Source: a virus. From it: DNA of 64,000 bases. Location: IMG/VR virus record IMGVR_UViG_3300034284_000578, positions 1 to 64,000 of that record, one strand, 5' to 3'. This document shows positions 1 to 64,000 of this stretch, one piece after another. The notes beneath the pieces are model-generated. The model was not told where the DNA came from, did not search any database, and saw nothing but the letters and a program-made list of their open reading frames with translations. The first letter of the stretch is position 1; the number at the start of each line of letters is the position of its first letter. The position numbers and the translations under genes were made by a program.

Positions 1-18
1 TAGATCAGACCCATAGTA

Positions 19-56
19 GCCCCTGCGAACCCTAACCGGTTCGTGGGGGCTTTTTC
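19..56 (+). terminator. Intrinsic terminator hairpin
   Basis: GCCCCTGCGAACC-loop-GGTTCGTGGGGGC followed by TTTTT. Confidence 0.7.
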
Positions 57-279
57 GTTTGCCGTGTTGCCGGGGAGCCACAGAAACTTTGATCCGCGAC
101 CCAAAGTGGATCAAAGCGACTCTGGCAGCTCGAGCACTCTGGCCTCCGGCTTCTATGGCTTGCCGCGCGATGTGCTGAAAACGCTATACTCGTAGGCGAA
201 ACATAGGGGTTTCTGGAGCAAGACTTGGCGGGAAAAACAGTATTTCTAGGGATATTTGGGTGGGACCCGGTGGGGCAAG

Positions 280-428
280 GCTCCCCCATCCCCTGTTTCC
301 CTCAAATACTTCTCATGGGACCCCTCCCCCCGGAAATCCTATACACAATTACTTGAGACCCCCACCCCGTCAAATCCTATAAATAATTCATAAAGGAACC
401 CCCACTCCCCCATATTCAATAAATATTT
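280..428. repeat. Four imperfect ~40-nt C-tract/AT-tract units in non-coding DNA
   Basis: Units such as GGGACCCCTCCCCCCGGAAATCCTATACAC, GAGACCCCCACCCCGTCAAATCCTATAAAT, GGAACCCCCACTCCCCCATATTCAATAAAT. Confidence 0.55.
378..385 (+). promoter_or_regulatory. T4-type late promoter TATAAATA
   Basis: Exact gp55 consensus upstream of the protease gene. Confidence 0.5.
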
Positions 429-487
429 TATGGAGATTTATCGAACAAACCCAGTTTTATATCGTATTAGTCTACAAGGAGATACCC

Positions 488-1891
488 ATGAAAACTATGT
501 TATTGATTATTGCAAGTATGTTCATGCTAGGTGGTGTGAGTGTTAGTAAACCACAAACAAATATTGATACTTTCTTTGTACACTGGAAAAATAGCGTAAA
601 TAAAGATGCTGTTCTATTGAATATTTCTGGCATTGAAAGCATAGAGCATTACTCTCATATACCAAATCTCACTATTGTAAAAATGATCAATACGGAAGCA
701 ATGGAATCAGCAGTTGCAGCACTAAAAGAAAATAGTGAAATTGAATTTATTGAAAAAGACCAAACATTCACTGCAACACGACACGAAGTCATTCCAAACG
801 ATGCAGGCTTTTCACAATGTTGGGGTCATCGCAACATAGGGCAGTCGGGTGGACTCATCAACTTTGATATGAACACCACGAATGCATGGTCAATTACAAA
901 AGGATTACCTAGTATTGTAATTATGGTTTTTGAAACAGGAGTTCAGCAAGATCATCCCGATATCAACCAAATTACCGGTCGTGATTTTACTACGGGTGCG
1001 GTAAATGGTGTAGCGGGAGGAGGTCCTAGCAGTATATTTGATAATCATGGCACAGCCGTGGCAGGATGTATCACAGCAATTATCAACAACTCAATTGGTA
1101 CGGTGGGGGTTGCACCAGACTGCAAGGTTGTCTCTGCTAAGGTGGGTACGGCAAATACGGCAGGATCATGGCAGGGGCAGACATCTTGGACGGTGAATGC
1201 AATTAATTGGGCAATCGCAAATGGTGTCCGTGTCACCAACAACAGCAATGATTACGGTACGGCTTCCACCGCCATGACGAATGCATACACGGCTGCAAGA
1301 AATGCAGGAATTGTCAATTTTGCCAGTTCAGGAAATTCTGGAAATACAACAATGGGATATCCAGCAACTGCTTCAAGCGTGAACGCAGTAGGTGCTTCAA
1401 GTAGAAACGGGCAAAGGGCATCCTTCTCCTCGTATGGAACAAAACTTGCATTCATTGCACCTGGTCAGTCTATCTACACCACGGATCGGACAGGAACGAA
1501 CGGATATGGATCGGGGGACTACACCACGATTGACGGCACATCGTTCTCATCGCCATATGCAGCAGGGGTAGCAGCGTTGATTCTTTCGGTCAATCCTTCT
1601 CTTTCGGCAGCACAGGTGGAATCGATCATGCAGTCAACATGCAGGGACATCGGGACAGTAGGGTTTGATACCCTCACGGGATGGGGAATGCTGAATGCTG
1701 ATGCGGCAGTCCGTGCTGCTCAACCGCTACCATGTCCTGCCGATCTCACCCGAGATAGAGTTGTGAACGGAACGGATCTTGGACAGATGTTAGGTGCTTG
1801 GGGAACAGCGCAAGCCGATATCAATGGTGACGGAACCACTGATGGATCGGATTTGGGTATTCTCCTTGGTACATGGGGTTCTTGTCCATAA
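488..1891 (+). CDS. Secreted S8 subtilase with prodomain and C-terminal GC-type dockerin-like domain
   Basis: Signal peptide; FETG (Glu at the catalytic Asp position), HGTAVAG, SSGN oxyanion motif, GTSFSSP; C-terminus CPADLTRDRVVNGTDLGQMLGAWG...ADINGDGTTDGSDLGILLGTWG. Confidence 0.9.
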   Translation: MKTMLLIIASMFMLGGVSVSKPQTNIDTFFVHWKNSVNKDAVLLNISGIESIEHYSHIPNLTIVKMINTEAMESAVAALKENSEIEFIEKDQTFTATRHEVIPNDAGFSQCWGHRNIGQSGGLINFDMNTTNAWSITKGLPSIVIMVFETGVQQDHPDINQITGRDFTTGAVNGVAGGGPSSIFDNHGTAVAGCITAIINNSIGTVGVAPDCKVVSAKVGTANTAGSWQGQTSWTVNAINWAIANGVRVTNNSNDYGTASTAMTNAYTAARNAGIVNFASSGNSGNTTMGYPATASSVNAVGASSRNGQRASFSSYGTKLAFIAPGQSIYTTDRTGTNGYGSGDYTTIDGTSFSSPYAAGVAALILSVNPSLSAAQVESIMQSTCRDIGTVGFDTLTGWGMLNADAAVRAAQPLPCPADLTRDRVVNGTDLGQMLGAWGTAQADINGDGTTDGSDLGILLGTWGSCP

Positions 1892-1892
1892 A

Positions 1893-1921
1893 AGAAAAAC
1901 CTCCCATCAAGGGAGGCTCTC
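1893..1921. terminator. Hairpin terminator between convergent genes
   Basis: CCTCCC-ATCAA-GGGAGG with an A-run on the left (U-tail on the minus strand). Confidence 0.6.
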
Positions 1922-1942
1922 TATTTGTTCTTTGTTATTTGT

Positions 1943-2113
1943 TTAGTTTTTTAGGTTTCCCTTTTCATCACGATTACCGTGAATCTTTCCACCGTCTTCC
2001 TTCTTGGGTCCACCGGGAATGCTCGCTGTCGATTTGCTCATTCCCTTCTTTATGGCTTCGATGTTTGCTGCTGCTTCCCACATCTTCTTGATATTATTTG
2101 GTATCTTTGACAT
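1943..2113 (-). CDS. Small basic late protein, 56 aa (MSKIPNNIKKMWEAAA...); not in the ORF track
   Basis: AAGGAG SD and TATAAATA (2133-2140, minus strand) upstream; N-terminus nearly identical to the divergent 2188 ORF. Confidence 0.75.
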   Translation of the reverse strand: MSKIPNNIKKMWEAAANIEAIKKGMSKSTASIPGGPKKEDGGKIHGNRDEKGNLKN

Positions 2114-2187
2114 AATTGATGCTCCTTCTTGTTATTTATAGAATGATAAATATTACGAAGAAATACATAATAAAAAGGAGAACACAT

Positions 2188-2361
2188 ATGTCAAATATAC
2201 CAGATAACATTAAGAAAATGTGGGAAGAAGCCGCCAGTAAATATGGAAAGAATTCACGCGGCAAAGATTCAAATTCTATTGGTAAAATAGGTGATAAAGA
2301 TAAACCATCACTTCATCAAGAACCGGTCAAAAAGTATCCAAAACCAGAAGATAAAAAATAA
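2188..2361 (+). CDS. Small basic late protein, 57 aa (MSNIPDNIKKMWEEAA...)
   Basis: AAGGAG SD at 2175-2180 fixes the start at 2188; GATAAATA upstream; shares its N-terminus with 1943-2113. Confidence 0.75.
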   Translation: MSNIPDNIKKMWEEAASKYGKNSRGKDSNSIGKIGDKDKPSLHQEPVKKYPKPEDKK

Positions 2362-2376
2362 AAGTAAACCATAAAA

Positions 2377-2407
2377 AATCCCCGGAGCAATCCGGGGATT
2401 GTGTTTT
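2377..2407 (+). terminator. Intrinsic terminator
   Basis: AATCCCCGGA-GCAA-TCCGGGGATT then GTGTTTT. Confidence 0.7.
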
Positions 2408-2424
2408 AAATACTACATATTTTT

Positions 2425-3234
2425 ATGGCGCAAACTAATAGCACACAAAAAGGTACATTATACGAAGCCAATGGATTCAAGCTTCTGAACAAATATGGAC
2501 TGGTTGCTGGTCCTGGCCCCGCCGGCGGGGCATCAAACATTCCAGATTTACAAATTATATTAGCATCTGGGGGGAAACCAGCCGGGTTAGAATTAAAAAT
2601 GTCACCCACCTCGGCCGGCGGTTTAGTTATGCAATACATTAAAGGTAAATGGGAACTGGGTGATACTGGTGGAAAAGAAGAAAAAATATTCTTAGAAAAA
2701 ATAGCAAACGATAACAATATATTACAAATAGCAAATAGAAAAACATCGCCATGGGGAAAGCGCGTGCCATATTTACAATATGATTCTGCTGGTAATAAAA
2801 TTTATCGGGGAAATATCACACCAAAACAAGCATATAAAAAAGATATTGCACAGTATGGTGCATCAAATGAAATACATGTAAATGTCGATCCATCTTCTGT
2901 TATCAGTTACTACAATACAAAAAAGTGCTACTATATGAATGTTGGCACACATGGATTTTATCTTCTTGGATCAAAAGATCCATTGGGTTTAAACGATGAA
3001 CTTAACAGGATGAAAGAGCCATTAATTCCTAATTTTGCTTTTCCGGTGCATATTAGATGCAGATGTCAACCCAAAGGAGGTGATAGTTATAATTTTAATA
3101 TGGTATTAACTATGAAAGCGGCAGGAAAATCTCCTTACAATTTACTGCCAATAATTGAAAGTACTGGAACCATCGATATGCCTGAATTTAACACATCACA
3201 AAATAAGATATTATTGAAAGCATTTGGAGTATAA
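2425..3234 (+). CDS. Putative PD-(D/E)xK nuclease-fold protein
   Basis: IPDLQI...GLELK motif spacing typical of restriction-like nucleases. Confidence 0.5.
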   Translation: MAQTNSTQKGTLYEANGFKLLNKYGLVAGPGPAGGASNIPDLQIILASGGKPAGLELKMSPTSAGGLVMQYIKGKWELGDTGGKEEKIFLEKIANDNNILQIANRKTSPWGKRVPYLQYDSAGNKIYRGNITPKQAYKKDIAQYGASNEIHVNVDPSSVISYYNTKKCYYMNVGTHGFYLLGSKDPLGLNDELNRMKEPLIPNFAFPVHIRCRCQPKGGDSYNFNMVLTMKAAGKSPYNLLPIIESTGTIDMPEFNTSQNKILLKAFGV

Positions 3235-3236
3235 AC

Positions 3237-3545
3237 ATGGTCAACACATTTAATCCAGCAGATCCATTCTCTGAAGATTTCAGTTTTGAATTCTCGGATA
3301 CACCCGAACAAACAATTCAAAAGGCACAAGAAGAAGCCAATGATGCAATTGATGAGGCAAAAGAAGCAGCAATTGCAAAATACACACAAAACATGCAATC
3401 GTTGGAAAAATTAATTCTTCCACTTTTATATAATCTTCTAAAAAATCCCGACAAGGATTATATTAAGTGGCCAGATCGTACTGTTGCAATCACCAAACAG
3501 ATTGATAAGATTACGAGTCTAACAAGAAAACCATTAGAGATATAA
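3237..3545 (+). CDS. Conserved T4-like phage hypothetical protein
   Basis: LILPLLYNLLKNPDKDYIKWPDR motif recalled from T4-like phages. Confidence 0.6.
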   Translation: MVNTFNPADPFSEDFSFEFSDTPEQTIQKAQEEANDAIDEAKEAAIAKYTQNMQSLEKLILPLLYNLLKNPDKDYIKWPDRTVAITKQIDKITSLTRKPLEI

Positions 3546-3577
3546 TAAAAAACCCCAGATCAACCGGGGTTCTTTGT
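3546..3577. terminator. Bidirectional terminator
   Basis: AAAAAACCCCAG-loop-CGGGGTTCTTT between convergent genes. Confidence 0.65.
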
Positions 3578-3593
3578 TTATTGTTTATTTAAA

Positions 3594-3794
3594 TTATTTA
3601 CTGTTTCTTTTTTCTTCTAAGATTGCATCAAGATTGATGTTATATTGTTCTACGATGTCGGAAATTACACTTTCGAGAAGTTGAATATACTCTTCTTGTT
3701 CTTGAATGCGTTGTTCGTTTAAATTAGCGGGTTGTCCTACGGATTCATGAACGTAGGTTTTTGTTAATTCATTTAACCATCTTGAGTCTGTCAT
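3594..3794 (-). CDS. Small late protein, possibly head-internal
   Basis: AGGAG SD and TATAAATA (3815-3822, minus strand); several L-x-E motifs. Confidence 0.65.
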   Translation of the reverse strand: MTDSRWLNELTKTYVHESVGQPANLNEQRIQEQEEYIQLLESVISDIVEQYNINLDAILEEKRNSK

Positions 3795-3938
3795 AGTAAT
3801 CTCCTAGTTTATTTTATTTATACAAAATAGAAATTCTATTTTAAGGCTAGACAAGCCAAAATAATCCAGTACTATATACCCCTACACCCCAAGAAGTGCG
3901 GGGTGTGTCTGTACTGACATTTTTATAAGGAGAAATGA

Positions 3939-4688
3939 ATGAATACAGGTTATACAGTTTTGACTGCACTCGCAGTCTCTGGTTCAGCAGTTGCTCAAAA
4001 CGCTGCTCCTGCTCCAGCATCAAGTTGGGATCTTCAATGGTCATTCAACGAGACAGTAGAAATTCACACCTTCAAGGGTAATGGTTCTACTTTGGTTGGA
4101 CTCAACCAAAACCTCTCATTGGATATCAACAAAGATTTCCACATTGATTTGGATGTTCCAGTTTACACACAAGATAACAACACTACTGTTAGCAACATCA
4201 ACCTAGGCGCGGCTTGGGACGTATGGAGCGGACAGAATGATGTTATTGGTAACTGGGGAGTATCTGTTGGTGCTGGTATGTACATCCCCGTTGGTTCGGA
4301 ATACTTCCGCAATGCTAACGTAGATCCATACCTCAACGCTGCATTTAACTGCAAGCTCTGGATGTTTGATTTTACTCAAACTGCCGGATATCGGTTCAAT
4401 GGTGGCGAATCCTATATCACTTGGCTTGGTGCAAAGACAAATTCAGATGTCGTTTCTTTGGGAACCGGTCTATCATATGACTGGAATGCCTTCAAGTTCG
4501 GTCTTGAATTTGATCAATTGTACTATGTCAATAGTGGTGAAGCACAACTCTTCCTTGGCCCAACAGTCAATTGGAGTGTTGCTTCAAATGTAAACTTGAA
4601 CATGGGAGTAGGTATTCCTGTGTATCAAGATGTTGTTACGCCCGAAGCGAATGCAATCGTTACGGCTGGTTTGGGAATCAAGTTCTAA
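3939..4688 (+). CDS. Outer-membrane beta-barrel protein
   Basis: Signal peptide (AVA|Q), alternating amphipathic aromatic strands, C-terminal GLGIKF Bam signal; AAGGAG SD. Confidence 0.75.
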   Translation: MNTGYTVLTALAVSGSAVAQNAAPAPASSWDLQWSFNETVEIHTFKGNGSTLVGLNQNLSLDINKDFHIDLDVPVYTQDNNTTVSNINLGAAWDVWSGQNDVIGNWGVSVGAGMYIPVGSEYFRNANVDPYLNAAFNCKLWMFDFTQTAGYRFNGGESYITWLGAKTNSDVVSLGTGLSYDWNAFKFGLEFDQLYYVNSGEAQLFLGPTVNWSVASNVNLNMGVGIPVYQDVVTPEANAIVTAGLGIKF

Positions 4689-4713
4689 TTCATTTATTTA
4701 AAGGAGATTAAAA

Positions 4714-4881
4714 ATGGAACAAACACAAACATGCACAAAGAAGTGTCCCCTCGGTGGTTTCTGCTGGAAGAACCCAACTCATTGGTTCTTTTTCCTTGCG
4801 GTACTACCTTTTGCTGTTGCTGGCGCTGCTGTTTTTGTCAACATGGTCAACAACGCAGTTTCAGCCGTAGCCGGTAAGTGA
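4714..4881 (+). CDS. Small membrane protein, 55 aa (MEQTQTCTKKCPLGGFCWKNPTHWFFFLAVLPF...)
   Basis: Strong AAGGAG SD; single hydrophobic helix; directly follows the barrel gene. Confidence 0.7.
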   Translation: MEQTQTCTKKCPLGGFCWKNPTHWFFFLAVLPFAVAGAAVFVNMVNNAVSAVAGK

Positions 4882-4924
4882 TATAAATACTTACAACCCC
4901 ACCGAAGATAGCATCTCCGGTCCG

Positions 4925-4956
4925 ACAACCTCCCCTCAAAAGGAGGTTGTTTCTTT
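4925..4956 (+). terminator. Intrinsic terminator
   Basis: ACAACCTCC-loop-GGAGGTTGT-TTCTTT. Confidence 0.7.
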
Positions 4957-4963
4957 ATAAATA
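4956..4963 (+). promoter_or_regulatory. Late promoter TATAAATA giving a near-leaderless mRNA
   Basis: Ends 5 nt before the ATG at 4969; no SD. Confidence 0.7.
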
Positions 4964-4968
4964 CACAT

Positions 4969-5388
4969 ATGAAGACCTTTAAACAACATTTAACCGAAGT
5001 GGAAAATTGGGACAACCAAATAGCCACAAACGATGAAACAGGTAAAACGTATCGTGTTAAAGACATGTATGACTATGCCAAAAACAATGGTAAATTCGTG
5101 CAAGATTTACCTATCAAAGATACAGATGCTTTGGAGTGGTGGGATAAGTCATATTCTATGGATAAACCCGAAAATGTAAAAAGAATGAAAAACGCAGATA
5201 CTTCTTTTCCTGTACTTGCTGTTGAATATGAAAAGGGAAAGTATTCTATTACAGATGGCTTAAATAGAATTAAAAAAGCACACTCATTAGAAAATAAAAA
5301 GACCATACCTGCATATATCATAAGTAATTCTGATATGAAAAATATAAAACCTGTAAATAAAGAAAATGATTCTGACAAGGTAGATTAA
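4969..5388 (+). CDS. ParB/Srx-like domain protein with a capsid-targeting-like N-terminus
   Basis: MKTFKQHLTE start; PVLAV...ITDGLNRIKKA...IPAYI ParB-N pattern. Confidence 0.65.
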   Translation: MKTFKQHLTEVENWDNQIATNDETGKTYRVKDMYDYAKNNGKFVQDLPIKDTDALEWWDKSYSMDKPENVKRMKNADTSFPVLAVEYEKGKYSITDGLNRIKKAHSLENKKTIPAYIISNSDMKNIKPVNKENDSDKVD

Positions 5389-5392
5389 GACA

Positions 5393-5551
5393 ATGAAATC
5401 GTTTAAGCAACATCTTCTTGAATTTATTCGTCGTGAGGGTAGTCAATATGTGGTACGCTCTGAGAAGGGTAAAAATATGGGCAAGTTTGATACTAAAGCG
5501 GCCGCAAAAAATCGTCTGCGACAAATTGAGTATTTTAAACACGCAAAATAA
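5393..5551 (+). CDS. Small basic protein, 52 aa (MKSFKQHLLE...KNRLRQIEYFKHAK); not in the ORF track
   Basis: Same N-terminal motif as 4969; RLRQIEYFK motif recalled from small phage proteins. Confidence 0.75.
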   Translation: MKSFKQHLLEFIRREGSQYVVRSEKGKNMGKFDTKAAAKNRLRQIEYFKHAK

Positions 5552-5564
5552 AATAAATACTTTC

Positions 5565-5846
5565 ATGAAGTCAGAATTTTCTCCAAATGACTTTGAGAAC
5601 TACATCAAAGCAATGTTCGGGACACCACCCGAACAGGGAGGAAATTCTCCAAAAGACGCGCACGAAGAAGGTGGAGAAGATATTGAATGGAGAATGCGCG
5701 AAATTGTTCAAGAACTGGTAGATAAACAAAAAGGCGGAGAAGCATTAACACAACAAGAGTTGGTTTTGCTACAAAAAGCCAAAAAATATTTAAGAGTTCG
5801 AGTTTCTGATTATTACAGAGATCTTGAAGATGATGTACAACCATAA
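5565..5846 (+). CDS. Hypothetical protein (start revised from 5418)
   Basis: ATG just after AATAAATA; upstream extension overlaps the 5393 gene. Confidence 0.6.
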   Translation: MKSEFSPNDFENYIKAMFGTPPEQGGNSPKDAHEEGGEDIEWRMREIVQELVDKQKGGEALTQQELVLLQKAKKYLRVRVSDYYRDLEDDVQP

Positions 5847-5854
5847 ATAGGTTA

Positions 5855-6190
5855 GTGAGGAATAAAATGAGATTAAACGAAGCAGAAACCGCCGCGCAAA
5901 AAAGTGTAATGCCAACTTCAACATCAATGCAAAATGCAAATGCAGCAGAGATTGAAAAGGCAAAAACACAAAATGTTAAAAGTCCCGATAGAAAATGGTT
6001 TATTCATCGTGTTGTGCAGCAATTAATACCAAGTTTATCTGCTCAAGTTGTCATGGCAAAGCAACAAGAAGCAGAAATGCAGCAACAAGAACTAGAAGCA
6101 CAACAACAAGCCGCTGAACAAGGACAACAAGGCGCTGAACCGGGACAAGAAGAAGCACAACAACAAGAAAATCCTGAGCAATCTGCTTGA
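5855..6190 (+). CDS. Gln/Glu-rich hypothetical protein
   Basis: CATAAATA upstream; Q-rich tail; likely start at MRLNE. Confidence 0.6.
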   Translation: MRNKMRLNEAETAAQKSVMPTSTSMQNANAAEIEKAKTQNVKSPDRKWFIHRVVQQLIPSLSAQVVMAKQQEAEMQQQELEAQQQAAEQGQQGAEPGQEEAQQQENPEQSA

Positions 6191-6257
6191 TTTTTTACTC
6201 GTACCTTGTATAATTTGTTCGTTATGAGCAAATTTATACCTTTTTTCGGATAAGTAT

Positions 6258-6578
6258 ATGAAAAAAGCAAGAAAAAAGTACGAAGCCCTCATAGAATATG
6301 CTAAAGATGGCGTATATGAGTTGTTTTTTTATGAACAAGGACAGTATAAGAAGATAGTGGAGTCCGAATCCCCTTCGGATTTGCTGCATTATCTACTTGA
6401 AAAGCACGAAAATAATGTTATAATCCGTATTCCACCAGTAATTAAAGAAATTATTGATTGTGAAGCGTTTGAATATCATAAATGGGTTTCAAATATCGAA
6501 AAAGAATTACTAAATGGAATACAACAAGCCATTAATGACATCACTGAATCAGATGAAACCGACCAATCGGACATCTAA
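6258..6578 (+). CDS. Hypothetical protein
   Basis: ORF track; operon-like packing. Confidence 0.6.
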   Translation: MKKARKKYEALIEYAKDGVYELFFYEQGQYKKIVESESPSDLLHYLLEKHENNVIIRIPPVIKEIIDCEAFEYHKWVSNIEKELLNGIQQAINDITESDETDQSDI

Positions 6579-6927
6579 CACCAAAAAGTACGACATAACT
6601 GAAACAGATTATGAAGTCGTGGAAATTCCAAGTGTCGGTGGCCGTACAATTAGACAAATAAGACCAAAACCAGTAAAATATCCACATTATTATGTTAATA
6701 ATGAAGAACTGTCACTTGATGATTTTGAGTGGGAAGAAAAAAATATTATGAATGAACAAAATGTACAACCAAAAATGTTTAGTATCGCCGAAGTGAGAGA
6801 ACTTGTTGCAAAGGCATGGGAAGACGGTTACACTACCTCTTCTGAAGATTCTTTCCACAACAAGAACACTCCATATGGTAAGTCGGATTTCTTCAAGGAA
6901 TTTTACGCCAATTACAATAAGGATTAA
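6553..6927 (+). CDS. Hypothetical protein
   Basis: ORF track (frame 6514-6927); start uncertain. Confidence 0.5.
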   Translation: MKPTNRTSNTKKYDITETDYEVVEIPSVGGRTIRQIRPKPVKYPHYYVNNEELSLDDFEWEEKNIMNEQNVQPKMFSIAEVRELVAKAWEDGYTTSSEDSFHNKNTPYGKSDFFKEFYANYNKD

Positions 6928-6929
6928 TT

Positions 6930-7991
6930 ATGAAAGTTGAAGATGATGTGAAGTTGGATTTTGCTGATGTACTAATTCGACCAAAACGAAGTGAACTAAA
7001 CAGTCGTAAAGAAGTTTCACTTTCACGCAGATTTGATTTTGACAGTTCTGGAATGCATGTTGCTTGGGATGGAATTCCTATTGCAGCGGCAAATATGAGT
7101 GGTATTGGTACTTTTTCTGTTGCAGAAAAACTATCTCAACACAGAATGTTAACTTGCATTCATAAGTTTTACACAGAAGAAGAGTGGATGAAAAATTACG
7201 ACAAACAACTTGTAAGCAATCCAGACCTTGATTGCTTTGTTTATAGTATGGGAATGGGTTCAAATTCTTACGAAGAAATCGTTAAAGCAACCAATATTCT
7301 CGATTATTGCTCTGCTGTAAAATTTATTTGTATTGATGTTGCAAACGGTTACACGCAAAAGTTTGTAGAATATGTTTCAACTATTCGTAAAATTTTTCCC
7401 GGTAAGATTTTAATTGCTGGCAATGTAGTAACCCGTGAAATGACAGAAGCATTAATTCTTGCTGGTGCAAATATCGTAAAGGTAGGAATTGGTCCTGGCT
7501 CAGTTTGCACTACTCGCAAGGTTGCTGGTGTTGGATATCCCCAACTGTCGGCAATTATGGAATGTGCCGATGCCGCACATGGTCTTGGTGGGCATATCAT
7601 GGCTGATGGTGGTTGCATATGCCCAGGTGATGTTGCAAAGGCATTTGGTGCCGGTGGCGATTTCGTGATGCTTGGTGGTATGTTTGCGGGCTCTGATGAA
7701 GCAGCACAACATGATGAATCTGGAAACAGAGTGTTTTACGGAATGTCATCAGAAACCGCAATGAACAAGTTTTCTGGCGGTGTAGCCACTTACCGAGCGT
7801 CAGAGGGTAAGACTATCAAGGTTAAGCAAACTGGTCCAATCGACAATACCGTTCAGGAAATTCTTGGTGGTGTTCGTTCGGCTTGCACCTATGTTGGCGC
7901 CAAGCGTCTGAAGGATCTGCCAAAGTGTACGACATTCGTTCGGGTAAACCGCCAAATCAATTCCGTATTTAATGGACAGGAAATTGCTTGA
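6930..7991 (+). CDS. guaC: GMP reductase
   Basis: KLDFADVLIRPKRS, DVANGY, KVGIGPGSVCTTR, GYPQLSA, YRASEGK motifs. Confidence 0.95.
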   Translation: MKVEDDVKLDFADVLIRPKRSELNSRKEVSLSRRFDFDSSGMHVAWDGIPIAAANMSGIGTFSVAEKLSQHRMLTCIHKFYTEEEWMKNYDKQLVSNPDLDCFVYSMGMGSNSYEEIVKATNILDYCSAVKFICIDVANGYTQKFVEYVSTIRKIFPGKILIAGNVVTREMTEALILAGANIVKVGIGPGSVCTTRKVAGVGYPQLSAIMECADAAHGLGGHIMADGGCICPGDVAKAFGAGGDFVMLGGMFAGSDEAAQHDESGNRVFYGMSSETAMNKFSGGVATYRASEGKTIKVKQTGPIDNTVQEILGGVRSACTYVGAKRLKDLPKCTTFVRVNRQINSVFNGQEIA

Positions 7992-8015
7992 CAAACAACG
8001 GAAATGCAGTATAAT
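7988..8015 (+). promoter_or_regulatory. Sigma70-type promoter
   Basis: TTGACA-N16-TATAAT. Confidence 0.8.
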
Positions 8016-8020
8016 TATGA

Positions 8021-8298
8021 GCATGACAGGAAACACAGTACCTTCAACGGAGTGTTAACAATGATTACTATTTAAATGTTTTGAACCTTTTTATTATGTA
8101 ATGTTAGCACATCGCGTGTGCATTTGATGGAGTATCAAGTCTCATAGAATGCATCCGATCAGGACAAGGTGTGAGGAACACCCCCTAGCAACTAAAACGA
8201 GATTGTGAAGGTTGCGGAAGGTTTTTGAGAGGACTTGTCTCTCAAGTGTGTAGAAAAGTTTACGGATAACTTTCTACATAACTACGAAACCGTCATAA
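8021..8298 (+). ncRNA. Unassigned multi-stem structured RNA (~280 nt)
   Basis: No ORF; nested long-range pairings plus several hairpins; starts at a consensus promoter. Confidence 0.55.
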
Positions 8299-8328
8299 AG
8301 TTTACGGTTCTTTACAAAACCGTTTCAC

Positions 8329-8401
8329 GCCTCTATAGCTCAGTTGGCAGAGCATTCGGCTTTTAACCGATAGGTCGCAGGTTCGACCCCTGCTGGAGGC
8401 A
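8329..8401 (+). tRNA. tRNA-Lys(TTT)
   Basis: Full cloverleaf, anticodon loop CTTTTAA. Confidence 0.95.
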
Positions 8402-8474
8402 CTTCCAAAAGCAAATAAACTTAACGGCAGAGTTTATTTGTGTTTAAGTGAATGCCGGTTTGAAAGGTTTCGTT

Positions 8475-8729
8475 ATGACAACTATTACTAAGAAGGATCG
8501 TGTACTTAACTATCTCCACAGCGGTCGTGGTCTTACTTCCGCACAGGCTCGCAGGCTCTTCGGTGTGAAGAACTTCCGCGCCACCATCAGTAACATCAAG
8601 GAGACTGTTGAGCGTTACGGCAACTGGCGTATTGTTTCGCACACGAACCGCGACGGCGACACTCGCTACTTCATGAAGCGCGTGGCTCTCGTTGGTCCTT
8701 CTAACTACACCGTTGGCGGCTGCCGCTAA
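8475..8729 (+). CDS. Winged-helix DNA-binding protein
   Basis: KDRVLNYLHSGRGLTSAQARRLFGVKNFRATIS wHTH pattern; GAAAGG SD. Confidence 0.75.
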   Translation: MTTITKKDRVLNYLHSGRGLTSAQARRLFGVKNFRATISNIKETVERYGNWRIVSHTNRDGDTRYFMKRVALVGPSNYTVGGCR

Positions 8730-8754
8730 TCGGTAAATCCTCGGGTTGAGGGTT

Positions 8755-8790
8755 GAAGGAGCGGAGCATAAATAACTCCGCTCTTTCTTT
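8755..8790 (+). terminator. Terminator hairpin with CATAAATA in its loop
   Basis: GAAGGAGCGGAG-CATAAATAA-CTCCGCTCTTTC-TTT. Confidence 0.65.
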
Positions 8791-8792
8791 AA

Positions 8793-8863
8793 TGCCCTGT
8801 GATGTAACGGTAACATGGGAGGCTTTGAACCTCCTCTTCTTGGTTCGAATCCAAGCGGGGCAG
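8793..8863 (+). tRNA. tRNA-Gln(TTG)
   Basis: Cloverleaf, loop CTTTGAA. Confidence 0.93.
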
Positions 8864-8865
8864 TT

Positions 8866-8937
8866 GCCACTTTAGCTCAATGGTAGAGCAGTGCTTTTGT
8901 AAAGCACAGGTTGCGGGTTCGAGTCCAGTAAGTGGCT
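8866..8937 (+). tRNA. tRNA-Thr(TGT)
   Basis: Cloverleaf, loop TTTGTAA. Confidence 0.92.
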
Positions 8938-8957
8938 TTTCTGAATAAGGAGATGTT

Positions 8958-9143
8958 ATGGAAGGTAAACACGGCGCTGGTAAAGGTGATGCTTATCGCC
9001 GAGTAGACTGGGATAAGTATTCAGAAAACTATGACAGAATCTTTGGAAAGAAAGGAAATGACAATGATTCAACTAGTAGGATTGACGACGGGCGAACAAC
9101 TAATCGCAAAGGTAGAGCAACAGGAAAACGGTCTTCTTCTTAA
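8958..9143 (+). CDS. Small phage protein (GKGD..R..D...Y..NYDRIF)
   Basis: AAGGAG SD; motif recalled from T4-like phages. Confidence 0.65.
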   Translation: MEGKHGAGKGDAYRRVDWDKYSENYDRIFGKKGNDNDSTSRIDDGRTTNRKGRATGKRSSS

Positions 9144-9372
9144 GAAGGCTGCCATTCTTGTTCCGGCAGGTAAGGGAGAACTCGGAATGGCTCCGTGGAT
9201 TCCTTATGGTGAGATTGAGAATGGTATTTTGGTCCGCTGGAACGCAATTGCTTGGCATGTTGATGCTAAGATGGATCTTGCAAATCACTACAACAGTGCA
9301 TTTGGCAATGGCTTGGTTGTTCCGGTGCAGCAAGAAGTTGTTGCTCCTGAACTAAAATTAGTTGAAGGTTGA
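9058..9372 (+). CDS. Sm-like fold phage protein
   Basis: IQLVGLTTGEQLIAKV...MAPWIPY...YNSAFG pattern. Confidence 0.6.
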   Translation: MTMIQLVGLTTGEQLIAKVEQQENGLLLKKAAILVPAGKGELGMAPWIPYGEIENGILVRWNAIAWHVDAKMDLANHYNSAFGNGLVVPVQQEVVAPELKLVEG

Positions 9373-9420
9373 TTCAACTTCTGATATAATGCGGGTATGA
9401 AAGTGCCCGCATTATTCTTT

Positions 9421-9494
9421 GTTCCCGTAGCTCAGTTGGATAGAGCATTCGCCTTCTAAGCGAATGGTCAGTGGTTCGAATCCACTCGGGAACG
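9421..9494 (+). tRNA. tRNA-Arg(TCT)
   Basis: Cloverleaf, loop CTTCTAA. Confidence 0.95.
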
Positions 9495-9513
9495 CTTTGA
9501 AAGGGTTTATATT

Positions 9514-9969
9514 ATGATTACAACAACATCTACAATTTACGGCGAAGGTCAGCGTTTCACTTCTTCAAACTATCAGGGTTCAACTTACATGGGTGTTTCG
9601 TACACACTACCACTTAAGTTTGATGGCTCTTTGAGCATGACTACTGAAACTAAAGAAGCAATTGAAATGCCAACGGTTAGTAATTATACCAATACGGCTA
9701 CTCCGTTCTTTATGGGTTCATTTGATGGTTTTTGGATTCATAAGTTGTATCGTGAGGGTAATTTGGTGTATACTGTACAGGGTGTAGATCAGGATATGTT
9801 TTTACCAATTGCACACGATTATGTTGAAAGTGTCGCAATGATTACTGCCGGAAATGAAAGTATTCCGTGTCCCGATTGCCCTGTTCGTCCGCCAGTACCA
9901 GCACCGAGCGTGTCCGTTATGCTTGGTGTTGCGGCTTTGTTTGCGATCTCGCGTAAGCGAAAGATTTAA
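9514..9969 (+). CDS. Protein with a PEP-CTERM-like (VPAP) sorting tail
   Basis: C-terminal VPAPS + hydrophobic helix + RKRK. Confidence 0.7.
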   Translation: MITTTSTIYGEGQRFTSSNYQGSTYMGVSYTLPLKFDGSLSMTTETKEAIEMPTVSNYTNTATPFFMGSFDGFWIHKLYREGNLVYTVQGVDQDMFLPIAHDYVESVAMITAGNESIPCPDCPVRPPVPAPSVSVMLGVAALFAISRKRKI

Positions 9970-10347
9970 ATGACTAATACAACTCTCGATTCTTTGCTTG
10001 ATGTTGCTTATCCTATTTGCCTGGATATTCCCAGGCAAAAGAAGCATGTCTCAATTATTGTGCATAAGCACAAGATTGTTTCTGTTGGTATGAATCGTTT
10101 CAAGACTCACCCCAAGGCGAAGGAAATTGGCTATATGTACGAAGAAATGCATTCCGAACTGGACGCATTTCAGAAGATCGAAAAGCGGCTTCTTGGAAAG
10201 AAGTTGCACCTAATCAATATTAGGTTTAATCAATTTGGCGACATGCGTATGGCTCGTCCTTGTGAACTTTGCATGCCTTGGTGTGTTAAGGTTTTTCACA
10301 GCATTCGTTTTACTACAAATGATGGTTTTGAGCAGTTGGCATACTAA
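9970..10347 (+). CDS. Zn-dependent deaminase (CDA/TadA-like fold)
   Basis: HSE...RPCELC motifs; VSVGMN strand. Confidence 0.8.
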   Translation: MTNTTLDSLLDVAYPICLDIPRQKKHVSIIVHKHKIVSVGMNRFKTHPKAKEIGYMYEEMHSELDAFQKIEKRLLGKKLHLINIRFNQFGDMRMARPCELCMPWCVKVFHSIRFTTNDGFEQLAY

Positions 10348-10381
10348 ATAGTTGTGGACATTCTAATAAGGAGATACCTTT

Positions 10382-10741
10382 ATGCGTATTCAGGAAATGT
10401 GTTACGAACTCCGCAATCTCGCCCGCAAGGAAGAAGATTTACCCAAAAAGGATCTCTATTATCAAAGCGCAAAAGCACTTGAAACTTTGTTGAATATGGT
10501 TAAAATGGGCGATCTCATCGTTGCAGAAATGGAAGTATGCAAAAAGAATCCCGACAAGTGCCGTCCATGTGATTGGCAAGCAGAAGCACCCAAAGAATGG
10601 CCAATCAGCGAAGAACCAATCAAAATGATAGATGACTTCATCAAAGAATTGGCAGTGTTCCAATACATTGATCTGAAGGCACGGCACGGAGCAGAGAACG
10701 ATTACGGTTACTGGCACGACAAGCGAGAATATAAAGAATGA
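10382..10741 (+). CDS. Hypothetical protein
   Basis: AAGGAG SD; ACTAAATA upstream. Confidence 0.65.
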   Translation: MRIQEMCYELRNLARKEEDLPKKDLYYQSAKALETLLNMVKMGDLIVAEMEVCKKNPDKCRPCDWQAEAPKEWPISEEPIKMIDDFIKELAVFQYIDLKARHGAENDYGYWHDKREYKE

Positions 10742-11013
10742 CCTACAGATTACACATCGACATTCCAATTAACGGCGACGAAGCGCAAGCACTCGAAGTT
10801 GCACGAGAGATTATTCGTTTTTGCTATGACAATGGCATTTCTGAAAAGAGAATGCGTGAACTTGGTCTAGAGCAAATCAACTACCGTCTTGGTCATGACG
10901 AAGATCGCCAGAAGAGTAACTACTTTATGAAGACTCCTTCTGGCCATGTGAACAACAAAAAGTCCAAGATTGTTTATACTACCTCCTTGACAAACGAAGA
11001 AGAATCAGTATAA
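10738..11013 (+). CDS. Hypothetical protein
   Basis: ATGA overlap with the upstream gene. Confidence 0.65.
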   Translation: MTYRLHIDIPINGDEAQALEVAREIIRFCYDNGISEKRMRELGLEQINYRLGHDEDRQKSNYFMKTPSGHVNNKKSKIVYTTSLTNEEESV

Positions 11014-11014
11014 T
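10987..11014 (+). promoter_or_regulatory. Sigma70-type promoter for tRNA-Ile
   Basis: TTGACA-N16-TATAAT. Confidence 0.75.
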
Positions 11015-11027
11015 ACATCTATAACTT

Positions 11028-11099
11028 GCGCGATGGGCGGACGGTTTTCGCAGGCCGACTTATAATCGGTTCAATCAGGTTCGATTCCTGAATCGCGTA
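11028..11099 (+). tRNA. tRNA-Ile(TAT)
   Basis: GCGCGAT/ATCGCGT acceptor, GCCGA-CTTATAA-TCGGT anticodon arm, TCAGG-TTCGATT-CCTGA T arm. Confidence 0.85.
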
Positions 11100-11102
11100 C
11101 TT

Positions 11103-11303
11103 ATGACACTGCCACAAGAAGAAGTTCAAAGTTTACAAGCAGTTCGTAGATTTCTTTACGATCTACTTGATCCGTCAAAGACTCCTCGCGTCCCTAAGGC
11201 AATTCGGCAGCGAGCGTACAGAGTTTGTAAGCACTTCCCTATGGATTATTCCATAGAACAACGCTACCCGGATGTTTTTCAAAATGACAAGCAAACAATT
11301 TGA
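11103..11303 (+). CDS. Conserved small phage protein (TPRVPKAIRQRA)
   Basis: Motif recalled from T4-like phages. Confidence 0.65.
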   Translation: MTLPQEEVQSLQAVRRFLYDLLDPSKTPRVPKAIRQRAYRVCKHFPMDYSIEQRYPDVFQNDKQTI

Positions 11304-11709
11304 TTTTGAAGATTGGAAAGCAAAGTATCCCCTGTGCTTTAAGAATGAAGGTTGTTGCATTCTTTTTGGTATAGAGTGTGGTATTGGTTGGACTGAAATT
11401 CTTCATGAACTTCTACAAAAGATAGAAAACTATCTTGATGCCAATCGTGATAAGTTTGTGGATGTTGAATTCCCATTCCGCATAGATCAGGTCAAAGAAA
11501 AGTTTGGCACTCTTCGTTTCTATGTTAGTGGTGCCGATAATCAAATTTTTGATTGGATTATTGAAGCGGAAAGAAAGAGTGGCAAGACTTGTGAAGTTTG
11601 TGGTAATCCCGGTCAAGTTTGTGTAACTCAAGGTGGTTTTTGGCTTAAAACAGTTTGCGAAGAACACCGAATGGATCGTTATGTTCCTTACACGGAGGAC
11701 GGCAAGTGA
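11284..11709 (+). CDS. Conserved phage protein (QVKEKFGTLRFY, C-terminal Zn ribbon)
   Basis: GWxxIL, QVKEKFGTLRFY, CEVCG...C..H motifs. Confidence 0.7.
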   Translation: MTSKQFDFEDWKAKYPLCFKNEGCCILFGIECGIGWTEILHELLQKIENYLDANRDKFVDVEFPFRIDQVKEKFGTLRFYVSGADNQIFDWIIEAERKSGKTCEVCGNPGQVCVTQGGFWLKTVCEEHRMDRYVPYTEDGK

Positions 11710-11930
11710 GCGACCAAGAACTCAACGACTTGCTAAAGGAGTTTGACAACCCGCATCATTGCTATCCGCAGAGTTTGGTTGATGCCATCCGCCTGTTGGT
11801 CAAGGAGCGTGACGAGGCGAGGCGCGAGGTGTGCCAGTTCCGATCCACTTCATACCCACATGACATGAAGGAAGTGTATGAAATTGCGGATTCCCGTGGC
11901 TGGGATTGCTTCAAGGAGGGTGGCAAATGA
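11706..11930 (+). CDS. Small phage protein (ERDEARREVC)
   Basis: GTG start after GGAGG; locally higher GC. Confidence 0.55.
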   Translation: MSDQELNDLLKEFDNPHHCYPQSLVDAIRLLVKERDEARREVCQFRSTSYPHDMKEVYEIADSRGWDCFKEGGK

Positions 11931-12472
11931 GCGAAACTCGTAACATCATCGATCACTATCATTACTGGAAGCACGAAGATATTGTTGCAGATCTTGACAC
12001 CAAGCGCAACAACTTTACTGTTCTTTGTAGTAATCTTGGAAATGATTTCAATATTGCTACGGTGATTCGTAATGCTAATGCATTTCTAGCCAACTCCGTT
12101 TGGATTTATGGAAATAAGCAATATGATCGTCGTGGAACTGTCGGTACACACAACTACACCCACTTCCGCCATTTTAAGGAAGATCAAGAAGCAGAACTTC
12201 TAAAGGCAATGCGTGGCATGTATGTTGTTGGAGTTGACAATGTTGGAGATGCTAAGCCAATTGATGAGTTTAGTTGGCCGTGCAGTAAGCCTGTCCTCAT
12301 GATTTTTGGACAGGAGCAGATTGGAATCCCGAAGAAACTGCTTGACTTGTGTGATGAGTTGGTGTATATTAGGCAGTATGGATCAGTGAGAAGTCTAAAT
12401 GTTGGAACAGCCAGCGGTATCGCAATGTACGATTACTGCTCTAAGGTTTGCAACGGAGTGCAAATAGGTTGA
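11927..12472 (+). CDS. SpoU/TrmH-family RNA 2'-O-methyltransferase
   Basis: N-x-A-x-x-x-R-N motif, FGQEQIGI, SLNVGTASGIAMY SPOUT knot motifs. Confidence 0.88.
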   Translation: MSETRNIIDHYHYWKHEDIVADLDTKRNNFTVLCSNLGNDFNIATVIRNANAFLANSVWIYGNKQYDRRGTVGTHNYTHFRHFKEDQEAELLKAMRGMYVVGVDNVGDAKPIDEFSWPCSKPVLMIFGQEQIGIPKKLLDLCDELVYIRQYGSVRSLNVGTASGIAMYDYCSKVCNGVQIG

Positions 12473-12529
12473 TAAATACATTCGCTGGGCCCCGGCGATA
12501 TTATGATGAAGTGATTATTGGGGCTTTCT

Positions 12530-12603
12530 GCACCTATAGATTAACCGGCTAAATCCCCGCCCTTTCAAGGCGGTGACTCGGGGTTCGAGTCCCCGTAGGT
12601 GTA
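12530..12603 (+). tRNA. tRNA-Glu(TTC)
   Basis: Cloverleaf, loop CTTTCAA. Confidence 0.93.
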
Positions 12604-12650
12604 CTAAAGTTAAGATTCTGTTCAAAATATGGTAAGGCAAACATACTTGC

Positions 12651-12917
12651 ATGGAAACAATACTACTTTCGATATCAGGTCTGTGCGCTATCATTGCCTT
12701 TCAAATTTGGTACTATAGAACTGCTTATCACAATGGTTATCAAGATGGAAACCATAGTGGCATCAGTCAAGGGCTCTTTATGGCAAAAGAGCGTGAAAAC
12801 AAGCGGTCGTCGTATAATGGCTCATTACGCGGGTTTTCCAAACCCGACATGAGAGTTCGATTCTCTCCTACCGCACTTTATGATGACAAAACTAATAAAA
12901 TCAAGATACGGAGTTAA
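12651..12917 (+). CDS. Small membrane-anchored protein whose 3' part overlaps tRNA-Gly
   Basis: N-terminal TM helix followed by AYHNGYQDG. Confidence 0.5.
   Translation: METILLSISGLCAIIAFQIWYYRTAYHNGYQDGNHSGISQGLFMAKERENKRSSYNGSLRGFSKPDMRVRFSPTALYDDKTNKIKIRS
12803..12875 (+). tRNA. tRNA-Gly(TCC)
   Basis: Cloverleaf, loop TTTCCAA; one acceptor-stem mismatch. Confidence 0.85.
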
Positions 12918-13140
12918 TCGCCTCATTACAGAAGAAGCGGACGGTTCCCTGACAATTGAAGGGGAATCTCTGTTCTATCGTTGCTCTGGCAACGAGAAGG
13001 ATCTAGAGATGTTCGACTTTGAAGGTGGACCATTTTTAATGGTCGGAGATCCTATGATGGAGTTCGAAGGCACCATCAAGTCGATTGAATTGCTAGAATC
13101 CAAAGACAACAATGTTAGAATAAAAGTGAGATGTGAATGA
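12880..13140 (+). CDS. Hypothetical protein (FDFEGGPFL)
   Basis: ORF track; motif recalled from phages. Confidence 0.6.
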   Translation: MMTKLIKSRYGVNRLITEEADGSLTIEGESLFYRCSGNEKDLEMFDFEGGPFLMVGDPMMEFEGTIKSIELLESKDNNVRIKVRCE

Positions 13141-13310
13141 GCGAACACATAGAACAACGACTAAGAAATATGGCTAATAAATGGCACGATGCAAACCGCG
13201 AGGTGTTTGAAGTTTGCCGTGATGCCGCAGAAGAGATTCGCGTACTTAGAGAAATACAGAAGGTAAAAAATGAATATGGATCACAACGACTGGTTGAAGG
13301 AGCAGACTAA
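13137..13310 (+). CDS. Small protein, 57 aa (MSEHIEQRLR...DAAEEIRVLR); not in the ORF track
   Basis: ATGA overlap with the upstream gene; AA-x-EI-x-x-LR phage motif. Confidence 0.6.
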   Translation: MSEHIEQRLRNMANKWHDANREVFEVCRDAAEEIRVLREIQKVKNEYGSQRLVEGAD

Positions 13311-13509
13311 TCGCTCTCCTGAGCGTTCTTGGGAGTTTGAAGATGTTTTGATGAATAATCAAGCATTGCGTTTGCGTAATCAAATGTTGGAAATTGAAAA
13401 CGATAAGTTACGTGAACGAGTTTTAAATTTAGAAAAAGAAATTTCTCAAATTAAGCGCGAGGCCATGCAAAAGTTTCAAAATGGTTGGGGAAAGGGTAAG
13501 GATGAGTAA
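13270..13509 (+). CDS. Coiled-coil hypothetical protein
   Basis: ORF track; heptad pattern. Confidence 0.6.
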   Translation: MNMDHNDWLKEQTNRSPERSWEFEDVLMNNQALRLRNQMLEIENDKLRERVLNLEKEISQIKREAMQKFQNGWGKGKDE

Positions 13510-13774
13510 CGAAGAAAAGATTAAGCAACTTGAAGAAGAAAATAAGAAACTTAGAGAAACTATGTTCCGCGCATGGGCTATCCTCGTAGACTATGATGGA
13601 TACTACAGCGAAACGCTAAAAAAGGGCGATGTGCATGGATTGGCTTCTATTGTAAAAGAAGCAGTGCATATTCTAAATACTCCTCGCCGCGACGCACTTG
13701 ATAGACTGGCACAATTAGATGAAGAACTTGGTCTATATGACGACTTTATAAGCGATCAAAAGGAAATGGACTAA
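13502..13774 (+). CDS. Hypothetical protein
   Basis: ORF track; start at MSNEEK. Confidence 0.6.
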   Translation: MSNEEKIKQLEEENKKLRETMFRAWAILVDYDGYYSETLKKGDVHGLASIVKEAVHILNTPRRDALDRLAQLDEELGLYDDFISDQKEMD

Positions 13775-13782
13775 ATAATCTT

Positions 13783-14133
13783 TGGTATTGTTGATATTGG
13801 ATTGAAATGCGAACAACACAGGGGTTCGATTCCCCTCGGCTCCATTAGCCTAACCGAAATAGATTCTGCAAGTCTATTAGAGATGGCGAGTAAAGTCCTC
13901 TTTGCAGGGGGCAATTCCTGAAGCCCGGGCTTCAGGTATTTAAGGGGCTGAACTGGCTTCGATTGGCGCAGAGTAATGAAGAAGGAGATACCCGACACGG
14001 GTAACAAGTGTCGTAAATAAACAGTTGCAAAAATTGATTGCCGCACCAATGGCAATGGCTGCTTGAAGCAGTGGGGTCTGATCCACCCGCGACTGAACGG
14101 ATCACGGTTGTTGGGGAGAAATCCTCAACAACC
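13783..14133 (+). ncRNA. ssrA: Circularly permuted (two-piece) tmRNA
   Basis: Acceptor piece ...GGGGTTCGATTCCCCTCGGCTCCA ends at 13844, before the coding piece GGGGCTGAACTGGCTTCGA starting at 13944; G3.U70 pair; PK1-like CCCGACACGGG...GTGTCG; tag ...GCC GCA CCA ATG GCA ATG GCT GCT TGA. Confidence 0.88.
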
Positions 14134-14135
14134 AC

Positions 14136-14164
14136 TTGCATTGAAGACAGAGGCATGATATAAT
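14136..14164 (+). promoter_or_regulatory. Sigma70-type promoter
   Basis: TTGCAT-N17-TATAAT upstream of the tRNA-Leu pair. Confidence 0.65.
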
Positions 14165-14173
14165 ACAGTTCAC

Positions 14174-14256
14174 GCCCGCATGGTGGAATGGCAGACACAG
14201 CGGATTCAAAATCCGCTGCCCTAAGAAGCGTGTAGGTTCAAGTCCTACTGCGGGTA
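14174..14256 (+). tRNA. tRNA-Leu(CAA)
   Basis: Cloverleaf with long variable arm, loop TTCAAAA. Confidence 0.93.
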
Positions 14257-14260
14257 CTAC

Positions 14261-14334
14261 GGCACGGTAGACCAATCGGCAGAGTCAATAGACTTAAAAT
14301 CTGTGTAGTGTGGGTTCGAGTCCCACCCGTGCTA
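14261..14334 (+). tRNA. tRNA-Leu(TAA), short variable loop
   Basis: Cloverleaf, loop CTTAAAA. Confidence 0.88.
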
Positions 14335-14337
14335 CTT

Positions 14338-14526
14338 ATGAATCCAAAGTATTACACAATCGAACGAATCAACAAGGCGCTACTAGAATTGTCTACGCCT
14401 CGTGCTTTAATGCACGAATATACTACTGATAGTATTGTTGATTTATTAAATGATGTTCGTGATGAGTTGATGGGATTTTATCACAAACAGGATATTCGTC
14501 GTAGATTCGACGAGGAGAGCGGTTAA
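14338..14526 (+). CDS. Hypothetical protein
   Basis: Start revised to the ATG after the tRNA. Confidence 0.55.
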   Translation: MNPKYYTIERINKALLELSTPRALMHEYTTDSIVDLLNDVRDELMGFYHKQDIRRRFDEESG

Positions 14527-14747
14527 TGGCTAAGGGAAAAATTAAAAACAAAAACAAGAAGCCAACTGCAAACGAAGAGTATTATTTTGTTGCACATGTT
14601 GATGCCAACGGAGAAGTAACATCATTACTTTTAACTGATGTTGAATATAACCGAGCAAAGATAAGAGCAGAGAACAATCCAGAAGATGTACCGGAACATT
14701 TTATTGTGTTCCATCAGGAGCATAAAGATGGCAAAGAAGAGAGTTAA
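14526..14747 (+). CDS. Hypothetical protein
   Basis: TAATG coupling; LLLTDVEYNRAKIRAENNPED. Confidence 0.6.
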   Translation: MAKGKIKNKNKKPTANEEYYFVAHVDANGEVTSLLLTDVEYNRAKIRAENNPEDVPEHFIVFHQEHKDGKEES

Positions 14748-15099
14748 AAAGTCTATTGATAAAATTACAAAATTATGGTCACCAAAAGGTGCCATCAATT
14801 GGGTTTTAGATGAAACTTTTGATAAGTTTACATTCCGTTTGAAGTACGCACCAATTGCTGTTCTTCTAGAAGAACACGGTTACTTGAGAGAAGCCCAAGG
14901 TTGTCTTATTGAACAACATAAGGGCGAAACCAAGAATTATTATGATAACCCAAAGCGCAAAGATTTGCAAATTCGTATTGAATTTGTAGAAGAAAAGATT
15001 ATGGCAAAGTATTATGGGCTTCAAGATGCCATTGAGCGCATGGACTATTATGACTCATTAGAAGCCAGAACGAAACAAGAAAAGACAGAAGAAAAATGA
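14728..15099 (+). CDS. Hypothetical protein
   Basis: Start at MAKKRV after AGGAG. Confidence 0.6.
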   Translation: MAKKRVKKSIDKITKLWSPKGAINWVLDETFDKFTFRLKYAPIAVLLEEHGYLREAQGCLIEQHKGETKNYYDNPKRKDLQIRIEFVEEKIMAKYYGLQDAIERMDYYDSLEARTKQEKTEEK

Positions 15100-15476
15100 A
15101 TACTTTGTTTGTAGATGATAGTACTGAGCGTTGGAGTGAATATTCCAAGCAAGCAACAGAAATGAATTGGTGTGCGGCTTGGGCTATCAACTATAATGCT
15201 GCAACTAATGGTTTTGGTTATCGCCAATACGATATTGTGTTTTTAGATCACGATCTTGGTGAAGAGGATAAGACCGGTTATGATGTTGCAAAATACATGG
15301 TAGAGCATAATATTAAGTGTGGTATGGTCGTTGTTCATACCATGAATCCTGTTGGTGGAAACAACATACATACTTTGCTTCAGAATTTTGGTTACAAAAT
15401 TCTTAAAGTTGCCGGTTGTTGGAATGATCCGGTACTGATGAGAAGTTTGGACGGAATTTTGAGAAACATTCCCTGA
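15096..15476 (+). CDS. Cyclic-phosphate-processing receiver (REC-like) domain protein
   Basis: LFVDD, FLDHDLG, TGYDV, VHTMNPVG motifs. Confidence 0.75.
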   Translation: MNTLFVDDSTERWSEYSKQATEMNWCAAWAINYNAATNGFGYRQYDIVFLDHDLGEEDKTGYDVAKYMVEHNIKCGMVVVHTMNPVGGNNIHTLLQNFGYKILKVAGCWNDPVLMRSLDGILRNIP

Positions 15477-15542
15477 TAGCTCAGTTGGTAGAGCGGCGAG
15501 CTGTTAACTCGCATGTCACTGGTTCGAGTCCAGTTCGGGGAG
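15470..15542 (+). tRNA. tRNA-Asn(GTT)
   Basis: Cloverleaf, loop CTGTTAA. Confidence 0.95.
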
Positions 15543-15559
15543 TTTTCTTTTATATTTAA

Positions 15560-15632
15560 GCCCGAGTAACTCAGCGGCTAGAGTGCTTCCTTTACACGGA
15601 AGAAGTCGTCGGTTCGATCCCGACCTTGGGTA
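15560..15632 (+). tRNA. tRNA-Val(TAC)
   Basis: Cloverleaf, loop TTTACAC. Confidence 0.95.
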
Positions 15633-15636
15633 TTTT

Positions 15637-15718
15637 GCGAGTGTACTCAAGCGGCAACGAGGACAGACTGTAAATCTGTTGTCATTCGACTTCGGGGGTT
15701 CGAGTCCCTCCGCTCGCA
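15637..15718 (+). tRNA. tRNA-Tyr(GTA)
   Basis: Cloverleaf with variable arm, loop CTGTAAA. Confidence 0.93.
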
Positions 15719-15722
15719 TTCT

Positions 15723-15811
15723 GCGTAGTTCAGTTAACGCTGACTAGAATCGCCTACTTGCAAGGGGTGATTTGATACAGAGCAACAGAGGTGCAAGTCC
15801 TCCACTACGCT
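15723..15811 (+). ncRNA. Non-canonical tRNA-like RNA with a TGC anticodon loop
   Basis: Perfect GCGTAGT/ACTACGC acceptor; 8-bp anticodon-like stem around CTTGCAA; T arm GAGG-TGCAAGT-CCTC. Confidence 0.65.
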
Positions 15812-15814
15812 TTT

Positions 15815-15904
15815 GGATAGATGGCCGAGTGGTTTAAGGCTGCGGTTTACTAAACCGCCGTAGGTACTAGATACTTACCGGGGGTTCGAATCCCTCTCTA
15901 TCCG
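15815..15904 (+). tRNA. tRNA-Ser(ACT)
   Basis: Ser-type long variable arm, G73, GCGGT-TTACTAA-ACCGC anticodon arm. Confidence 0.88.
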
Positions 15905-15906
15905 TT

Positions 15907-15980
15907 CGGAGAGTAGCACAGTTTGGTAGTGCGCCTGGTTTGGGACCAGGAGGTCGCAGGTTCAAATCCTGTTTCTCCGA
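15907..15980 (+). tRNA. tRNA-Pro(TGG)
   Basis: Cloverleaf, loop TTTGGGA. Confidence 0.95.
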
Positions 15981-16000
15981 CTATTATAAATACTGGCACT

Positions 16001-16459
16001 ATGAAGAACTTCTCACAATATTTAAATTCACAAGAAGATTGCGGATGCCAAGAACCCGTTGAAGAGCAAATTGGCTCTTTCTTAAAGGGTGCATTGGGTG
16101 GTGTTGGTAAAGCAATAGGTTCTGCCGCTTTAGATGTAGTTGGTGGACCTTTGGGTAAAGCCGCTGTATCCGGTGGTATGGAAGCAATGCAACGTCGTAA
16201 AGAGGGTGCAGAAATGTTGGACAAGGAAGTGATTCGTTGCCATGAAAGATTGGCTGCACTCCAAAGACAACATGCTAGCGCCAAGGGTAATCCAGATAAA
16301 CAAAAATTAATTCAACAAGACTTTGATGAACTTAAAGTGGAATGTGGCAAGATAGAGGCTTCTAAGAACGTAGACAAAGCAGAAAAGGCTTTGGCTGGCT
16401 TAAGAAGAGACAAGGCGGCCGCTATGAGAACAAAGGGAGCATCTTCCTTCACTTTATAA
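16001..16459 (+). CDS. Late protein with a capsid-targeting-like N-terminus and Gly-zipper helix
   Basis: TATAAATA at 15985-15992; MKNFSQYL start; start revised from 15923, which lies inside tRNA-Pro. Confidence 0.7.
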   Translation: MKNFSQYLNSQEDCGCQEPVEEQIGSFLKGALGGVGKAIGSAALDVVGGPLGKAAVSGGMEAMQRRKEGAEMLDKEVIRCHERLAALQRQHASAKGNPDKQKLIQQDFDELKVECGKIEASKNVDKAEKALAGLRRDKAAAMRTKGASSFTL

Positions 16460-16530
16460 GGCCACTCTTATAAAAGTCTACATACCTGTGTATGTGCGAC
16501 ACAGGCCCATAAAGACCTAAGACCCAAAAC

Positions 16531-16558
16531 TTGACTTACAACTAAATAAGACTATACT
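16531..16558 (+). promoter_or_regulatory. Sigma70 promoter with a nested late-type ACTAAATA
   Basis: TTGACT-N16-TATACT. Confidence 0.65.
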
Positions 16559-16599
16559 AGAGGACGAGAAGTGCGTCCTCTTTTATTTGGAGTTATATT

Positions 16600-16794
16600 A
16601 TGAATCGCAAGAGACATTGGGATGAGTTTGATATGGCTGCTGAGAGGGAAGGTAATGCCTTCAAGAAGCAAGTCACTACACAAATTGCCAAACGGGGTCT
16701 CGGTAAGGTGACACTTAAGACGCGAAAGATGCACGGTGATGCTTTTTTCGCAGTTCAGCGTAAGACTGTCAAGAACTCTTTCTTTGTGAGGTAA
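16600..16794 (+). CDS. Small basic protein
   Basis: GGAG SD; ORF track. Confidence 0.6.
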   Translation: MNRKRHWDEFDMAAEREGNAFKKQVTTQIAKRGLGKVTLKTRKMHGDAFFAVQRKTVKNSFFVR

Positions 16795-16797
16795 CAA

Positions 16798-17010
16798 ATG
16801 GCTAAGTGTAAGAATTGTGAAAAGAATATTCCCAAGGCTCGTCAGGAAGCACTTCCTGGCGTAGATACCTGTGTTGGTTGCTCAGAAGCAAAGCCAATGA
16901 TGGGTTTTATGGATTGGGCACACAAGACTGCTCCAGAACTGGTTATGGTCAGCACTGCAAATCAAGAGAATATTCGCAGAGCAAAACGAATAAATGTTAG
17001 AGCCAGATAA
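16798..17010 (+). CDS. DksA/TraR C4-type zinc-finger protein
   Basis: CKNCEKNIPKARQEALPGVDTCVGC. Confidence 0.8.
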   Translation: MAKCKNCEKNIPKARQEALPGVDTCVGCSEAKPMMGFMDWAHKTAPELVMVSTANQENIRRAKRINVRAR

Positions 17011-17032
17011 CTTGCCTATTATAAATATAAGT

Positions 17033-17180
17033 GGTTGGAGGGATTTGAATACCGGGGATCGATTAGGAGACAGTGCCGCGAACACTGGAAACCATTGATT
17101 ACGCTATTCATGCGCTTGAGGAATTTCGCTACCTTTCGACCGTCAGGGGAGCCGGACTCCAAAAGAGTCCGGTTCTTTAT
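17033..17180 (+). ncRNA. Late-promoter-driven rod-like structured RNA with its own terminator
   Basis: TATAAATA at 17020; nested stems; terminator 17149-17180. Confidence 0.55.
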
Positions 17181-17239
17181 CTATAAAGGTAGAGGTTCCC
17201 GGAGTACTAAATAGTTGTAAATAACAGGAGTAATGGCAT

Positions 17240-17842
17240 ATGGCAATCGACTTTTTTGTATTCCGACAAGTAACCCAATTAATTGAACAAAAACTAGAAG
17301 AAGCAAGAAAGTCTGCACCCAAGGCTTATACTGCTGCTACCGATGCAAGTGGTGCATTTGCTGGTGATATTGCCAAATCAAAGGCTGCTACAGCACCAAA
17401 TCCAAAATATACAGATCAGGGAGTAATCTCTAGTGTTACTGGTAAGGCAAGAGAAGAATCTGCTAAAAAAATCCACGACACCATTGGTGGGCATTTAAAG
17501 GGTGGTAAGGGTGTGGCAGTATATCTACACAAAGAACCAAAGTTTGGTGACGAGCATGAAGGTGAATTAGAAAGACACTACATCGTTCCTCACACAGATG
17601 GACACTATTTGGTAAGTGGAAAAAAGACAACAAAGATTGCTAGTATGTCACCAGGCTCTCATGGATTTATTTCCATCATGCCTCACTCTTCTGGACGCCG
17701 TTCTGCTTCGCCTATGGGTTATATTCCAGCGGGCGTCGGACATGAACAACATGTTCGCACATTTGATTCAGGACAAGTGGAAAGAAGTGGATTGGGTAAA
17801 GGATTCAAGATGCGATTACGGGGTACACCTACCCTAGATTGA
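17240..17842 (+). CDS. Hypothetical late protein, possibly virion-internal
   Basis: ACTAAATA and AGGAG upstream; L-x-E motifs near the N-terminus. Confidence 0.65.
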   Translation: MAIDFFVFRQVTQLIEQKLEEARKSAPKAYTAATDASGAFAGDIAKSKAATAPNPKYTDQGVISSVTGKAREESAKKIHDTIGGHLKGGKGVAVYLHKEPKFGDEHEGELERHYIVPHTDGHYLVSGKKTTKIASMSPGSHGFISIMPHSSGRRSASPMGYIPAGVGHEQHVRTFDSGQVERSGLGKGFKMRLRGTPTLD

Positions 17843-17851
17843 AGTTAAAAA

Positions 17852-18526
17852 ATGTTTAATCATGATATAGTGAAAATTGAAGACAATCTAAAAACAGAAG
17901 AAGTAAACGGAAAAAGATACTATGTGGCACCAGATGGAAACAAATATCCATCGGTGACTACTATAACTGGTTGGAAAAAGAGAGCATTCTTTGCAGAGTG
18001 GCGAAGAAAAAATCCAGACGAGTCTCGCAGAGTTCTTTCTCGCGGAACCTCATTCCACTCCATAATTGAAAATTATTTGATGAACGAAGACGCCGTGGTC
18101 GAAGAGAAGAAAACATCTCGTCCCGGTGATTATTACATGTTTGCTCAAATTAAAAGTGAATTGGATAAGATAAATAATATTAAAGCGATTGAAACTGCTT
18201 TGTGGTCTAGCACACTTCGAATGGCAGGAAGAGTCGATTGTATTGCAGAGTATGATGGGAAACTCTCTGTCATAGATTTTAAAACAAGCAAAGCAATTAA
18301 AGACGAAAAAGATATTCAAGAATATTTTATGCAAGCAACCGCATATGCAATAATGTTTCAAGAGAGAACAGGAATTTCCATTAGAAATATCGCAATTCTA
18401 ATGTCATGCGAAGATGGTTCTATTATGGTATACCAAAAAGATCCAATCAAATATGTTGCTAGTTTGAAGACTGCAATAGATGAATATTACGAGGAAAACG
18501 TAAATGAGTTATCCATTTCCCACTGA
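17852..18526 (+). CDS. PD-(D/E)xK exonuclease (Cas4-like family of T4-like phages)
   Basis: YPSVTT, RGTSFH, AGRVDCIAEYDGKLSVIDFKTS, YFMQATAYA. Confidence 0.9.
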   Translation: MFNHDIVKIEDNLKTEEVNGKRYYVAPDGNKYPSVTTITGWKKRAFFAEWRRKNPDESRRVLSRGTSFHSIIENYLMNEDAVVEEKKTSRPGDYYMFAQIKSELDKINNIKAIETALWSSTLRMAGRVDCIAEYDGKLSVIDFKTSKAIKDEKDIQEYFMQATAYAIMFQERTGISIRNIAILMSCEDGSIMVYQKDPIKYVASLKTAIDEYYEENVNELSISH

Positions 18527-19379
18527 TACATGTGTAGTAGCATGTTCAGGACCATCTTTAAATAAAGTAAATGTTGCTTCATTAGGTTTACCTGTATGTG
18601 CAATAAGTACAACAATTCGTTCAATACCAAATCCTGATTTTTGGTTTATTGCGGATCATTTAAATGAAATGCATGGTCAAGAGGGGCAAGATGCTTGGAA
18701 TAACGAAAGCATAGTAAAGATTGTTCCAAATAAAGTAGGTAAAACGCCTGGCAGAAAAGTAATAACTCACGCCTATCATGAAGGAAGAGAACCAAATCAA
18801 CATTATCAAACTTTGCTTTTTGATCCAAATAAACCATTACTTCGGGGACCGCATAAAACGTTAACATTCGCAATACAATGGCTTCATGTATGCGGCGTAA
18901 AAAATATTATCTTTGCCGGGAACGATTTAGAAGCATTATCTTTTGATACAAAATATTCCTATGAATTAAAAAATTTTGATACAAAGAAACAACACAATTT
19001 TAAAAAGACATTAGATCAAATAAAAGGTGCATTAGTTTCTTGGTATCCGGTTGCTTTATCAAAAGGTTATAATTGGTATTCTTGGGAATGTGGATCTGTA
19101 TTTGAATCGTTTGTTCCAAAATTCAATGAAGAAATTTTGCAAAACGTTCAGAGATTTCCGACTGCTCCCAGGCAAGTATATTCCTCAATAGAAATAAAAG
19201 AAGAACAAAAGAGACAAGAGCACATTAAAGAAATTAAAGAACTCCAAAAATTATCCGAAGAGGATCGCAATAGGAGGGAATATTTTCGAATGATGCGTCA
19301 AAAAGAAAACAAAGAAGAAGATCGTAAAAAAATAAATATGCAAACTTATTTTGATTTGGTGCAAAAAAGAAGAAAATGA
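18504..19379 (+). CDS. Maf/MptE-like or GT29-like sugar transferase
   Basis: CVVACSGPSL N-terminus; AIQWL..CGVKNIIFAGND. Confidence 0.55.
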   Translation: MSYPFPTDTCVVACSGPSLNKVNVASLGLPVCAISTTIRSIPNPDFWFIADHLNEMHGQEGQDAWNNESIVKIVPNKVGKTPGRKVITHAYHEGREPNQHYQTLLFDPNKPLLRGPHKTLTFAIQWLHVCGVKNIIFAGNDLEALSFDTKYSYELKNFDTKKQHNFKKTLDQIKGALVSWYPVALSKGYNWYSWECGSVFESFVPKFNEEILQNVQRFPTAPRQVYSSIEIKEEQKRQEHIKEIKELQKLSEEDRNRREYFRMMRQKENKEEDRKKINMQTYFDLVQKRRK

Positions 19380-20002
19380 ATAACTTACATTTTGTTTCTT
19401 ATTACACGGATAATGGTATTTACCGAGAACTTGCAAAAGATTTAGAAAAAAGTTTGCAAAAGCATTCACTAAAATACACCATAGCATTGGAAGAAAATAA
19501 AGGTTCTTGGGTTAAAAATTGTGCTATTAAGTCTCACTTTATAAAAAAAATGTTAGAGACGCACAACCCCAACGATTGTGTTGTTTGGATCGACAGCGAC
19601 GCACAAATAATTAAATATCCAGATTTGTTTTTATTGGGTGATCAAGAATTTATGATTCGGGGAGAACCAGGCGGTAGAAGTAAAGTGCCGGCTGGTAGAG
19701 AACGAATTCATTTACCCAACAACTGGCCAACAAATGTTTCTCCTTGTTGGTTTAATTCTGGAACTATATTCATGCGAGTGTGTGAAAATAGTATTAGATT
19801 GTGTAATCGTTGGATTGAGATGCAGGAACAAAATCCAACTCATTGGGATCAATGGACTCTGCAACAGGCTTGGTGTGACATACAACCCAAGACAGAGTTT
19901 TTACCACAGTCTTATTGTCAGATAGATAGAATGCACGGTCGTCAAGGTGCAGTGATTTTACATCGTTTAGCTTCAGTAGAACAGAAAGTGAATAGACAAT
20001 GA
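19376..20002 (+). CDS. GT-A nucleotide-diphospho-sugar transferase
   Basis: CAIKSHFI, VWIDSDA DxD motif, FNSGTIF, WDQWTL. Confidence 0.8.
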   Translation: MNNLHFVSYYTDNGIYRELAKDLEKSLQKHSLKYTIALEENKGSWVKNCAIKSHFIKKMLETHNPNDCVVWIDSDAQIIKYPDLFLLGDQEFMIRGEPGGRSKVPAGRERIHLPNNWPTNVSPCWFNSGTIFMRVCENSIRLCNRWIEMQEQNPTHWDQWTLQQAWCDIQPKTEFLPQSYCQIDRMHGRQGAVILHRLASVEQKVNRQ

Positions 20003-20658
20003 TATCAGTTATTACATTTTATACACCAGAATACAAAGATGAGGCGGCAGAATGGCGTAAAAGTTGTCACGAACATGTACAAAGACCAATTGATGCAACA
20101 CATCAAGTAAATGTAGATTATCAACAATTTCCATTCAAGTCTTATGATATGCCAAGTAAAAAATCTTGGGTTCATAATTGTACGATGAAAGCGGAAGTCA
20201 TATTAAAAGCGATTGACGAACTGCACTGTGGTGTTGTTTGGACTGATGCGGACGCAAGATTTAAACAATATCCAAAATTGTTTGAACAATTGGAACAGTA
20301 TGATTTTGCTTGTTACTGGATTCCAAATGTTTGGAATCAACCAAAAAATGCACATTTGAAGCCTTGGACTCGCGGCAATGAAGCACTTGCTGGAGGCACT
20401 TTGTTTTTTAACAACACATCAATTGCTATAGATTTAATACATGCATGGAAAAAACAAAGTGAAGCAAATCCGACTGTATGGGAACAACAAAGTCTTCAGA
20501 AGGTGTGGGAAGAGTTTGATAACAAAGGTTTGCGTACATTTAATTTACCACAATCTTATTGCAAAGTATTTGATTGTAAATGGTTTGAACCCGAACAACC
20601 TGTAGTAATAGAACATACGCAAGCAAGTCGCAGATTAAAGAGTAAAGTGGGTAAATGA
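19999..20658 (+). CDS. GT-A transferase, paralog of 19376
   Basis: WTDADA, GGTLFF, WEQQSL. Confidence 0.8.
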   Translation: MISVITFYTPEYKDEAAEWRKSCHEHVQRPIDATHQVNVDYQQFPFKSYDMPSKKSWVHNCTMKAEVILKAIDELHCGVVWTDADARFKQYPKLFEQLEQYDFACYWIPNVWNQPKNAHLKPWTRGNEALAGGTLFFNNTSIAIDLIHAWKKQSEANPTVWEQQSLQKVWEEFDNKGLRTFNLPQSYCKVFDCKWFEPEQPVVIEHTQASRRLKSKVGK

Positions 20659-21356
20659 CAAATTTACATAATACATTTTCAGAAAATGAAGTTGTTTGGT
20701 TAACATTACCAAGCGCAAATATAAAAATGGCTAAAAAAACTTTCCCAATGTGGAAAGCAAAAGGTTATAAAATTGCTGCTATAGTTCCAGACAATTTGTT
20801 TAGCGAATATACGAATATCACTGATATTGCGGTGAAGGAAAGTACTATTGGTGGATATTCTGGTTGGCCTAAAGCAGTAAATCATTTATCGAAATTATTA
20901 TCTAATATTGAAATAATTATTGCGGCTGGCGACGATATGCATCCAGATCCCAACTATGAAGCATACCAACTTCGTTTACAATTTGTTCGCCATTTTGGTG
21001 GTACTTTTGGTGTAATGCAACCATACGGTGATAAGTTTGGAAGCATGGCTTGTGAAACCTGTGAGCAAATATGTGGAAGTGCTTGGTTGGGAAAAGAGTT
21101 TAGGGAAAAGATCAATCAAGGTAAAGGCCCAATGTGGGAAGAATACTGGCACATGTGGGCGGATACGGAACTTTATCAAGTTGCGACTAAATACAATTGC
21201 TTATGGATAAGAGGCGATCTAAGTCAATTCCATGAACACCGTTTACGCGGCACACATGGGTTTAGACCTACTATTCCGTCTGGAAATATGAAGGTTGCTC
21301 AAAAGATATACGAAACACGAAAAAAGAATAATTTTCCGGGAACAGAATTATTATGA
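20655..21356 (+). CDS. GT2-like glycosyltransferase
   Basis: AVNHL, AAGDDM, WADTEL. Confidence 0.7.
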   Translation: MTNLHNTFSENEVVWLTLPSANIKMAKKTFPMWKAKGYKIAAIVPDNLFSEYTNITDIAVKESTIGGYSGWPKAVNHLSKLLSNIEIIIAAGDDMHPDPNYEAYQLRLQFVRHFGGTFGVMQPYGDKFGSMACETCEQICGSAWLGKEFREKINQGKGPMWEEYWHMWADTELYQVATKYNCLWIRGDLSQFHEHRLRGTHGFRPTIPSGNMKVAQKIYETRKKNNFPGTELL

Positions 21357-22018
21357 TAGATTTATTAATTAAATATCCAACGAGATCCAGACCAGATTTA
21401 TTTAAACGAATATTAACAGAATATGTAAATAAACTTTCTGGTACTTTGAAAGTAAAGTTTATCATTTCTATGGATCTAAACGATAGCAGTTGTAATAATG
21501 ATGCTATGCGTCACTTTCTAGAAAATATGAAATCTAAAGTTGATTTAGAATATCATTATGGAACTAGTAGAAATAAAATAGATGCATGTAATCGAGATGT
21601 CCCAAGTGATGGTTGGAAAGTTTGTGTGTTGGTTTCTGATGATATGACACCAAGAGTGCAAGGCTATGATAAGGTTATTATAGATGATATGCATAAACAT
21701 TTTCCAGATTTGGATGGTGCTTTAAATTATAATTGTGGTGGTCATGCGTATCCAAAAGTTATGGTTCTTTCTGTAATTGGAAATCCATATTACAAAAGAT
21801 TCAATTACATATATCATCCAGAGTATACTAGTTTGTTTTGTGATGAAGAACAAACTGTTATTGCCAGATCTTTAAATAAAATTGTTGATATAAACAATAA
21901 AATTATTACACACGATTGGAATGATATAAAAGACGATTTAAGAAAACATACAGAAAAATACTATCAAACCGACAAAGCAGTTTTTGAAAACAGAAAAACA
22001 AAGGGATTCCCACTATGA
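21353..22018 (+). CDS. GT2-like glycosyltransferase
   Basis: YPTRSRP, KIDACN, VSDDM, FCDEE. Confidence 0.8.
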   Translation: MIDLLIKYPTRSRPDLFKRILTEYVNKLSGTLKVKFIISMDLNDSSCNNDAMRHFLENMKSKVDLEYHYGTSRNKIDACNRDVPSDGWKVCVLVSDDMTPRVQGYDKVIIDDMHKHFPDLDGALNYNCGGHAYPKVMVLSVIGNPYYKRFNYIYHPEYTSLFCDEEQTVIARSLNKIVDINNKIITHDWNDIKDDLRKHTEKYYQTDKAVFENRKTKGFPL

Positions 22019-22605
22019 GTATTTTATGGACAATTGGTATTTTGCATTTACCAAAACGCGCGCATGTTTATAATCAATTACTTGCGGAACTCAATAAACA
22101 AATTGCAGCAGGAAATGCTCAAGATAAAATTGAGATCATAACCGAAACCGATAATGGTGAAAACACTGTAGGGAAGAAAAGAAATACAGTATTAGATAAA
22201 GCAAAAGGTGAATATGTGTGTTTTATCGACGATGACGATATGATCACGGAAATTTATGTTTCCAGAACACTTAAAGCATTAGAATCAAAACCAGATGTTG
22301 TTGAACTGGTTGGATTCCTACCAAAATACAATTTGCCATTTATCCATAATTTAAACTGCGGTGGTCATTTTAGAAAAGATGGTATTCAATTCCGTACACC
22401 AAATCATTTGAATACTATTAAGACAAGTATTGCTCGACAAGTCCGGTATCCTGAAATTTCTCACGGAGAAGATCAAGATTATTCTCACCGCTTGTGGGAT
22501 AGTGGATTAATGAAAACAGAAGCACTGATTGGTGATCGGATGTATATCTACCAATTTGATTCTGCAAAATCTGAAACAGTAAAGTTTATGAAGAGAAATA
22601 AATGA
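22015..22605 (+). CDS. GT2 glycosyltransferase
   Basis: GKKRN...AKGEYVCFIDDDD, GEDQDY. Confidence 0.85.
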   Translation: MSILWTIGILHLPKRAHVYNQLLAELNKQIAAGNAQDKIEIITETDNGENTVGKKRNTVLDKAKGEYVCFIDDDDMITEIYVSRTLKALESKPDVVELVGFLPKYNLPFIHNLNCGGHFRKDGIQFRTPNHLNTIKTSIARQVRYPEISHGEDQDYSHRLWDSGLMKTEALIGDRMYIYQFDSAKSETVKFMKRNK

Positions 22606-23543
22606 AAAAAATAATATCATATAGTCTTTGGGGAGATTTACCTCTGTATACCGTTGGTGCAATTTCAAACGCAAAACAAGCAAAAGAAATATATCCCGGA
22701 TGGATATGTCGTTTTTATATTCACGAACCATCAGTTCCTCAATGGGTAGTTGAAGAATTAAAAAAACAAGATAATGTAGAAATTGTATTTTACAATGATA
22801 ATGTTGGTTGGGGTGGAATGCTTTATCGTTTTTATCCTGCCACAGAAGATGATGTTGAGGTAATGCTAAGTAGAGATACCGATAGCCGACTTTCTCTTAG
22901 AGAAAAGGCATGTGTGGATCAATGGTTAGTGAGTACAAAAAAACTTCATGTTATAAGAGATACTTGCGTACATCAATCCCAAGTGATGGGTGGATTGTGG
23001 GGTGCTAAAAGGGGTTATTTAAATTGGATTAAACCTCATATTGATTTTATGTTAAACGAAGTAAAAAATGGATCTGCGAGAAAAGGTTGCGATCAAGATT
23101 TTTTAAACTCAAAAGTTTATTTGTATGCTGTTGGTGAAATAGACGCAAATTGTGACAAAATTAATAAATTAGGAACATATGATCCAAATCAAATTAGTAT
23201 TATTTCTCATGATGATATTGCATTTGGTTGTTTGAGGTTTCCCGGTTTTAGCCGACTTCCTCATGTAAATGATGAGATGCGAAAAATGCCTATTCCTAGA
23301 AAATATGGCGAATGCTATCATGCGTGTGTGCATTGTGGGTTAAAACACGATAATAAATATATTGGAAAAGTTCAGTCTTTAACACAAGATGAAATAAAAT
23401 ATCTGAATTTAAGTGAAGAAGAAAAACAAAATAGAGAAAATATTATTAAATACTATAAACAGTATCTAATAAATCAATATCAATATGGATTGAGTCCAGT
23501 TCAACACGAACACGGTTCTGAACATATAAAGGAAACAGAATGA
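22602..23543 (+). CDS. Putative glycosyltransferase (KIISYSLWG family)
   Basis: ISYSLWG, SRDTDSR, MGGLWG, DQDFL. Confidence 0.7.
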   Translation: MKKIISYSLWGDLPLYTVGAISNAKQAKEIYPGWICRFYIHEPSVPQWVVEELKKQDNVEIVFYNDNVGWGGMLYRFYPATEDDVEVMLSRDTDSRLSLREKACVDQWLVSTKKLHVIRDTCVHQSQVMGGLWGAKRGYLNWIKPHIDFMLNEVKNGSARKGCDQDFLNSKVYLYAVGEIDANCDKINKLGTYDPNQISIISHDDIAFGCLRFPGFSRLPHVNDEMRKMPIPRKYGECYHACVHCGLKHDNKYIGKVQSLTQDEIKYLNLSEEEKQNRENIIKYYKQYLINQYQYGLSPVQHEHGSEHIKETE

Positions 23544-24655
23544 AAATTTTTAATTTAGATTTACACATTTCAGTAATAGCCGACATTCAAAAAATTCTAA
23601 CAGATTTAGGTCACGAAGTAACAAGTTGGAATATGTCTGGACATAATTGGGTATTCGGTAGAGGTAAAATGGCAACAGATGTCATAACACAAGAAAATTG
23701 GCATAATATAAGTGAAGAAATGTGTGATGCATTTTATACTCGTTATAAGAATGAATTAGATCAATATGATGCATTTTTAACAACACATCCACCCGTTTTT
23801 TCCAGATTATTTAAAAATTGGAATAAACCTATTATTATGGTTGCCTCTATTCGATATGAGTGTCCATTTTCCACTAGACCACAAGAATGGGAAAAATTTA
23901 ACAATTTTTTGATAGAGGGTGTTGATAAAGGTCAAATCACTTTAGTTGCCAATAGCAAATATGATGCAGAATATGGTAAATATTTTTTGAATAGAAGTTT
24001 TACACATATACCAAATTTATGCGAATACACAAATGTTCATTATAATCCAACAAAAAATCATTTTTTATACTATTCTAGATTTAATAATTATGGTCAATAT
24101 TGCAATGGCGAAATACCAAACTTGATAGAAAAAAGTAAAGCATTAGGACATAAATTTAAATGGAGCGATTTAGTACAATATAAAGGTATAGTTGGTGTTC
24201 CTTATAATGTATCAACGATGTCGATGTTTGAATACTATACTCAAAATATACCAATGTTTTTTCCTTCAGTTGATTTGATGTTAAAAATGAAAGAAAAGCA
24301 TGGTAATCAAATTCTAGGAGAAACCAGTTGGAATGAAACATGGAATATGCAACCGCACCATTATCCTACGGAATGGAAAGAAGGATCGGTGATCAAGCCT
24401 GGCCCAAATGATCCAAACCATTATCAAGATTTAAATAAATTCAAAAACTGGTTACCATTGGCAGATTTTTACGACACAGAATGGATGCCACATATTCAAT
24501 ATTTTAATAGTTGGGATGAACTTAAGAATAGATTATCTACAATTAAAAATGATGAACTTATGAATATAAGCAATAATATGAAATCTATGAATATCATTCG
24601 TAAACAACGAGTGTATGATAATTGGAGAAACATATTACAAAAGGTTAAATTATGA
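23540..24655 (+). CDS. Putative GT-B glycosyltransferase-like protein
   Basis: FNLDLHISVIAD; PYNVSTMSMFEYY..NIPMFFPS; operon context. Confidence 0.55.
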   Translation: MKIFNLDLHISVIADIQKILTDLGHEVTSWNMSGHNWVFGRGKMATDVITQENWHNISEEMCDAFYTRYKNELDQYDAFLTTHPPVFSRLFKNWNKPIIMVASIRYECPFSTRPQEWEKFNNFLIEGVDKGQITLVANSKYDAEYGKYFLNRSFTHIPNLCEYTNVHYNPTKNHFLYYSRFNNYGQYCNGEIPNLIEKSKALGHKFKWSDLVQYKGIVGVPYNVSTMSMFEYYTQNIPMFFPSVDLMLKMKEKHGNQILGETSWNETWNMQPHHYPTEWKEGSVIKPGPNDPNHYQDLNKFKNWLPLADFYDTEWMPHIQYFNSWDELKNRLSTIKNDELMNISNNMKSMNIIRKQRVYDNWRNILQKVKL

Positions 24656-25299
24656 TACCATATATTTGTGAACAATTTACTAAACATTTTAATAAAGATG
24701 ATATTAAAACTATATTCCAATTAGGTGCTTCTGATGCTCATGATACTATAGAAATGCTTTCGTTTTATAATCCTGATGTTTTAGTATTTTTTGAATGTCA
24801 TCCGGGAATTTTACACTGCGGTAGAGATGTTGTAAAAAATTACATTGGTAAAACTAAATTGTATTTTATAGAAAAAGCAATACATTCATATGTTGGACAA
24901 CTTGATATATGGTCTGTACCTTTAGATGATCCTAGAAAAGAAGGATTTGAGTCTTCTTCTATTTTTAGAAATTCTACAATTATAGAACAAAATATATTAA
25001 AACTACCATGTACTACTTTAGATGAAGAAGCAAAAAGATTAGGAATAGATAGTATTGATCTATTGTGTGCGGATGTAGAAGGAAATGAATTTAATGCATT
25101 TACAAATCAAAATATATTACATAAAACAAAATATATAATAACTGAAGTGGGTGTAGACAGAAACTGGAGACCGGGAAATCCAGTTTTAGATGATTTAGAA
25201 ATATTACTTTCCGGATATGGATTTGTTAAGAAAGATTTTTATTGGGGTCATGTTGGATGTTGTGGTGAAGCATTATTTGTAAACGAAAGGATAATCTAA
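24652..25299 (+). CDS. FkbM-family methyltransferase
   Basis: FQLGA, FECHP, TLD, IDLLCADVEGNE. Confidence 0.8.
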   Translation: MIPYICEQFTKHFNKDDIKTIFQLGASDAHDTIEMLSFYNPDVLVFFECHPGILHCGRDVVKNYIGKTKLYFIEKAIHSYVGQLDIWSVPLDDPRKEGFESSSIFRNSTIIEQNILKLPCTTLDEEAKRLGIDSIDLLCADVEGNEFNAFTNQNILHKTKYIITEVGVDRNWRPGNPVLDDLEILLSGYGFVKKDFYWGHVGCCGEALFVNERII

Positions 25300-25303
25300 T
25301 AAT

Positions 25304-25873
25304 ATGGAAAATCATTTAGGTGGGTGTATAATAGAAGGTGACATTGGAACATTTGCTCCACAAGTTTGGGACAAATTAATAGAAGTGTATAAACCAAAAA
25401 CTTTTTTGGATATTGGTTGTGGTGCTGGACACTCTTTAAAGTATTTTTTAGACAAAGGTATTGACGGTATAGGAATTGAAGGATGGGTTGAAGCAATAAA
25501 AAGATCTAAAGTTTCCGGTAATATCATTCAACACGATTATACTTTAAATGAATATGAACCAAAATCAAATTTTGATTTGGCATGGTGCTGTGAATTTGTT
25601 GAACACGTTGAGGAAAAGTATATTAACAATTTTATGAAAACTTTTTCAAAATGTAATGTTGCTGCAATAACACATGCAGTTCCAGGTCAACCTGGCTATC
25701 ATCATGTAAATTGTCAAGTAGCACAATATTGGATAGATGTGTTTAAACAATATAATTTTTCCTACAAAGAAGAATTATCACTATCACTTAGACGTTTATT
25801 GAGAGATGAAAATGGTAATCCCTTACCAAATGGAAATCACGTGATGAATACTTTAATGGTATTTGAGAAATAA
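25304..25873 (+). CDS. Class I SAM-dependent methyltransferase
   Basis: LDIGCGAG, CEFVEHV, GYHHVNCQ. Confidence 0.85.
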   Translation: MENHLGGCIIEGDIGTFAPQVWDKLIEVYKPKTFLDIGCGAGHSLKYFLDKGIDGIGIEGWVEAIKRSKVSGNIIQHDYTLNEYEPKSNFDLAWCCEFVEHVEEKYINNFMKTFSKCNVAAITHAVPGQPGYHHVNCQVAQYWIDVFKQYNFSYKEELSLSLRRLLRDENGNPLPNGNHVMNTLMVFEK

Positions 25874-25877
25874 AACC

Positions 25878-26777
25878 ATGATTGATATATCAACTAATAG
25901 AGAGTTATACTTATTTGATTCTGTAGAGAGAGTATTCCAATCACTAGAATACGCAAAATCTCTTCCAATCCCAGATTGGCAAGAAGAAACTATTTTTCAT
26001 TTTTATTGGAGAGTACCAAAAGAATTTGGTAGAAAACAAGTTTTACCAGTAAAATCAGCAATAGTGACTCAGGATCTTTCTAAGACTAAAATAATACTAT
26101 GGTCTAATGTTGATTTAAGTGATAATCCATATGTAAAACCATTACTTCCGTTTATAGAACTTAAAATATGGAATCTCGAAGAAGAAGTAAAAAATACTCC
26201 TCTAGAACATTCTAAAGTTATAAAAGGAGTAGTTGACGATCCTTTGTGTTATTTGGGTGGAGATTTATTTAGATTATTGTGTTTGTACAAATACGGTGGT
26301 GTATATATTGATATGGATGTTGTAGTATTGCGAGACTTTCTACCAATACTACCATATGAATTTATGTATCAATGGGGTTCATCTGGAACTGTTCCAACTG
26401 GTGGAGAACCAATATTGAAGCAAAACGGTGCTATAATGAGACTCAAAGCGAATAGCATATTGGCAAAAGATTTACTAAAAGAACTAGAATTAACACCAGC
26501 AAAACCAAATACTACTTGTTGGGGAACAGAATTATACCATAAAGTTTGGAATAAAAATAAAAATTGGATAACATTTCCTTGTGCTTGGTTTAATACAGAA
26601 TGGGGAATGAGCAGAACAATACAACCTTTTAAGAAAAATTATGAAGGTAATGAAAGTTCTGAATTGTTTGATGGTGCATTTACTTGGCATTGGCACAATA
26701 AATGGGATGAACCAATTCAGGATGGCTGTAAATTTCAAATTCTAGAAAATTTAGTAGAAGAAAAATTTAAAAATTGA
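25878..26777 (+). CDS. GT32-like (DxD) glycosyltransferase
   Basis: DLFRLLCLYKYGGVYIDMD. Confidence 0.85.
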   Translation: MIDISTNRELYLFDSVERVFQSLEYAKSLPIPDWQEETIFHFYWRVPKEFGRKQVLPVKSAIVTQDLSKTKIILWSNVDLSDNPYVKPLLPFIELKIWNLEEEVKNTPLEHSKVIKGVVDDPLCYLGGDLFRLLCLYKYGGVYIDMDVVVLRDFLPILPYEFMYQWGSSGTVPTGGEPILKQNGAIMRLKANSILAKDLLKELELTPAKPNTTCWGTELYHKVWNKNKNWITFPCAWFNTEWGMSRTIQPFKKNYEGNESSELFDGAFTWHWHNKWDEPIQDGCKFQILENLVEEKFKN

Positions 26778-26786
26778 AGGATAAAA

Positions 26787-27584
26787 ATGAAATTAAGTAA
26801 TTTAACTTGCGATGTTTTACAAAATCGTTCATCTATGTGTGAACTTGCAAAACATTTTGGTACAGATAAGCATGATCATGGATACACAAAAATATATCAC
26901 GAAATAATGAAAGATAAAAAAGAAGAAAAAATTTCAATATTAGAATTGGGTATATATCATGGAAGCTCAATAAAAATGTGGCATGATTATTTTAAGCGGG
27001 GATTAATTTGTGGCACAGATAATGGTCGAATTGTAAAATATTCTAAGATACAATCGAGCGGAAGTTGTGAAAATCCGAGCAAGGATGATGTTGAACTACT
27101 AAAAGAAGGTAAAGTATTTAATACGGATTTTTCTTGGTTAGAAAATGAAAGAATAAAATGCTATACCGCAGATCAGCGTTCATATGAACAAATGAAAAAT
27201 GCATTTAATCATTTTGGTACAGATATGTTTGATTATATTTTAGATGACGGTCATCATTTTCAAGAACATCAACAAAAATCTTTAGGTTTCTTATTTCCTC
27301 ATGTAAAATCTAAAGGATTCTATATTATAGAAGATGTTGTTTGTGGAAATAGTTTACGTGCTGGTATGTTTTGGGGTCAAAAAAGAGAAGATTGCAGTGA
27401 TTCTACTGATGATGTTTTTACTAAATTTATAAACAATAATATCTTAGAATCGGATTATATGACTACAGAGCAACGAGATTATATCATTAATAATATTGAA
27501 GATATTCATTTATGGTCTCACGGAGGACACGATAAATCACCAGTAACCGGATCTTCTAAATTGTTAGTTATTAAGAAAAAATAA
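26787..27584 (+). CDS. Class I SAM-dependent (sugar O-)methyltransferase
   Basis: GTDK..HGY, ILELGI, ILDDGHH, YIIEDV. Confidence 0.8.
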   Translation: MKLSNLTCDVLQNRSSMCELAKHFGTDKHDHGYTKIYHEIMKDKKEEKISILELGIYHGSSIKMWHDYFKRGLICGTDNGRIVKYSKIQSSGSCENPSKDDVELLKEGKVFNTDFSWLENERIKCYTADQRSYEQMKNAFNHFGTDMFDYILDDGHHFQEHQQKSLGFLFPHVKSKGFYIIEDVVCGNSLRAGMFWGQKREDCSDSTDDVFTKFINNNILESDYMTTEQRDYIINNIEDIHLWSHGGHDKSPVTGSSKLLVIKKK

Positions 27585-27586
27585 GC

Positions 27587-28381
27587 ATGAAAATTATAAG
27601 TTATTCTCTTTGGGGAAATAAAGCATTGTATGTTATAAATGCGATTAAAAATGCAGACATTGCTGCTGATATATTTCCAGAATGGAAATGTCGATATTAT
27701 GTTTCTCCAAATGTAAAACAAATATTTATCGATGAACTTAAAAAAAGAAATAATACCGAAATCATATTTCAACCTCAAGATGAAAATTGGAATGGTATGT
27801 TTTGGCGTTTTTATGGCGCAGAAGATGCTAAAACGAAAAATGATGCAATGATAAGCAGAGATGCAGATAGTTTATTAAATGAGAGAGACAAAGCATGTGT
27901 GGATCAGTGGTTGAGCAGCGATAAAGATTTTCACATAGTTAGAGACATGTGCGCGCATAATGTAAAAATAATGGGCGGGGTTTGGGGAGTTAGGAATAAT
28001 ATATTGGGAAATATTAAAGAATTAATAAATAATTATTCTAGAAAAAATAACAACAATAGAAAGAATATAGATCAAGAATTTTTATGGGATATAATTTACC
28101 CAATAGTAAAAGATAAAGCATTTGTACACGACGCATACAAGTTTTTTAATGATGGTGGTGTTCCTCCTCCTATACGAAGATTGGGACCTTATTTGCCCAG
28201 TGAAAAACCCAACAATCAAGATTGGCCTACACTTGATGATCCATATAGAACAGTAAAAACCAATAAATTAGTATATTGTGGTTGGTGTCATAGAATACAC
28301 GATAATGATTTTATAGGAAAACTTAATCAAGATTTTAGTGAAGAAGATAAACAAAAATACCCATTTCAGGAGACAGAATAA
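27587..28381 (+). CDS. Putative glycosyltransferase, paralog of 22602
   Basis: ISYSLWG, SRDADS, MGGVWG, DQEFL. Confidence 0.7.
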   Translation: MKIISYSLWGNKALYVINAIKNADIAADIFPEWKCRYYVSPNVKQIFIDELKKRNNTEIIFQPQDENWNGMFWRFYGAEDAKTKNDAMISRDADSLLNERDKACVDQWLSSDKDFHIVRDMCAHNVKIMGGVWGVRNNILGNIKELINNYSRKNNNNRKNIDQEFLWDIIYPIVKDKAFVHDAYKFFNDGGVPPPIRRLGPYLPSEKPNNQDWPTLDDPYRTVKTNKLVYCGWCHRIHDNDFIGKLNQDFSEEDKQKYPFQETE

Positions 28382-29229
28382 TGTACGCACAGTGGAAATC
28401 TTTTGACGATCATAGTTATCCTTATATAACGGGAAATAGTATTGCAGTAAAATGTAAATATGTTTGGAACTATGATGGATATAAAATAAATCCAAAATCC
28501 AACAACCATAATTGGGCATTTATTAAAACTGATTATATTGGTGAGTTTTTTTCTGAAGTTGAATTAAAAGAACCATCTATAATATTTACCCATAACAGTG
28601 ATTATCCTATTAATGAAGGATATTTGAGATATTTGGATAATCCTAAAGTGTTGGTTTGGTTTGCACAAAATGTAGCAATTAAACATCCAAAATTAAAACC
28701 GTTTCCCATAGGAATTGCAAACGCGGGTTATTCGCATGGTGATATTTCTATTGTAAATAAAATACGAAGTCAAAATAATAAAAAAGAAAATATGTTCTAT
28801 GCAAATTTTAATATCAATAACAACAAAAATGAAAGAGAGTATTGTTTACAACAAACGGGAATTGGACTCCGAAATGAGGTTAATGGTGGATGGAATGGTT
28901 TTGCTGGAGGATATAAACTACCAACAACATTTGAAGGATATCTTGCAGATTTGAGTAAAAGTTATTTTTGTTTGTCTCCAAAAGGTAATGGTATAGATTG
29001 TCATAGAACGTGGGAAGCTTTATATATGGGTTGTATACCAATTGTTACAAAATCAGAAATAGCAGAAGCCCATAAAGATATGCCAATCATAATTTTAAAT
29101 GATTGGGCAGATTTTAAGAAAATAACTTTTGATGAAAACTTATATCACAAAGTTTGGAATAATTTTAATATTGGGGATCTTCATTTAGACAATTATTTGA
29201 AAAGAATAATGAAAGAGATACCCCAATGA
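28381..29229 (+). CDS. Exostosin/GT47-like glycosyltransferase
   Basis: FCLSPKGNGIDCHRTWEALYMGCIPIV. Confidence 0.8.
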   Translation: MYAQWKSFDDHSYPYITGNSIAVKCKYVWNYDGYKINPKSNNHNWAFIKTDYIGEFFSEVELKEPSIIFTHNSDYPINEGYLRYLDNPKVLVWFAQNVAIKHPKLKPFPIGIANAGYSHGDISIVNKIRSQNNKKENMFYANFNINNNKNEREYCLQQTGIGLRNEVNGGWNGFAGGYKLPTTFEGYLADLSKSYFCLSPKGNGIDCHRTWEALYMGCIPIVTKSEIAEAHKDMPIIILNDWADFKKITFDENLYHKVWNNFNIGDLHLDNYLKRIMKEIPQ

Positions 29230-30134
29230 AAATTGTAGTTACAGGTGGTTGTGGTTTTATTGGATCAAATCTAGTAGATGAATTAGTAAGACAAGGACAC
29301 GATGTTACTGTTTTGGATGATCTTTCATCAGATGCACATGATCAATTCTATTTCAATCCACAAGCAAAATACTATCATTATGATATTACAAATGAACATC
29401 TTGTAAATGGTGTATTTGATCGGCATGAACCTGAGTACGTTTTTCATTTAGCGGCAGAAGCAAGAATACAAAATTGTATTCTGAATCCCGGTAGAGCATT
29501 AGATATTAATACTTTTGGTACTCAAAATGTATTGAATGCTGCCAAAATGGTTAAAGCAAAACGTGTAATTTTTTCAAGTACTTCTGCGATCTATGGATTG
29601 ACAAATAAGGCAATTCAAAAAGAATCCGACAAACCAGATTGTTTAAATGCTTATTCATATTCTAAATTTTTTTCAGAAGGATTGTGCAAAATGTACTCCG
29701 ATTTGTACAATCTGGATACTGCTTGTTTTAGATATTTTAATGTGTATGGTCCAAGACAACCAAAACGCGGATCATATGCGCCTGTAATTGGTGTATTCTC
29801 TCGTCAAAAGAAAGCAAATCAATTAATGACGGTTGTTGGAGATGGTTTGCAAACCAGAGATTATATTCACGTATCCGATGTAGTTTCTGCTAATATTGCA
29901 GCAATGAATCACAATACAAATCTTTGTGGTAAGATAATGAATGTTGGAACTGGTACATCATATTCTGTTTTAGATCTTGCAAAAATGATGGGTGGAGAGT
30001 ATACTCATGTTGCACCAAGAACTGGAGAAGCAAGACAAACTTGTGCCGATATTTTTGTAATTAAACAAACTCTTGGATGGCAACCAACCAAATGTCTTAA
30101 GGAATATATGGAGAATAAAGAATATGATACTTGA
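29226..30134 (+). CDS. NAD-dependent nucleotide-sugar epimerase/dehydratase
   Basis: TGGCGFIG, HLAA, YSYSK, RYFNVYGP, RDYIHV. Confidence 0.92.
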   Translation: MKIVVTGGCGFIGSNLVDELVRQGHDVTVLDDLSSDAHDQFYFNPQAKYYHYDITNEHLVNGVFDRHEPEYVFHLAAEARIQNCILNPGRALDINTFGTQNVLNAAKMVKAKRVIFSSTSAIYGLTNKAIQKESDKPDCLNAYSYSKFFSEGLCKMYSDLYNLDTACFRYFNVYGPRQPKRGSYAPVIGVFSRQKKANQLMTVVGDGLQTRDYIHVSDVVSANIAAMNHNTNLCGKIMNVGTGTSYSVLDLAKMMGGEYTHVAPRTGEARQTCADIFVIKQTLGWQPTKCLKEYMENKEYDT

Positions 30135-30345
30135 ATCTGGTGAATTAAATATTCAAAATGAAATTGAAAAAATAATTAAAAAGAAGAATTGTTCTTATAT
30201 GGATGCGGTTCTACAAATTTGTGAATTACACAATATAGATCCTTCATATATTGCCAAGCATTTGTCAAAACCAATTGTTGAAAAGATTAAAGCCGAAGCA
30301 CAGTCATTGAACTTCCTGCCCAAATCTTCTCGACTTCCTATTTGA
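30124..30345 (+). CDS. Late transcription coactivator gp33
   Basis: YMDAVLQICE...EKIKAEAQSLNFL; adjacent to gp32. Confidence 0.8.
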   Translation: MILESGELNIQNEIEKIIKKKNCSYMDAVLQICELHNIDPSYIAKHLSKPIVEKIKAEAQSLNFLPKSSRLPI

Positions 30346-30370
30346 CTTACCTACATAATACGGTTATAAT
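30342..30370 (+). promoter_or_regulatory. Sigma70 promoter for gp32
   Basis: TTGACT-N17-TATAAT. Confidence 0.75.
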
Positions 30371-30419
30371 ACTTCGTATATCTGTCACACTTTAATACTT
30401 CGTACACGAAAGGATACAA

Positions 30420-31340
30420 ATGTCATTTAAAGATTTAAAGAAGAAGTCCACCGATCTCTCAAAGATCACCCAAGAGTTGGATAAGTTGAACAAGGGTGGT
30501 GCAGAGTCGTACAAGGACGACCGGTTCTGGAAGCCTGAACTGGATCAAGCATCAAATGGTTTTGCAGTAATTCGATTCCTACCGGTCGTTGACGGTGAGG
30601 ATGTTCCTTGGGCGCGTGTGTTTAGTCACGGGTTCCAAGGCAAGGGTGGATGGTTCATTGAGAACTGCCCAACTACACTAGGTAAGAAGTGCCCAGTGTG
30701 TGAAGCAAACAACGAACTTTGGAACAGCGGGATTGAAGACGACAAGACTGTTGCGCGTGATCGTAAGCGCAAGTTGAGTTATGTTGCCAATGTTTATGTT
30801 GTTTCCGATCCAAAGCACCCAGAGAACGAGGGTAAGGTGTTCCTCTTTAAGTTTGGTAAGAAGATCTTTGATAAGATCATGGAAAAGATCCAGCCCGAAT
30901 TCCCAGATGATTCTCCTGTCAATGTGTTTGATTTCTGGCAAGGTGCAAACTTCAAGTTGAAGATTCGCAAGGTTGCTGGTTATATCAACTATGACAAGAG
31001 TGAATTTGAAGAGCCAACTCCGCTTCTTGGTGGTGATGATGCAAAGTTGGAAGCACTTTGGAAGAAGCAGTATGCTCTTAAGGAGTTCACGAATCCCGAG
31101 AACTTCAAGTCTTATGACGAACTAAAGTCTAAGATGGAATCAGTTCTTCGTGGTGGCAGTGAAGGTAAGGCAAAGACTGCGGAAGAGATGGAGCAGATTG
31201 AGGACGCGGAGCAGCGTTTTGGTTCTGCACCAAAGTTCAAGAATCCTCCAAAGATGCCAGAAAAGAAGTCTCCGGTCGAAGATGATGCGGAGGAAGAGGA
31301 TGCGCTCTCTTACTTTGAGAAGTTGGCAAAGGAAGAGTGA
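30420..31340 (+). CDS. Single-stranded DNA-binding protein gp32
   Basis: DDRFWKP, AVIRFLP, ENCPTT..CPVC, FGKKIFDK, acidic tail DALSYFEKLA. Confidence 0.95.
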   Translation: MSFKDLKKKSTDLSKITQELDKLNKGGAESYKDDRFWKPELDQASNGFAVIRFLPVVDGEDVPWARVFSHGFQGKGGWFIENCPTTLGKKCPVCEANNELWNSGIEDDKTVARDRKRKLSYVANVYVVSDPKHPENEGKVFLFKFGKKIFDKIMEKIQPEFPDDSPVNVFDFWQGANFKLKIRKVAGYINYDKSEFEEPTPLLGGDDAKLEALWKKQYALKEFTNPENFKSYDELKSKMESVLRGGSEGKAKTAEEMEQIEDAEQRFGSAPKFKNPPKMPEKKSPVEDDAEEEDALSYFEKLAKEE

Positions 31341-31365
31341 ACTAATTTTGTTTGAGTGTGATTTG

Positions 31366-31398
31366 GAGAAGACGGCTTAAACGCCGTCTTTTCTTTTT
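31366..31398. terminator. Terminator between convergent gp32 and tail genes
   Basis: GAGAAGACGGC-TTAAAC-GCCGTCTTTTC-TTTT. Confidence 0.75.
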
Positions 31399-33274
31399 AC
31401 CCTTGAGTTCCTAGAGCCGCATTTCTACCCAAATCTCTAGTAAGTAGAGCCTGCATGCCACTTTCATCTGGAGGAATTGCATTACCGTCTGATGCAATTG
31501 CGGACGAACTTCCACCACCAGCAACAGATGTTTTAGAATTATTGTAATAATTGTTTATTACAAGAGGTCTATTATCTGTTTGAGGCATTGCACTCAATTC
31601 ATTGTTAATACTTTTATTTGTTTGGTATTGCACACTTTCACTTGTTTGCATTTGTGCTGCTGGTGCGAGTTGTGTTCTTGGTGTTCCCCCAAATTCTACA
31701 GAAGGTTGTTGACTTTGGGTTGCCGGTGTCATTGCTTCTTGCAGTGAAGGTGTCTCAACTTTTGCTTGTCCTTCTGCTGTTGTTGGTGCTTCTACACCCT
31801 TCTTAAACCAATCACCTATTCCAGGCACAGAAGCCGCAAATTCATAAACTTCTTTTGGTCCTATTGTTTCTGCAACTAGATTACCAACGTATTCACCACC
31901 ATACATTCCAATAATTCCACCGAGTATTGAACCCAAAGGTCCTCCAACCAAACCTACAGCGGAACCTATGGTAGTTCCGATAAGGGAACCCATTCTTTTA
32001 CCTAATTCCGCACCAATTGCTTCCTTCTTTTGTTCTGGAGTTAAATTGGGATCTTGTTGTATTGCTGGTATGTTTAAGTATCCGATGATACCTTCAATTG
32101 CAGTACCAAGTAATGGTACTCTTTTTAAAGCAGGAAGTATTACGTTTTTACCAGGTCCTTTTAGGAATGCCATAGGATTTTTAATGGCTTTTGCTAATTC
32201 TAGACCACCTTGTCCAAGTTGTTGCACCATTCCTACCGCACCAGTGCCTATATTTCTTGCAGTTTGTAACATTCTACCAAAGAAGCCGGGCTTTGGTGCT
32301 GCTGCCGCTGCTTGTGCTGTTGTGGATGCGGGGGTTGAAAGTAGTTGAGCAGGACTTGTGGTTGGTGTTGACGGGGGTTGCATAACAAACCCTTGACCTG
32401 GAATGTTTTGTATTCCGGCTGCAACTGGGGCTACTGATTGTGCTATTGCTGGAGCAGCTGATCCAGCGGCACCAAGTGCAGTTCCAAAACCTAAACGCGA
32501 TAGTATTTTTGCGCCAAATTTTGATGCAGTTCCCGTTATTGCTGATTTTGTACCAGTTGCTGCTTTTGTTGTGGTATCAATTGCTTTAGCCGTCATTGTA
32601 ACTGGGGCTGATGCTCCTCGGACTTTTGCTAGTGCTCCTAATTTACTACTAGTTGCTATTTTTGCAATACGAGCAAGAGTACCACCCTTAGTACGTCCTT
32701 TTAGCAGAGAAGCAAGCATGGCGGCATCAGCAGCAGTATCCAACCATCCACCACCTTCTCCACCACCCCCACCTGTTCCAATTTTCTTCAAGATCTTTTC
32801 CATAAGAACTTTAATATCAATTAAAGTTTTATTTTGATCCATCTGCAAAGAAACTTGTTCTTGTTGAGCCTCAGCGGTTTCTCTTAGTTGTTCTGTCGAT
32901 TGTTGGGGTATTGGTGAACGAGTTTGTGCCTTTAACGACGCACTTTCATTTTGTATACCAAGTATGGTTTTTACTTTTTGGATTAAATCGTTTACAGTCT
33001 TTTTTATGTTGTTTGCTAAGTTTATGTAAATATCAAATGCTTTTTTGACAAACTTGTAATCTAATCCCTGAGTTTGTTTTTGTACCGCAGCATCCATTTT
33101 TTCTGACAGAGTAGATGACTCTGGACGGGCAATTCTTCTTCTTCGTGGTGGAGTCGTGTTTCTTTGAAAAGAAGAAACCATAGCAGTTCCAGTATTTGAG
33201 AACATTCGTCCAATACCAGAAACTGCTTTAGTGTTTTGTTTACCCTCGGATGTTATTGTTGGTAGTGCTAACAT
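31397..33274 (-). CDS. Tape-measure / gp29-like protein
   Basis: Ala/Gly-rich helical protein with a Gly zipper; lies downstream of gp26-gp51. Confidence 0.5.
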   Translation of the reverse strand: MLALPTITSEGKQNTKAVSGIGRMFSNTGTAMVSSFQRNTTPPRRRRIARPESSTLSEKMDAAVQKQTQGLDYKFVKKAFDIYINLANNIKKTVNDLIQKVKTILGIQNESASLKAQTRSPIPQQSTEQLRETAEAQQEQVSLQMDQNKTLIDIKVLMEKILKKIGTGGGGGEGGGWLDTAADAAMLASLLKGRTKGGTLARIAKIATSSKLGALAKVRGASAPVTMTAKAIDTTTKAATGTKSAITGTASKFGAKILSRLGFGTALGAAGSAAPAIAQSVAPVAAGIQNIPGQGFVMQPPSTPTTSPAQLLSTPASTTAQAAAAAPKPGFFGRMLQTARNIGTGAVGMVQQLGQGGLELAKAIKNPMAFLKGPGKNVILPALKRVPLLGTAIEGIIGYLNIPAIQQDPNLTPEQKKEAIGAELGKRMGSLIGTTIGSAVGLVGGPLGSILGGIIGMYGGEYVGNLVAETIGPKEVYEFAASVPGIGDWFKKGVEAPTTAEGQAKVETPSLQEAMTPATQSQQPSVEFGGTPRTQLAPAAQMQTSESVQYQTNKSINNELSAMPQTDNRPLVINNYYNNSKTSVAGGGSSSAIASDGNAIPPDESGMQALLTRDLGRNAALGTQG

Positions 33275-33277
33275 TAG

Positions 33278-33457
33278 TTATTTTTTCTTTAATTGTTCTC
33301 TTCTTTTATTTATTTCCTCTACATGTTTTATTAAAAGATTTAGATAAATTTCTCTTTCCCACGGTATCATGTTTTCTAATTCAGTTAGGCTGTACTTGTG
33401 TTCTTGTAGGAGAAGAAAATTTGTTTTATACAAATTCTCTAAAGACTCACTCGCCAG
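33278..33457 (-). CDS. Baseplate hub assembly protein gp51 (no ATG start; not in the ORF track)
   Basis: SLENLYKTNFLLLQEHKYSLTELENMIPWEREIYLNLL is the gp51 signature. Confidence 0.88.
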   Translation of the reverse strand: MASESLENLYKTNFLLLQEHKYSLTELENMIPWEREIYLNLLIKHVEEINKRREQLKKK

Positions 33458-33459
33458 CC

Positions 33460-34164
33460 CTAGTCGAAAAAATCTACAAATTTATCGAGAACAACCTTTA
33501 CTTTCTTTTGTGTAAATGGAGAAACTGCTTCTGATTCATAATAAATGGAAGGCATGGTATCGAAGAAATTACTTAATTTTTCATACATGTCTTGCGTAAA
33601 TTGCTCAACAAATTCTTGCAATTCTACTTTGGAATAATCTGATGCTTTATACTCAGATTCTTTATCATAAATTTTATTGATACAATTTACGATTAAATTA
33701 AATCCATTTTCAACCAATGGTTTTGAGGGATCTACAGACAAAATTGTACGCATATTGGGATACTTCATTTCTACAAATAAAGAATCTGATAATTTTAATT
33801 TGGTTTCATGTTTTGTAGATCTTTTTACAATAACTTTATTAAGATCAACGTCTACTTGAAATTTTTTACTAGTATCGGGATCAATTACATTAATTTTTAT
33901 AACTTCTCCCATAGATTTTTCGCGTAACTTTAAGAAAATATACTCTATGTCAAATGAAGGAACATCTTCAATATCAATCTTGTCTATTAAACAATTGCTA
34001 ATAACTTGATCCATTGCTAATAGTATTTGATCATTGTCTTTAGATTCTGCTGCTATTAAAAGAATCTTTTCTTCTTTAACTAAAAATGGTCTATATCTTA
34101 TCTTTTGACCATTTGATGGTAATTTCATTTCAAAGGTTGCAACGTCAATTTTTGGTAGTGGCAT
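33460..34164 (-). CDS. Baseplate hub subunit gp26
   Basis: MPLPKI, YRPFLVKEEKILL, FDIEYIFLKLR. Confidence 0.92.
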   Translation of the reverse strand: MPLPKIDVATFEMKLPSNGQKIRYRPFLVKEEKILLIAAESKDNDQILLAMDQVISNCLIDKIDIEDVPSFDIEYIFLKLREKSMGEVIKINVIDPDTSKKFQVDVDLNKVIVKRSTKHETKLKLSDSLFVEMKYPNMRTILSVDPSKPLVENGFNLIVNCINKIYDKESEYKASDYSKVELQEFVEQFTQDMYEKLSNFFDTMPSIYYESEAVSPFTQKKVKVVLDKFVDFFD

Positions 34165-34187
34165 AGTAAAATCCTATTCTAAATAAT

Positions 34188-34706
34188 TCAAATAACCGAT
34201 GCATCTCTATATGCAAAGGTAACGGTTTGTTTTAAGTACGAATCGCGTTCATCGTATGATAATTGAACGGCTTCTATATTGCTCAACATCGCATACGAAA
34301 GTTTAATTGTGAAAAGTTTTTTATCTTTTTCTGTATCAAGACAAGAAATGTCAATATCACCAACAACATCATCCAAATAACCAATAAAGTAGTCTCCATT
34401 TACATTTTTAACAATTCTGTTATTTATTTCGCTGTAAAATGTTTTAACTGGGTTTCCTAGTGCATCTAAACGAAAAGTTATATTACAAGTTTGTGCCGGA
34501 AGTTTAACGTATGGTATTTTTAGCAAAGGTTGAGTGTTGAATTGAAAATCCGCAGTACCTACTCCCAATGGTGGTATGTCAATACTTTCAGCATATCCAC
34601 TAAAATACAAATTAGCATTATTAAAGTTTAGATTTACAGTAAATCTATTTGGTCTTGCCAAACCTCTTATACTGTTTAGTGCTGTTTGTACGTCTGCGTA
34701 TGCCAT
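34188..34706 (-). CDS. Tail-tube-fold protein (gp54/gp19-like)
   Basis: GLARPNRF...VTFAYR; synteny. Confidence 0.7.
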   Translation of the reverse strand: MAYADVQTALNSIRGLARPNRFTVNLNFNNANLYFSGYAESIDIPPLGVGTADFQFNTQPLLKIPYVKLPAQTCNITFRLDALGNPVKTFYSEINNRIVKNVNGDYFIGYLDDVVGDIDISCLDTEKDKKLFTIKLSYAMLSNIEAVQLSYDERDSYLKQTVTFAYRDASVI

Positions 34707-35279
34707 TTAATTTCGTGTTTCCTTTAATATTTCGGAATACAATTTACTGGGAGAAATACCTTTAAACATTGGTAAAAATGCAAACTGAGTCCATTCTTCC
34801 GGTGTAGTTATTTTTGGTTTTCCGATTATATTGCTGACATTATATTGATTAAAAACAACACCAGTATATTTAGCAAATATTTTCTTATTCAATATTGACA
34901 TTATTTTGATACGAATTCTGTGTGGATCGGTTTCTTTGGGATTTAACATTAAAGTGTTCATTAACATGATCATTTTAAATCTATCCTTGGGGGGGATATA
35001 ATGCAGATTAATACCATAAAACCCCCCTCCCCCTATTCCAGTAACCAAAACTAAAGGATACCTGTCAAAAATTCTTGTGCGGGTTGATGGTTTGTATTTA
35101 AACAATAAAACCTGTCCCGGTAGTTTTCTTTTTATGTTTTTGGTGGTGTCTTTTAAAAAATCAGAGTAGTCTGTTACTTTGCCCGTTTTGTTGACTCCCC
35201 GCATAGAATCACGTAACCATTTTAAAGCGGATTGGGGTGTATTAATCGGTTTCGGTTTCTGTTGGTTCTTTTCCACCAA
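34707..35279 (-). CDS. DNA end protector gp2
   Basis: FDRYPLV, GINLHYIPP, EEW...FLP. Confidence 0.85.
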   Translation of the reverse strand: MVEKNQQKPKPINTPQSALKWLRDSMRGVNKTGKVTDYSDFLKDTTKNIKRKLPGQVLLFKYKPSTRTRIFDRYPLVLVTGIGGGGFYGINLHYIPPKDRFKMIMLMNTLMLNPKETDPHRIRIKIMSILNKKIFAKYTGVVFNQYNVSNIIGKPKITTPEEWTQFAFLPMFKGISPSKLYSEILKETRN

Positions 35280-35706
35280 ATAACTCTTTCTCTGTTATTA
35301 TTTTAAATTTCCAATTACGCTTTTTAGCATATTCTTCTGCAAATGCCCACTTTGATTTATTTATTTGCCACTCGACTACTTCTTGCAAATAACCTTTTGT
35401 TATTTTTTTCTTTTTTGCTGGTTCTGAGCATTTTCTATGTGGTTTTATTTCAACCATGTAGGTTTGAATTGTTCCATCTTTTTCTTTTACTTCAATGATG
35501 AAATCTACAAAATATCTGTGATATTTTTTGTCAACAGGAGAAATGTAAGGTATTGGTAATTCTTCTGAAGCCCATTTAATAATGTTATCTGTGTTATCGC
35601 AAAATGTCATAAATTTACGTTCCCATAGAGAACGATAGACTATGTTGGTGGGATCACCTCTGTACTTTGAGGGATTCTTTGGCTTAAACTTACCTTTGTA
35701 CGACAT
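35242..35706 (-). CDS. Head completion nuclease gp4
   Basis: YKGKFKPKNPSKYRGD, YRSLWE, RYFVDF, EIKP; start revised. Confidence 0.92.
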   Translation of the reverse strand: MSYKGKFKPKNPSKYRGDPTNIVYRSLWERKFMTFCDNTDNIIKWASEELPIPYISPVDKKYHRYFVDFIIEVKEKDGTIQTYMVEIKPHRKCSEPAKKKKITKGYLQEVVEWQINKSKWAFAEEYAKKRNWKFKIITEKELFGGKEPTETETD

Positions 35707-35731
35707 ACATATATTTAGAAAAGGATTATAC

Positions 35732-36463
35732 ATGGGAAAAATAGTAAACTTTTTTGCACCAACTACAGGACAACCACAAAATTCTAAAATATTTTGTGTA
35801 ATTGATATACTTAAGAATACCAAAGTTCTGGAAGCAAACCCTTCACCAGAAAAGACTTATTATATGCAATTACCAAAAGAAATAACTGACGTTTTTAGTA
35901 TGGATTGGCAACAAGAAGAACTTGCGGGAACTACGTTAGATGCGATTGCTCAAAGACTTTTGGGATCGCAGGGACAAAGTTTTGATCTTATAGGGATTGG
36001 AAAAAGTATTGCTCCAGAATTTGCTGCACAAATTGGTCTAGGTGGTACTGCTAAAGAAGGATTGAGGCGTGCGGGAGAAGCGAAAAACCCAATTAATACT
36101 TTACTATTTAAAAATGCAAATCTTAGACAGTTTCAATTTAGTTGGGATTTTATGCCAATAAATGCACAGTCTGCTAACGACTATGAAACTTTTATAAATG
36201 ACATGAGAGAAAATATGTTACCTGAAATAAATGGAACGGGCTATAAAACTCCAAATATATTTAACATTGAAATGAAAGTTGGTTCTAAAGTTTTTCTTTC
36301 TGCTAAGAAATGTGCTTTAACTAATATGACAGTAAATCCATTTGGTTCTGGACTTCCCGCGTTTCACGAAGACGGTCATGCCGTGCATAATGTTGTGACT
36401 TTAGAATTCCAAGAATTGGTTCCAAGTACCAAAGAATCAATAAAGAATTTGTATAAAAAATAA
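35732..36463 (+). CDS. Baseplate tail-tube cap gp48
   Basis: NP..LLF....RQFQFSWDFMP, LEFQE; start revised. Confidence 0.8.
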   Translation: MGKIVNFFAPTTGQPQNSKIFCVIDILKNTKVLEANPSPEKTYYMQLPKEITDVFSMDWQQEELAGTTLDAIAQRLLGSQGQSFDLIGIGKSIAPEFAAQIGLGGTAKEGLRRAGEAKNPINTLLFKNANLRQFQFSWDFMPINAQSANDYETFINDMRENMLPEINGTGYKTPNIFNIEMKVGSKVFLSAKKCALTNMTVNPFGSGLPAFHEDGHAVHNVVTLEFQELVPSTKESIKNLYKK

Positions 36464-36473
36464 GGATTAATAC

Positions 36474-37223
36474 ATGTATTTTAATAAACTAGGAACAACA
36501 GATTATCAAGGAACAACCATACCGGACATATTAAAGCGGGTGGTGGTTTCTGATCCTAATGTTTTAAATACAGATTTATTTGAAAAATACGACATCACTG
36601 AAGGTGAAACCCCCGAAAGTCTGTCTTTTAATTACTATGGCAAAGTTGATTACTATTGGGTAATAATGTTGTTGAACAACATCAAGAGTAGATATTTTGA
36701 TTGGCCTATGTCTTCCCAAGAATTGGGACAATATATTGAATCGAAATACGGAAATAAAAGTTCATTGTTTGTTAGCGACAATCAATTAATATCAAATCCT
36801 GTTCCTTTTTGCAACGCAAAATATGTGTTAAAAGGAACAACAGAATATCAAGTTTTAGGTTGTGACCGTGATTTGAATAAGTTGGAAGTTACCAAACTCT
36901 CCGATCCTGCTTCCGGAGATCCGACAATTGAAATAGATGACATATTAACTGTACTGGATAAAGATAAAAATTATTTATTTGGATTGTTTCCAGAAAAAAT
37001 AGTTTACGAAAATGCTTATAGTCTTCATCATTTTAATTTTTCAGATGAAAGAAACAATAGAGTACTACTACAAAGTTATATTTCTGGAGTAATACCACCA
37101 GAAACAATTACAAATCAAGAATATGAAAATAACTTAAATGAAGCAAAAAGATCTATAACATTGATCAAACAGGAATACGTTTCATTGTTTGTAAACAACT
37201 TTAAAACAATAGCACAGGGTTGA
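36474..37223 (+). CDS. Baseplate wedge gp53
   Basis: MYF, ETPESLSFNYYG...YYWVIMLLN..DWP. Confidence 0.88.
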   Translation: MYFNKLGTTDYQGTTIPDILKRVVVSDPNVLNTDLFEKYDITEGETPESLSFNYYGKVDYYWVIMLLNNIKSRYFDWPMSSQELGQYIESKYGNKSSLFVSDNQLISNPVPFCNAKYVLKGTTEYQVLGCDRDLNKLEVTKLSDPASGDPTIEIDDILTVLDKDKNYLFGLFPEKIVYENAYSLHHFNFSDERNNRVLLQSYISGVIPPETITNQEYENNLNEAKRSITLIKQEYVSLFVNNFKTIAQG

Positions 37224-37224
37224 T

Positions 37225-38520
37225 ATGGTTCATAACGTTATATTAACAAATAAACCTAACATTTTATTAAATGGTGTTGACATAACAGAAGTTACGCTGT
37301 CGCTAACTTTAACTGAAAGTTTGTTCGATCCTGTATTGAAAGGTAACATTGTTGCTTTAAATACTCCAAGCACAAATTTATATCAGATAACAGGCGCGCT
37401 CGGTGGACTAAATGAAATTCAGTTTTCATTTCATAGCACAACAAATGAAGAACCCGAAAAAGAAATAACATCCAAAGATTTTTATGTTTACAATATTGTT
37501 CCGGAAAGCACAGATGCTGGTTCTTCTCTTGTAAAAGTGACTGCTTATTTTGCAGCAAAACCTCTTTTTACAAATAATATAAGAATGGTTTCAAAAAATT
37601 ATAATGATACCATTTCAAACATAGTAAAATCTCTATGTAAAGAAATAGAGATAGAATGTAATGTTGAAGCGACTAAAGGTAAAATTAAAAGAGTTTTGAC
37701 TTATGAATCACCATTTGGACATATTGTAAATTTAAGCAAACAAGCAGTGTCTGAAAATAATCCTAAAGATGTAGATTACACATTTTATCAAGATATAGAT
37801 GGCAAGTATTGGTTTAAACCTATTTCTTTATTTAAAAAACAACCAGTAAAATGGAAATATAAACAGTTTTTACCATATCCAGAAATGACATTAGATGAGG
37901 TAAAATATTCAATTTTGCGCCATTCTTGTGATTCATTTTCTCCAATACAAAATGCACTTCAAGGAATGTATTCTTCTGAAATAATTTCATTTGATACTAC
38001 AACTGGTGATTATTATTCCAAGACGCATGTGTACAATAAGGATAAGTATACTACTCTATCAGACAAACCAATATTAGATTTAAATGATAATGAAGAGTTT
38101 AAAAAAATAGCAAAAAGTGGTGTTGCAGTTCGAAGATTTACAAAACAAAGATTTTTACACGATCCTTCGGAAGAGGAATCGGGACAAGATGGAGTTGGTT
38201 TACAAGACGATTGGGTTGGGAATCGCATGGCATCTATGCAAAATATGGATCAAAGCATTGTGTATTTAAATGTTCCCGGTAACAGTGAAATGAAAGTTGG
38301 TGATTTAATTGAGGTTAGAAAACTTGTAAACGAATCTCTTATTGAAGAATCTGGTGAAAATTTAAAAGAAAAAGATGTATTGGGTACTGGTGTTTTCTTA
38401 ATCACCACTATTTCTCATGATATTGGATTAAAGAGTGGTGGTCCGTCCGATGCTTTGTCAGCAACATATATTATGCGAATTAAAGCAGTAAAAGATTCTA
38501 AGGGAGACGAATATGCCTAA
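37225..38520 (+). CDS. Baseplate hub (gp27-like)
   Basis: Position between gp53 and gp5; VPGNSEMKVGD...G.FLITTISH. Confidence 0.7.
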   Translation: MVHNVILTNKPNILLNGVDITEVTLSLTLTESLFDPVLKGNIVALNTPSTNLYQITGALGGLNEIQFSFHSTTNEEPEKEITSKDFYVYNIVPESTDAGSSLVKVTAYFAAKPLFTNNIRMVSKNYNDTISNIVKSLCKEIEIECNVEATKGKIKRVLTYESPFGHIVNLSKQAVSENNPKDVDYTFYQDIDGKYWFKPISLFKKQPVKWKYKQFLPYPEMTLDEVKYSILRHSCDSFSPIQNALQGMYSSEIISFDTTTGDYYSKTHVYNKDKYTTLSDKPILDLNDNEEFKKIAKSGVAVRRFTKQRFLHDPSEEESGQDGVGLQDDWVGNRMASMQNMDQSIVYLNVPGNSEMKVGDLIEVRKLVNESLIEESGENLKEKDVLGTGVFLITTISHDIGLKSGGPSDALSATYIMRIKAVKDSKGDEYA

Positions 38521-39349
38521 TGATCATTTGGGTGATCCCAGTTTTAGATGGTGGTGGGGATGTGTAGAAGATAGAATAGATCCTTTACAAAAAGGAAGAG
38601 TCCGAGTACGCATCCACAGTTATCACAGTCCATTTAAAAAGGATATTCCCACCGATGCTTTACCTTGGGCTGAAGTAATTCAACCAGCAACAACAGGTAA
38701 TACCCCACAAGGTGCTCCAGTTGGGTTAGTCGAAGGGTTATGGGTCTTTGGATTTTTTAAAGATGGTGTTGAGTGCCAACAACCAGTTGTGCTAGGTTGG
38801 TTGCCCACTTTACCGGAAAATCCACCAAAAGAAGAAACTTCAGGTTCTGATACTTTACAACAAAAAGATTCAGAGGGAGAAACGTTCCAAAAAAATTATG
38901 GAGATGGGTTTAGAGATCCAAGAAAACAAGAAGATTTAAAAAACTTTCCATCAAAAGAAGTTAAAAGAGAATACCCATTTGGTAAAGGAAAGAAAACTAA
39001 AGACCGCGGTGTTCAATTAACAGAACAAGAACCAAAAAAACAAACGGATCGTTTTGGTAGAGCCATTGCTATAAATGATGCGACTAAAATTAAAGATACA
39101 ATTATTGGATTGAAGAAATTAAAAAGACCAGAAGGACTTTACGATCAAGCGTATGTTGCTGATATTGAAGTAGAAGAAGAATTTAAGTGTGGTGTTGTTA
39201 ACTTAAATGGTAAAAATACTGGCACTTTAAGTGGATTGGGTTCTGGTGATAATTCTGTAAAAAGTAGCATGGAGTCTTCTAAATTTGATAATTGGAAACT
39301 AGTAAAAGAAGAACCGCTGAATAGTGCAAATAAAAAGATTTTAGGATAA
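38513..39349 (+). CDS. gp5 N-terminal OB-fold protein
   Basis: WWWGCVEDRIDPLQKGRVRVRI...LPWA...WVFGFF.DG..QQPVVLG. Confidence 0.9.
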   Translation: MPNDHLGDPSFRWWWGCVEDRIDPLQKGRVRVRIHSYHSPFKKDIPTDALPWAEVIQPATTGNTPQGAPVGLVEGLWVFGFFKDGVECQQPVVLGWLPTLPENPPKEETSGSDTLQQKDSEGETFQKNYGDGFRDPRKQEDLKNFPSKEVKREYPFGKGKKTKDRGVQLTEQEPKKQTDRFGRAIAINDATKIKDTIIGLKKLKRPEGLYDQAYVADIEVEEEFKCGVVNLNGKNTGTLSGLGSGDNSVKSSMESSKFDNWKLVKEEPLNSANKKILG

Positions 39350-39353
39350 TAAT

Positions 39354-40958
39354 ATGTCTAATTGCGATGATAATTTAAAACCAACAGAATCAACTACCAG
39401 CACTTCTGGTATTAGAAATAATAAACCATCCTCAATTTTACCCCAACGCGAGCGTACCCAAAGAACAACTATTACTAAAGGGCAAAAAGTAACCGGAGGA
39501 ATAACTGCCGCAGATTTAACAGAAGATGGAACTGTTGGTGCTTCTTCCGGTTCTGCTAGTGGCGGTGGTGGTGCAGGACAAACTACATCTAAAGGTGGAG
39601 TTACTGGTAGTTCATCCCAAGCGCAAGCATCGGCTGCACCAGCAAAAACAAAAGAAGAAATACAAAAAGAAAAACAAAAGAAAAACGACGACGAACAAGT
39701 AACGCAATCGAATAAACAATGGACTCAACCAGAAACTGAACACGGCAGGAAACAAGGCGAAGAAATAGAAGGTAAAGATTTATACCCAAATCAAGAAAAG
39801 AAAAGCAAAGAATTTAAACCAGTATCAATATATCCATTTAATAAAACATATCAAACTGAAAGCGGCCACGTATTCGAAACCGATGATACTCCCGGTAGCG
39901 AAAGACTATCCGTTTTTCATCGTTCTGGTACAAATTTAGAAGTTTATCCTAATGGTGATTTCGTAGAGCAGCATGTGAGAGATAGTTATTTTCATGTTTT
40001 TCGAGACCAATATGTTCACTTGGGTGGATATTCTAGCGTAACCGTTGATAAGGGATTAAAGATTCTTATAAATGATGACGAAGAAGAAAACAGTAAAGAA
40101 GAAAATGTAAATTTTGATATTCATGTAGCGGGAAATGCAAATGTAAACATTTATATTCATAAAGGAAATATGAATGTTTCTTTGGTTGAAGGTGACGCAA
40201 ATATTCGTTTGAACAAAGGTGACGTAAATATACGTCAAGACAAAGGAAATTATAACCACACCGTTGCCGGCGATTACAATTTAGAAGTTGGTGGTCATAT
40301 GCACGTTGTGGTTGCAGGCGATGTAGTTAACGAAATAGGAGGGAACAGGGATGAAAGAATTGATGGGGAATTTGATCAAAAGTATCTGTCAAACTCTTCA
40401 GGCTATTTGGGCGAATATTTGTTGGGGGATAAAAGAACTTATGTCGGCGGAAATCAAATAACCGAAGTCAATGGTAATATTAACGAAAAAGGACAACACA
40501 AAAAACAAGAGTTACAATCTCAAGAAAAATCAATTTATGGTTCTTTTGTTACTAAAACTGGTGGTAATTGGTGGTTAGCATCAACCGCAAGTATACAAAT
40601 TGATGGACTTTCGGAAATTACAATTAAAGCAAAAAAGAGCATGGACATATTTGGTGCAGAATATACTGGTAAATTTAGATTGTATTCTGGAAATAGTCTA
40701 GAAATAATAGGTGAAAAATTTACAGTATTAAGATCTGCAACGGATAAAATAGAGCTAAAAACACCTAAAGATGTAACTCTAAAAACTCCATTGTTATACA
40801 AACCAGACGACAAAAAAGCACCACCATTCTCACCAGATCCAAAACCAATTAATTTGGATAATCCAAGTCAGTACGAAACTGCTAAACCATCGGAAACAGA
40901 ATCATTTATGAAAAATAACAAGAAAGAATGGACACCAACTGGCGCCAAAAATTCATAA
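39354..40958 (+). CDS. gp5 C-terminal beta-helix spike protein
   Basis: YPFNKTYQTESGHVFETDDTPGSERL..HRSGT; V-x-G repeats. Confidence 0.88.
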   Translation: MSNCDDNLKPTESTTSTSGIRNNKPSSILPQRERTQRTTITKGQKVTGGITAADLTEDGTVGASSGSASGGGGAGQTTSKGGVTGSSSQAQASAAPAKTKEEIQKEKQKKNDDEQVTQSNKQWTQPETEHGRKQGEEIEGKDLYPNQEKKSKEFKPVSIYPFNKTYQTESGHVFETDDTPGSERLSVFHRSGTNLEVYPNGDFVEQHVRDSYFHVFRDQYVHLGGYSSVTVDKGLKILINDDEEENSKEENVNFDIHVAGNANVNIYIHKGNMNVSLVEGDANIRLNKGDVNIRQDKGNYNHTVAGDYNLEVGGHMHVVVAGDVVNEIGGNRDERIDGEFDQKYLSNSSGYLGEYLLGDKRTYVGGNQITEVNGNINEKGQHKKQELQSQEKSIYGSFVTKTGGNWWLASTASIQIDGLSEITIKAKKSMDIFGAEYTGKFRLYSGNSLEIIGEKFTVLRSATDKIELKTPKDVTLKTPLLYKPDDKKAPPFSPDPKPINLDNPSQYETAKPSETESFMKNNKKEWTPTGAKNS

Positions 40959-40989
40959 ATAGAGGCACGCACTTTACTGGGATATTCTT

Positions 40990-41628
40990 ATGTTTTCAAT
41001 ATTCAAATCAATCAGTCCTGAAATGTGGTATGCTGCTGGTGTTTCCATCATATCCTTTGCTATGGGAATTAGTTTTGCATTACTAAAGTTATTAAAAAAT
41101 ACAAAAAATAAAAAACATACATTGTTTTCCAACAATGGCACAGATTTTACAAAGTTACACACACAAGTAAATGAAGTTTTAACCGAGGTGAGAATACAAT
41201 TAGACTGTGCAAGAGCATATATTGCACAATTTCATAATGGTGGTGATTTCTTTAGCGGGGAAAGCATATTAAAGTTTTCCATAACACATGAATCTTGCTC
41301 TTTGGGTGTAGAACAAACCATAGATCAACAACAAGGAGTATTGTTGACTAGATTTATAGAAAAACTTAAAATATTACAAGAAGATGAAGCCAGAATAATT
41401 TTTACAAATACATTAACAGATAGTCATTTTAAAGGATTTATGGAAGCACGAAATACAATTGCATTTGTATTAGTTCCTTTAAAGAAAGATACCAGTCTAT
41501 CTCCATATGGTTATATTTGTGCTGAATGGTGTTCTTGGAATCATGCAGAACAAATAAATGCTGATTTTGTTCTAAATTTTCTTAAAAAAGACATACGAAT
41601 CTTAAATACTTTACTGATTAAACACTAA
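40990..41628 (+). CDS. Single-TM protein with a GAF-like domain (holin T-like architecture)
   Basis: N-terminal TM; RAYIAQFHNGG; CATAAATA upstream. Confidence 0.5.
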   Translation: MFSIFKSISPEMWYAAGVSIISFAMGISFALLKLLKNTKNKKHTLFSNNGTDFTKLHTQVNEVLTEVRIQLDCARAYIAQFHNGGDFFSGESILKFSITHESCSLGVEQTIDQQQGVLLTRFIEKLKILQEDEARIIFTNTLTDSHFKGFMEARNTIAFVLVPLKKDTSLSPYGYICAEWCSWNHAEQINADFVLNFLKKDIRILNTLLIKH

Positions 41629-42023
41629 TGGCAAAAATCAAAATAACAGATTTAAGTAACGATTTTACCAGCAACCCAATAACTGGTGATATATCCGTTA
41701 AAAAGGATCTGGATGCAGTAAAGCAAAGTTTGCGTAATTTGATGTTTTTGAAAAAGTTTGATAAACCATTTGATCCACTAATAGATGTGGGATTAAATGA
41801 GGTATTGTTTGAAAATTTCCCAGATGCAATTTTATCTGATATTATTACAAAAAAAGTAGAATATATAATTTCGAAATATGAAACACGAGCATTATTGCAA
41901 AAGGTAGAAGTACAAAACTTTGACGACAAAAATTTGCTGCAAATAGACATAACTTTTACTTTAAGAAATGAAGATCAAAGCACTCCACAGAGTCTACAAA
42001 TAAATCTTGAGAGGATCAGATGA
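41628..42023 (+). CDS. Baseplate wedge gp25
   Basis: NPITGDI...AVKQSLRNL...PF, YETR. Confidence 0.9.
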   Translation: MAKIKITDLSNDFTSNPITGDISVKKDLDAVKQSLRNLMFLKKFDKPFDPLIDVGLNEVLFENFPDAILSDIITKKVEYIISKYETRALLQKVEVQNFDDKNLLQIDITFTLRNEDQSTPQSLQINLERIR

Positions 42024-43906
42024 ACCCAGATTTTTCAAAATTAGATTATAATGATATTAAACAAAATTTAATATCATTCTTAAAAACACAAGACAAGTTT
42101 AATGGCTATAATTTTGAGGGTTCTACTCTAAACATTCTTTTAGATATTTTAGCATACAACACACATTATCAATCATTATACAACAATATAACATTTAATG
42201 AAGCCTTTTTGGATACAGCGCAAAAAAGATCATCAGTTGTTTCTATTGCAAAAAATTTAGGATATACTCCAACTTCAACAACTTCAGCAACATGCTCAGT
42301 AGAAGTTAGTCGCCCCGCAAGTAATGGAATGTTGGATAGTTATGTTTTGGAAAAATATACTGCGTTTAAAGTAAATAAAGACACTTCTGTTTACTATTTT
42401 TATAATTTAAATGACGCTCTATTCACCGAAGCCGAAAAGGCTGAGGATGGCACAGTAACAACATTTTCAACAGGTGCAATTAATTTAAAAGAAGGAATAT
42501 TGCGTACAGTCAATTATGTAATTGATGGTTCCAATCCTTTCAAAAAAATAACACTAAGAAGCACAAAAGTAGACGTAAGCACAATAACTGTAACAGTACA
42601 AAGAAGTGTAACGGATGCTTCGGGTTCTTCTGATGTCTGGAGTGAAGCATCAAATATTACAGAAATAGATGGTAACTCTAATGTTTATTTCCTAGAAGAA
42701 GGACCTGATGAGTATTATAGAATATACTTTGGAGATGGAGTAATAGGAAAAAGATTAACAGAAGGTAACTTAGTTACAATTACATTCTTAGAAAGTTCTG
42801 GTTCTGAAGCAAATGGTATTGGTATTAATGATGACGTTCTTTCTAGAGTGTTCACATCTCCTGCTTTAAGTGATGCCACTATAGCCGTAGTAACACCCTC
42901 ATTTGGTGGTTCTGAAAGAGAAACAATACAATCTATTAAATATAAAGCACCAAAGGCATTTACAGCACAAGAAAGAGCAGTAACTGCAAACGATTATTCT
43001 GTTTTACTACAAAAAGATTTTGGTTTCATTAAATCAATAAAGTGTTGGGGTGGAGAAGAAAATGATCCACCATTTTATGGTAAAGTTTTTATTGCTATAA
43101 AACCAGAAAACCGGGCCGCTTTAACCCAAACCGAAAAAAATACAATTCTAAAGGGATTATCTAGAGACAGATCTGTTGTTGGTATAATTCCTGAGATTGT
43201 GGACCCAAACATCATTTACTTAATAATTAATTGCGATGCGAAAATTGACATAATTAAAAATAAAGGTTCTATAGAGCAACTTAAAACTAAAATTAAAACA
43301 GCAATAAACAATTACATCATAGACAATTTAGATGTTTTTGATGCCGATTTAATTTCAAATGAATTGGAAAGAACTATTTTGGATATCGATAGTTCCATTT
43401 TAAGTGCAACAATAACACCGCAATTAGAATATCGTTTAGCTCCAGTTTATAACATAAAACAAAATTACACAATAAAATTACAAAACAGATTGGTAAGAAG
43501 TGATTCTATAGAAAAACCAAATATTCAATCTTCGTTGTTTAATTGTCTTGATTATAAAAATGTAATTCGTTCGTGTAGAATATACGATGATGGTATTGGT
43601 AATTTGTACATTTCATTTGTGCAAGAAGGAAAAGAGTACTCTTTAGGTGCTTTGCAAAATATTGATTTAAGTTTGTCTGGTAATTTACCAGAAGCAATTG
43701 GAACTGTAGATTACACAACAGGCAAATTGCAATTAAATAATTTTAAACCACTTAGTTCTACAAATTCAATAATAAAATTCTTTGCAAATGTTTATGATTC
43801 TGATGTATTTGTAAACCCAGATACTATATTAAGTATTGATCAAGCAGATGTAAATTCAGTTGTAATAAATCTAGTAGAAAGCGCATTTAGAAAACCAATT
43901 AAATGA
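42020..43906 (+). CDS. Baseplate wedge gp6
   Basis: YNFEGS.LNILLDILAYNTHY, FGDGVIG, QERAVTANDY, WGGEEN. Confidence 0.93.
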   Translation: MNPDFSKLDYNDIKQNLISFLKTQDKFNGYNFEGSTLNILLDILAYNTHYQSLYNNITFNEAFLDTAQKRSSVVSIAKNLGYTPTSTTSATCSVEVSRPASNGMLDSYVLEKYTAFKVNKDTSVYYFYNLNDALFTEAEKAEDGTVTTFSTGAINLKEGILRTVNYVIDGSNPFKKITLRSTKVDVSTITVTVQRSVTDASGSSDVWSEASNITEIDGNSNVYFLEEGPDEYYRIYFGDGVIGKRLTEGNLVTITFLESSGSEANGIGINDDVLSRVFTSPALSDATIAVVTPSFGGSERETIQSIKYKAPKAFTAQERAVTANDYSVLLQKDFGFIKSIKCWGGEENDPPFYGKVFIAIKPENRAALTQTEKNTILKGLSRDRSVVGIIPEIVDPNIIYLIINCDAKIDIIKNKGSIEQLKTKIKTAINNYIIDNLDVFDADLISNELERTILDIDSSILSATITPQLEYRLAPVYNIKQNYTIKLQNRLVRSDSIEKPNIQSSLFNCLDYKNVIRSCRIYDDGIGNLYISFVQEGKEYSLGALQNIDLSLSGNLPEAIGTVDYTTGKLQLNNFKPLSSTNSIIKFFANVYDSDVFVNPDTILSIDQADVNSVVINLVESAFRKPIK

Positions 43907-45834
43907 TAGAATTACTACTAAAAACACCAATAAATAACGACATCGTTTTTTCTGATGTCATTACTATAAACTATGAAGTAAGAGACACCAGTGGTGTATT
44001 TTCTAAAGTTGTTTTTGAAGTCAACAATCAAGTAATTGAAAAGACTGCACGTATAGATGTATTTCAAATTCAATTACCTGAAGGTGAATACATTCTAACT
44101 TGCTATGTTAAAAACAAATACAATAAAGAGATATTAGAGACAAGAAAAACAATATCTGTATCTACAAAACCAATAACTTTAGAACTAAAAAATAAACTAT
44201 CTTCTGTTGTAAGTTCAAGCATACCAGATTTTTTGGAACAAGATTATCAAACTTTTGTTGATTTTATCAAGTATTATTACATTTGGTTGGAATCTACAAA
44301 AAATGTAAATTTAATCCCACACACATTAGAACAATATTTTGATGTTGACACAATACCTCCGGAATTAGTTGATCGTTTTCAAGAAACATATTTAAGCACA
44401 TTTCCAAAACAATTTTCAATAGATAGAGAAACCGGAAATGCTCCGGATGTTACAAAAGTATTAAAAAGAATAAAAGACTTTTATTCCAAAAAAGGAACTG
44501 AAGATTCTTTTAGATTTTTGTTTAGAGTGATGTTTGATACGGAAATAACTTTTACGTATCCTAGAGAAAAATTATTAAAAGCATCTGAAGCACAATGGGT
44601 AGTTCCAAAATTTATAAGAGCAAAAAATTTAAATGAAGAAGATGCTGCTTTACTAATTGGCACCGAACTTTATGTTTTAGATGAAAATGGTTCAAAGACA
44701 TTTTCTGCTATAATAGAAGATACGTATACATTTTACTATGCAAGTAATCCAATAACCACTTTAAATTTAATAAATGTAACTGGAAATTTAAATAGTTCTA
44801 AAGTTTACTATAGCAAAAATGTATTTGGAGTAATAGAGGAATATAGTATTGATTTGTATTCTATGATAATAGATTACTATCTTTATAAATGCCCGGATTC
44901 TTTTGGTTATCCAATATATGATTTTGAAGTTGGAATGATCGTTAATTTGGTTAATTTGGGGACTGCTATTTGGCTATTGTGTAATGGTGGTGAAACCGTG
45001 GAAGCAATAACAGAAGATGGATGCACTCCACTTTATGGAGGAATTATAGATCCAGAAAGAATAGATTTACCTAATCAAAATTTAAAGCACGAAGATTTTG
45101 GAGCAGGATTTGAAGCCCAAATTAGTAAAGTGAACGAAAAGGGCGAAATAGAAGAAATACAAATATTAGATCCTGGATTTAATTGGGGATTAAATGTAAA
45201 TGGATATGGCACGCAATTTACAGGTAAGCCTAATCCCAAAATTGAAAGTACTGACAGACTTTATGATTGCAGAATACGTTATGTTACTGGTTATTTGTTT
45301 ACTGGAACTGGGTTTTATAGAAGTAAAAAATCACTGTTAAGCCAAATGGGCATTCTTCAAGATAATTTTTATTATCAACAAAACTCATATGAAATTGGTT
45401 CTAACGTTAATTCTTACAAATTTTCTGACATTTTAAAACAAAATGTACATCCTGCGGGGTATAAGGCATTTTATCGATATGATGTTTTAGACAATATTAT
45501 TGAAAAACGCGAATTGACTACTTCTGAGCCGGGATCATTTGAATTGCGTTTTGGTTTTGATGAAGATGGAAATACACTTGGTTCTGATGTTTATGAAAAT
45601 ATCATACAGACTGAATTTCAAACCTTTTCCAATTTTGCAAATTTTAAAATTGGTTTAGAACCACCTGAAGTTACTGATCTAAATATACTGGAAGAAGAAA
45701 TTATATACACCACAGATTTAGAAATTTCAACAAATGATATTCCAGAAGATTCTGACGGTATAGAAGATTCTCCGTTAGTAATTCCAAATGAATTAACTTC
45801 ACCTCCCAGATCTACAACAAGTCCTATAGAATAA
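43903..45834 (+). CDS. Baseplate wedge gp7-like
   Basis: FYSKKGTEDSFRFLFR, LQDNFYYQQNSY, VHPAG. Confidence 0.8.
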   Translation: MIELLLKTPINNDIVFSDVITINYEVRDTSGVFSKVVFEVNNQVIEKTARIDVFQIQLPEGEYILTCYVKNKYNKEILETRKTISVSTKPITLELKNKLSSVVSSSIPDFLEQDYQTFVDFIKYYYIWLESTKNVNLIPHTLEQYFDVDTIPPELVDRFQETYLSTFPKQFSIDRETGNAPDVTKVLKRIKDFYSKKGTEDSFRFLFRVMFDTEITFTYPREKLLKASEAQWVVPKFIRAKNLNEEDAALLIGTELYVLDENGSKTFSAIIEDTYTFYYASNPITTLNLINVTGNLNSSKVYYSKNVFGVIEEYSIDLYSMIIDYYLYKCPDSFGYPIYDFEVGMIVNLVNLGTAIWLLCNGGETVEAITEDGCTPLYGGIIDPERIDLPNQNLKHEDFGAGFEAQISKVNEKGEIEEIQILDPGFNWGLNVNGYGTQFTGKPNPKIESTDRLYDCRIRYVTGYLFTGTGFYRSKKSLLSQMGILQDNFYYQQNSYEIGSNVNSYKFSDILKQNVHPAGYKAFYRYDVLDNIIEKRELTTSEPGSFELRFGFDEDGNTLGSDVYENIIQTEFQTFSNFANFKIGLEPPEVTDLNILEEEIIYTTDLEISTNDIPEDSDGIEDSPLVIPNELTSPPRSTTSPIE

Positions 45835-45838
45835 AATT

Positions 45839-48800
45839 ATGCCAAATATTACTACATCAATAACTATTCAGCCCACAATAAGCAGTTTGGATTCTTTAAT
45901 AAATAGTCCGAATAATGCATATAATCAAGCATTGGGATCTTTGCCGGATGTTCCGCCACCCCCACCACCATCAACAGATGTGGTTATTGAAACCGATACA
46001 ACAACAGATTTCGTATTCACTACAGACACAACAACAGATTTCGTATTCACTACAGACACAACAACAGATTTCGTATTCACTACAGACACAACAACAGATT
46101 TCGTATTCACTACAGACACAACAACAGATGTTGTTGTTCCTCCATTGGATACTGATGTATCCGCATTAGACTACACTGTTTGGGCAGCAGCATGGCAACG
46201 TGATGTAAATGTAAATGCACATTCTGTTGTTCCTATGATTTGGGTTGATCCTATGGGTGGATGGGGAGGACCAGGAACTACAGATGTATTTACAGATGAT
46301 GTGGTAAGTTCAACAAAATATAATCAATTTAAAACAACACTATTAAATGTACCAGAGGGAAGAAGAGTAATACAACCAACATTTTGGGCAGCAGTTCCAC
46401 CAAATTTAAATTGGTCACCTCTTACTTTTATTGATTATTATACTGCTTTGGATGGAACTACTTTTGATGGAAGAAATATTTCTTGGACACCATGGCAAGA
46501 AAATATTATTGATGATGCAAAAACAAGTTTTAATCAATTTTTGGGTAGATGTAAAGCGGATGGTTTAACTTTTAATTATATAACTGATAACACTTATTAT
46601 GGTGATGGTGGTGCCCCAAGTATATGGAATTTATCAAAACCACCTGTAAGTGATAGAGATGCATACAAGATATACGTTTCAACCACCGGAAATGATAATT
46701 GGACTGGTCTATTCCCATATACTACAGGAACAAATGGACCAGTAAAAACAATTAAAAAGGCATCTGAACTTGCTAGAAATTATACAGGCAATAAAAACGT
46801 TGAAATTCAAATTCGTCAAGGTACATATCGTATGCTTGGCACAGATGCAAATCCTATCTTTTACTTAAATGAATCGAATAGTGGTAAAGAAGGAAAGTAT
46901 ATAACTTATAGACCATATAAGAATGAAACAGTCGTTATAAGTGGTGCTGAGGAAATAAGCCACAGTGCATTTACTTTAGTCAACTCTTCAGATTCTAAGT
47001 GGAGCAGAATATCGGCAGAAGCAAGAGGAAATGTTTATGTTGCTGATATTTCTGGTTATGATATTGGGCCCGGAATTCCTTCCATGTGGAATGGTGGAAA
47101 TATGGGTGGTGATGTTGGTAATGTCCAAGATATGCCTGCTTTGCCTGAATTGATTTTCAATGGCAAAACAATGACTGTTGCTAGATGGCCAAATAAAACA
47201 TCACTCAATAGTAATGGATATACTTTTGGTGAATCTGCTGTAATTTCTTCTGTTGTCAGTAGTGGAACAAGCGGGGTGTGGTGTGTAGATCCAACTTATC
47301 TTGGAAGTAATGTCGATTTGTTAACAGATGGTCCGGCGGACGATGCAAGTTGTTATTGTGGTAGTGGTGCCCCACGTAATGAAAATTGCTTTCAAAATGC
47401 AACATTTACATATTCTTCAGATTATGATTCTGTTATTTCAACGTGGAGTAGTGCTGCAATAAATGATGGGATTTGGTTACACGGATTCTGGAGATGGGAT
47501 TGGGCCGATGAAGCATATAAAGTCGTATCCATTAATACTGGTTCTAGAACTATTACTGTAGCATCAAAGAAGTCACAATATGCTGTACAAAATTATTCAC
47601 TTTGCAATCCAACAACTGGAGCATTAGATTCAACAGGAACATATTTATCCAATCCAACACCAAGACGTTGGTTTGCTCTTAATATTTTAGAAGAATTGGA
47701 TACACCCGGTGAATATTACATCGATAGAGCCAACAAAAAGTTATATTTTTGGCCAACAGAAGCAATATCTGCTTCTTCAGAAATACGCATAACACACCGT
47801 GCAGTTGCTGGGCCCGGAGCAAAAGACGACGACGAGAATAGTTTTGAAGTTGGTTATCACCCAAACGGTTTCCCAGACAGAACATGTTCAAAGTGTTTCC
47901 CATATAAAGGTTGGGAGGACACCAATTATGGTTGGTATCAACCCGGCGGCGCTTTGCAATCAAGACATGTTTACAACAGCAAAAACACTTTAAAATCTCT
48001 ATTTAAATTATACAAAACAAAAAATATTATAATTGAGGGATTAACTTTCCGTGATAGTGCTGGTAGTGGAATTGAATTAAATCTATGCGAAAATGTAATT
48101 GTTCGCAAGTGCAAGATTTTTAACGTTAAAAAGGATGGAATAAATGCTATGGGTGGTAAAAATGTTACCATCGATAGTTGCACATTATATGATATTGGTA
48201 GAACTGCAATAATTAATACTGGCGGAAATAGACAAACTTTAGAACCAGCAAATAAATTGGTAACTAAATGTTCCATTAAACGATGGAATAGAAATAAGTA
48301 CAATTATGCTTCTGCTATAATTTTAAATGGCTGTGGCAACACTGCTTCTTATAATTTAATGTCTGATGGTAGTGCAGGTATACTGATTTATGGTGCAAAT
48401 CTAACTGTAGAATATAACCATTTACATAATTTGATTGGAGAAACGGATGATGCTGGAGGAATATATGCAGGCAGAAATACATCATTCATCAACAATGTAA
48501 TCAGATACAATTTCTTTAACAACGTAAAAACTAATCTTCCGGGTGGTTATTATTACAGCAATTCAACAGTTCCGAGTGGTTGTGTTACTGCTGAAAATAA
48601 AAATACAGCAGGAACACACGGTGTTTATTTTGACGATTTAATGTCAAATTGTTCCGTTATTGGAAACGTTTTTTATCAAATTGGTGGTGGTGAAGGATGT
48701 GCCGTATATTTTAATGGTGGTGTGAAAAACACTGTAAACAATAATCTTTTTATTGATTGTAATCGCGCATATGGTGCTGCGGTATCTACAAAAGGTTATT

Positions 48801-51800
48801 GGAATAATCATTTGAATGCTTCAAGAATAGCGATTGTTAATAATTTAAATTATCCTTGGTATGAAACTGGTGGACCGCTCGATTCAAATGGTAAAGAAAC
48901 AAACGTTAGTGGATATAGTCCATACACTTGGTATGGTTCTGGTAATGGAAATACTTCTTGGGCTAATAACTCTTTAGCGGGAATAATGCCTGTTGTTGAT
49001 ATAACTGCCCCAATATATCAACAAACATGCCCACAATTATCTCAAATGATTTCTGTAAATGCTTCAAAGGTTGCAACAATCGTTGAGGATGCTGCACAGT
49101 TTAAAAATAACACAAATAACAACGTAATAATTAATACTCCTTCGAATTCCGATAGGCTTGGAATTAACACCATTAGTGGTGAAACATGGTCGCAAGCAAT
49201 ATATGGAGGGTTTAATGTTGGTTCTGAATTAATAGAAGATACTAACACCGTTATTACTTTTGCTGAAAGAGCAAGTTTAAATTTCAAATTATCTGCTTCG
49301 GATTTGGCAACAATCAGAGCATCGTTGCCAACATTTGAAGATATTCCTTTTGAAAAAATACCAACATTATCTTATGTACCAGAATCTTATACTCAGCAAA
49401 CATATTCAAACTGTGCTGTAGATAATAGACATTACACTTGCGAAAGAGATTTTTCAGATCCAGATGCTTTGGAGGCCATAGTAACTGATAGTAGATTTAC
49501 AAGTACGGTAAATCCAGTAAATGGTAAAACGCTGTCGCAAGATTTTATGGATCGTTATAATGCTATTATTACTGAAACAAATGGCATGGATCGTTCCCTA
49601 TACACAAATCGAAGTTCCAGTTGGTATGTTTCACCAATAGCAACAGCATATAATGTACTATCTCCTAATTTTGGTTACATTGTAGATGTTGGTGAACCAT
49701 TTAGAATGCAACAGTTTCCGTGGTCCAATTCAAGTACAGATGCTGCAACTAGAGCATGGACTGGTGTGACTTTTGATTGGGGAATTTATTATAGAACCAC
49801 TTTCTTTAAGCAACCTCTTGCGAATAACGGTTATTCGAACGTCAAATATTCTATTGATTATTCTTATGCATTAAATGCCGAAGAAGCACAATATGTTCAA
49901 GATCAATATGGTGGTTGGCAAGGAGACATAAGAGAAGATTACCCAGACGCTTTGTATACTCCACCATTATATGGTGAATTGGAAACTGGAATGTTTAATC
50001 GTTACACTTATGCAATAAATCCAGAAAATGATGATCAAAAATATTTGATGGGATTTGTGTGGGAAAATCAAGATTTACCACAAGGTTATTTGAGATTTAC
50101 AAGTCCAATTTGGGTTGCATTCTTAAGAGATATGAAACTATTAAGAGGCATAATTAGATCAAATCCAAACGCTTGGCAAAAATTGACACCTTGGATACCA
50201 AGTCCAGATGGTGGTGATATATCTGGTTCTAGAATGAGATATTCTAGAAGTCAAGGAGAAACGGCATTACAATTCTGGAAAGAAATGATTTTCCATGCTT
50301 GCTTACATGGAACACAACATTTTAATTATTGGAATTCTGGAGCCACATCTACAGTTGGTACAACAAATACATTAGAGTTGCACAATATTTTAGAAGAATG
50401 GCGTCAACGAAGCGGAAATAGTAGAGCGCAACCAGTAACAAATAGTAGAATTGCTGTTAATTCTTCTGTTATTATTAGTGGCGGTAGATTGCTTAGTAGT
50501 AACAAGTATCTTTGGAGAGTAACGGCTAAACCATCATCTTCAGTAACACTTAGAGCATACGGCAATTCTCTTGACAGAACCGACATTCCACAAACAATAA
50601 CTTTAAATAATAACTCAAGAGGTGCTTGGCTTTTGACTGATAGTTCAGTTCCTCCAACTTATGTTCTTGATGAGGGTGGACAACAAGAAGATGTTGAATT
50701 GAAGTATATCACTTTGATGCGAGCAGATTATCATACTCAAATACACAGAGGTCGCGCCATATTTGGAGGCGCTTCTCACGACTATGGTAGTGGAATTGGA
50801 TTTGATCAAAATGGTAAATCTCTCTCGGCTCTTCAATACATTTATAACACAGGTATTACATGGTCAGCTCACTCAGTTGGTAATTTGAATTGGTATTATG
50901 CTGCAAATTATAGATTAGATTCTAATGGAAATGCCATACCTGTCGTAGTTCGGACATCTCCCACAACAACCGTAACTCACTGCAATAATGCATGTTATAG
51001 TAGTAGTGGTTGCTTCCAAGTACCAGGTATTCCTAGCATAATGTTTGTGAAATATATGTCCGAAACCGGCGAATGGGGAGCACCAATGCGTCCAAATGAT
51101 CCATTCCCAAATGGTGCTGGTGGTAGTTTTGAATTTGTAACGGTAAATGGTGTTGTGTTTACAAAACAACCAACAGATAGAGGAAAACCACTAGATTATA
51201 GTTTTACACATTATGGAAACAGCACCAATTCTTCTGGTATTCCTTATAGTTTCTGGGCAAGAACTCCAGCACAAAATGGAAGAAATGATTTGGCATATGA
51301 TTATACTTGGCAAGGAACAGTACAACTTAGACCTGGTCATGAACATGTCATTGACAGTAATAATTTAACAGTAAAATTACGTCAACCTAGCGATGGTGCT
51401 CATCCTAAAAATGAACCGGGAAATATATGGAAGTATAAAGGTTTCGTTTTTGCACCAATAAGACAAGATGATGGATGTGCTGATCATTTGTTTGTCGATC
51501 AATATAAAATGTTGTTAAACCTGTACAAAGCAGAGGAAGAATACAAATATTTTGTAATGAATTTGCCCACAGTACCTTCTTGCATTGTTCAAAGTGCAAC
51601 TTGGAAATCTTTAGTTGCAGAAGAATTTGTAAATGGTGTGTTTAAACCAAAAGAAATATTTGTAAACTATGAAGATGAATTAGTAGATCAAATTCGTTGT
51701 TTAAACATTACTGGCAGAACAGGTCCTAATAATTATGGTAGAATTAATAACCAACCACTAACCAATGAAATATGGGAAAGAATAGTTTCTTATATTAAAT

Positions 51801-54800
51801 TGACCAGAAAAATGAATTATCATATTAAATCGGTATTTGGACCACAAGTTAAAATATCGCACTATGATATGTTTAATTTACCATACTATCAGGAATGGAA
51901 ACAGGGTTGGTGGCCAGCAAAAGATGGTCTTATATGGTCGACGGATTATTACACGGATATAGATAATGGTTGTCCATTCTGTTCTGAATTGGACATAGAT
52001 TACCCAGGTGATGTTGCGTATGCTGCTTTACCTTTAGAACAAAAACTAGTTTTTATACGCAAAGCAGTCGAAGCATTACAGAGTAAAATATTTAAAATGG
52101 GTGCAGCGATTAGTAAAATGTGTCTATTTGAAAACGTAGAAGGACAACCAGATGTTCTTGACTTGAGACAAGAACTCTCAGAACTATTACCACAAATAGA
52201 TCCTAATTTGTTTATTATTGAAGGATTAAATCACTATCCAAATTCTGCACATGGTGAAATATGTAATAACGTTCACAAATATTATGCTGCAACTCCTAAT
52301 GGATTTAATGAAGCCGCAGATGTAAATTTCAAAAATAATTCAGAAATAAACAAAAGTAGACAACAATCCATACACCACAAAGAACAAGCCAGAGTTGGTA
52401 TGTTTAATAATCAACGATCTGGTAAATTGTATTCTTGGTTTGTTCAGGGAGTTTGTGGTTCTGATGTGGCGGAAGCCATGTATGAATATTACAATTCCAA
52501 TTTGAAAGATAATGCTGGATTTGTAAAATCTTGGACAGATACTAGCTTTGCTGCAACAGAAGTGTCTTCGTTCCCATCTACAGAAACAGATCCAAATCAT
52601 CTTGCTGGAGAAAGAATTTATAAAGTTAAATTTGCACCAAAAAATGCTTTAAGGAGAAGTTTTTTGAAACATATGCCATGGATTAACATGACAAATGATT
52701 TCTTAAATCGTTCTCAAATTGCAACAACAATCAAATATAAAGATGAGGTGATTTGGTCAGATAATAATATTTCCTCTGTTATAACTACAAATTTAAACGG
52801 AATAGCATCAGAACCAAAAGAATATCGCACTGAGGAGTATAACTTAAGACCATGTGCTCAAGGTGAATCACCAGTTTGTGTTTCAAATTGTCAACCAGGC
52901 GAAACACCAACGTTCAGTTGTAGAGATATAGTAGCAAATCCATATATAAAACCAAAACTGATAGAAGATAATTTTAAACTAAGAAACAATAATTTTGATA
53001 CATTTAGTTGTAGTTCAGGAACTGCGGTAGTAGGGACCAATAAATCACCAAATTGTGTATCTTATTGCCATGTTGATCCTGTTGTTCACGGTGCAGGTTC
53101 TACATCATATCCAACAACTAGTCTACTCAAAGCAAGAAGACACATTTATGGATTAGCGGTAGAGTATGCCGGTTATGATGATATGGTAGCAATACCTCTT
53201 GAAGATTTTCCAAATGACATATATTGGGGTGGTTATCTGGGTGCAAATGGGGGCTTTGATCCATTTATCACCACACCTCCTGCAACCGTATCGGCGGCTC
53301 AAGCACTTGATCGACCGGGTTGGCCTCATATTAGAGGAAGTGAAACTGCAAAACGAGCACAAGGATTAGGATTAATTCTTGCTGCAAGAAAAGATTATTC
53401 AATTTACAAATACATTAAAAACCCAACACAAACAAATGTTAGAGATTGGCCACAACCAGCGGCAAACTTTGATGTGGACAGAAGACCAGGTATTGCTGCT
53501 ACTATTACTGTATCTGGTGGACCAGGTGCTGAAGTAGTAATGGGCTATAGTGGTACAAACACAAATAGAGCAGAATTCTTTAAGAAGTGTTTGGATGGAA
53601 GTGGAAATCCAATACCAAATGTTGGTTTCCAAAAACTTATTGATAACTATTTTACATGGAACTATGATAAGGGTGTTCGTAGATTTATGATTTGGACACC
53701 AGGCGGAACTGTATACCACACATATCCAAATGGTGAACGGCCAGCGGTATATACCTCTGCCATCACAAGTTCAATGGAACGTAGAATTTATGAAATTTAT
53801 CAAGTCGCACAAGATGGTGTAACTACAGTAATTAATAAAATTGTAAATCCTGCCGAAGCATGTTGGAGAAATATAACAACTCCAGTTGATGTATTCCCAA
53901 CAGATGGACAAGTTAATACTCTTCTAATACCTGCAACTGTAGCAGAAGCAGAAAGTTATCCTCTTTGCTCTGATACTGATTGGAATGGAACTTCACCTTG
54001 CTTTGATCCTGAAGGTAGAAAAAATGAAGTATTGACTTGTATGGAGCAATGGATTGATTCTCATCCAGACGCAGATGTTGGTGTTTATATGGGTTATACA
54101 ATACCAACCTTAAATGGTGAACCCGAAACTGGAACACCAACAATTATTGGTGATGCTGGTGGTGGTGGTTGGTTGCAAAATGCAGGAGATGCTGTTTGTT
54201 GTGAACCTGAGTGTTCTTTCAGTTTACTTTCAGATGCAAGTAATGGACTTCCTGCTAATAATCAAATCAGAAAACTGTTAGTAAATGGTAATACAATATA
54301 TTCTGTAAATGCTGGTTCGGGTGGATTGTCTATATCCACTGATGGTGGTGCAACATATGTGACCAGAACAACAGCCAATGGTCTTGGAAGTAATACGATT
54401 AGTGATATTTTTGTTGTGGGTAATAATGTATATGCTGCAACTAACGGCGGATTATCTATCTCTACTGATGGTGGTCAAACTTTTATTAACAAAAGTGGTG
54501 GTTCTTCGGGTTTGGGGGGCACCAATTCAGCACATGTTGCTAGGATTAGTGGAGTTTTTGTAAAAAATAATACAATTTATGCCGCAGTTGCGGGAGTTTC
54601 TGGTCCAACAGGAGGACAAACCGGGCTAGGTATTTCAACGGATGGTGGTGCTACTTTTACAATGCGAAATAGGACTAACAGCGGTTTAGGTGGTGGTAGC
54701 AGCGGTTCAGCTTGTAATACAGTATTTGTTGACACCGATAACAAAATTTATGTTGGAACACAGACCGGAGGATTGGGGATTTCAACCAATGGTGGCACCA

Positions 54801-56509
54801 CCTTTACAATGAATGATTTTGGTGTCCAACTAGTTGACGTTCAACGTATAAAACAACTTAATAATAAACTTTATGTTGTTGCAAATAGAATTGGTATTTC
54901 TACTGATGGTGGACAAACATTTACCATTATTACACAAACAACTGCTCCGGGAATAATTCCTGGTTCTAATTTTATAGATTTGACACCAGTAACGAATGAT
55001 ATATTTTATACTAGTACGGGAACTGGTTTATACAAAACTATTAATAATGGACAATCTTTTACTAAAATTGATTTTGGTTACAATGGCTTATCACCAACAT
55101 TAAATAGTTCCACAATAGAAATACACAACAATCTACTTTATATTGCTTCGTCGGCCGGTGGAGGAATAAGAGTAGGAACTAATTGTTTGCCAGCACCTTC
55201 TATTAGAGGATGGCAAATTCCAAATCCAGAAAATAATCCGGCACATGCTGCATTCTTACAATCCGAATTACAACCTTGGATTGATATTGGAATTAATTTC
55301 CTTGGAATGGATGTTGGAGTTGGTATGTTTAATTACCAATATGGTGGTGCATTGTCGTTTGGAGCAAATCCAGTATCGAGAGAACCAGTTGGTGATTATA
55401 AACAATGGTTACAAACAACATTCCCAACCCTAAAAACAATCATTAATGAAGCAATACAACCCGACTGGAAAGCACCAGTATTGGATGAATTTAATAAACC
55501 AGTTGTTGGAAGAACTTATCCAAGAAAAACTCTGTTAAAGACAAATCGTGCAACAGAAGTATGTAAAGGTGTATTGGTTTCTTCTGAAACTTTGGGTGGA
55601 GAGCCTTGGAACACAGTATATACTGACGATTGCTGGCATAACAAAGGAAGAGAAAGATTTAGAAAACTAGATCCTGCTGGAAAAGATTACCGTACAGCGC
55701 AAGATCCTAATAATTTTGTTTATGCGCCAGGTGCATACCAATATTCTGCTTATATGATTCTTCTTAATGGTAATTTGAATTCATCAGAATGGAATATAGG
55801 ATTACACAGTAATGCAAATACCATACAAGGTTGGGGTGGCTTAGATCCAAATAAAATGTGGTGTTGGTATAGAAAAAATACAGAAATTGGTTTATTTGTT
55901 GAAACCTTTTATCTGTTAAGTAAAACAATGAGAGATGCATATAGATTACAAAATCCAAATGAAGTGGATGCCGCTGGAAATAACACATATAATAATCTTT
56001 GGCAATTCACTCCAGCATGGCATGATAAAGGAATTTCTACACCTACTCCCACACCAAGTGGTGTTGCGTCTTGGGATGGTAGAAATATATTGAGAGATAG
56101 TGATACCTACAACAAAGTAAGAAATGAAATGTTTGTCGAAGTTAAAAATTACATAGAAAGAGGATATGTTTATTGGACTTCTCTCGGTAAAGATGCATTC
56201 CAAGTGCTTAAAGATGTACATTCTGATCTATTGAGTTATGTTGCCGGATTTGAATCCGACGACAATATCTTCCCAGAAGACGAAATTACAGAAAATCGTG
56301 CTACAGTTTTGTCGGACGATGTAAAAAATAATATAATAATTTCTACAGTATCTACAAAAGATAATGAAACCCTGTTGGCAACAGTAATAAATAATGAGGA
56401 AATAATTACAACAGATTTTGGTACAGATACTAGTCCGTTTGGAGATCCAGAATTAGTGGATTTTGAACCCAGCCCAGGGGAATTTGGTGGTGGTGGATTT
56501 GGACCATAA
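45839..56509 (+). CDS. Giant 3556-aa mosaic protein with a right-handed beta-helix and a BNR beta-propeller; probable receptor-binding/depolymerase
   Basis: IYVSTTGNDNWTG..GPVKTI, IRQGTY, ARWPN, ELDTPGEYY, DAGGIY; repeated ISTDGG blades; sits between gp7 and gp8. Confidence 0.7.
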   Translation: MPNITTSITIQPTISSLDSLINSPNNAYNQALGSLPDVPPPPPPSTDVVIETDTTTDFVFTTDTTTDFVFTTDTTTDFVFTTDTTTDFVFTTDTTTDVVVPPLDTDVSALDYTVWAAAWQRDVNVNAHSVVPMIWVDPMGGWGGPGTTDVFTDDVVSSTKYNQFKTTLLNVPEGRRVIQPTFWAAVPPNLNWSPLTFIDYYTALDGTTFDGRNISWTPWQENIIDDAKTSFNQFLGRCKADGLTFNYITDNTYYGDGGAPSIWNLSKPPVSDRDAYKIYVSTTGNDNWTGLFPYTTGTNGPVKTIKKASELARNYTGNKNVEIQIRQGTYRMLGTDANPIFYLNESNSGKEGKYITYRPYKNETVVISGAEEISHSAFTLVNSSDSKWSRISAEARGNVYVADISGYDIGPGIPSMWNGGNMGGDVGNVQDMPALPELIFNGKTMTVARWPNKTSLNSNGYTFGESAVISSVVSSGTSGVWCVDPTYLGSNVDLLTDGPADDASCYCGSGAPRNENCFQNATFTYSSDYDSVISTWSSAAINDGIWLHGFWRWDWADEAYKVVSINTGSRTITVASKKSQYAVQNYSLCNPTTGALDSTGTYLSNPTPRRWFALNILEELDTPGEYYIDRANKKLYFWPTEAISASSEIRITHRAVAGPGAKDDDENSFEVGYHPNGFPDRTCSKCFPYKGWEDTNYGWYQPGGALQSRHVYNSKNTLKSLFKLYKTKNIIIEGLTFRDSAGSGIELNLCENVIVRKCKIFNVKKDGINAMGGKNVTIDSCTLYDIGRTAIINTGGNRQTLEPANKLVTKCSIKRWNRNKYNYASAIILNGCGNTASYNLMSDGSAGILIYGANLTVEYNHLHNLIGETDDAGGIYAGRNTSFINNVIRYNFFNNVKTNLPGGYYYSNSTVPSGCVTAENKNTAGTHGVYFDDLMSNCSVIGNVFYQIGGGEGCAVYFNGGVKNTVNNNLFIDCNRAYGAAVSTKGYWNNHLNASRIAIVNNLNYPWYETGGPLDSNGKETNVSGYSPYTWYGSGNGNTSWANNSLAGIMPVVDITAPIYQQTCPQLSQMISVNASKVATIVEDAAQFKNNTNNNVIINTPSNSDRLGINTISGETWSQAIYGGFNVGSELIEDTNTVITFAERASLNFKLSASDLATIRASLPTFEDIPFEKIPTLSYVPESYTQQTYSNCAVDNRHYTCERDFSDPDALEAIVTDSRFTSTVNPVNGKTLSQDFMDRYNAIITETNGMDRSLYTNRSSSWYVSPIATAYNVLSPNFGYIVDVGEPFRMQQFPWSNSSTDAATRAWTGVTFDWGIYYRTTFFKQPLANNGYSNVKYSIDYSYALNAEEAQYVQDQYGGWQGDIREDYPDALYTPPLYGELETGMFNRYTYAINPENDDQKYLMGFVWENQDLPQGYLRFTSPIWVAFLRDMKLLRGIIRSNPNAWQKLTPWIPSPDGGDISGSRMRYSRSQGETALQFWKEMIFHACLHGTQHFNYWNSGATSTVGTTNTLELHNILEEWRQRSGNSRAQPVTNSRIAVNSSVIISGGRLLSSNKYLWRVTAKPSSSVTLRAYGNSLDRTDIPQTITLNNNSRGAWLLTDSSVPPTYVLDEGGQQEDVELKYITLMRADYHTQIHRGRAIFGGASHDYGSGIGFDQNGKSLSALQYIYNTGITWSAHSVGNLNWYYAANYRLDSNGNAIPVVVRTSPTTTVTHCNNACYSSSGCFQVPGIPSIMFVKYMSETGEWGAPMRPNDPFPNGAGGSFEFVTVNGVVFTKQPTDRGKPLDYSFTHYGNSTNSSGIPYSFWARTPAQNGRNDLAYDYTWQGTVQLRPGHEHVIDSNNLTVKLRQPSDGAHPKNEPGNIWKYKGFVFAPIRQDDGCADHLFVDQYKMLLNLYKAEEEYKYFVMNLPTVPSCIVQSATWKSLVAEEFVNGVFKPKEIFVNYEDELVDQIRCLNITGRTGPNNYGRINNQPLTNEIWERIVSYIKLTRKMNYHIKSVFGPQVKISHYDMFNLPYYQEWKQGWWPAKDGLIWSTDYYTDIDNGCPFCSELDIDYPGDVAYAALPLEQKLVFIRKAVEALQSKIFKMGAAISKMCLFENVEGQPDVLDLRQELSELLPQIDPNLFIIEGLNHYPNSAHGEICNNVHKYYAATPNGFNEAADVNFKNNSEINKSRQQSIHHKEQARVGMFNNQRSGKLYSWFVQGVCGSDVAEAMYEYYNSNLKDNAGFVKSWTDTSFAATEVSSFPSTETDPNHLAGERIYKVKFAPKNALRRSFLKHMPWINMTNDFLNRSQIATTIKYKDEVIWSDNNISSVITTNLNGIASEPKEYRTEEYNLRPCAQGESPVCVSNCQPGETPTFSCRDIVANPYIKPKLIEDNFKLRNNNFDTFSCSSGTAVVGTNKSPNCVSYCHVDPVVHGAGSTSYPTTSLLKARRHIYGLAVEYAGYDDMVAIPLEDFPNDIYWGGYLGANGGFDPFITTPPATVSAAQALDRPGWPHIRGSETAKRAQGLGLILAARKDYSIYKYIKNPTQTNVRDWPQPAANFDVDRRPGIAATITVSGGPGAEVVMGYSGTNTNRAEFFKKCLDGSGNPIPNVGFQKLIDNYFTWNYDKGVRRFMIWTPGGTVYHTYPNGERPAVYTSAITSSMERRIYEIYQVAQDGVTTVINKIVNPAEACWRNITTPVDVFPTDGQVNTLLIPATVAEAESYPLCSDTDWNGTSPCFDPEGRKNEVLTCMEQWIDSHPDADVGVYMGYTIPTLNGEPETGTPTIIGDAGGGGWLQNAGDAVCCEPECSFSLLSDASNGLPANNQIRKLLVNGNTIYSVNAGSGGLSISTDGGATYVTRTTANGLGSNTISDIFVVGNNVYAATNGGLSISTDGGQTFINKSGGSSGLGGTNSAHVARISGVFVKNNTIYAAVAGVSGPTGGQTGLGISTDGGATFTMRNRTNSGLGGGSSGSACNTVFVDTDNKIYVGTQTGGLGISTNGGTTFTMNDFGVQLVDVQRIKQLNNKLYVVANRIGISTDGGQTFTIITQTTAPGIIPGSNFIDLTPVTNDIFYTSTGTGLYKTINNGQSFTKIDFGYNGLSPTLNSSTIEIHNNLLYIASSAGGGIRVGTNCLPAPSIRGWQIPNPENNPAHAAFLQSELQPWIDIGINFLGMDVGVGMFNYQYGGALSFGANPVSREPVGDYKQWLQTTFPTLKTIINEAIQPDWKAPVLDEFNKPVVGRTYPRKTLLKTNRATEVCKGVLVSSETLGGEPWNTVYTDDCWHNKGRERFRKLDPAGKDYRTAQDPNNFVYAPGAYQYSAYMILLNGNLNSSEWNIGLHSNANTIQGWGGLDPNKMWCWYRKNTEIGLFVETFYLLSKTMRDAYRLQNPNEVDAAGNNTYNNLWQFTPAWHDKGISTPTPTPSGVASWDGRNILRDSDTYNKVRNEMFVEVKNYIERGYVYWTSLGKDAFQVLKDVHSDLLSYVAGFESDDNIFPEDEITENRATVLSDDVKNNIIISTVSTKDNETLLATVINNEEIITTDFGTDTSPFGDPELVDFEPSPGEFGGGGFGP
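45998..46129 (+). repeat. Perfect 30-bp coding tandem repeat, 4.4 copies (TTTDFVFTTD)
   Basis: ACAACAACAGATTTCGTATTCACTACAGAC repeated with no spacers. Confidence 0.95.
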
Positions 56510-56524
56510 TTAAAGGAACTATAA

Positions 56525-59002
56525 ATGGCAACATTCAGACAAAGAGGTAGAGAAAATAATGCAAAGGTGTTCATTAGTGATTTTGAAACTAAAACAAATA
56601 ACACTTATTTTATTTCAATTGGCAATGCTGTAACAAGTCCAGTTGCCTCGGTTACACGAGCAGCAGATACCATGCAAGCAGATCAAAATGCATGGAACAA
56701 TATGTTCTTTATGAACCAAATTTTCCGTTCAGATTTATCTCTAATGATAAAAAAGATAGATTGGATTTCCGGAACCAGATACGAGGCATTTGACAAAAAT
56801 AAAAATCAATATGAATTGAACGAAAAGTTTTACGCATATAATTCTGAAAACAATAGTGTGTATCTTTGTTTAGCAAGTCCCGAAAATGAAAACAGTGTAA
56901 GCACCTATCCACCAACAACTCAAGGTTTAAACCCAGAAGTTAAACCCGATGGATATACTTGGAAATTTTTGTATCAAGTTCGAGAAGAGAATCTAGAAAA
57001 ATTTGATTATCCCGGATTTCTACCAATAGAAAATGTAGGTGTTGAATTATATACAGACGAAAGAGTTTTACAACAAAATGTCGAGGTAAACACGGTAAAG
57101 GGTGCAATTGAATCGATTGATGTGGTTCAACAAGGTACTTCTTTCCCAGAAATAGTAAATAATAATTTTGTCTCGAATTTGTATTATGGTTATGCTACAG
57201 AAGATACTGTTGAGGGGGATGATATTCATACAGAATATTATTTTGACGCAGATCTTGAAGGAAGAACAGAACTTTCAAGAGTTGCCAATTTTTATGATAA
57301 TAACTATATAATACATTTTAAAAATGGTTACACTGCATTAATAGAAGAAACAGAAACAGTTACAAATCCCACATCGGGCAATCCTGCTATCAGATTTAAA
57401 ATATGTAATCTATTGTACGATTTAGGTTCATTTTCAGGTGATATTGAATTTATAATACCACCACTAAACGAACCATTTTGTATTATTCCTTATATAAGAG
57501 TAATTGGTAATGGTTCGGATGCGGTAGCAATACCTGTATTTGATCTTGATAAGAAAATTACAAGAGTAGATTTAATCTATAATGGAAAAAACTATACTTA
57601 TGCTGAAGCAAAGTTTTTAGTAAATTCCACTACAATTTTAAGCCCAGTTTTGGGATTAAATGGATTGACATCCAATATAGTAAAACTTCTTGGTGCAAAA
57701 CATGTAATGATATCCAAGAAAATTAAACCAATTACTACATTATCACAATCAGATCCAATACTATATTCTTCTGTAGAAAATACAGGAGTTGTATATAGCG
57801 GAGATCAGTATCTAGATGTTGTTTCTGAAAATACATATTACACTCAATTTTGTTTAATTAAAAATCCTAAGATTTTAAATATCAACACCAATTTACAAGA
57901 AATTGCCGGTTCGACTATTTCCGAAATACGAGAAATGGTAATAGAATCCATAGATCCCAAAGTAACTATAGTTGTTGGTACTCCACTTAATCCATATACA
58001 AATAGTACAAACTTTTTTGAAGTAGATGACATAATTGTTCGGGGACCAGATTCTAGACCAGATCAATTTCAAGCAAAAATAACAAATGTTTCTGTAAGTG
58101 GAATCAGTACGACTGTAGAGTGCGATTTAATTAATGGTGCATTTGAAACATATTCTGGTTATAGAATAAAAAACAATAAAAATACCTCTACAGATTTTTC
58201 CGATGATGAGTTTTTTCAATTTTTAGATTGTGAAGAAAATTGTTCAAATTCCATTTATGCAACCTATACCAATGTTTTTAATCCCACAGACTTTTCTTCG
58301 GATGATGCGCTTTTTGGGACAAGCAGTTATAAAAGTGCAGAAATATACCCACCCTTAAGTGGATATGTTTTTGTTAATCCTGTATATCCAAATAGAGCAA
58401 AAGTAAAAGTAAAAGATGCCGAACTTGGTTTCTTGCCGGCAAGATATGTAGATGGGGAATTTGTGCCTGGTGAAACTATAATTGGATTAAAAGATGTATT
58501 GGGTGTACCAACCATCACGGCAAAAGGTTCTCTAGTATCAATTAGTGAACCCACAGAAATATTGTCGGAAACCTCATTTGGTTATGCTTATATTTTAAAA
58601 TGTACCGTCAATCGTCCGGGTGCAGACACTATATACGATTTAGTTAATGAAGATGGTGTTTCTTTAGAAACTAATACCATTATAAAACAACCAAGCACTG
58701 GTGCTATTGGAAAAATAATTAGAGTGGGATTACCAACAGGCACGGATGGTTCCAGCACTGTATATCTTTATGTTAACAATTATAACGATAAATCTTTTTA
58801 TGCTTCTTCATCAATACTACAAACAATTAATGATTTATACGATCCAACAACTGCTGAAAATATGAATATTTACGTTCAGGAAGTTATTTTTAATCCAAGA
58901 CTTGTTCCATACTCTGGTGATTTGTTATATATAAATGATGCAGGTCCTGTGCAAAGACGAGTAGAAAATTCTGAAATAATAAAACTTTTAATAGAGTTCT
59001 GA
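56525..59002 (+). CDS. Baseplate wedge gp8, extended
   Basis: W.SGTRY, VYLCL, DGYTWKFLY, SGDLLYIND...R....E.IKLLIEF. Confidence 0.85.
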   Translation: MATFRQRGRENNAKVFISDFETKTNNTYFISIGNAVTSPVASVTRAADTMQADQNAWNNMFFMNQIFRSDLSLMIKKIDWISGTRYEAFDKNKNQYELNEKFYAYNSENNSVYLCLASPENENSVSTYPPTTQGLNPEVKPDGYTWKFLYQVREENLEKFDYPGFLPIENVGVELYTDERVLQQNVEVNTVKGAIESIDVVQQGTSFPEIVNNNFVSNLYYGYATEDTVEGDDIHTEYYFDADLEGRTELSRVANFYDNNYIIHFKNGYTALIEETETVTNPTSGNPAIRFKICNLLYDLGSFSGDIEFIIPPLNEPFCIIPYIRVIGNGSDAVAIPVFDLDKKITRVDLIYNGKNYTYAEAKFLVNSTTILSPVLGLNGLTSNIVKLLGAKHVMISKKIKPITTLSQSDPILYSSVENTGVVYSGDQYLDVVSENTYYTQFCLIKNPKILNINTNLQEIAGSTISEIREMVIESIDPKVTIVVGTPLNPYTNSTNFFEVDDIIVRGPDSRPDQFQAKITNVSVSGISTTVECDLINGAFETYSGYRIKNNKNTSTDFSDDEFFQFLDCEENCSNSIYATYTNVFNPTDFSSDDALFGTSSYKSAEIYPPLSGYVFVNPVYPNRAKVKVKDAELGFLPARYVDGEFVPGETIIGLKDVLGVPTITAKGSLVSISEPTEILSETSFGYAYILKCTVNRPGADTIYDLVNEDGVSLETNTIIKQPSTGAIGKIIRVGLPTGTDGSSTVYLYVNNYNDKSFYASSSILQTINDLYDPTTAENMNIYVQEVIFNPRLVPYSGDLLYINDAGPVQRRVENSEIIKLLIEF

Positions 59003-59009
59003 GGAAAAT

Positions 59010-60944
59010 ATGACTTTTAAGAATCCAGATTTTAGTTCAAATTCACCATATTATGATGATTTTGAGGAAGCAAAGAACTTTCTAAAAATACTTTTTAAGC
59101 CTGGATATGCAGTTCAAGCCAGAGAACTGACACAACTGCAAACTATTTTGCAATCTCAAGTTGCAAAATTTGCTGATCATATTTTTCAAGATGGTAGTCA
59201 AGTTTTTGGTGGTAAAATACAAATTGTTAATACACCTTATGTTCGTTTAGAAAAATATACACAATCCACCATAGGTGCTACGACAAATTTAGCAAACGAT
59301 TATTTAACAAATCTTCCTACCAATTTATTAAAAGTTTATAGCAAATCTGGAACAACATTTACCGAATTAGCAACAGTAAAAATATCGTATTTTGAACCAT
59401 CCGGTTATTCTGCTGCTGATGATTATGCTGTTGCATTTTATAATGTAATTTCTATTGCAGAAACTCAAAACGGTACATTTGATATGCAACGGGAATATTA
59501 CATTGGTTCTTCCACTGCTGGACCATTTGTAAAAGTTATAAATCCAACACAACAAACAACAACACCAGTTCAATATACAGTTGAACCATTCGGAAATGGT
59601 TACTTAGTAACTGTGGATGATGGTATTTTTTACATAGATGGTTATTTTGTAACTACACAAAAACAAACAATATCTCTATTTAAAAAATCTTCTCAGTATG
59701 AATCTGATTTTAGTATTGACACCGGATTAACATATAACTGGGCAAGTCAAGGTGTCAGATTATTTAATAAACCATCACACAGAATTGGTTATACTATAAA
59801 TCGTCAAATTGTTACTGCTACAGAAGATAGTACTCTAAATGATCCAGCGCGAGGATTTTATAATTACAATGCACCGGGTGCCGATAGATACAAAATTTCT
59901 CTAGAACTTACTCAAATTGAATATCGTTCTGGTATTGTAGATATTGATAATTATGTTACAACCGATTTCATCCAAATTTTAAGAACAACAAATGGTGTAG
60001 TAGATTACATCAAAGATAAATCTTCTTATTCGCAGATTTTAGATTTATTTGCAAAAAGAACTCAAGACGAATCTGGTTCTTATACAGTTAAACCATTCAT
60101 TGCTGAAGTAAAAAATCATTTAAGAAAAGATAGATATGTTTTAACAGTTAGCAATGATTCAATTACAAGTATGTTTCCGGCTACATCTTTTAGACCAGCA
60201 ATAGATGGTTATGTGTGGGCGGGTTCTGCTGCATTTAATCCATATACTTCACCTTCATTAGCAAATGAACCATTTGTTATTGCAAAAATTGTGGATGTCA
60301 TTGGTGATTATGATGCAAGTTTAGCAACACCAAAATCATTAAAAATTGTGGTCGAATTGCAAAATGCAAATAAATTTGCATTTGGACCTGCTTCGTATTT
60401 CTTAAAAAATACAAGCACTGGTGCCATAACTGGATTTAATATAAGTGGTGTTGAATTACAAATAGATTCTAAAGGAACCTATTCCTTATCAGATGTGCCT
60501 GTTGGTGATCCAACTAAGATGACAATTACAATGCAACCCGGAAAGGCATATGTTTATGGTTATAATTATGAAACATTTGCACCAAGAAGCGTTGATTATG
60601 TTATAAATGGGAATCAAACAGATATAAAGGTAGTTACTGGTCAAAATGTAGAATTTGAAGTTGGAAATTATGTTAAAGGTGTATTTGTACCAAGAATAAC
60701 AACAAATACTATAAATTATGAACAAATGCCTTCTTTGGATTTGGTTGATGTTGATACAAATACATTTTTGATTTATCCTGCAAATACAACTACAGCAGAA
60801 AGAAGAATATATGCATGGGCCCCATTCCTTGGAGCAAGTGAAGATATACAAGGTGACATGATTGATATGGTGTATTTAACCGATAGTGAAGGATTAGATG
60901 GTGCGAGATTTCCACACGAAAGCGTAATCTTTGTGGCCGAATAA
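59010..60944 (+). CDS. DUF4815 / VrlC-like virion structural protein (N-terminal portion)
   Basis: PYYDDF...ILFKPGYAVQARELTQLQ, APGADRYKI, RTQDESGSY, PGKAYVYGY. Confidence 0.85.
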   Translation: MTFKNPDFSSNSPYYDDFEEAKNFLKILFKPGYAVQARELTQLQTILQSQVAKFADHIFQDGSQVFGGKIQIVNTPYVRLEKYTQSTIGATTNLANDYLTNLPTNLLKVYSKSGTTFTELATVKISYFEPSGYSAADDYAVAFYNVISIAETQNGTFDMQREYYIGSSTAGPFVKVINPTQQTTTPVQYTVEPFGNGYLVTVDDGIFYIDGYFVTTQKQTISLFKKSSQYESDFSIDTGLTYNWASQGVRLFNKPSHRIGYTINRQIVTATEDSTLNDPARGFYNYNAPGADRYKISLELTQIEYRSGIVDIDNYVTTDFIQILRTTNGVVDYIKDKSSYSQILDLFAKRTQDESGSYTVKPFIAEVKNHLRKDRYVLTVSNDSITSMFPATSFRPAIDGYVWAGSAAFNPYTSPSLANEPFVIAKIVDVIGDYDASLATPKSLKIVVELQNANKFAFGPASYFLKNTSTGAITGFNISGVELQIDSKGTYSLSDVPVGDPTKMTITMQPGKAYVYGYNYETFAPRSVDYVINGNQTDIKVVTGQNVEFEVGNYVKGVFVPRITTNTINYEQMPSLDLVDVDTNTFLIYPANTTTAERRIYAWAPFLGASEDIQGDMIDMVYLTDSEGLDGARFPHESVIFVAE

Positions 60945-60980
60945 TTAACGGATACACATAAATAAGATAAAAGGGTAAAA

Positions 60981-63900
60981 ATGGCATTAACAACAGAAAC
61001 AGATAACGGTTATAAGAATGGTTTGTCAAACGAACTCATGAGAGTTTCGGGTGAAACTAGTCAAGCAACATACACTGCGAGTTGTTTTTCTGACAAGGTT
61101 CCCGATGTCATTAGAATTAACTTTTTAGATCCATTTAGAGGGAACTTTAGAACTGCTTACGATCCAACCCGAACAAATCTGGATGAAAGTTTAGATGGAC
61201 AAAGAGGGTTTCGTGAAGAAATATTTTTAGAAGCAACAAGTCAAGGTAATTATGATATTTTAAAACATTTTAGAGTTAAACAAATTGACGGTTTAACTGG
61301 TAATGTTGTAGCAGAAGGTATTCCTTTAAGATGGGTTCCACCATCAGCAGATGGAAGAGGTGGAACGTTATTCATAAAGGTACTATATCAAGATTTACCA
61401 AATCCTACAACTTTTAATCAAGCAAATGGTGTAATATATTGTGACGCAATTGATCAATTTACATATGGTGGGAAAACATATAGTGGTAATCCAATATCCG
61501 TTGGTACTACAATTAAATCTATACAAACAGTTTCTAACGTTTATAAACTAACAAGCGTTGAGGCTTATAATAGTGCCCCATCCACTCTACCTTGCGTTGG
61601 TGGTACAGAAGGTGTAATTACTTTGGGTAAAGGAATATATCAAAGCGGTCAAAGAGTAGTTTTGAAAGAATTATTAGCCGCAAATGGTTCTCCATGTACT
61701 AGTAGTTTTTCAGGTACGGGTGTAGTAATATCATCCACAATTGATACACTATCACAAAAAGTTTCGGTTTTCGTGGAGTTTGATCAACCACTAAACGATA
61801 CTGCTGGAGAGAACGGCAATTGTTCGAATTGTACAAATACATCTGAAAGACTAGTTCTCTGCACAGGAGATGCTTCTGGTAGTTGCTTATCATCATGTTG
61901 CATATATTCTATCGATAACGTTAGAAAAATAAGTACACCAGAGTGTGGTACTGTACAAAAAATATATTTTTCGGATGAGATTGCAGAAACCGGAGAATTT
62001 GTGCCTGGTAGAGAACTCTATCAATGGAAATATGAAAATTGTGGAAACCATCCCGGTAATGCGGCATTTTATACCACAAAACAAGCAGATGCTCAATCTA
62101 AAATTGTCGGTGAATATTTAAATTGGGATACGGCGACTAAAGTTCTTTATGTTCTTTGTCCAAATTCTATAATGCAAATTAAGTACGGAAACGTATATCA
62201 ATTAACAGAAACAGGAACTTTATTGTCTAGAGGTAGTGGTATATCTCCAACCAGTAAATTTGAAAGAAGAACAGGTTCATTTGTAAATCTGAGAAATACC
62301 ACAGAAACACCAACCTATATTTCTGGTAGAGAATATCAACAAGTTTGGGACAGTACATCAGGAGGAGAGTTACTGGTTCAAACATTGACCAGTACTTCAA
62401 CTTCATATAATACAAACTATGAATATGTAATTGGTGAAACTGTATTGCAAGCACTTACTGAAGATTTTGATGGTAATGTTGTTGGTTATGCTGCTGGTAC
62501 TGTTGTAGATTGGCAACCAAATACAACGGCTCTCGATAGTGTTCCAAGTATATTAACTATTAAAAGAAAGAAAATTGGTACAGAAAATCCTTTATTCATT
62601 GATACAAATGATCCATTAATTCCAGCCACAACAGAACTTGCTCGTTTTAGATTTGGTACAAATCTTGCACCAACCACTACAGGTACACTATTAAAAAATA
62701 CAAAAAGAAATATTCTTCCTTTGCGTGTGTTTGAAACAGTAAATACCACAGGAAATATAGCAACAGACTGGTATGATTTTAGTTCTGAAAATGTTGTTCA
62801 GAACTCCACAACAACTGAACTAACTGATACTGTTGTCGTTGCTTCTATAGGAACGATTGCTAAAGGATCATCAATAGGTTCTACCAGAATAAAGGCAATA
62901 AAATTAAATGCAGGAAATGTTTACGATATTTCGTTGATGAATACAAATATATTCTATAATGAGCCTGTTTCATTTAAAGATGTAACTCAAATTGGTAAAT
63001 CAAATATTTTAACAAATACTACTGGTGTGTCATATAGTTCAATTGAACCAGTTATAGAAGTACAACAAGACTATATTAGTGGTGAATATGTAACTAGAAT
63101 ATTTAATCCTACCTCAGATAAACAAATAATACCATTACCAGCAGGCGATGTAATTGAAAATGTAACGTCTGGATCTGGTAATTTTGGTTCTACTTTATTA
63201 ACAATACAACAAATTTTTGATGTAAATTTCCCATCAAATAGTGCAGAAGTTTTCATTGAAGGTAATATTAATGGTGCAGAATTTCCTAGTACATTTTCCA
63301 CAACATATTCATTTGCAATAGATCAACTTGGTAATAGTTTAAATTTGGTTAAATATAACAATTTAGCAGCTGCTAATGCTGAACCTTCAGACAACAATAC
63401 ACTGTATTATGATGTAATTGTAGCAGATGATGCAAATGTTGGTATAAAATTTAAGAAAAAATCAACAAGTACTGTTACTAGTATTATCTTTGGTTCTGAA
63501 GTAAAGTGTTCTGCATCAAATGTTATAAAGGAAAAACGACAAAAAACATTTAATGCTACAACTTATTTGACGTACAATACGTCTGGGCCATTTAAAGATA
63601 AATGGACTGCGATTATTCCCATTACAGGCGCTATTGATGTTTATAAATTAAATTCTGTTTTTGGTGTTTCCGGAACATCTTCACTTACAATAATTACAAA
63701 CAATGTAAAAGATTGGTTCGGTATTTCAAAGGAAACAGACGATTATTTGTATAAACCAAGTATTTTAGTTCTAAACGGAAACGGTGTCACAACAAATACA
63801 AATACTGATCCAAATCAAGGACCAATAACACCAACTGTACCAACTTTTGGTTTATTTGAGCGAGAAGGACTAACCGAAAATTATAGAGTAAAAATTAGAG

Positions 63901-64000
63901 TTAATGGTCTTGGATATGAAGGACCAACAGGTGGGGGAATTGTAGTCAGAGAATCTTATAAAGATACTAATGGTAATCTTTTAAGTGTTAAAAATATTCC
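60981..64000 (+). CDS. Large virion structural protein, truncated by the window end
   Basis: ATG at 60981 after CATAAATA; reads MALTTETDNGYKNG...; first ~120 codons checked by eye, and the absence of a closed plus-strand ORF in the track implies it runs to the edge. Confidence 0.7.
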   Translation, partial: MALTTETDNGYKNGLSNELMRVSGETSQATYTASCFSDKVPDVIRINFLDPFRGNFRTAYDPTRTNLDESLDGQRGFREEIFLEATSQGNYDILKHFRVKQIDGLTGNVVAEGIPLRWVPPSADGRGGTLFIKVLYQDLPNPTTFNQANGVIYCDAIDQFTYGGKTYSGNPISVGTTIKSIQTVSNVYKLTSVEAYNSAPSTLPCVGGTEGVITLGKGIYQSGQRVVLKELLAANGSPCTSSFSGTGVVISSTIDTLSQKVSVFVEFDQPLNDTAGENGNCSNCTNTSERLVLCTGDASGSCLSSCCIYSIDNVRKISTPECGTVQKIYFSDEIAETGEFVPGRELYQWKYENCGNHPGNAAFYTTKQADAQSKIVGEYLNWDTATKVLYVLCPNSIMQIKYGNVYQLTETGTLLSRGSGISPTSKFERRTGSFVNLRNTTETPTYISGREYQQVWDSTSGGELLVQTLTSTSTSYNTNYEYVIGETVLQALTEDFDGNVVGYAAGTVVDWQPNTTALDSVPSILTIKRKKIGTENPLFIDTNDPLIPATTELARFRFGTNLAPTTTGTLLKNTKRNILPLRVFETVNTTGNIATDWYDFSSENVVQNSTTTELTDTVVVASIGTIAKGSSIGSTRIKAIKLNAGNVYDISLMNTNIFYNEPVSFKDVTQIGKSNILTNTTGVSYSSIEPVIEVQQDYISGEYVTRIFNPTSDKQIIPLPAGDVIENVTSGSGNFGSTLLTIQQIFDVNFPSNSAEVFIEGNINGAEFPSTFSTTYSFAIDQLGNSLNLVKYNNLAAANAEPSDNNTLYYDVIVADDANVGIKFKKKSTSTVTSIIFGSEVKCSASNVIKEKRQKTFNATTYLTYNTSGPFKDKWTAIIPITGAIDVYKLNSVFGVSGTSSLTIITNNVKDWFGISKETDDYLYKPSILVLNGNGVTTNTNTDPNQGPITPTVPTFGLFEREGLTENYRVKIRVNGLGYEGPTGGGIVVRESYKDTNGNLLSVKNI

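What the first reader, a model, noticed from the sequence alone, without database searches (positions are those of the whole stretch)
8017..8325. Unknown ~280-nt multi-stem ncRNA heading the tRNA operon
Seen: ORF-free sequence starting directly after TTGACA-N16-TATAAT. Nested long-range pairs are ATGAC-A-GG/CC-GTCAT (closing the ends), ACCTTCA/TGAAGGT, GTTTTG/TAAAAC and TGTTAG/CTAGCA. Local hairpins include GCACA-TCGCG-TGTGC, GGTGT-GAGGA-ACACC, TTGAGAG...CTCTCAA and TGTAGAAA...TTTCTACA. I recognise no RNase P, SRP, 6S or intron signature. Known: large structured RNAs such as GOLLD and ROOL sit beside phage tRNA arrays. Inference: an undescribed early-expressed structured RNA.
Basis: partly seen in the sequence, partly recalled or inferred. 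Interest (0 to 1): 0.75.

Follow-up and report, generated by a model that had tools for sequence, protein, structure and literature searches.

The report
Conserved structured leader RNA before tRNA-Lys
A roughly 310-base RNA made from a strong early promoter just ahead of a phage tRNA-Lys gene is a real, conserved, folded RNA matching no known family, and it begins with a tiny ribosome-ready 4-codon reading frame; its job is unknown.

Summary
A perfect sigma-70 promoter (7988-8015) drives about 308 nt of RNA ending at tRNA-Lys (8329). There is no Rfam match, even at E<=10.

I collected 19 distinct homologous sequences in 5-6 clades of uncultivated T4-like phages. Every complete copy sits behind a promoter matching at least 10 of 12 consensus bases.

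- **Supported by compensatory changes:** the 3' half (8158-8326) is a row of hairpins (P0/P1, P2, P3, P4, P5). The covariation score is 0.430 against 0.206+-0.016 in shuffles (0 of 500 reach it).
- **Invariant:** two GUUUACGG loops and two AACCGU tracts. They probably pair as pseudoknot(s) or bind a factor.
a conserved Shine-Dalgarno sequence plus an ATG or GTG mini-ORF of 2-7 codons (MITI in the window, 8061-8075).

The transcription unit is leader, tRNA-Lys, winged-helix gene, then a conserved terminator. It is not the whole tRNA array.

There is no homology to GOLLD, ROOL or the T4 species 1/2 RNAs. No expression data could be obtained, so function rests on inference. The scan has not noted this element on other DNA.

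The parts
7988..8015 (+). Sigma-70-type promoter, TTGACA (7988-7993), 16-nt spacer, TATAAT (8010-8015). The start site is inferred near 8021-8023.
   Evidence: 12 of 12. A promoter matching at least 10 of 12 stands at the same place in every complete homolog. A near-copy lies at 10986-11014, just before tRNA-Ile.
8049..8052 (+). Shine-Dalgarno GGAG, 8 nt upstream of the mini-ORF start codon.
   Evidence: GGAG, GGAGG, AGGAG or GAGG lies 6-8 nt before the start in all 19 homologs, although the spacer sequence differs between clades. The same core motifs precede 16 of 43 phage genes, against an 8.7% background.
8061..8075 (+). Mini-ORF ATG ATT ACT ATT TAA (MITI, then stop).
   Evidence: Homologs encode MITI, MYLLIVS, MYIN, MYIK, MYSI, MHSI, MINM or ML. 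The start is ATG, or GTG in L089 and L096. The peptide is not conserved; the SD, start and short length are.
8076..8157 (+). A+U-rich linker, then variable hairpins. A hairpin (P-1) stands directly before ATCRGG in each clade, with unrelated sequences.
   Evidence: Examples: L005 GTGTTT/GAACAC, L041 GGTTTGTTTC/GAGACAAACT, and a 10+ bp stem in L090. The P-1 hairpin of the L050 clade (CGTACC/GGTACG) was read by eye; the fold did not return it. The window's own version (8107-8153) is clade-specific.
8161..8186 (+). P0 (AGG 8161-8163 with CCT 8184-8186) enclosing hairpin P1 (GGTGT 8168-8172 with ACACC 8178-8182).
   Evidence: the outer P0 pair is A-U in 13 sequences and G-C in 6, and the other two pairs are kept in all 19. 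P1 forms in all 15 sequences folded, with different sequences and lengths.
8188..8215 (+). P2, GCAACT with GGTTGC (6 bp including an invariant U.G). Its 16-nt loop holds the conserved RAGAWUG (GAGATTG at 8199-8205).
   Evidence: The L041 clade has AGACCT/AGGTCT and L090 has GAACCT/GGGTTC. Three of the 6 pairs show changes on both sides.
8225..8245 (+). P3 hairpin, TTGAGAG with CTCTCAA, loop GACTTGT.
   Evidence: 7 of 7 pairs change on both sides and 93% of cells are paired. CTGAGAAG/TTTCTCAG, GGAAGA/TCTTCC, TCGAGT/ACTCG and GCATTC/GAGTGC in other clades.
8249..8278 (+). P4 long hairpin (outer stem TGTAG/CTACA, bulge, inner stem AAAG/CTTT). Its apical loop carries the first invariant GUUUACGG (8258-8265).
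   Evidence: at least 6 different stem versions all pair. Examples: CGACGCGGAAAG/CTcTTTCGCGTCG in the L041 clade and CGACaAGGCAAG/CTaTGCCTaGTCG in L090. GTTTACGG is invariant in all 19.
8288..8293 (+). First invariant AACCGU tract.
   Evidence: Invariant columns. CCGU can pair with either ACGG.
8297..8313 (+). P5 short hairpin (AAAG 8297-8300 with CTTT 8310-8313). Its loop carries the second invariant GUUUACGG (8300-8307).
   Evidence: helix 7: one pair is A-U in 9 sequences and G-C in 9. Stems are AAAG/CUUU, GAG/CUC or GGG/CCU across clades. Support is weaker than for P0-P4.
8318..8323 (+). Second invariant AACCGU tract, 5 nt before the tRNA. With ACGGTT (8304-8309) it can form a 6-bp hairpin in the window.
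   Evidence: In the L050 clade a 35-nt extra hairpin is inserted between ACGG #2 and this tract, and RNAfold still pairs them.
8329..8402 (+). tRNA-Lys(UUU). Its 5' end is where RNase P would release the leader (an inference).
   Evidence: ARAGORN; Rfam tRNA 69.3 bits. It is present after the element in every clade with enough flank. It is atypical in L042 and L089.
8475..8729 (+). Gene for an 84-aa winged-helix-like protein, always downstream of the tRNA-Lys.
   Evidence: Pfam HTH_39 at 21.2 bits (cut-off 21.3). Homologs are 60-99% identical. It was used to collect the loci.
8758..8790 (+). Intrinsic-terminator-like hairpin (GGAGCGGAG, 9-nt loop, CTCCGCTC, then TTTCTTT) that closes the cassette 3 nt before tRNA-Gln.
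   Evidence: a G+C-rich hairpin sits at this position in all 9 loci tested (4 clades). A T-rich tail clearly follows it in most; L041 has ATTATCC instead.

Best explanation
This is a new family of structured leader RNA, about 308 nt long.

**How it is made.** It is transcribed from a consensus sigma-70 (early-type) promoter as the first part of a cassette: leader, tRNA-Lys(UUU), winged-helix gene, terminator. The cassette occurs in one sub-clade of uncultivated T4-like phages. One copy comes from river surface water.

**What is shown:**
- The promoter and the absence of any conserved ordinary ORF.
- A conserved SD + ATG/GTG + 2-7 codon + stop unit at the 5' end.
- An A+U-rich linker.
- A row of hairpins (P-1, P0/P1, P2, P3, P4, P5), each kept by compensatory changes.
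- Four invariant tracts: GUUUACGG in the P4 and P5 loops and two AACCGU.

**What is inferred:**
1. Ribosomes load on the mini-ORF. What matters is occupancy of the 5' end, not the peptide. The likely effect is protection of the 5' end.
2. The ACGG and CCGU tracts pair. The neatest option is a compact H-type pseudoknot: CCGU, 2-4 nt, P5 5' arm, UUU, ACGG, 2-4 nt, P5 3' arm.
3. RNase P cleavage at the tRNA 5' end releases the leader as a separate, stable RNA.
4. The freed RNA acts through its invariant loops by binding a protein or RNA partner.

My odds: a real, selected, structured RNA on the + strand, about 0.9. Released and acting in trans, about 0.45. Acting only in cis on its own transcript, about 0.3-0.35.
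For: - Promoter 12 of 12, and at least 10 of 12 in all complete homologs.
- No Rfam family at E<=10.
- 19 distinct homologs, found by two independent routes: the neighbouring protein and a DNA pattern.
- Covariation on the model-fitted alignment. The score is 0.430 against 0.206+-0.016 in shuffles (0 of 500), and at most 0.204 with partners slid. There are 114 doubly changed cells against 42+-7. P3 covaries at 7 of 7 pairs.
- Each block folded on its own gives the same hairpins, with different sequences, in 15 sequences.
- No frame is conserved. Indels between clades are not multiples of three, and the L005 frame stops in the window.
- The mini-ORF is present in all 19 sequences, with ATG-to-GTG start changes and divergent spacers. 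The chance of any SD + start in a shuffled 5' region is 0.06-0.33 per sequence.
- This phage uses the same SD cores.
- In the L041 clade a second promoter lies between the element and the tRNA, yet the element and its own promoter are kept. That argues the element has value beyond being the tRNA's leader.
- The element is single-copy in the window.
Against:
- The homologs fall into only 5-6 lineages. The alignment used for counting was fitted to a structure derived from the window, so the statistics lean towards that structure.
- P5 and the pseudoknot rest on invariant bases, which say nothing for or against pairing.
- L041 folds no better than shuffles (z = -0.06).
- G.U against A.C counts favour the + strand only modestly (51 to 33).
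- A 4-codon ORF has no obvious role in a trans-acting RNA.
- Nothing identifies a binding partner.
Confidence: 0.6

Rival explanations
1. The element is a cis-acting elongation-control leader. The nascent hairpins and conserved single-stranded tracts would make RNA polymerase resistant to termination, in the manner of HK022 put, lambda nut or the rrn boxB-boxA-boxC leader. Alternatively they simply deny Rho a loading site. Either way, transcription would pass the terminator at 8758-8790 and run into the poorly translated tRNA array.
For: - The element starts right after an early promoter and lies upstream of a conserved terminator that sits 3 nt before the next tRNA.
- It has two tandem hairpins with invariant loops, each followed by an invariant single-stranded tract.
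- The window has GUUCUUUACAAAA (8307-8319) and the L005 clade has GAUCUUUAAAAC. From my recall, these resemble rrn boxA (GCUCUUUAACAA / GUUCUUUGAAAA).
- HK022 put is a precedent for a protein-free phage antiterminator RNA (PMC9378689, abstract).
Against: - The boxA-like stretch is not kept in the L041 clade (GAUCUCCUAAAAA) or the L050 clade.
- In the L041 clade a second promoter lies downstream of the element, and a twin promoter stands at 10987 in the window. Both would launch unmodified polymerases.
- The 4-codon ORF has no part in known antitermination leaders.
- No N-like or Q-like gene was identified.
Confidence: 0.2
2. The two invariant loops imitate an anticodon loop with A34, that of tRNA-Arg(ACG): U-UUACGG-N. 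They would be edited by, or would soak up, an enzyme that reads such loops. Candidates are host TadA, the phage's own CDA-fold deaminase (9970-10347), or a host anticodon nuclease.
For: - UACG is invariant in both apical loops.
- TadA needs UACG within YUACGAA in a stem-loop, and sites one base off the heptamer are still edited (PMC12255301, read). UUACGGA is one base off.
- The array encodes a small HSE...PCELC deaminase-like protein and a tRNA-Ser with A34 whose anticodon arm reads GGUUUACUAAACCG.
Against: - The loops are 9-11 nt, not 7. Where the window can close a 7-nt loop, UACG is out of register.
- The base after GG varies (A, U or G), so the heptamer is often two bases off.
- The deaminase gene is also present in 4 of 5 related phages that lack the element.
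- The invariant AACCGU tracts are left unexplained.
- Titrating TadA would do little within one infection cycle.
Confidence: 0.07
3. The element is a leader-peptide attenuator. Ribosome position on the mini-ORF, or alternative ACGG/CCGU pairings (1:2 and 3:4 against 2:3), would decide whether transcription stops before tRNA-Lys.
For: - There is an SD + mini-ORF at the 5' end.
- Two ACGG and two CCGU tracts can pair in mutually exclusive ways.
- ACGGUU-N8-AACCGU is followed by UU(U).
- The second promoter before the tRNA in the L041 clade could be a bypass of such a stop.
Against: - The would-be terminator stem is only 4-6 bp, with 3 G-C pairs and a tail of 2-4 U (UUUC, UUUU, UUCU, UUGA). The terminator scan did not call it.
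- The mini-ORF ends about 225 nt before it, so a ribosome cannot influence it directly.
- The mini-ORF codons share no amino acid or tRNA across clades.
Confidence: 0.06
4. The invariant tracts act at the DNA level. ACGG...CCGT inverted repeats would be operators for the neighbouring winged-helix protein, which would autoregulate the cassette. The RNA hairpins would be secondary.
For: - The winged-helix gene always accompanies the element.
- The tracts are invariant, as protein-contacted bases usually are.
- In the L041 clade ACCGT flanks and sits inside the second promoter.
- Soil contigs L088 and L098 hold clusters of AACCGTT/AACGGTT.
Against: - The spacing between the ACGG and CCGT halves varies from 6 to 47 bp between clades. 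That fits RNA loops, not a dimeric operator.
- This does not explain five covarying helices or the conserved U.G pair.
- The HTH_39 match is just under the cut-off.
- Homologs of the protein occur in phages without the element.
Confidence: 0.05

Closest known systems
T4 small stable RNAs, species 1 and 2 (rnaC, rnaD)
   Same: They are RNAs of unknown function encoded inside the tRNA gene cluster of a T4-type phage, next to a tRNA (T4 record NC_000866). From my recall, they are co-transcribed with the tRNAs and cut out by the tRNA-processing enzymes.
   Different: They lie at the downstream end of the T4 cluster, after tRNA-Arg. They are 139 and 119 nt long and have no mini-ORF. Model R1 finds nothing on their strand (best hit 7.8 bits, elsewhere and on the other strand).
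GOLLD and ROOL large ornate RNAs
   Same: They are structured RNAs of unknown function, often found in phages or prophages beside tRNA genes (PMC5737381 and bioRxiv 10.1101/2024.12.08.627333, listed).
   Different: No Rfam match at any threshold tried. By my recollection GOLLD is about 800 nt and ROOL about 580 nt, against about 310 nt here. The architecture here is a row of hairpins, and there is a translated-looking mini-ORF.
Lambda bar-type minigenes and other 2-8 codon minigenes
   Same: A strong SD, a start codon, a handful of codons and a stop, on a phage transcript. Minigenes of 3-8 codons are known to sequester tRNA as peptidyl-tRNA (PMC2490762, abstract).
   Different: The last sense codon differs between clades (AUU, UCU, AAU, AAG, AUG, CUU), so no single tRNA would be targeted. 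Here the minigene is fused to a conserved structured domain and a tRNA. No toxicity or drop-off was tested.
HK022 put RNA, lambda nut and rrn antitermination leaders
   Same: Conserved stem-loops with single-stranded boxes, placed just after an early or strong promoter and ahead of terminators in a poorly translated operon.
   Different: There is no sequence match. The boxA-like stretch is confined to two clades. The element is 4-5 times longer than put. Promoters downstream of the element bypass it.
TadA substrates (tRNA-Arg2 anticodon arm and edited mRNAs)
   Same: UACG displayed in the loop of a hairpin.
   Different: The heptamer is UUACGGN rather than YUACGAA, and the loop is 9-11 nt instead of 7. 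Editing was not tested.

Membership tests
Any Rfam 15 family (including GOLLD, ROOL, 6S, RNase P, SRP, tmRNA, T-box, riboswitches, ribozymes) | A covariance-model match at or near the family's gathering score. | tested here: not met
   gathering thresholds; E<=10 on 7900-8480. Only the tRNA matches. The other hits score 9-19 bits against cut-offs of 43-172.
GOLLD / ROOL | A large RNA of more than 500 nt with the family's multi-domain ornate fold. | tested here: not met
   The element spans about 308 nt from start site to tRNA. It folds as a row of hairpins.
GOLLD / ROOL | Location in phage or prophage DNA next to tRNA genes. | tested here: met
   This is a context resemblance only.
T4 species 1/2 stable RNAs | Sequence or structure homology to rnaC or rnaD. 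| tested here: not met
   Model R1 run with filters off on T4 69500-74500: best 7.8 bits, not on the rnaC/rnaD strand or position.
T4 species 1/2 stable RNAs | A stable RNA species processed out of a tRNA precursor. | not testable with these tools
Minigene / leader mini-ORF | SD at 5-9 nt, a start codon, at most 8 codons and a stop, conserved in relatives. | tested here: met
   present in all 19 sequences, starting with ATG or GTG, 2-7 codons long.
Minigene / leader mini-ORF | It is actually translated, with peptidyl-tRNA drop-off or a regulatory effect. | not testable with these tools
   This needs a toeprint, ribosome profiling or a reporter assay.
Intrinsic-terminator attenuator | A G+C-rich stem followed by a U-run before the regulated gene. 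| tested here: not met
   One search lists no terminator between 8016 and 8329. The stem is 4-6 bp and the tail is 2-4 U.
rrn / nut-type antitermination leader | A conserved boxA-like single-stranded element in all members. | tested here: not met
   A boxA-like run occurs in the window and L005 clades only. The L041 and L050 clades differ. The boxA consensus is from my recall.
HK022 put-type RNA | A nascent two-stem RNA that acts on RNA polymerase without protein. | not testable with these tools
   Only the position after an early promoter and the tandem hairpins are comparable.
TadA substrate | YUACGAA as a 7-nt loop of a stem-loop (PMC12255301). | tested here: inconclusive
   UACG is invariant. 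The heptamer is 1-2 bases off and the loops are 9-11 nt.

The most novel reading that the evidence does not exclude
The leader is a new kind of phage effector RNA. It would be a ribosome-capped, RNase P-released RNA whose two invariant anticodon-loop-like hairpins (U-UUACGG-N), locked by ACGG/CCGU pseudoknots, act in one of two ways. Either they serve as decoy or substrate for an enzyme that reads tRNA anticodon loops (an A34 deaminase or a defence anticodon nuclease), or they act as a protein-free antiterminator on the host polymerase. In either case it would be a functional partner of the phage tRNA array rather than a passive spacer.
Probability: 0.15. Interest if true: 0.8.

Novelty: new variant of a known kind. 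Interest (0 to 1): 0.58.

Why it matters
Phage tRNA arrays are now read as tools against host tRNA-targeting defences and for codon supply. The RNAs that travel with them remain unexplained: the T4 species 1/2 RNAs have had no assigned function for about 50 years, by my recollection, and GOLLD and ROOL have none either.

This element adds a compact, well-delimited case. It has a consensus promoter that should fire in E. coli, clear covarying helices, four invariant tracts to mutate, and an unusual fusion of a minigene with a structured RNA and a tRNA. It can be tested directly, without the uncultivated host, by in vitro transcription, RNase P processing, structure probing and toeprinting.

Its reach is limited. 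About 20 contigs from one sub-clade carry it, and no function is shown.

Tried and rejected
- **Rfam.** Gathering thresholds and E<=10 gave nothing but the tRNA.
- **GenBank phages.** blastn of the region hit only the tRNA-Lys. tblastn of the winged-helix protein found nothing.
- **Single-motif patterns.** These brought only chance hits beyond the family: L031, L033, L035 and L039.
- **More distant relatives with the winged-helix gene (L009-L029, L052-L080).** No element by nhmmer or by model R1. The gap before their tRNA-Lys holds an ~80-aa ORF. R1 found nothing in five larger related contigs.
- **A looser P2-loop-to-GUUUACGG pattern.** It gave 63 IMG/VR stretches, 52 of them new, none matching R1.
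- **Bacterial and archaeal genomes.** One true hit, on a 9.5-kb scaffold binned as Bacteroidota and L051-like. I read this as probably a phage contig, not host evidence.
- **A coding reading of the 3' half.** Rejected: the frames are not conserved.
- **A CsrA-type GGA sponge.** Rejected by eye: the GGA sites are not conserved between clades.
- **Loop-loop pairing between the P2 and P3 loops.** Not conserved, by eye.
- **Pairing of the invariant tracts with the downstream tRNA-Lys.** Not conserved; the L041 tRNA lacks the complement.
- **RegB cleavage of GGAG.** No REGB_T4 match in the record. The control genomes also gave nothing and the record is only 60% complete, so this is uninformative.
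- **Link to the phage deaminase by co-occurrence.** Not supported.
- **Tools unavailable.** One script timed out.

Full report
**Setting.**
The window is the first 64 kb of a 108.6-kb IMG/VR virus record, estimated 60% complete. Its baseplate wedge protein is only about 35% identical to those of Methylophilales phage Melnitz, Pelagibacter phage Mosig and the cyanomyophages. It is therefore a distant, uncultivated T4-like myovirus.

Positions 8329-15981 hold 14 tRNA genes and a permuted tmRNA (Rfam RF04321, 70.9 bits), interspersed with small ORFs.

**The observation.**
A perfect TTGACA-N16-TATAAT lies at 7988-8015. tRNA-Lys(UUU) starts at 8329. Between them the + strand has no ORF longer than 28 aa.

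cmscan finds no family there, even at E<=10. The stretch folds better than shuffles (z = -3.29). The opposite strand does too (z = -2.93), and one homolog does not (L041, z = -0.06). Thermodynamics alone therefore proves little.

**Homologs.**
GenBank phages hold nothing similar except the tRNA. I used the 84-aa gene downstream of the tRNA as a handle in IMG/VR. I also ran a pattern built from the invariant tracts against IMG/VR, JGI metagenomes and GTDB genomes.

These routes gave 19 distinct sequences in 5-6 clades:
- window, L002, L086 and L085;
- L004, L005, L008 and L087, with L007 as a variant;
- L050, L051 and L093;
- L041, L042, L089, L091, L094 and L096;
- L090.

In IMG/VR the pattern hit only the 11 contigs already identified. 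In the metagenomes three of 15 hits were chance (L088, L098, L092). One copy lies on a 9.5-kb river-water scaffold binned as Bacteroidota, which I read as probably a stray phage contig.

The upstream gene differs between clades: GMP reductase in the window and L050, and small ORFs in L005 and L041. The promoter (at least 10 of 12 in every complete copy), the element, tRNA-Lys and the 84-aa gene always stay together.

More distant phages that keep the 84-aa gene at 47-61% identity lack the element by nhmmer and by covariance model.

**It is not an ordinary gene.**
The 48-aa frame open in L005 is broken in L007 and stops in the window. Indels between clades are not multiples of three.

**Structure.**
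MAFFT misaligns the helices. I therefore built a covariance model of the 3' domain (R1, 167 positions, 34 pairs) and realigned all members to it (A7).

Results on that alignment:

| Measure | Observed | Shuffled | Shuffles as high |
|---|---|---|---|
| Cells forming a standard pair | 78.2% | 65.4+-1.2% | 0 of 500 |
| Cells changed on both sides | 114 | 42+-7 | 0 of 500 |
| Covariation score | 0.430 | 0.206+-0.016 | 0 of 500 |

With the 3' partners slid by 1-3 columns the score is at most 0.204.

- P3 covaries at all 7 pairs.
- The outer pair of P0 is A-U in 13 sequences and G-C in 6.
- P2 covaries at 3 of 6 pairs and keeps a U.G in all 19.

The caveats are real. The alignment was fitted to the structure, the structure came from the window, and the lineages are few.

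As an independent check I folded each block between invariant anchors on its own. This gave the same hairpins (P-1, P0/P1, P2, P3, P4) in 15 sequences, with unrelated stem sequences. P4, for example, has at least six versions. P5 is short and less secure.

**Invariant tracts.**
Four tracts never vary, including in loci found through the protein and so without ascertainment bias. They are GUUUACGG in the P4 and P5 loops (8258-8265 and 8300-8307) and AACCGU (8288-8293 and 8318-8323).

ACGG and CCGU are complementary. Possible arrangements are two loop-to-3'-tail pseudoknots, or a compact H-type pseudoknot of CCGU #1 with ACGG #2 around P5, or the plain hairpin ACGGUU/AACCGU. Invariance cannot discriminate between these.

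The L050 clade has a 35-nt hairpin inserted between ACGG #2 and CCGU #2. RNAfold still pairs the two. That tolerance fits RNA pairing better than a DNA operator.

These appear in the window's MFE but are not conserved. Two of them clash with P0 and P2. The 5'-end-to-3'-segment duplex is no better than shuffles in 11 representatives.

**The mini-ORF.**
Each of the 19 sequences has exactly one good translation-initiation region in its 5' part. It consists of GGAG, GGAGG, AGGAG or GAGG, then 6-8 nt, then ATG (GTG in L089 and L096), then 1-6 further codons and a stop. The products are MITI, MYLLIVS, MYIN, MYIK, MYSI, MHSI, MINM and ML.

The spacers and peptides differ between clades, while the SD, the start and the shortness persist. 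A shuffled 5' region has any such site with probability 0.06-0.33. The same SD cores precede 37% of this phage's genes, against an 8.7% background.

I read this as a translated or at least ribosome-bound minigene. The peptide is unlikely to matter.

**The transcription unit.**
A G+C-rich hairpin follows the 84-aa gene in all nine loci examined. A T-rich tail follows it in most of them; L041 has ATTATCC instead. In the window the hairpin is at 8758-8790, 3 nt before tRNA-Gln.

The unit is therefore leader, tRNA-Lys, winged-helix gene (Pfam HTH_39 at 21.2 bits, just under the cut-off), then terminator.

The L041 clade has a second strong promoter between the element and the tRNA. The window has a twin of the first promoter at 10986-11014, directly before tRNA-Ile.

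**Function (inferred).**
Position and processing logic suggest that RNase P frees the leader from the tRNA. The element and its own promoter are retained where a second promoter serves the tRNA. That favours a role beyond being that tRNA's leader, and I give a trans-acting, factor-binding RNA about 0.45.

The rivals, with my odds:
- A put/nut/rrn-like elongation-control leader, about 0.2. A boxA-like run exists but only in two clades.
- An anticodon-loop mimic, about 0.07. UACG in a hairpin loop is the TadA motif (PMC12255301), but the loop size and heptamer do not fit. The phage's CDA-fold deaminase also occurs in relatives that lack the element.
- A leader-peptide attenuator, about 0.06. There is no credible terminator before the tRNA.
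- DNA operators for the winged-helix protein, about 0.05. The half-site spacing varies from 6 to 47 bp.

**Comparison with known RNAs.**
- T4 rnaC and rnaD sit in the T4 tRNA cluster but are not homologous.
- GOLLD and ROOL share only the neighbourhood.
- Lambda-type minigenes share the SD-start-stop design (PMC2490762).

This is a new RNA family of a familiar general kind: a phage structured RNA of unknown function next to tRNAs. Its unusual feature is the minigene-plus-structured-domain-plus-tRNA composition.

**Limits.**
The host is unknown.

Noticed in passing
window 13784-14066: A permuted (two-piece) tmRNA inside the tRNA array (Rfam RF04321, 70.9 bits against a 47-bit cut-off). ARAGORN also calls permuted tmRNAs in the related loci L011, L020 and L102.
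   Followed up: partly
window 8758-8790: The terminator hairpin after the winged-helix gene carries CATAAATAA in its loop, in both the window and L005 clades. This is one base off the T4 late-promoter motif TATAAATA, and it lies about 18 nt before tRNA-Gln. It may be a late start for the downstream tRNAs.
   Followed up: no
window 10986-11014: A 79%-identical copy of the element's promoter (12 of 12 consensus) lies 13 nt before tRNA-Ile(UAU), with no leader.
   Followed up: partly
L042 2451-2914; L089 (same arrangement): After the element and second promoter lies a tRNA-Lys-like sequence (anticodon loop CUUUUAA) that ARAGORN does not call. In L042 it is followed by a ~118-aa ORF with HNH-type Cys/His motifs. 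This looks like a homing endonuclease inserted beside an altered tRNA; L089 was read only as far as the tRNA-like sequence.
   Followed up: no
window 9970-10347: A 125-aa protein with HSE...PCELC (cytidine/adenosine deaminase-type zinc motifs) and no Pfam hit at E<=0.01. Homologs at 56-66% identity occur in 8 of 10 related phage contigs, with or without the element.
   Followed up: partly
window 15814-15905; also L050, L051, L102: A tRNA-Ser with anticodon ACU (A34). Its anticodon arm GGUUUACUAAACCG shares GUUUAC and AAACCG with the element's invariant tracts.
   Followed up: no
L011, L013, L016, L017, L020, L021, L023 (gap between tRNA-Gly and tRNA-Lys); L041 2251-2520: A conserved ~80-aa ORF (MSKRELK...VDTYSIDEVEDLIDRL...) fills the space before tRNA-Lys in relatives that lack the element. 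In L041 a small ORF with a similar tail lies just upstream of the element.
   Followed up: no
L113, L117, L119, L121 and about 30 other IMG/VR loci: The loose pattern CCGTAAAC-N-CCDTYWCAWTCTY matched many contigs with an identical 68-nt span. This suggests an unrelated conserved sequence, perhaps a gene. None matches model R1.
   Followed up: partly
L088 / L098 (soil or rhizosphere metagenome contigs): Clusters of AACCGTT/AACGGTT and GTTTACGG motifs lie within a long inverted repeat (CCCCAAGCTTCAGCTTGGGG ... CCCCAAGCTGAAGCTTGAGG). They are not related to the element.
   Followed up: no

Follow-up and report, generated by a model that had tools for sequence, protein, structure and literature searches.

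The window, a 64,000-nt stretch that forms part of a 108,576-base IMG/VR virus record (approximately 60% complete), contains on its plus strand a two-piece tmRNA gene in which the acceptor piece precedes the coding piece. The acceptor piece (61 nt, 13784–13844), delimited by the RF04321 alignment and by covariation, comprises the 3′ strands of helix 2 and, as read from the sequence, the T-arm (13820–13836), the 3′ strand of the acceptor stem, CGGCUCC (13837–13843), and the discriminator A13844, which is followed by UUA and not by CCA. A 99-nt spacer (13845–13943), an intervening segment expected to be excised, separates it from the coding piece (13944–14133), which holds the 5′ strand of the acceptor stem, a D-loop analogue, the 5′ strands of helix 2, PK1, the tag, the stop-codon hairpin, a 3′ pseudoknot, and a terminal hairpin. 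The RF04321 alignment covers the coding piece to 14066, and the beta_tmRNA alignment covers it to 14134. Also on the plus strand, 6 nt upstream of the gene, the sequence displays a T4-late-promoter-like motif, ACTAAATA (13770–13777).

The model of the RNA reveals a network of helices joining the two halves. The 5′ acceptor strand GGGGCUG (13944–13950) pairs with 13837–13843 and provides the G3:U70 pair. Next to the D-loop analogue (13951–13962), helix 2 is formed by 13808–13811 with 13967–13970 and by 13814–13816 with 13963–13965, and the closing helix joins 13784–13789 to 13987–13992. PK1 (13993–14028) consists of a hairpin (13993–13998 with 14008–14013) whose loop segment GUAAC (14001–14005) pairs with GUUGC (14024–14028). 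The tag frame runs from GCC to GCU (14040–14063) and reads AAPMAMAA over 8 codons before the UGA stop (14064–14066), which forms the loop of a covarying hairpin that also takes in the last tag codons (14058–14072). In the 3′ pseudoknot (14073–14104), GGGG (14073–14076) pairs with ACCC (14085–14088) and UGAUCC (14079–14084) with GGAUCA (14099–14104). A terminal hairpin of 11 bp (14106–14133) was found in both the sequence and the single-sequence fold. No T-run follows it in the window, and equivalent hairpins with T-runs are present at three other loci (L018, L042, and L114). Inspection of positions 13500–14400 placed every tmRNA element named in the initial annotation where that annotation had located it.

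Searches with covariance models agreed with this layout. The Rfam 15 model of permuted tmRNA (tmRNA_permuted, RF04321) matched 13784–14066 at 70.9 bits (gathering score 47; E = 1e-11), its alignment spanned the full model length (positions 1–213), and this was its only match within the 108,576-base record. The standard one-piece model RF00023, in which the halves are colinear, scored 24.6 bits against a cut-off of 47 and aligned with the T-arm region only. ARAGORN, another check proposed for the locus, called 14 tRNAs in the window and missed the tmRNA. Together with the covariation described below, the RF04321 match bears out the reading of the gene as a permuted ssrA that has PK1, a tag with its resume context, and all alanine identity elements intact; as far as sequence can establish it, the phage is confirmed to carry a genuine circularly permuted, two-piece tmRNA gene.

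Relatives were gathered by two exact-word scans of IMG/VR, and 28 distinct sequences were aligned. In IMG/VR, 76 contigs contain a 17-mer specific to the family, and the tag frame is present in 66 of these. RF04321 scored 63 to 98 bits across the relatives overall and 63 to 82 bits at all 14 of the 14 loci where the whole gene was visible to Rfam. The same gene order recurs in dozens of independent contigs, which rules out the assembly error at the junction that had been named as a possible source of the permutation. The single-sequence fold (z = −3.4) yielded the tRNA-like domain and the PK1, stop-codon, and terminal hairpins, and RNAalifold on the 28 sequences recovered the closing helix, helix 2, T-arm, acceptor stem, PK1 hairpin, and stop-codon hairpin. 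We also counted pairing on a hand-written structure of 44 pairs that included the PK1 loop-downstream helix. Across the 1232 cells (44 pairs in 28 distinct relatives), 99.4% were paired, and two-sided compensatory changes were present in 15 of the 44 pairs, a number reached by none of 500 shuffles and compared with 2 to 4 in slid controls. Taken with the RF04321 score and the fold, this goes well beyond what chance would give.

The individual elements differ in how their conservation is expressed. Helix 2 contains pairs with compensatory changes, as does the PK1 hairpin (3 pairs), while every cell of the PK1 loop-downstream helix is paired (100%) and its changes are all one-sided. In the 28 rows the acceptor helix, likewise paired at 100%, is nearly invariant; G3:U70 is found in every row (28/28), and the discriminator A likewise never changed. 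Among the wider relatives that we inspected, the acceptor stem is altered in five complementary ways, with G1-C72, G2-C71, G3.U70, and A73 always kept. The second stem of the 3′ pseudoknot exists in six distinct complementary versions among relatives, and in most of them it takes the form of a terminator followed by a T-run. Four family members with the acceptor GGGGUCG/CGACUCC (L149, L150, L159, and L178) have a D-loop analogue without the usual UUCGA, which is replaced by AAAGGAAU[AC]GA.

The tag frame comprises exactly 8 codons in all 28 relatives. Its variants are AN[EQRY][LM]A[MI]AA and AAPM[AR]MAA, with AEELAIAA in one row (L050). The tag ends in A[MI]AA and a stop codon, and indels and in-frame stops occur only upstream of the resume codon. 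The last strand of PK1 ends 11 nt upstream of the resume codon GCC at 14040; a PK1-to-resume spacing of 11 nt and a stop codon in a hairpin loop are typical of Escherichia coli tmRNA. The window copy has G, not A, at position −4 of the resume codon. The Rfam consensus alignment would place the resume codon at GCA 14027, which we rejected on frame and variation evidence. Its distance upstream of GCC is 13 nt, and hence out of frame, in 13 of the 28 rows (the window among them), and 12 nt in the remaining 15; the 5 rows of the short-spacer/L109 group have GUA there and, immediately downstream, an in-frame TAA; and the near-identical loci L022 and L023 have the same tag and differ by the 1-nt indel. 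Because of this frame offset, the GUA and TAA codons, and the indel, the stretch between PK1 and GCC is non-coding and the tag has 8 codons. The description of the tag as very short holds to the extent that 8 codons fall below the commonest length of 10, but tmRNA tags of 2 residues are on record (PMC11915505).

The gene resides in a T4-like phage, as had been proposed: homologues of gp6 and gp32 are present, gp32 and the baseplate genes mark the phage as T4-like, and the genome is of the lytic type. At the loci scanned with Rfam, the tmRNA gene lies among tRNA genes. In the window, the tRNA and tmRNA genes are interspersed with genes for a SpoU-family RNA methylase (11906–12472) and a protein with a cREC_REC (cyclic-phosphate processing receiver) domain (15096–15476). 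The tmRNA gene accompanies the phage's block of tRNA and RNA-modification genes. CCA is never encoded in this tmRNA family, and the 14 tRNA genes of the window (8329–15981) are likewise without it, each having T after the discriminator. In the 108-kb record, whose completeness is about 60%, neither a CCA-adding enzyme gene nor an SmpB gene (PF01668) was found. The 14 CCA-less tRNAs thus suggest that the phage depends on a CCA-adding enzyme not found in that record, and with neither gene found there, the RNA would have to suit the factors of its host, whose own copy of SmpB is presumed to be used.

The host and the timing of expression were approached from the surrounding sequence. An S8 peptidase with a dockerin-type tail (488–1891) has three nearest Atlas clusters that are mostly from Planctomycetota, and a second gene (9514–9969) offers only weak PEP-CTERM- or VPDSG-CTERM-like leads to a host. 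The planctomycete host suggested in the initial annotation is a tentative lead that comes from one host-like S8 peptidase. Planctomycetota genomes contain 1914 standard tmRNAs versus 1 permuted; if the host assignment is right, the gene would not have been copied in this form from the host. The expression of the gene late in infection is similarly tentative and was suggested by the TAAATA-type motif only. Motifs of this type show no enrichment across the window (61 observed versus 78 expected); about half of the relatives have a similar motif equally far from the gene, and it is absent where the tmRNA directly follows a tRNA. A consensus scan of the plus strand found no sigma-70 promoter upstream of the gene. 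By eye, an extended −10 promoter-like TGaTATAAT was seen at 14156–14164, a site not listed by the consensus scan, which lies after the tmRNA's last hairpin and approximately 10 nt before a tRNA-Leu gene (14174).

The spacer has a conserved fold of its own. A hairpin, H1, is formed on the plus strand by 13858–13864 with 13872–13878 and covaries in five complementary versions, and an optional hairpin (13917–13925 with 13928–13936) covaries at four pairs; the alignment behind these counts was fitted to nested helices, and the unbiased count is that of the loop pairing only. In this loop pairing, the H1 loop CUGCAA (13866–13871) can pair with 13902–13907 to give a possible pseudoknot. Its CUGC/GCAG core is invariant, with one double change, and an A.A mismatch is present in half of the rows. 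The spacer is conserved in the "TTAGCC" subtype, to which the window belongs, whereas the outer flanks of the gene are not. Among the subtypes, the spacer measures 6, 12, 70 to 99, 122, or 165 to 167 nt, and since other subtypes manage with 6 nt, a folded spacer is not required for the tmRNA itself. No Rfam family matched the spacer at E ≤ 10. Two further identities were considered and rejected. A by-eye mapping onto an HDV-like ribozyme gave no convincing first helix. The sole reading frame, of 39 codons from a TTG (13802–13921), begins within the acceptor piece, and a 26-nt deletion in relatives opposes a coding function.

The premise that permuted tmRNA is new to phages does not hold, and the claim of novelty fails with it, because two-piece tmRNAs of phages have already been published. 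Among 18,146 phage genomes (isolates), 53 two-piece tmRNAs were reported, 50 of them from aquatic samples, and the OM43 phage Melnitz is one of the carriers (PMC9004378); RF04321 itself was built, and 79 phage tmRNAs were listed, in PMC11915505. When we tested the five nearest cultured T4-like phages, RF04321 found a permuted tmRNA in four, namely Melnitz, Mosig, HTVC008M, and BUCT-ZZ01. The gp6 protein of the window is 33 to 35% identical to gp6 of Melnitz, pelagimyophages, and cyanophages. The window's RNA belongs to a subfamily that is widespread and little annotated among uncultured T4-like phages, and its kind is already known.

Comparing the window with these phages, the Methylophilales phage Melnitz and the Pelagibacter phages Mosig and HTVC008M resemble it in their T4-like genomes, permuted gene order, RF04321 match, and location in a translation-gene region. 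However, their RNAs are alpha-type above the cut-off (67.6–106.7 bits), encode CCA, and specify tags of 9 to 14 residues, whereas the window scores only 14.9 bits with the alpha model, has no CCA, and specifies 8 residues. Melnitz also has a glutamine riboswitch adjoining its tmRNA, whereas Rfam gave no glutamine riboswitch match in the window. Synechococcus phage BUCT-ZZ01, a lake T4-like phage with a gp6 34% identical to that of the window, has an RNA that scores 94.5 bits with the beta model (cut-off 84), encodes CCA, and specifies a 12-residue tag, compared with 53 bits, no CCA, and 8 residues in the window. The BUCT-ZZ01 gene (L142, ON615601.1, 116952–117248) thus passes the Betaproteobacteria model rather than the cyanobacterial one, although it belongs to a phage of a freshwater cyanobacterium. 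The marine phages S-CAM1 and S-SSM7, which are cyano-type, share with the window the unencoded CCA and a nearly identical T-arm, and their 5-nt spacers resemble the 6-nt subtype of the window's family; in contrast, their tags have about 20 or more residues, and their helix 2, PK1, and 3′ ends are unlike those of the window. In S-SSM7 (L147, GU071098.1, approximately 21009–21227) the tmRNA is overlaid by an annotated "hypothetical protein" coding sequence, and in S-CAM1 (L146) the permuted tmRNA is without annotation. The general RF04321 family has the same break point and closing helix as the window, but the model consensus includes the CCA that is absent here. Three large IMG/VR contigs (L016, L024, and L108) have one-piece tmRNAs with the same 24-nt T-arm and acceptor and unrelated bodies; that of L108 is GC-rich, has an unencoded CCA, and specifies a tag that likewise ends in AMAA.

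We consider it very probable that the phage has here a functional ssrA of its own, with the gene in circularly permuted form. Its processing, charging, tagging, timing, and benefit are what we infer from the sequence and from the relatives. A single transcript would extend from about 13784 to about 14133, in which 13837–13843 would pair with 13944–13950 to form the acceptor stem while the helix 2 strands hold the halves together. RNase P would cut before G13944, and a tRNA 3′-end nuclease would cut after A13844, freeing the 99-nt spacer. The host CCA-adding enzyme would then supply CCA, as it would for the 14 CCA-less tRNAs of the phage, and the two-piece RNA (approximately 64 + 190 nt) would be charged with alanine by virtue of G3:U70 and A73. 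Together with host SmpB, it would enter stalled ribosomes, translation would switch to the GCC at 14040, and A-AAPMAMAA would be added before termination at UGA. In this way, ribosomes would be freed and the truncated protein would be marked for host proteases. The benefit is most likely that stalled ribosomes continue to be rescued as host RNA is shut down or degraded by the phage. Several observations weigh against this reading: ARAGORN did not call the gene, every clade-specific model stayed below its cut-off, neither an SmpB gene nor a CCA-adding enzyme gene was found in the incomplete record, and the window copy has the G at −4 and no T-run behind its final hairpin.

The origin of the permutation allows two readings. 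When the permutation point was compared with the known two-piece classes, the general permuted model could be aligned to the RNA over its whole length, so the break lies at the same place as in the known lineages; no clade model reached its cut-off. The window scored 53 bits with beta_tmRNA (RF01850; cut-off 84), and only partial matches were obtained with alpha_tmRNA (RF01849; 14.9 bits against 50) and cyano_tmRNA (RF01851; 33.9 bits against 70); three other members scored 44.8 to 66.2 bits with the beta model, and no clade model reached its cut-off in four other family members. Such scores are one argument for a fourth independent permutation, which would have emerged within phages or within a host lineage not yet sampled, separately from the alpha, beta, and cyano two-piece lineages. 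In addition, blastn against GenBank phages gave no match at 1e-5, and under looser limits only 27 to 33 nt of the T-arm and acceptor were matched. An exact 19-mer of the 5′ half had six matches in 185,579 species genomes, of which the only one in a tmRNA lies in a standard actinomycete gene. The other five we regard as chance, as they fall in two protein-coding gene families and about four are expected from the size of the database. Were the host a planctomycete, it would be expected to have a standard tmRNA itself, which also speaks for a separate origin. However, the end-to-end alignment with the general permuted model, the break point, and the closing helix are as in known lineages, and the beta model, the best clade model for the window and for most members tested, aligns over the full length including both 3′ hairpins. 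Moreover, the above-cut-off gene of BUCT-ZZ01 implies that beta-like genes circulate in related phages, and a tree of so short and constrained an RNA could not settle the matter. On balance, we regard an independent permutation as unlikely, at roughly one chance in four. The wider proposal, that the phages hold a restricted fourth two-piece lineage not derived from the alpha, beta, or cyano types and that the excised spacer is in addition a functional pseudoknotted RNA guiding end formation or acting as a small RNA during infection, is somewhat more doubtful still.

Two other explanations would deny the locus a role in trans-translation on behalf of the phage. The tRNA-like domain could serve as a decoy that soaks up SmpB or alanyl-tRNA synthetase and so blocks host trans-translation, as has been proposed for mycobacteriophage DS6A, whose gene consists of the tRNA-like domain only (PMC4131195, PMC11915505), and the failure to find an SmpB gene in the roughly 60% complete record fits this idea. 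However, a decoy needs no tag, whereas here compensatory changes accompany the conservation of the 8-codon frame, the resume context, PK1, and the stop-codon hairpin, which makes such a function very improbable. The locus could also be a tRNA-like match that arose by chance, the remnant of a prophage attachment site, or a chimera of the assembly: at the ends of many viral contigs, the same 24-nt T-arm and acceptor recur with CCA after them and look like attachment-site copies of host tmRNA. Against this, the locus has both halves together with PK1 and the tag, all with covariation, the same order is found in dozens of contigs from many samples, and the genome is that of a lytic-type T4-like phage; we give this explanation almost no weight.

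The working permuted ssrA copy that we favor leaves the knowledge of tmRNA itself unchanged, and its significance lies with the phages. It would mean that T4-like phages of a common, uncultured group bring along a ribosome-rescue RNA of their own. How much phages invest in the quality control of translation has probably been underestimated, because ARAGORN missed the gene in the window and the genes of S-CAM1 and S-SSM7 are unannotated or overlaid by a coding sequence. With its fixed 8-residue tag, CCA-less ends matching the phage tRNAs, and a spacer ranging from 6 nt to a conserved folded RNA, the family offers a compact test case for how phage tmRNAs mature and are used with host factors.
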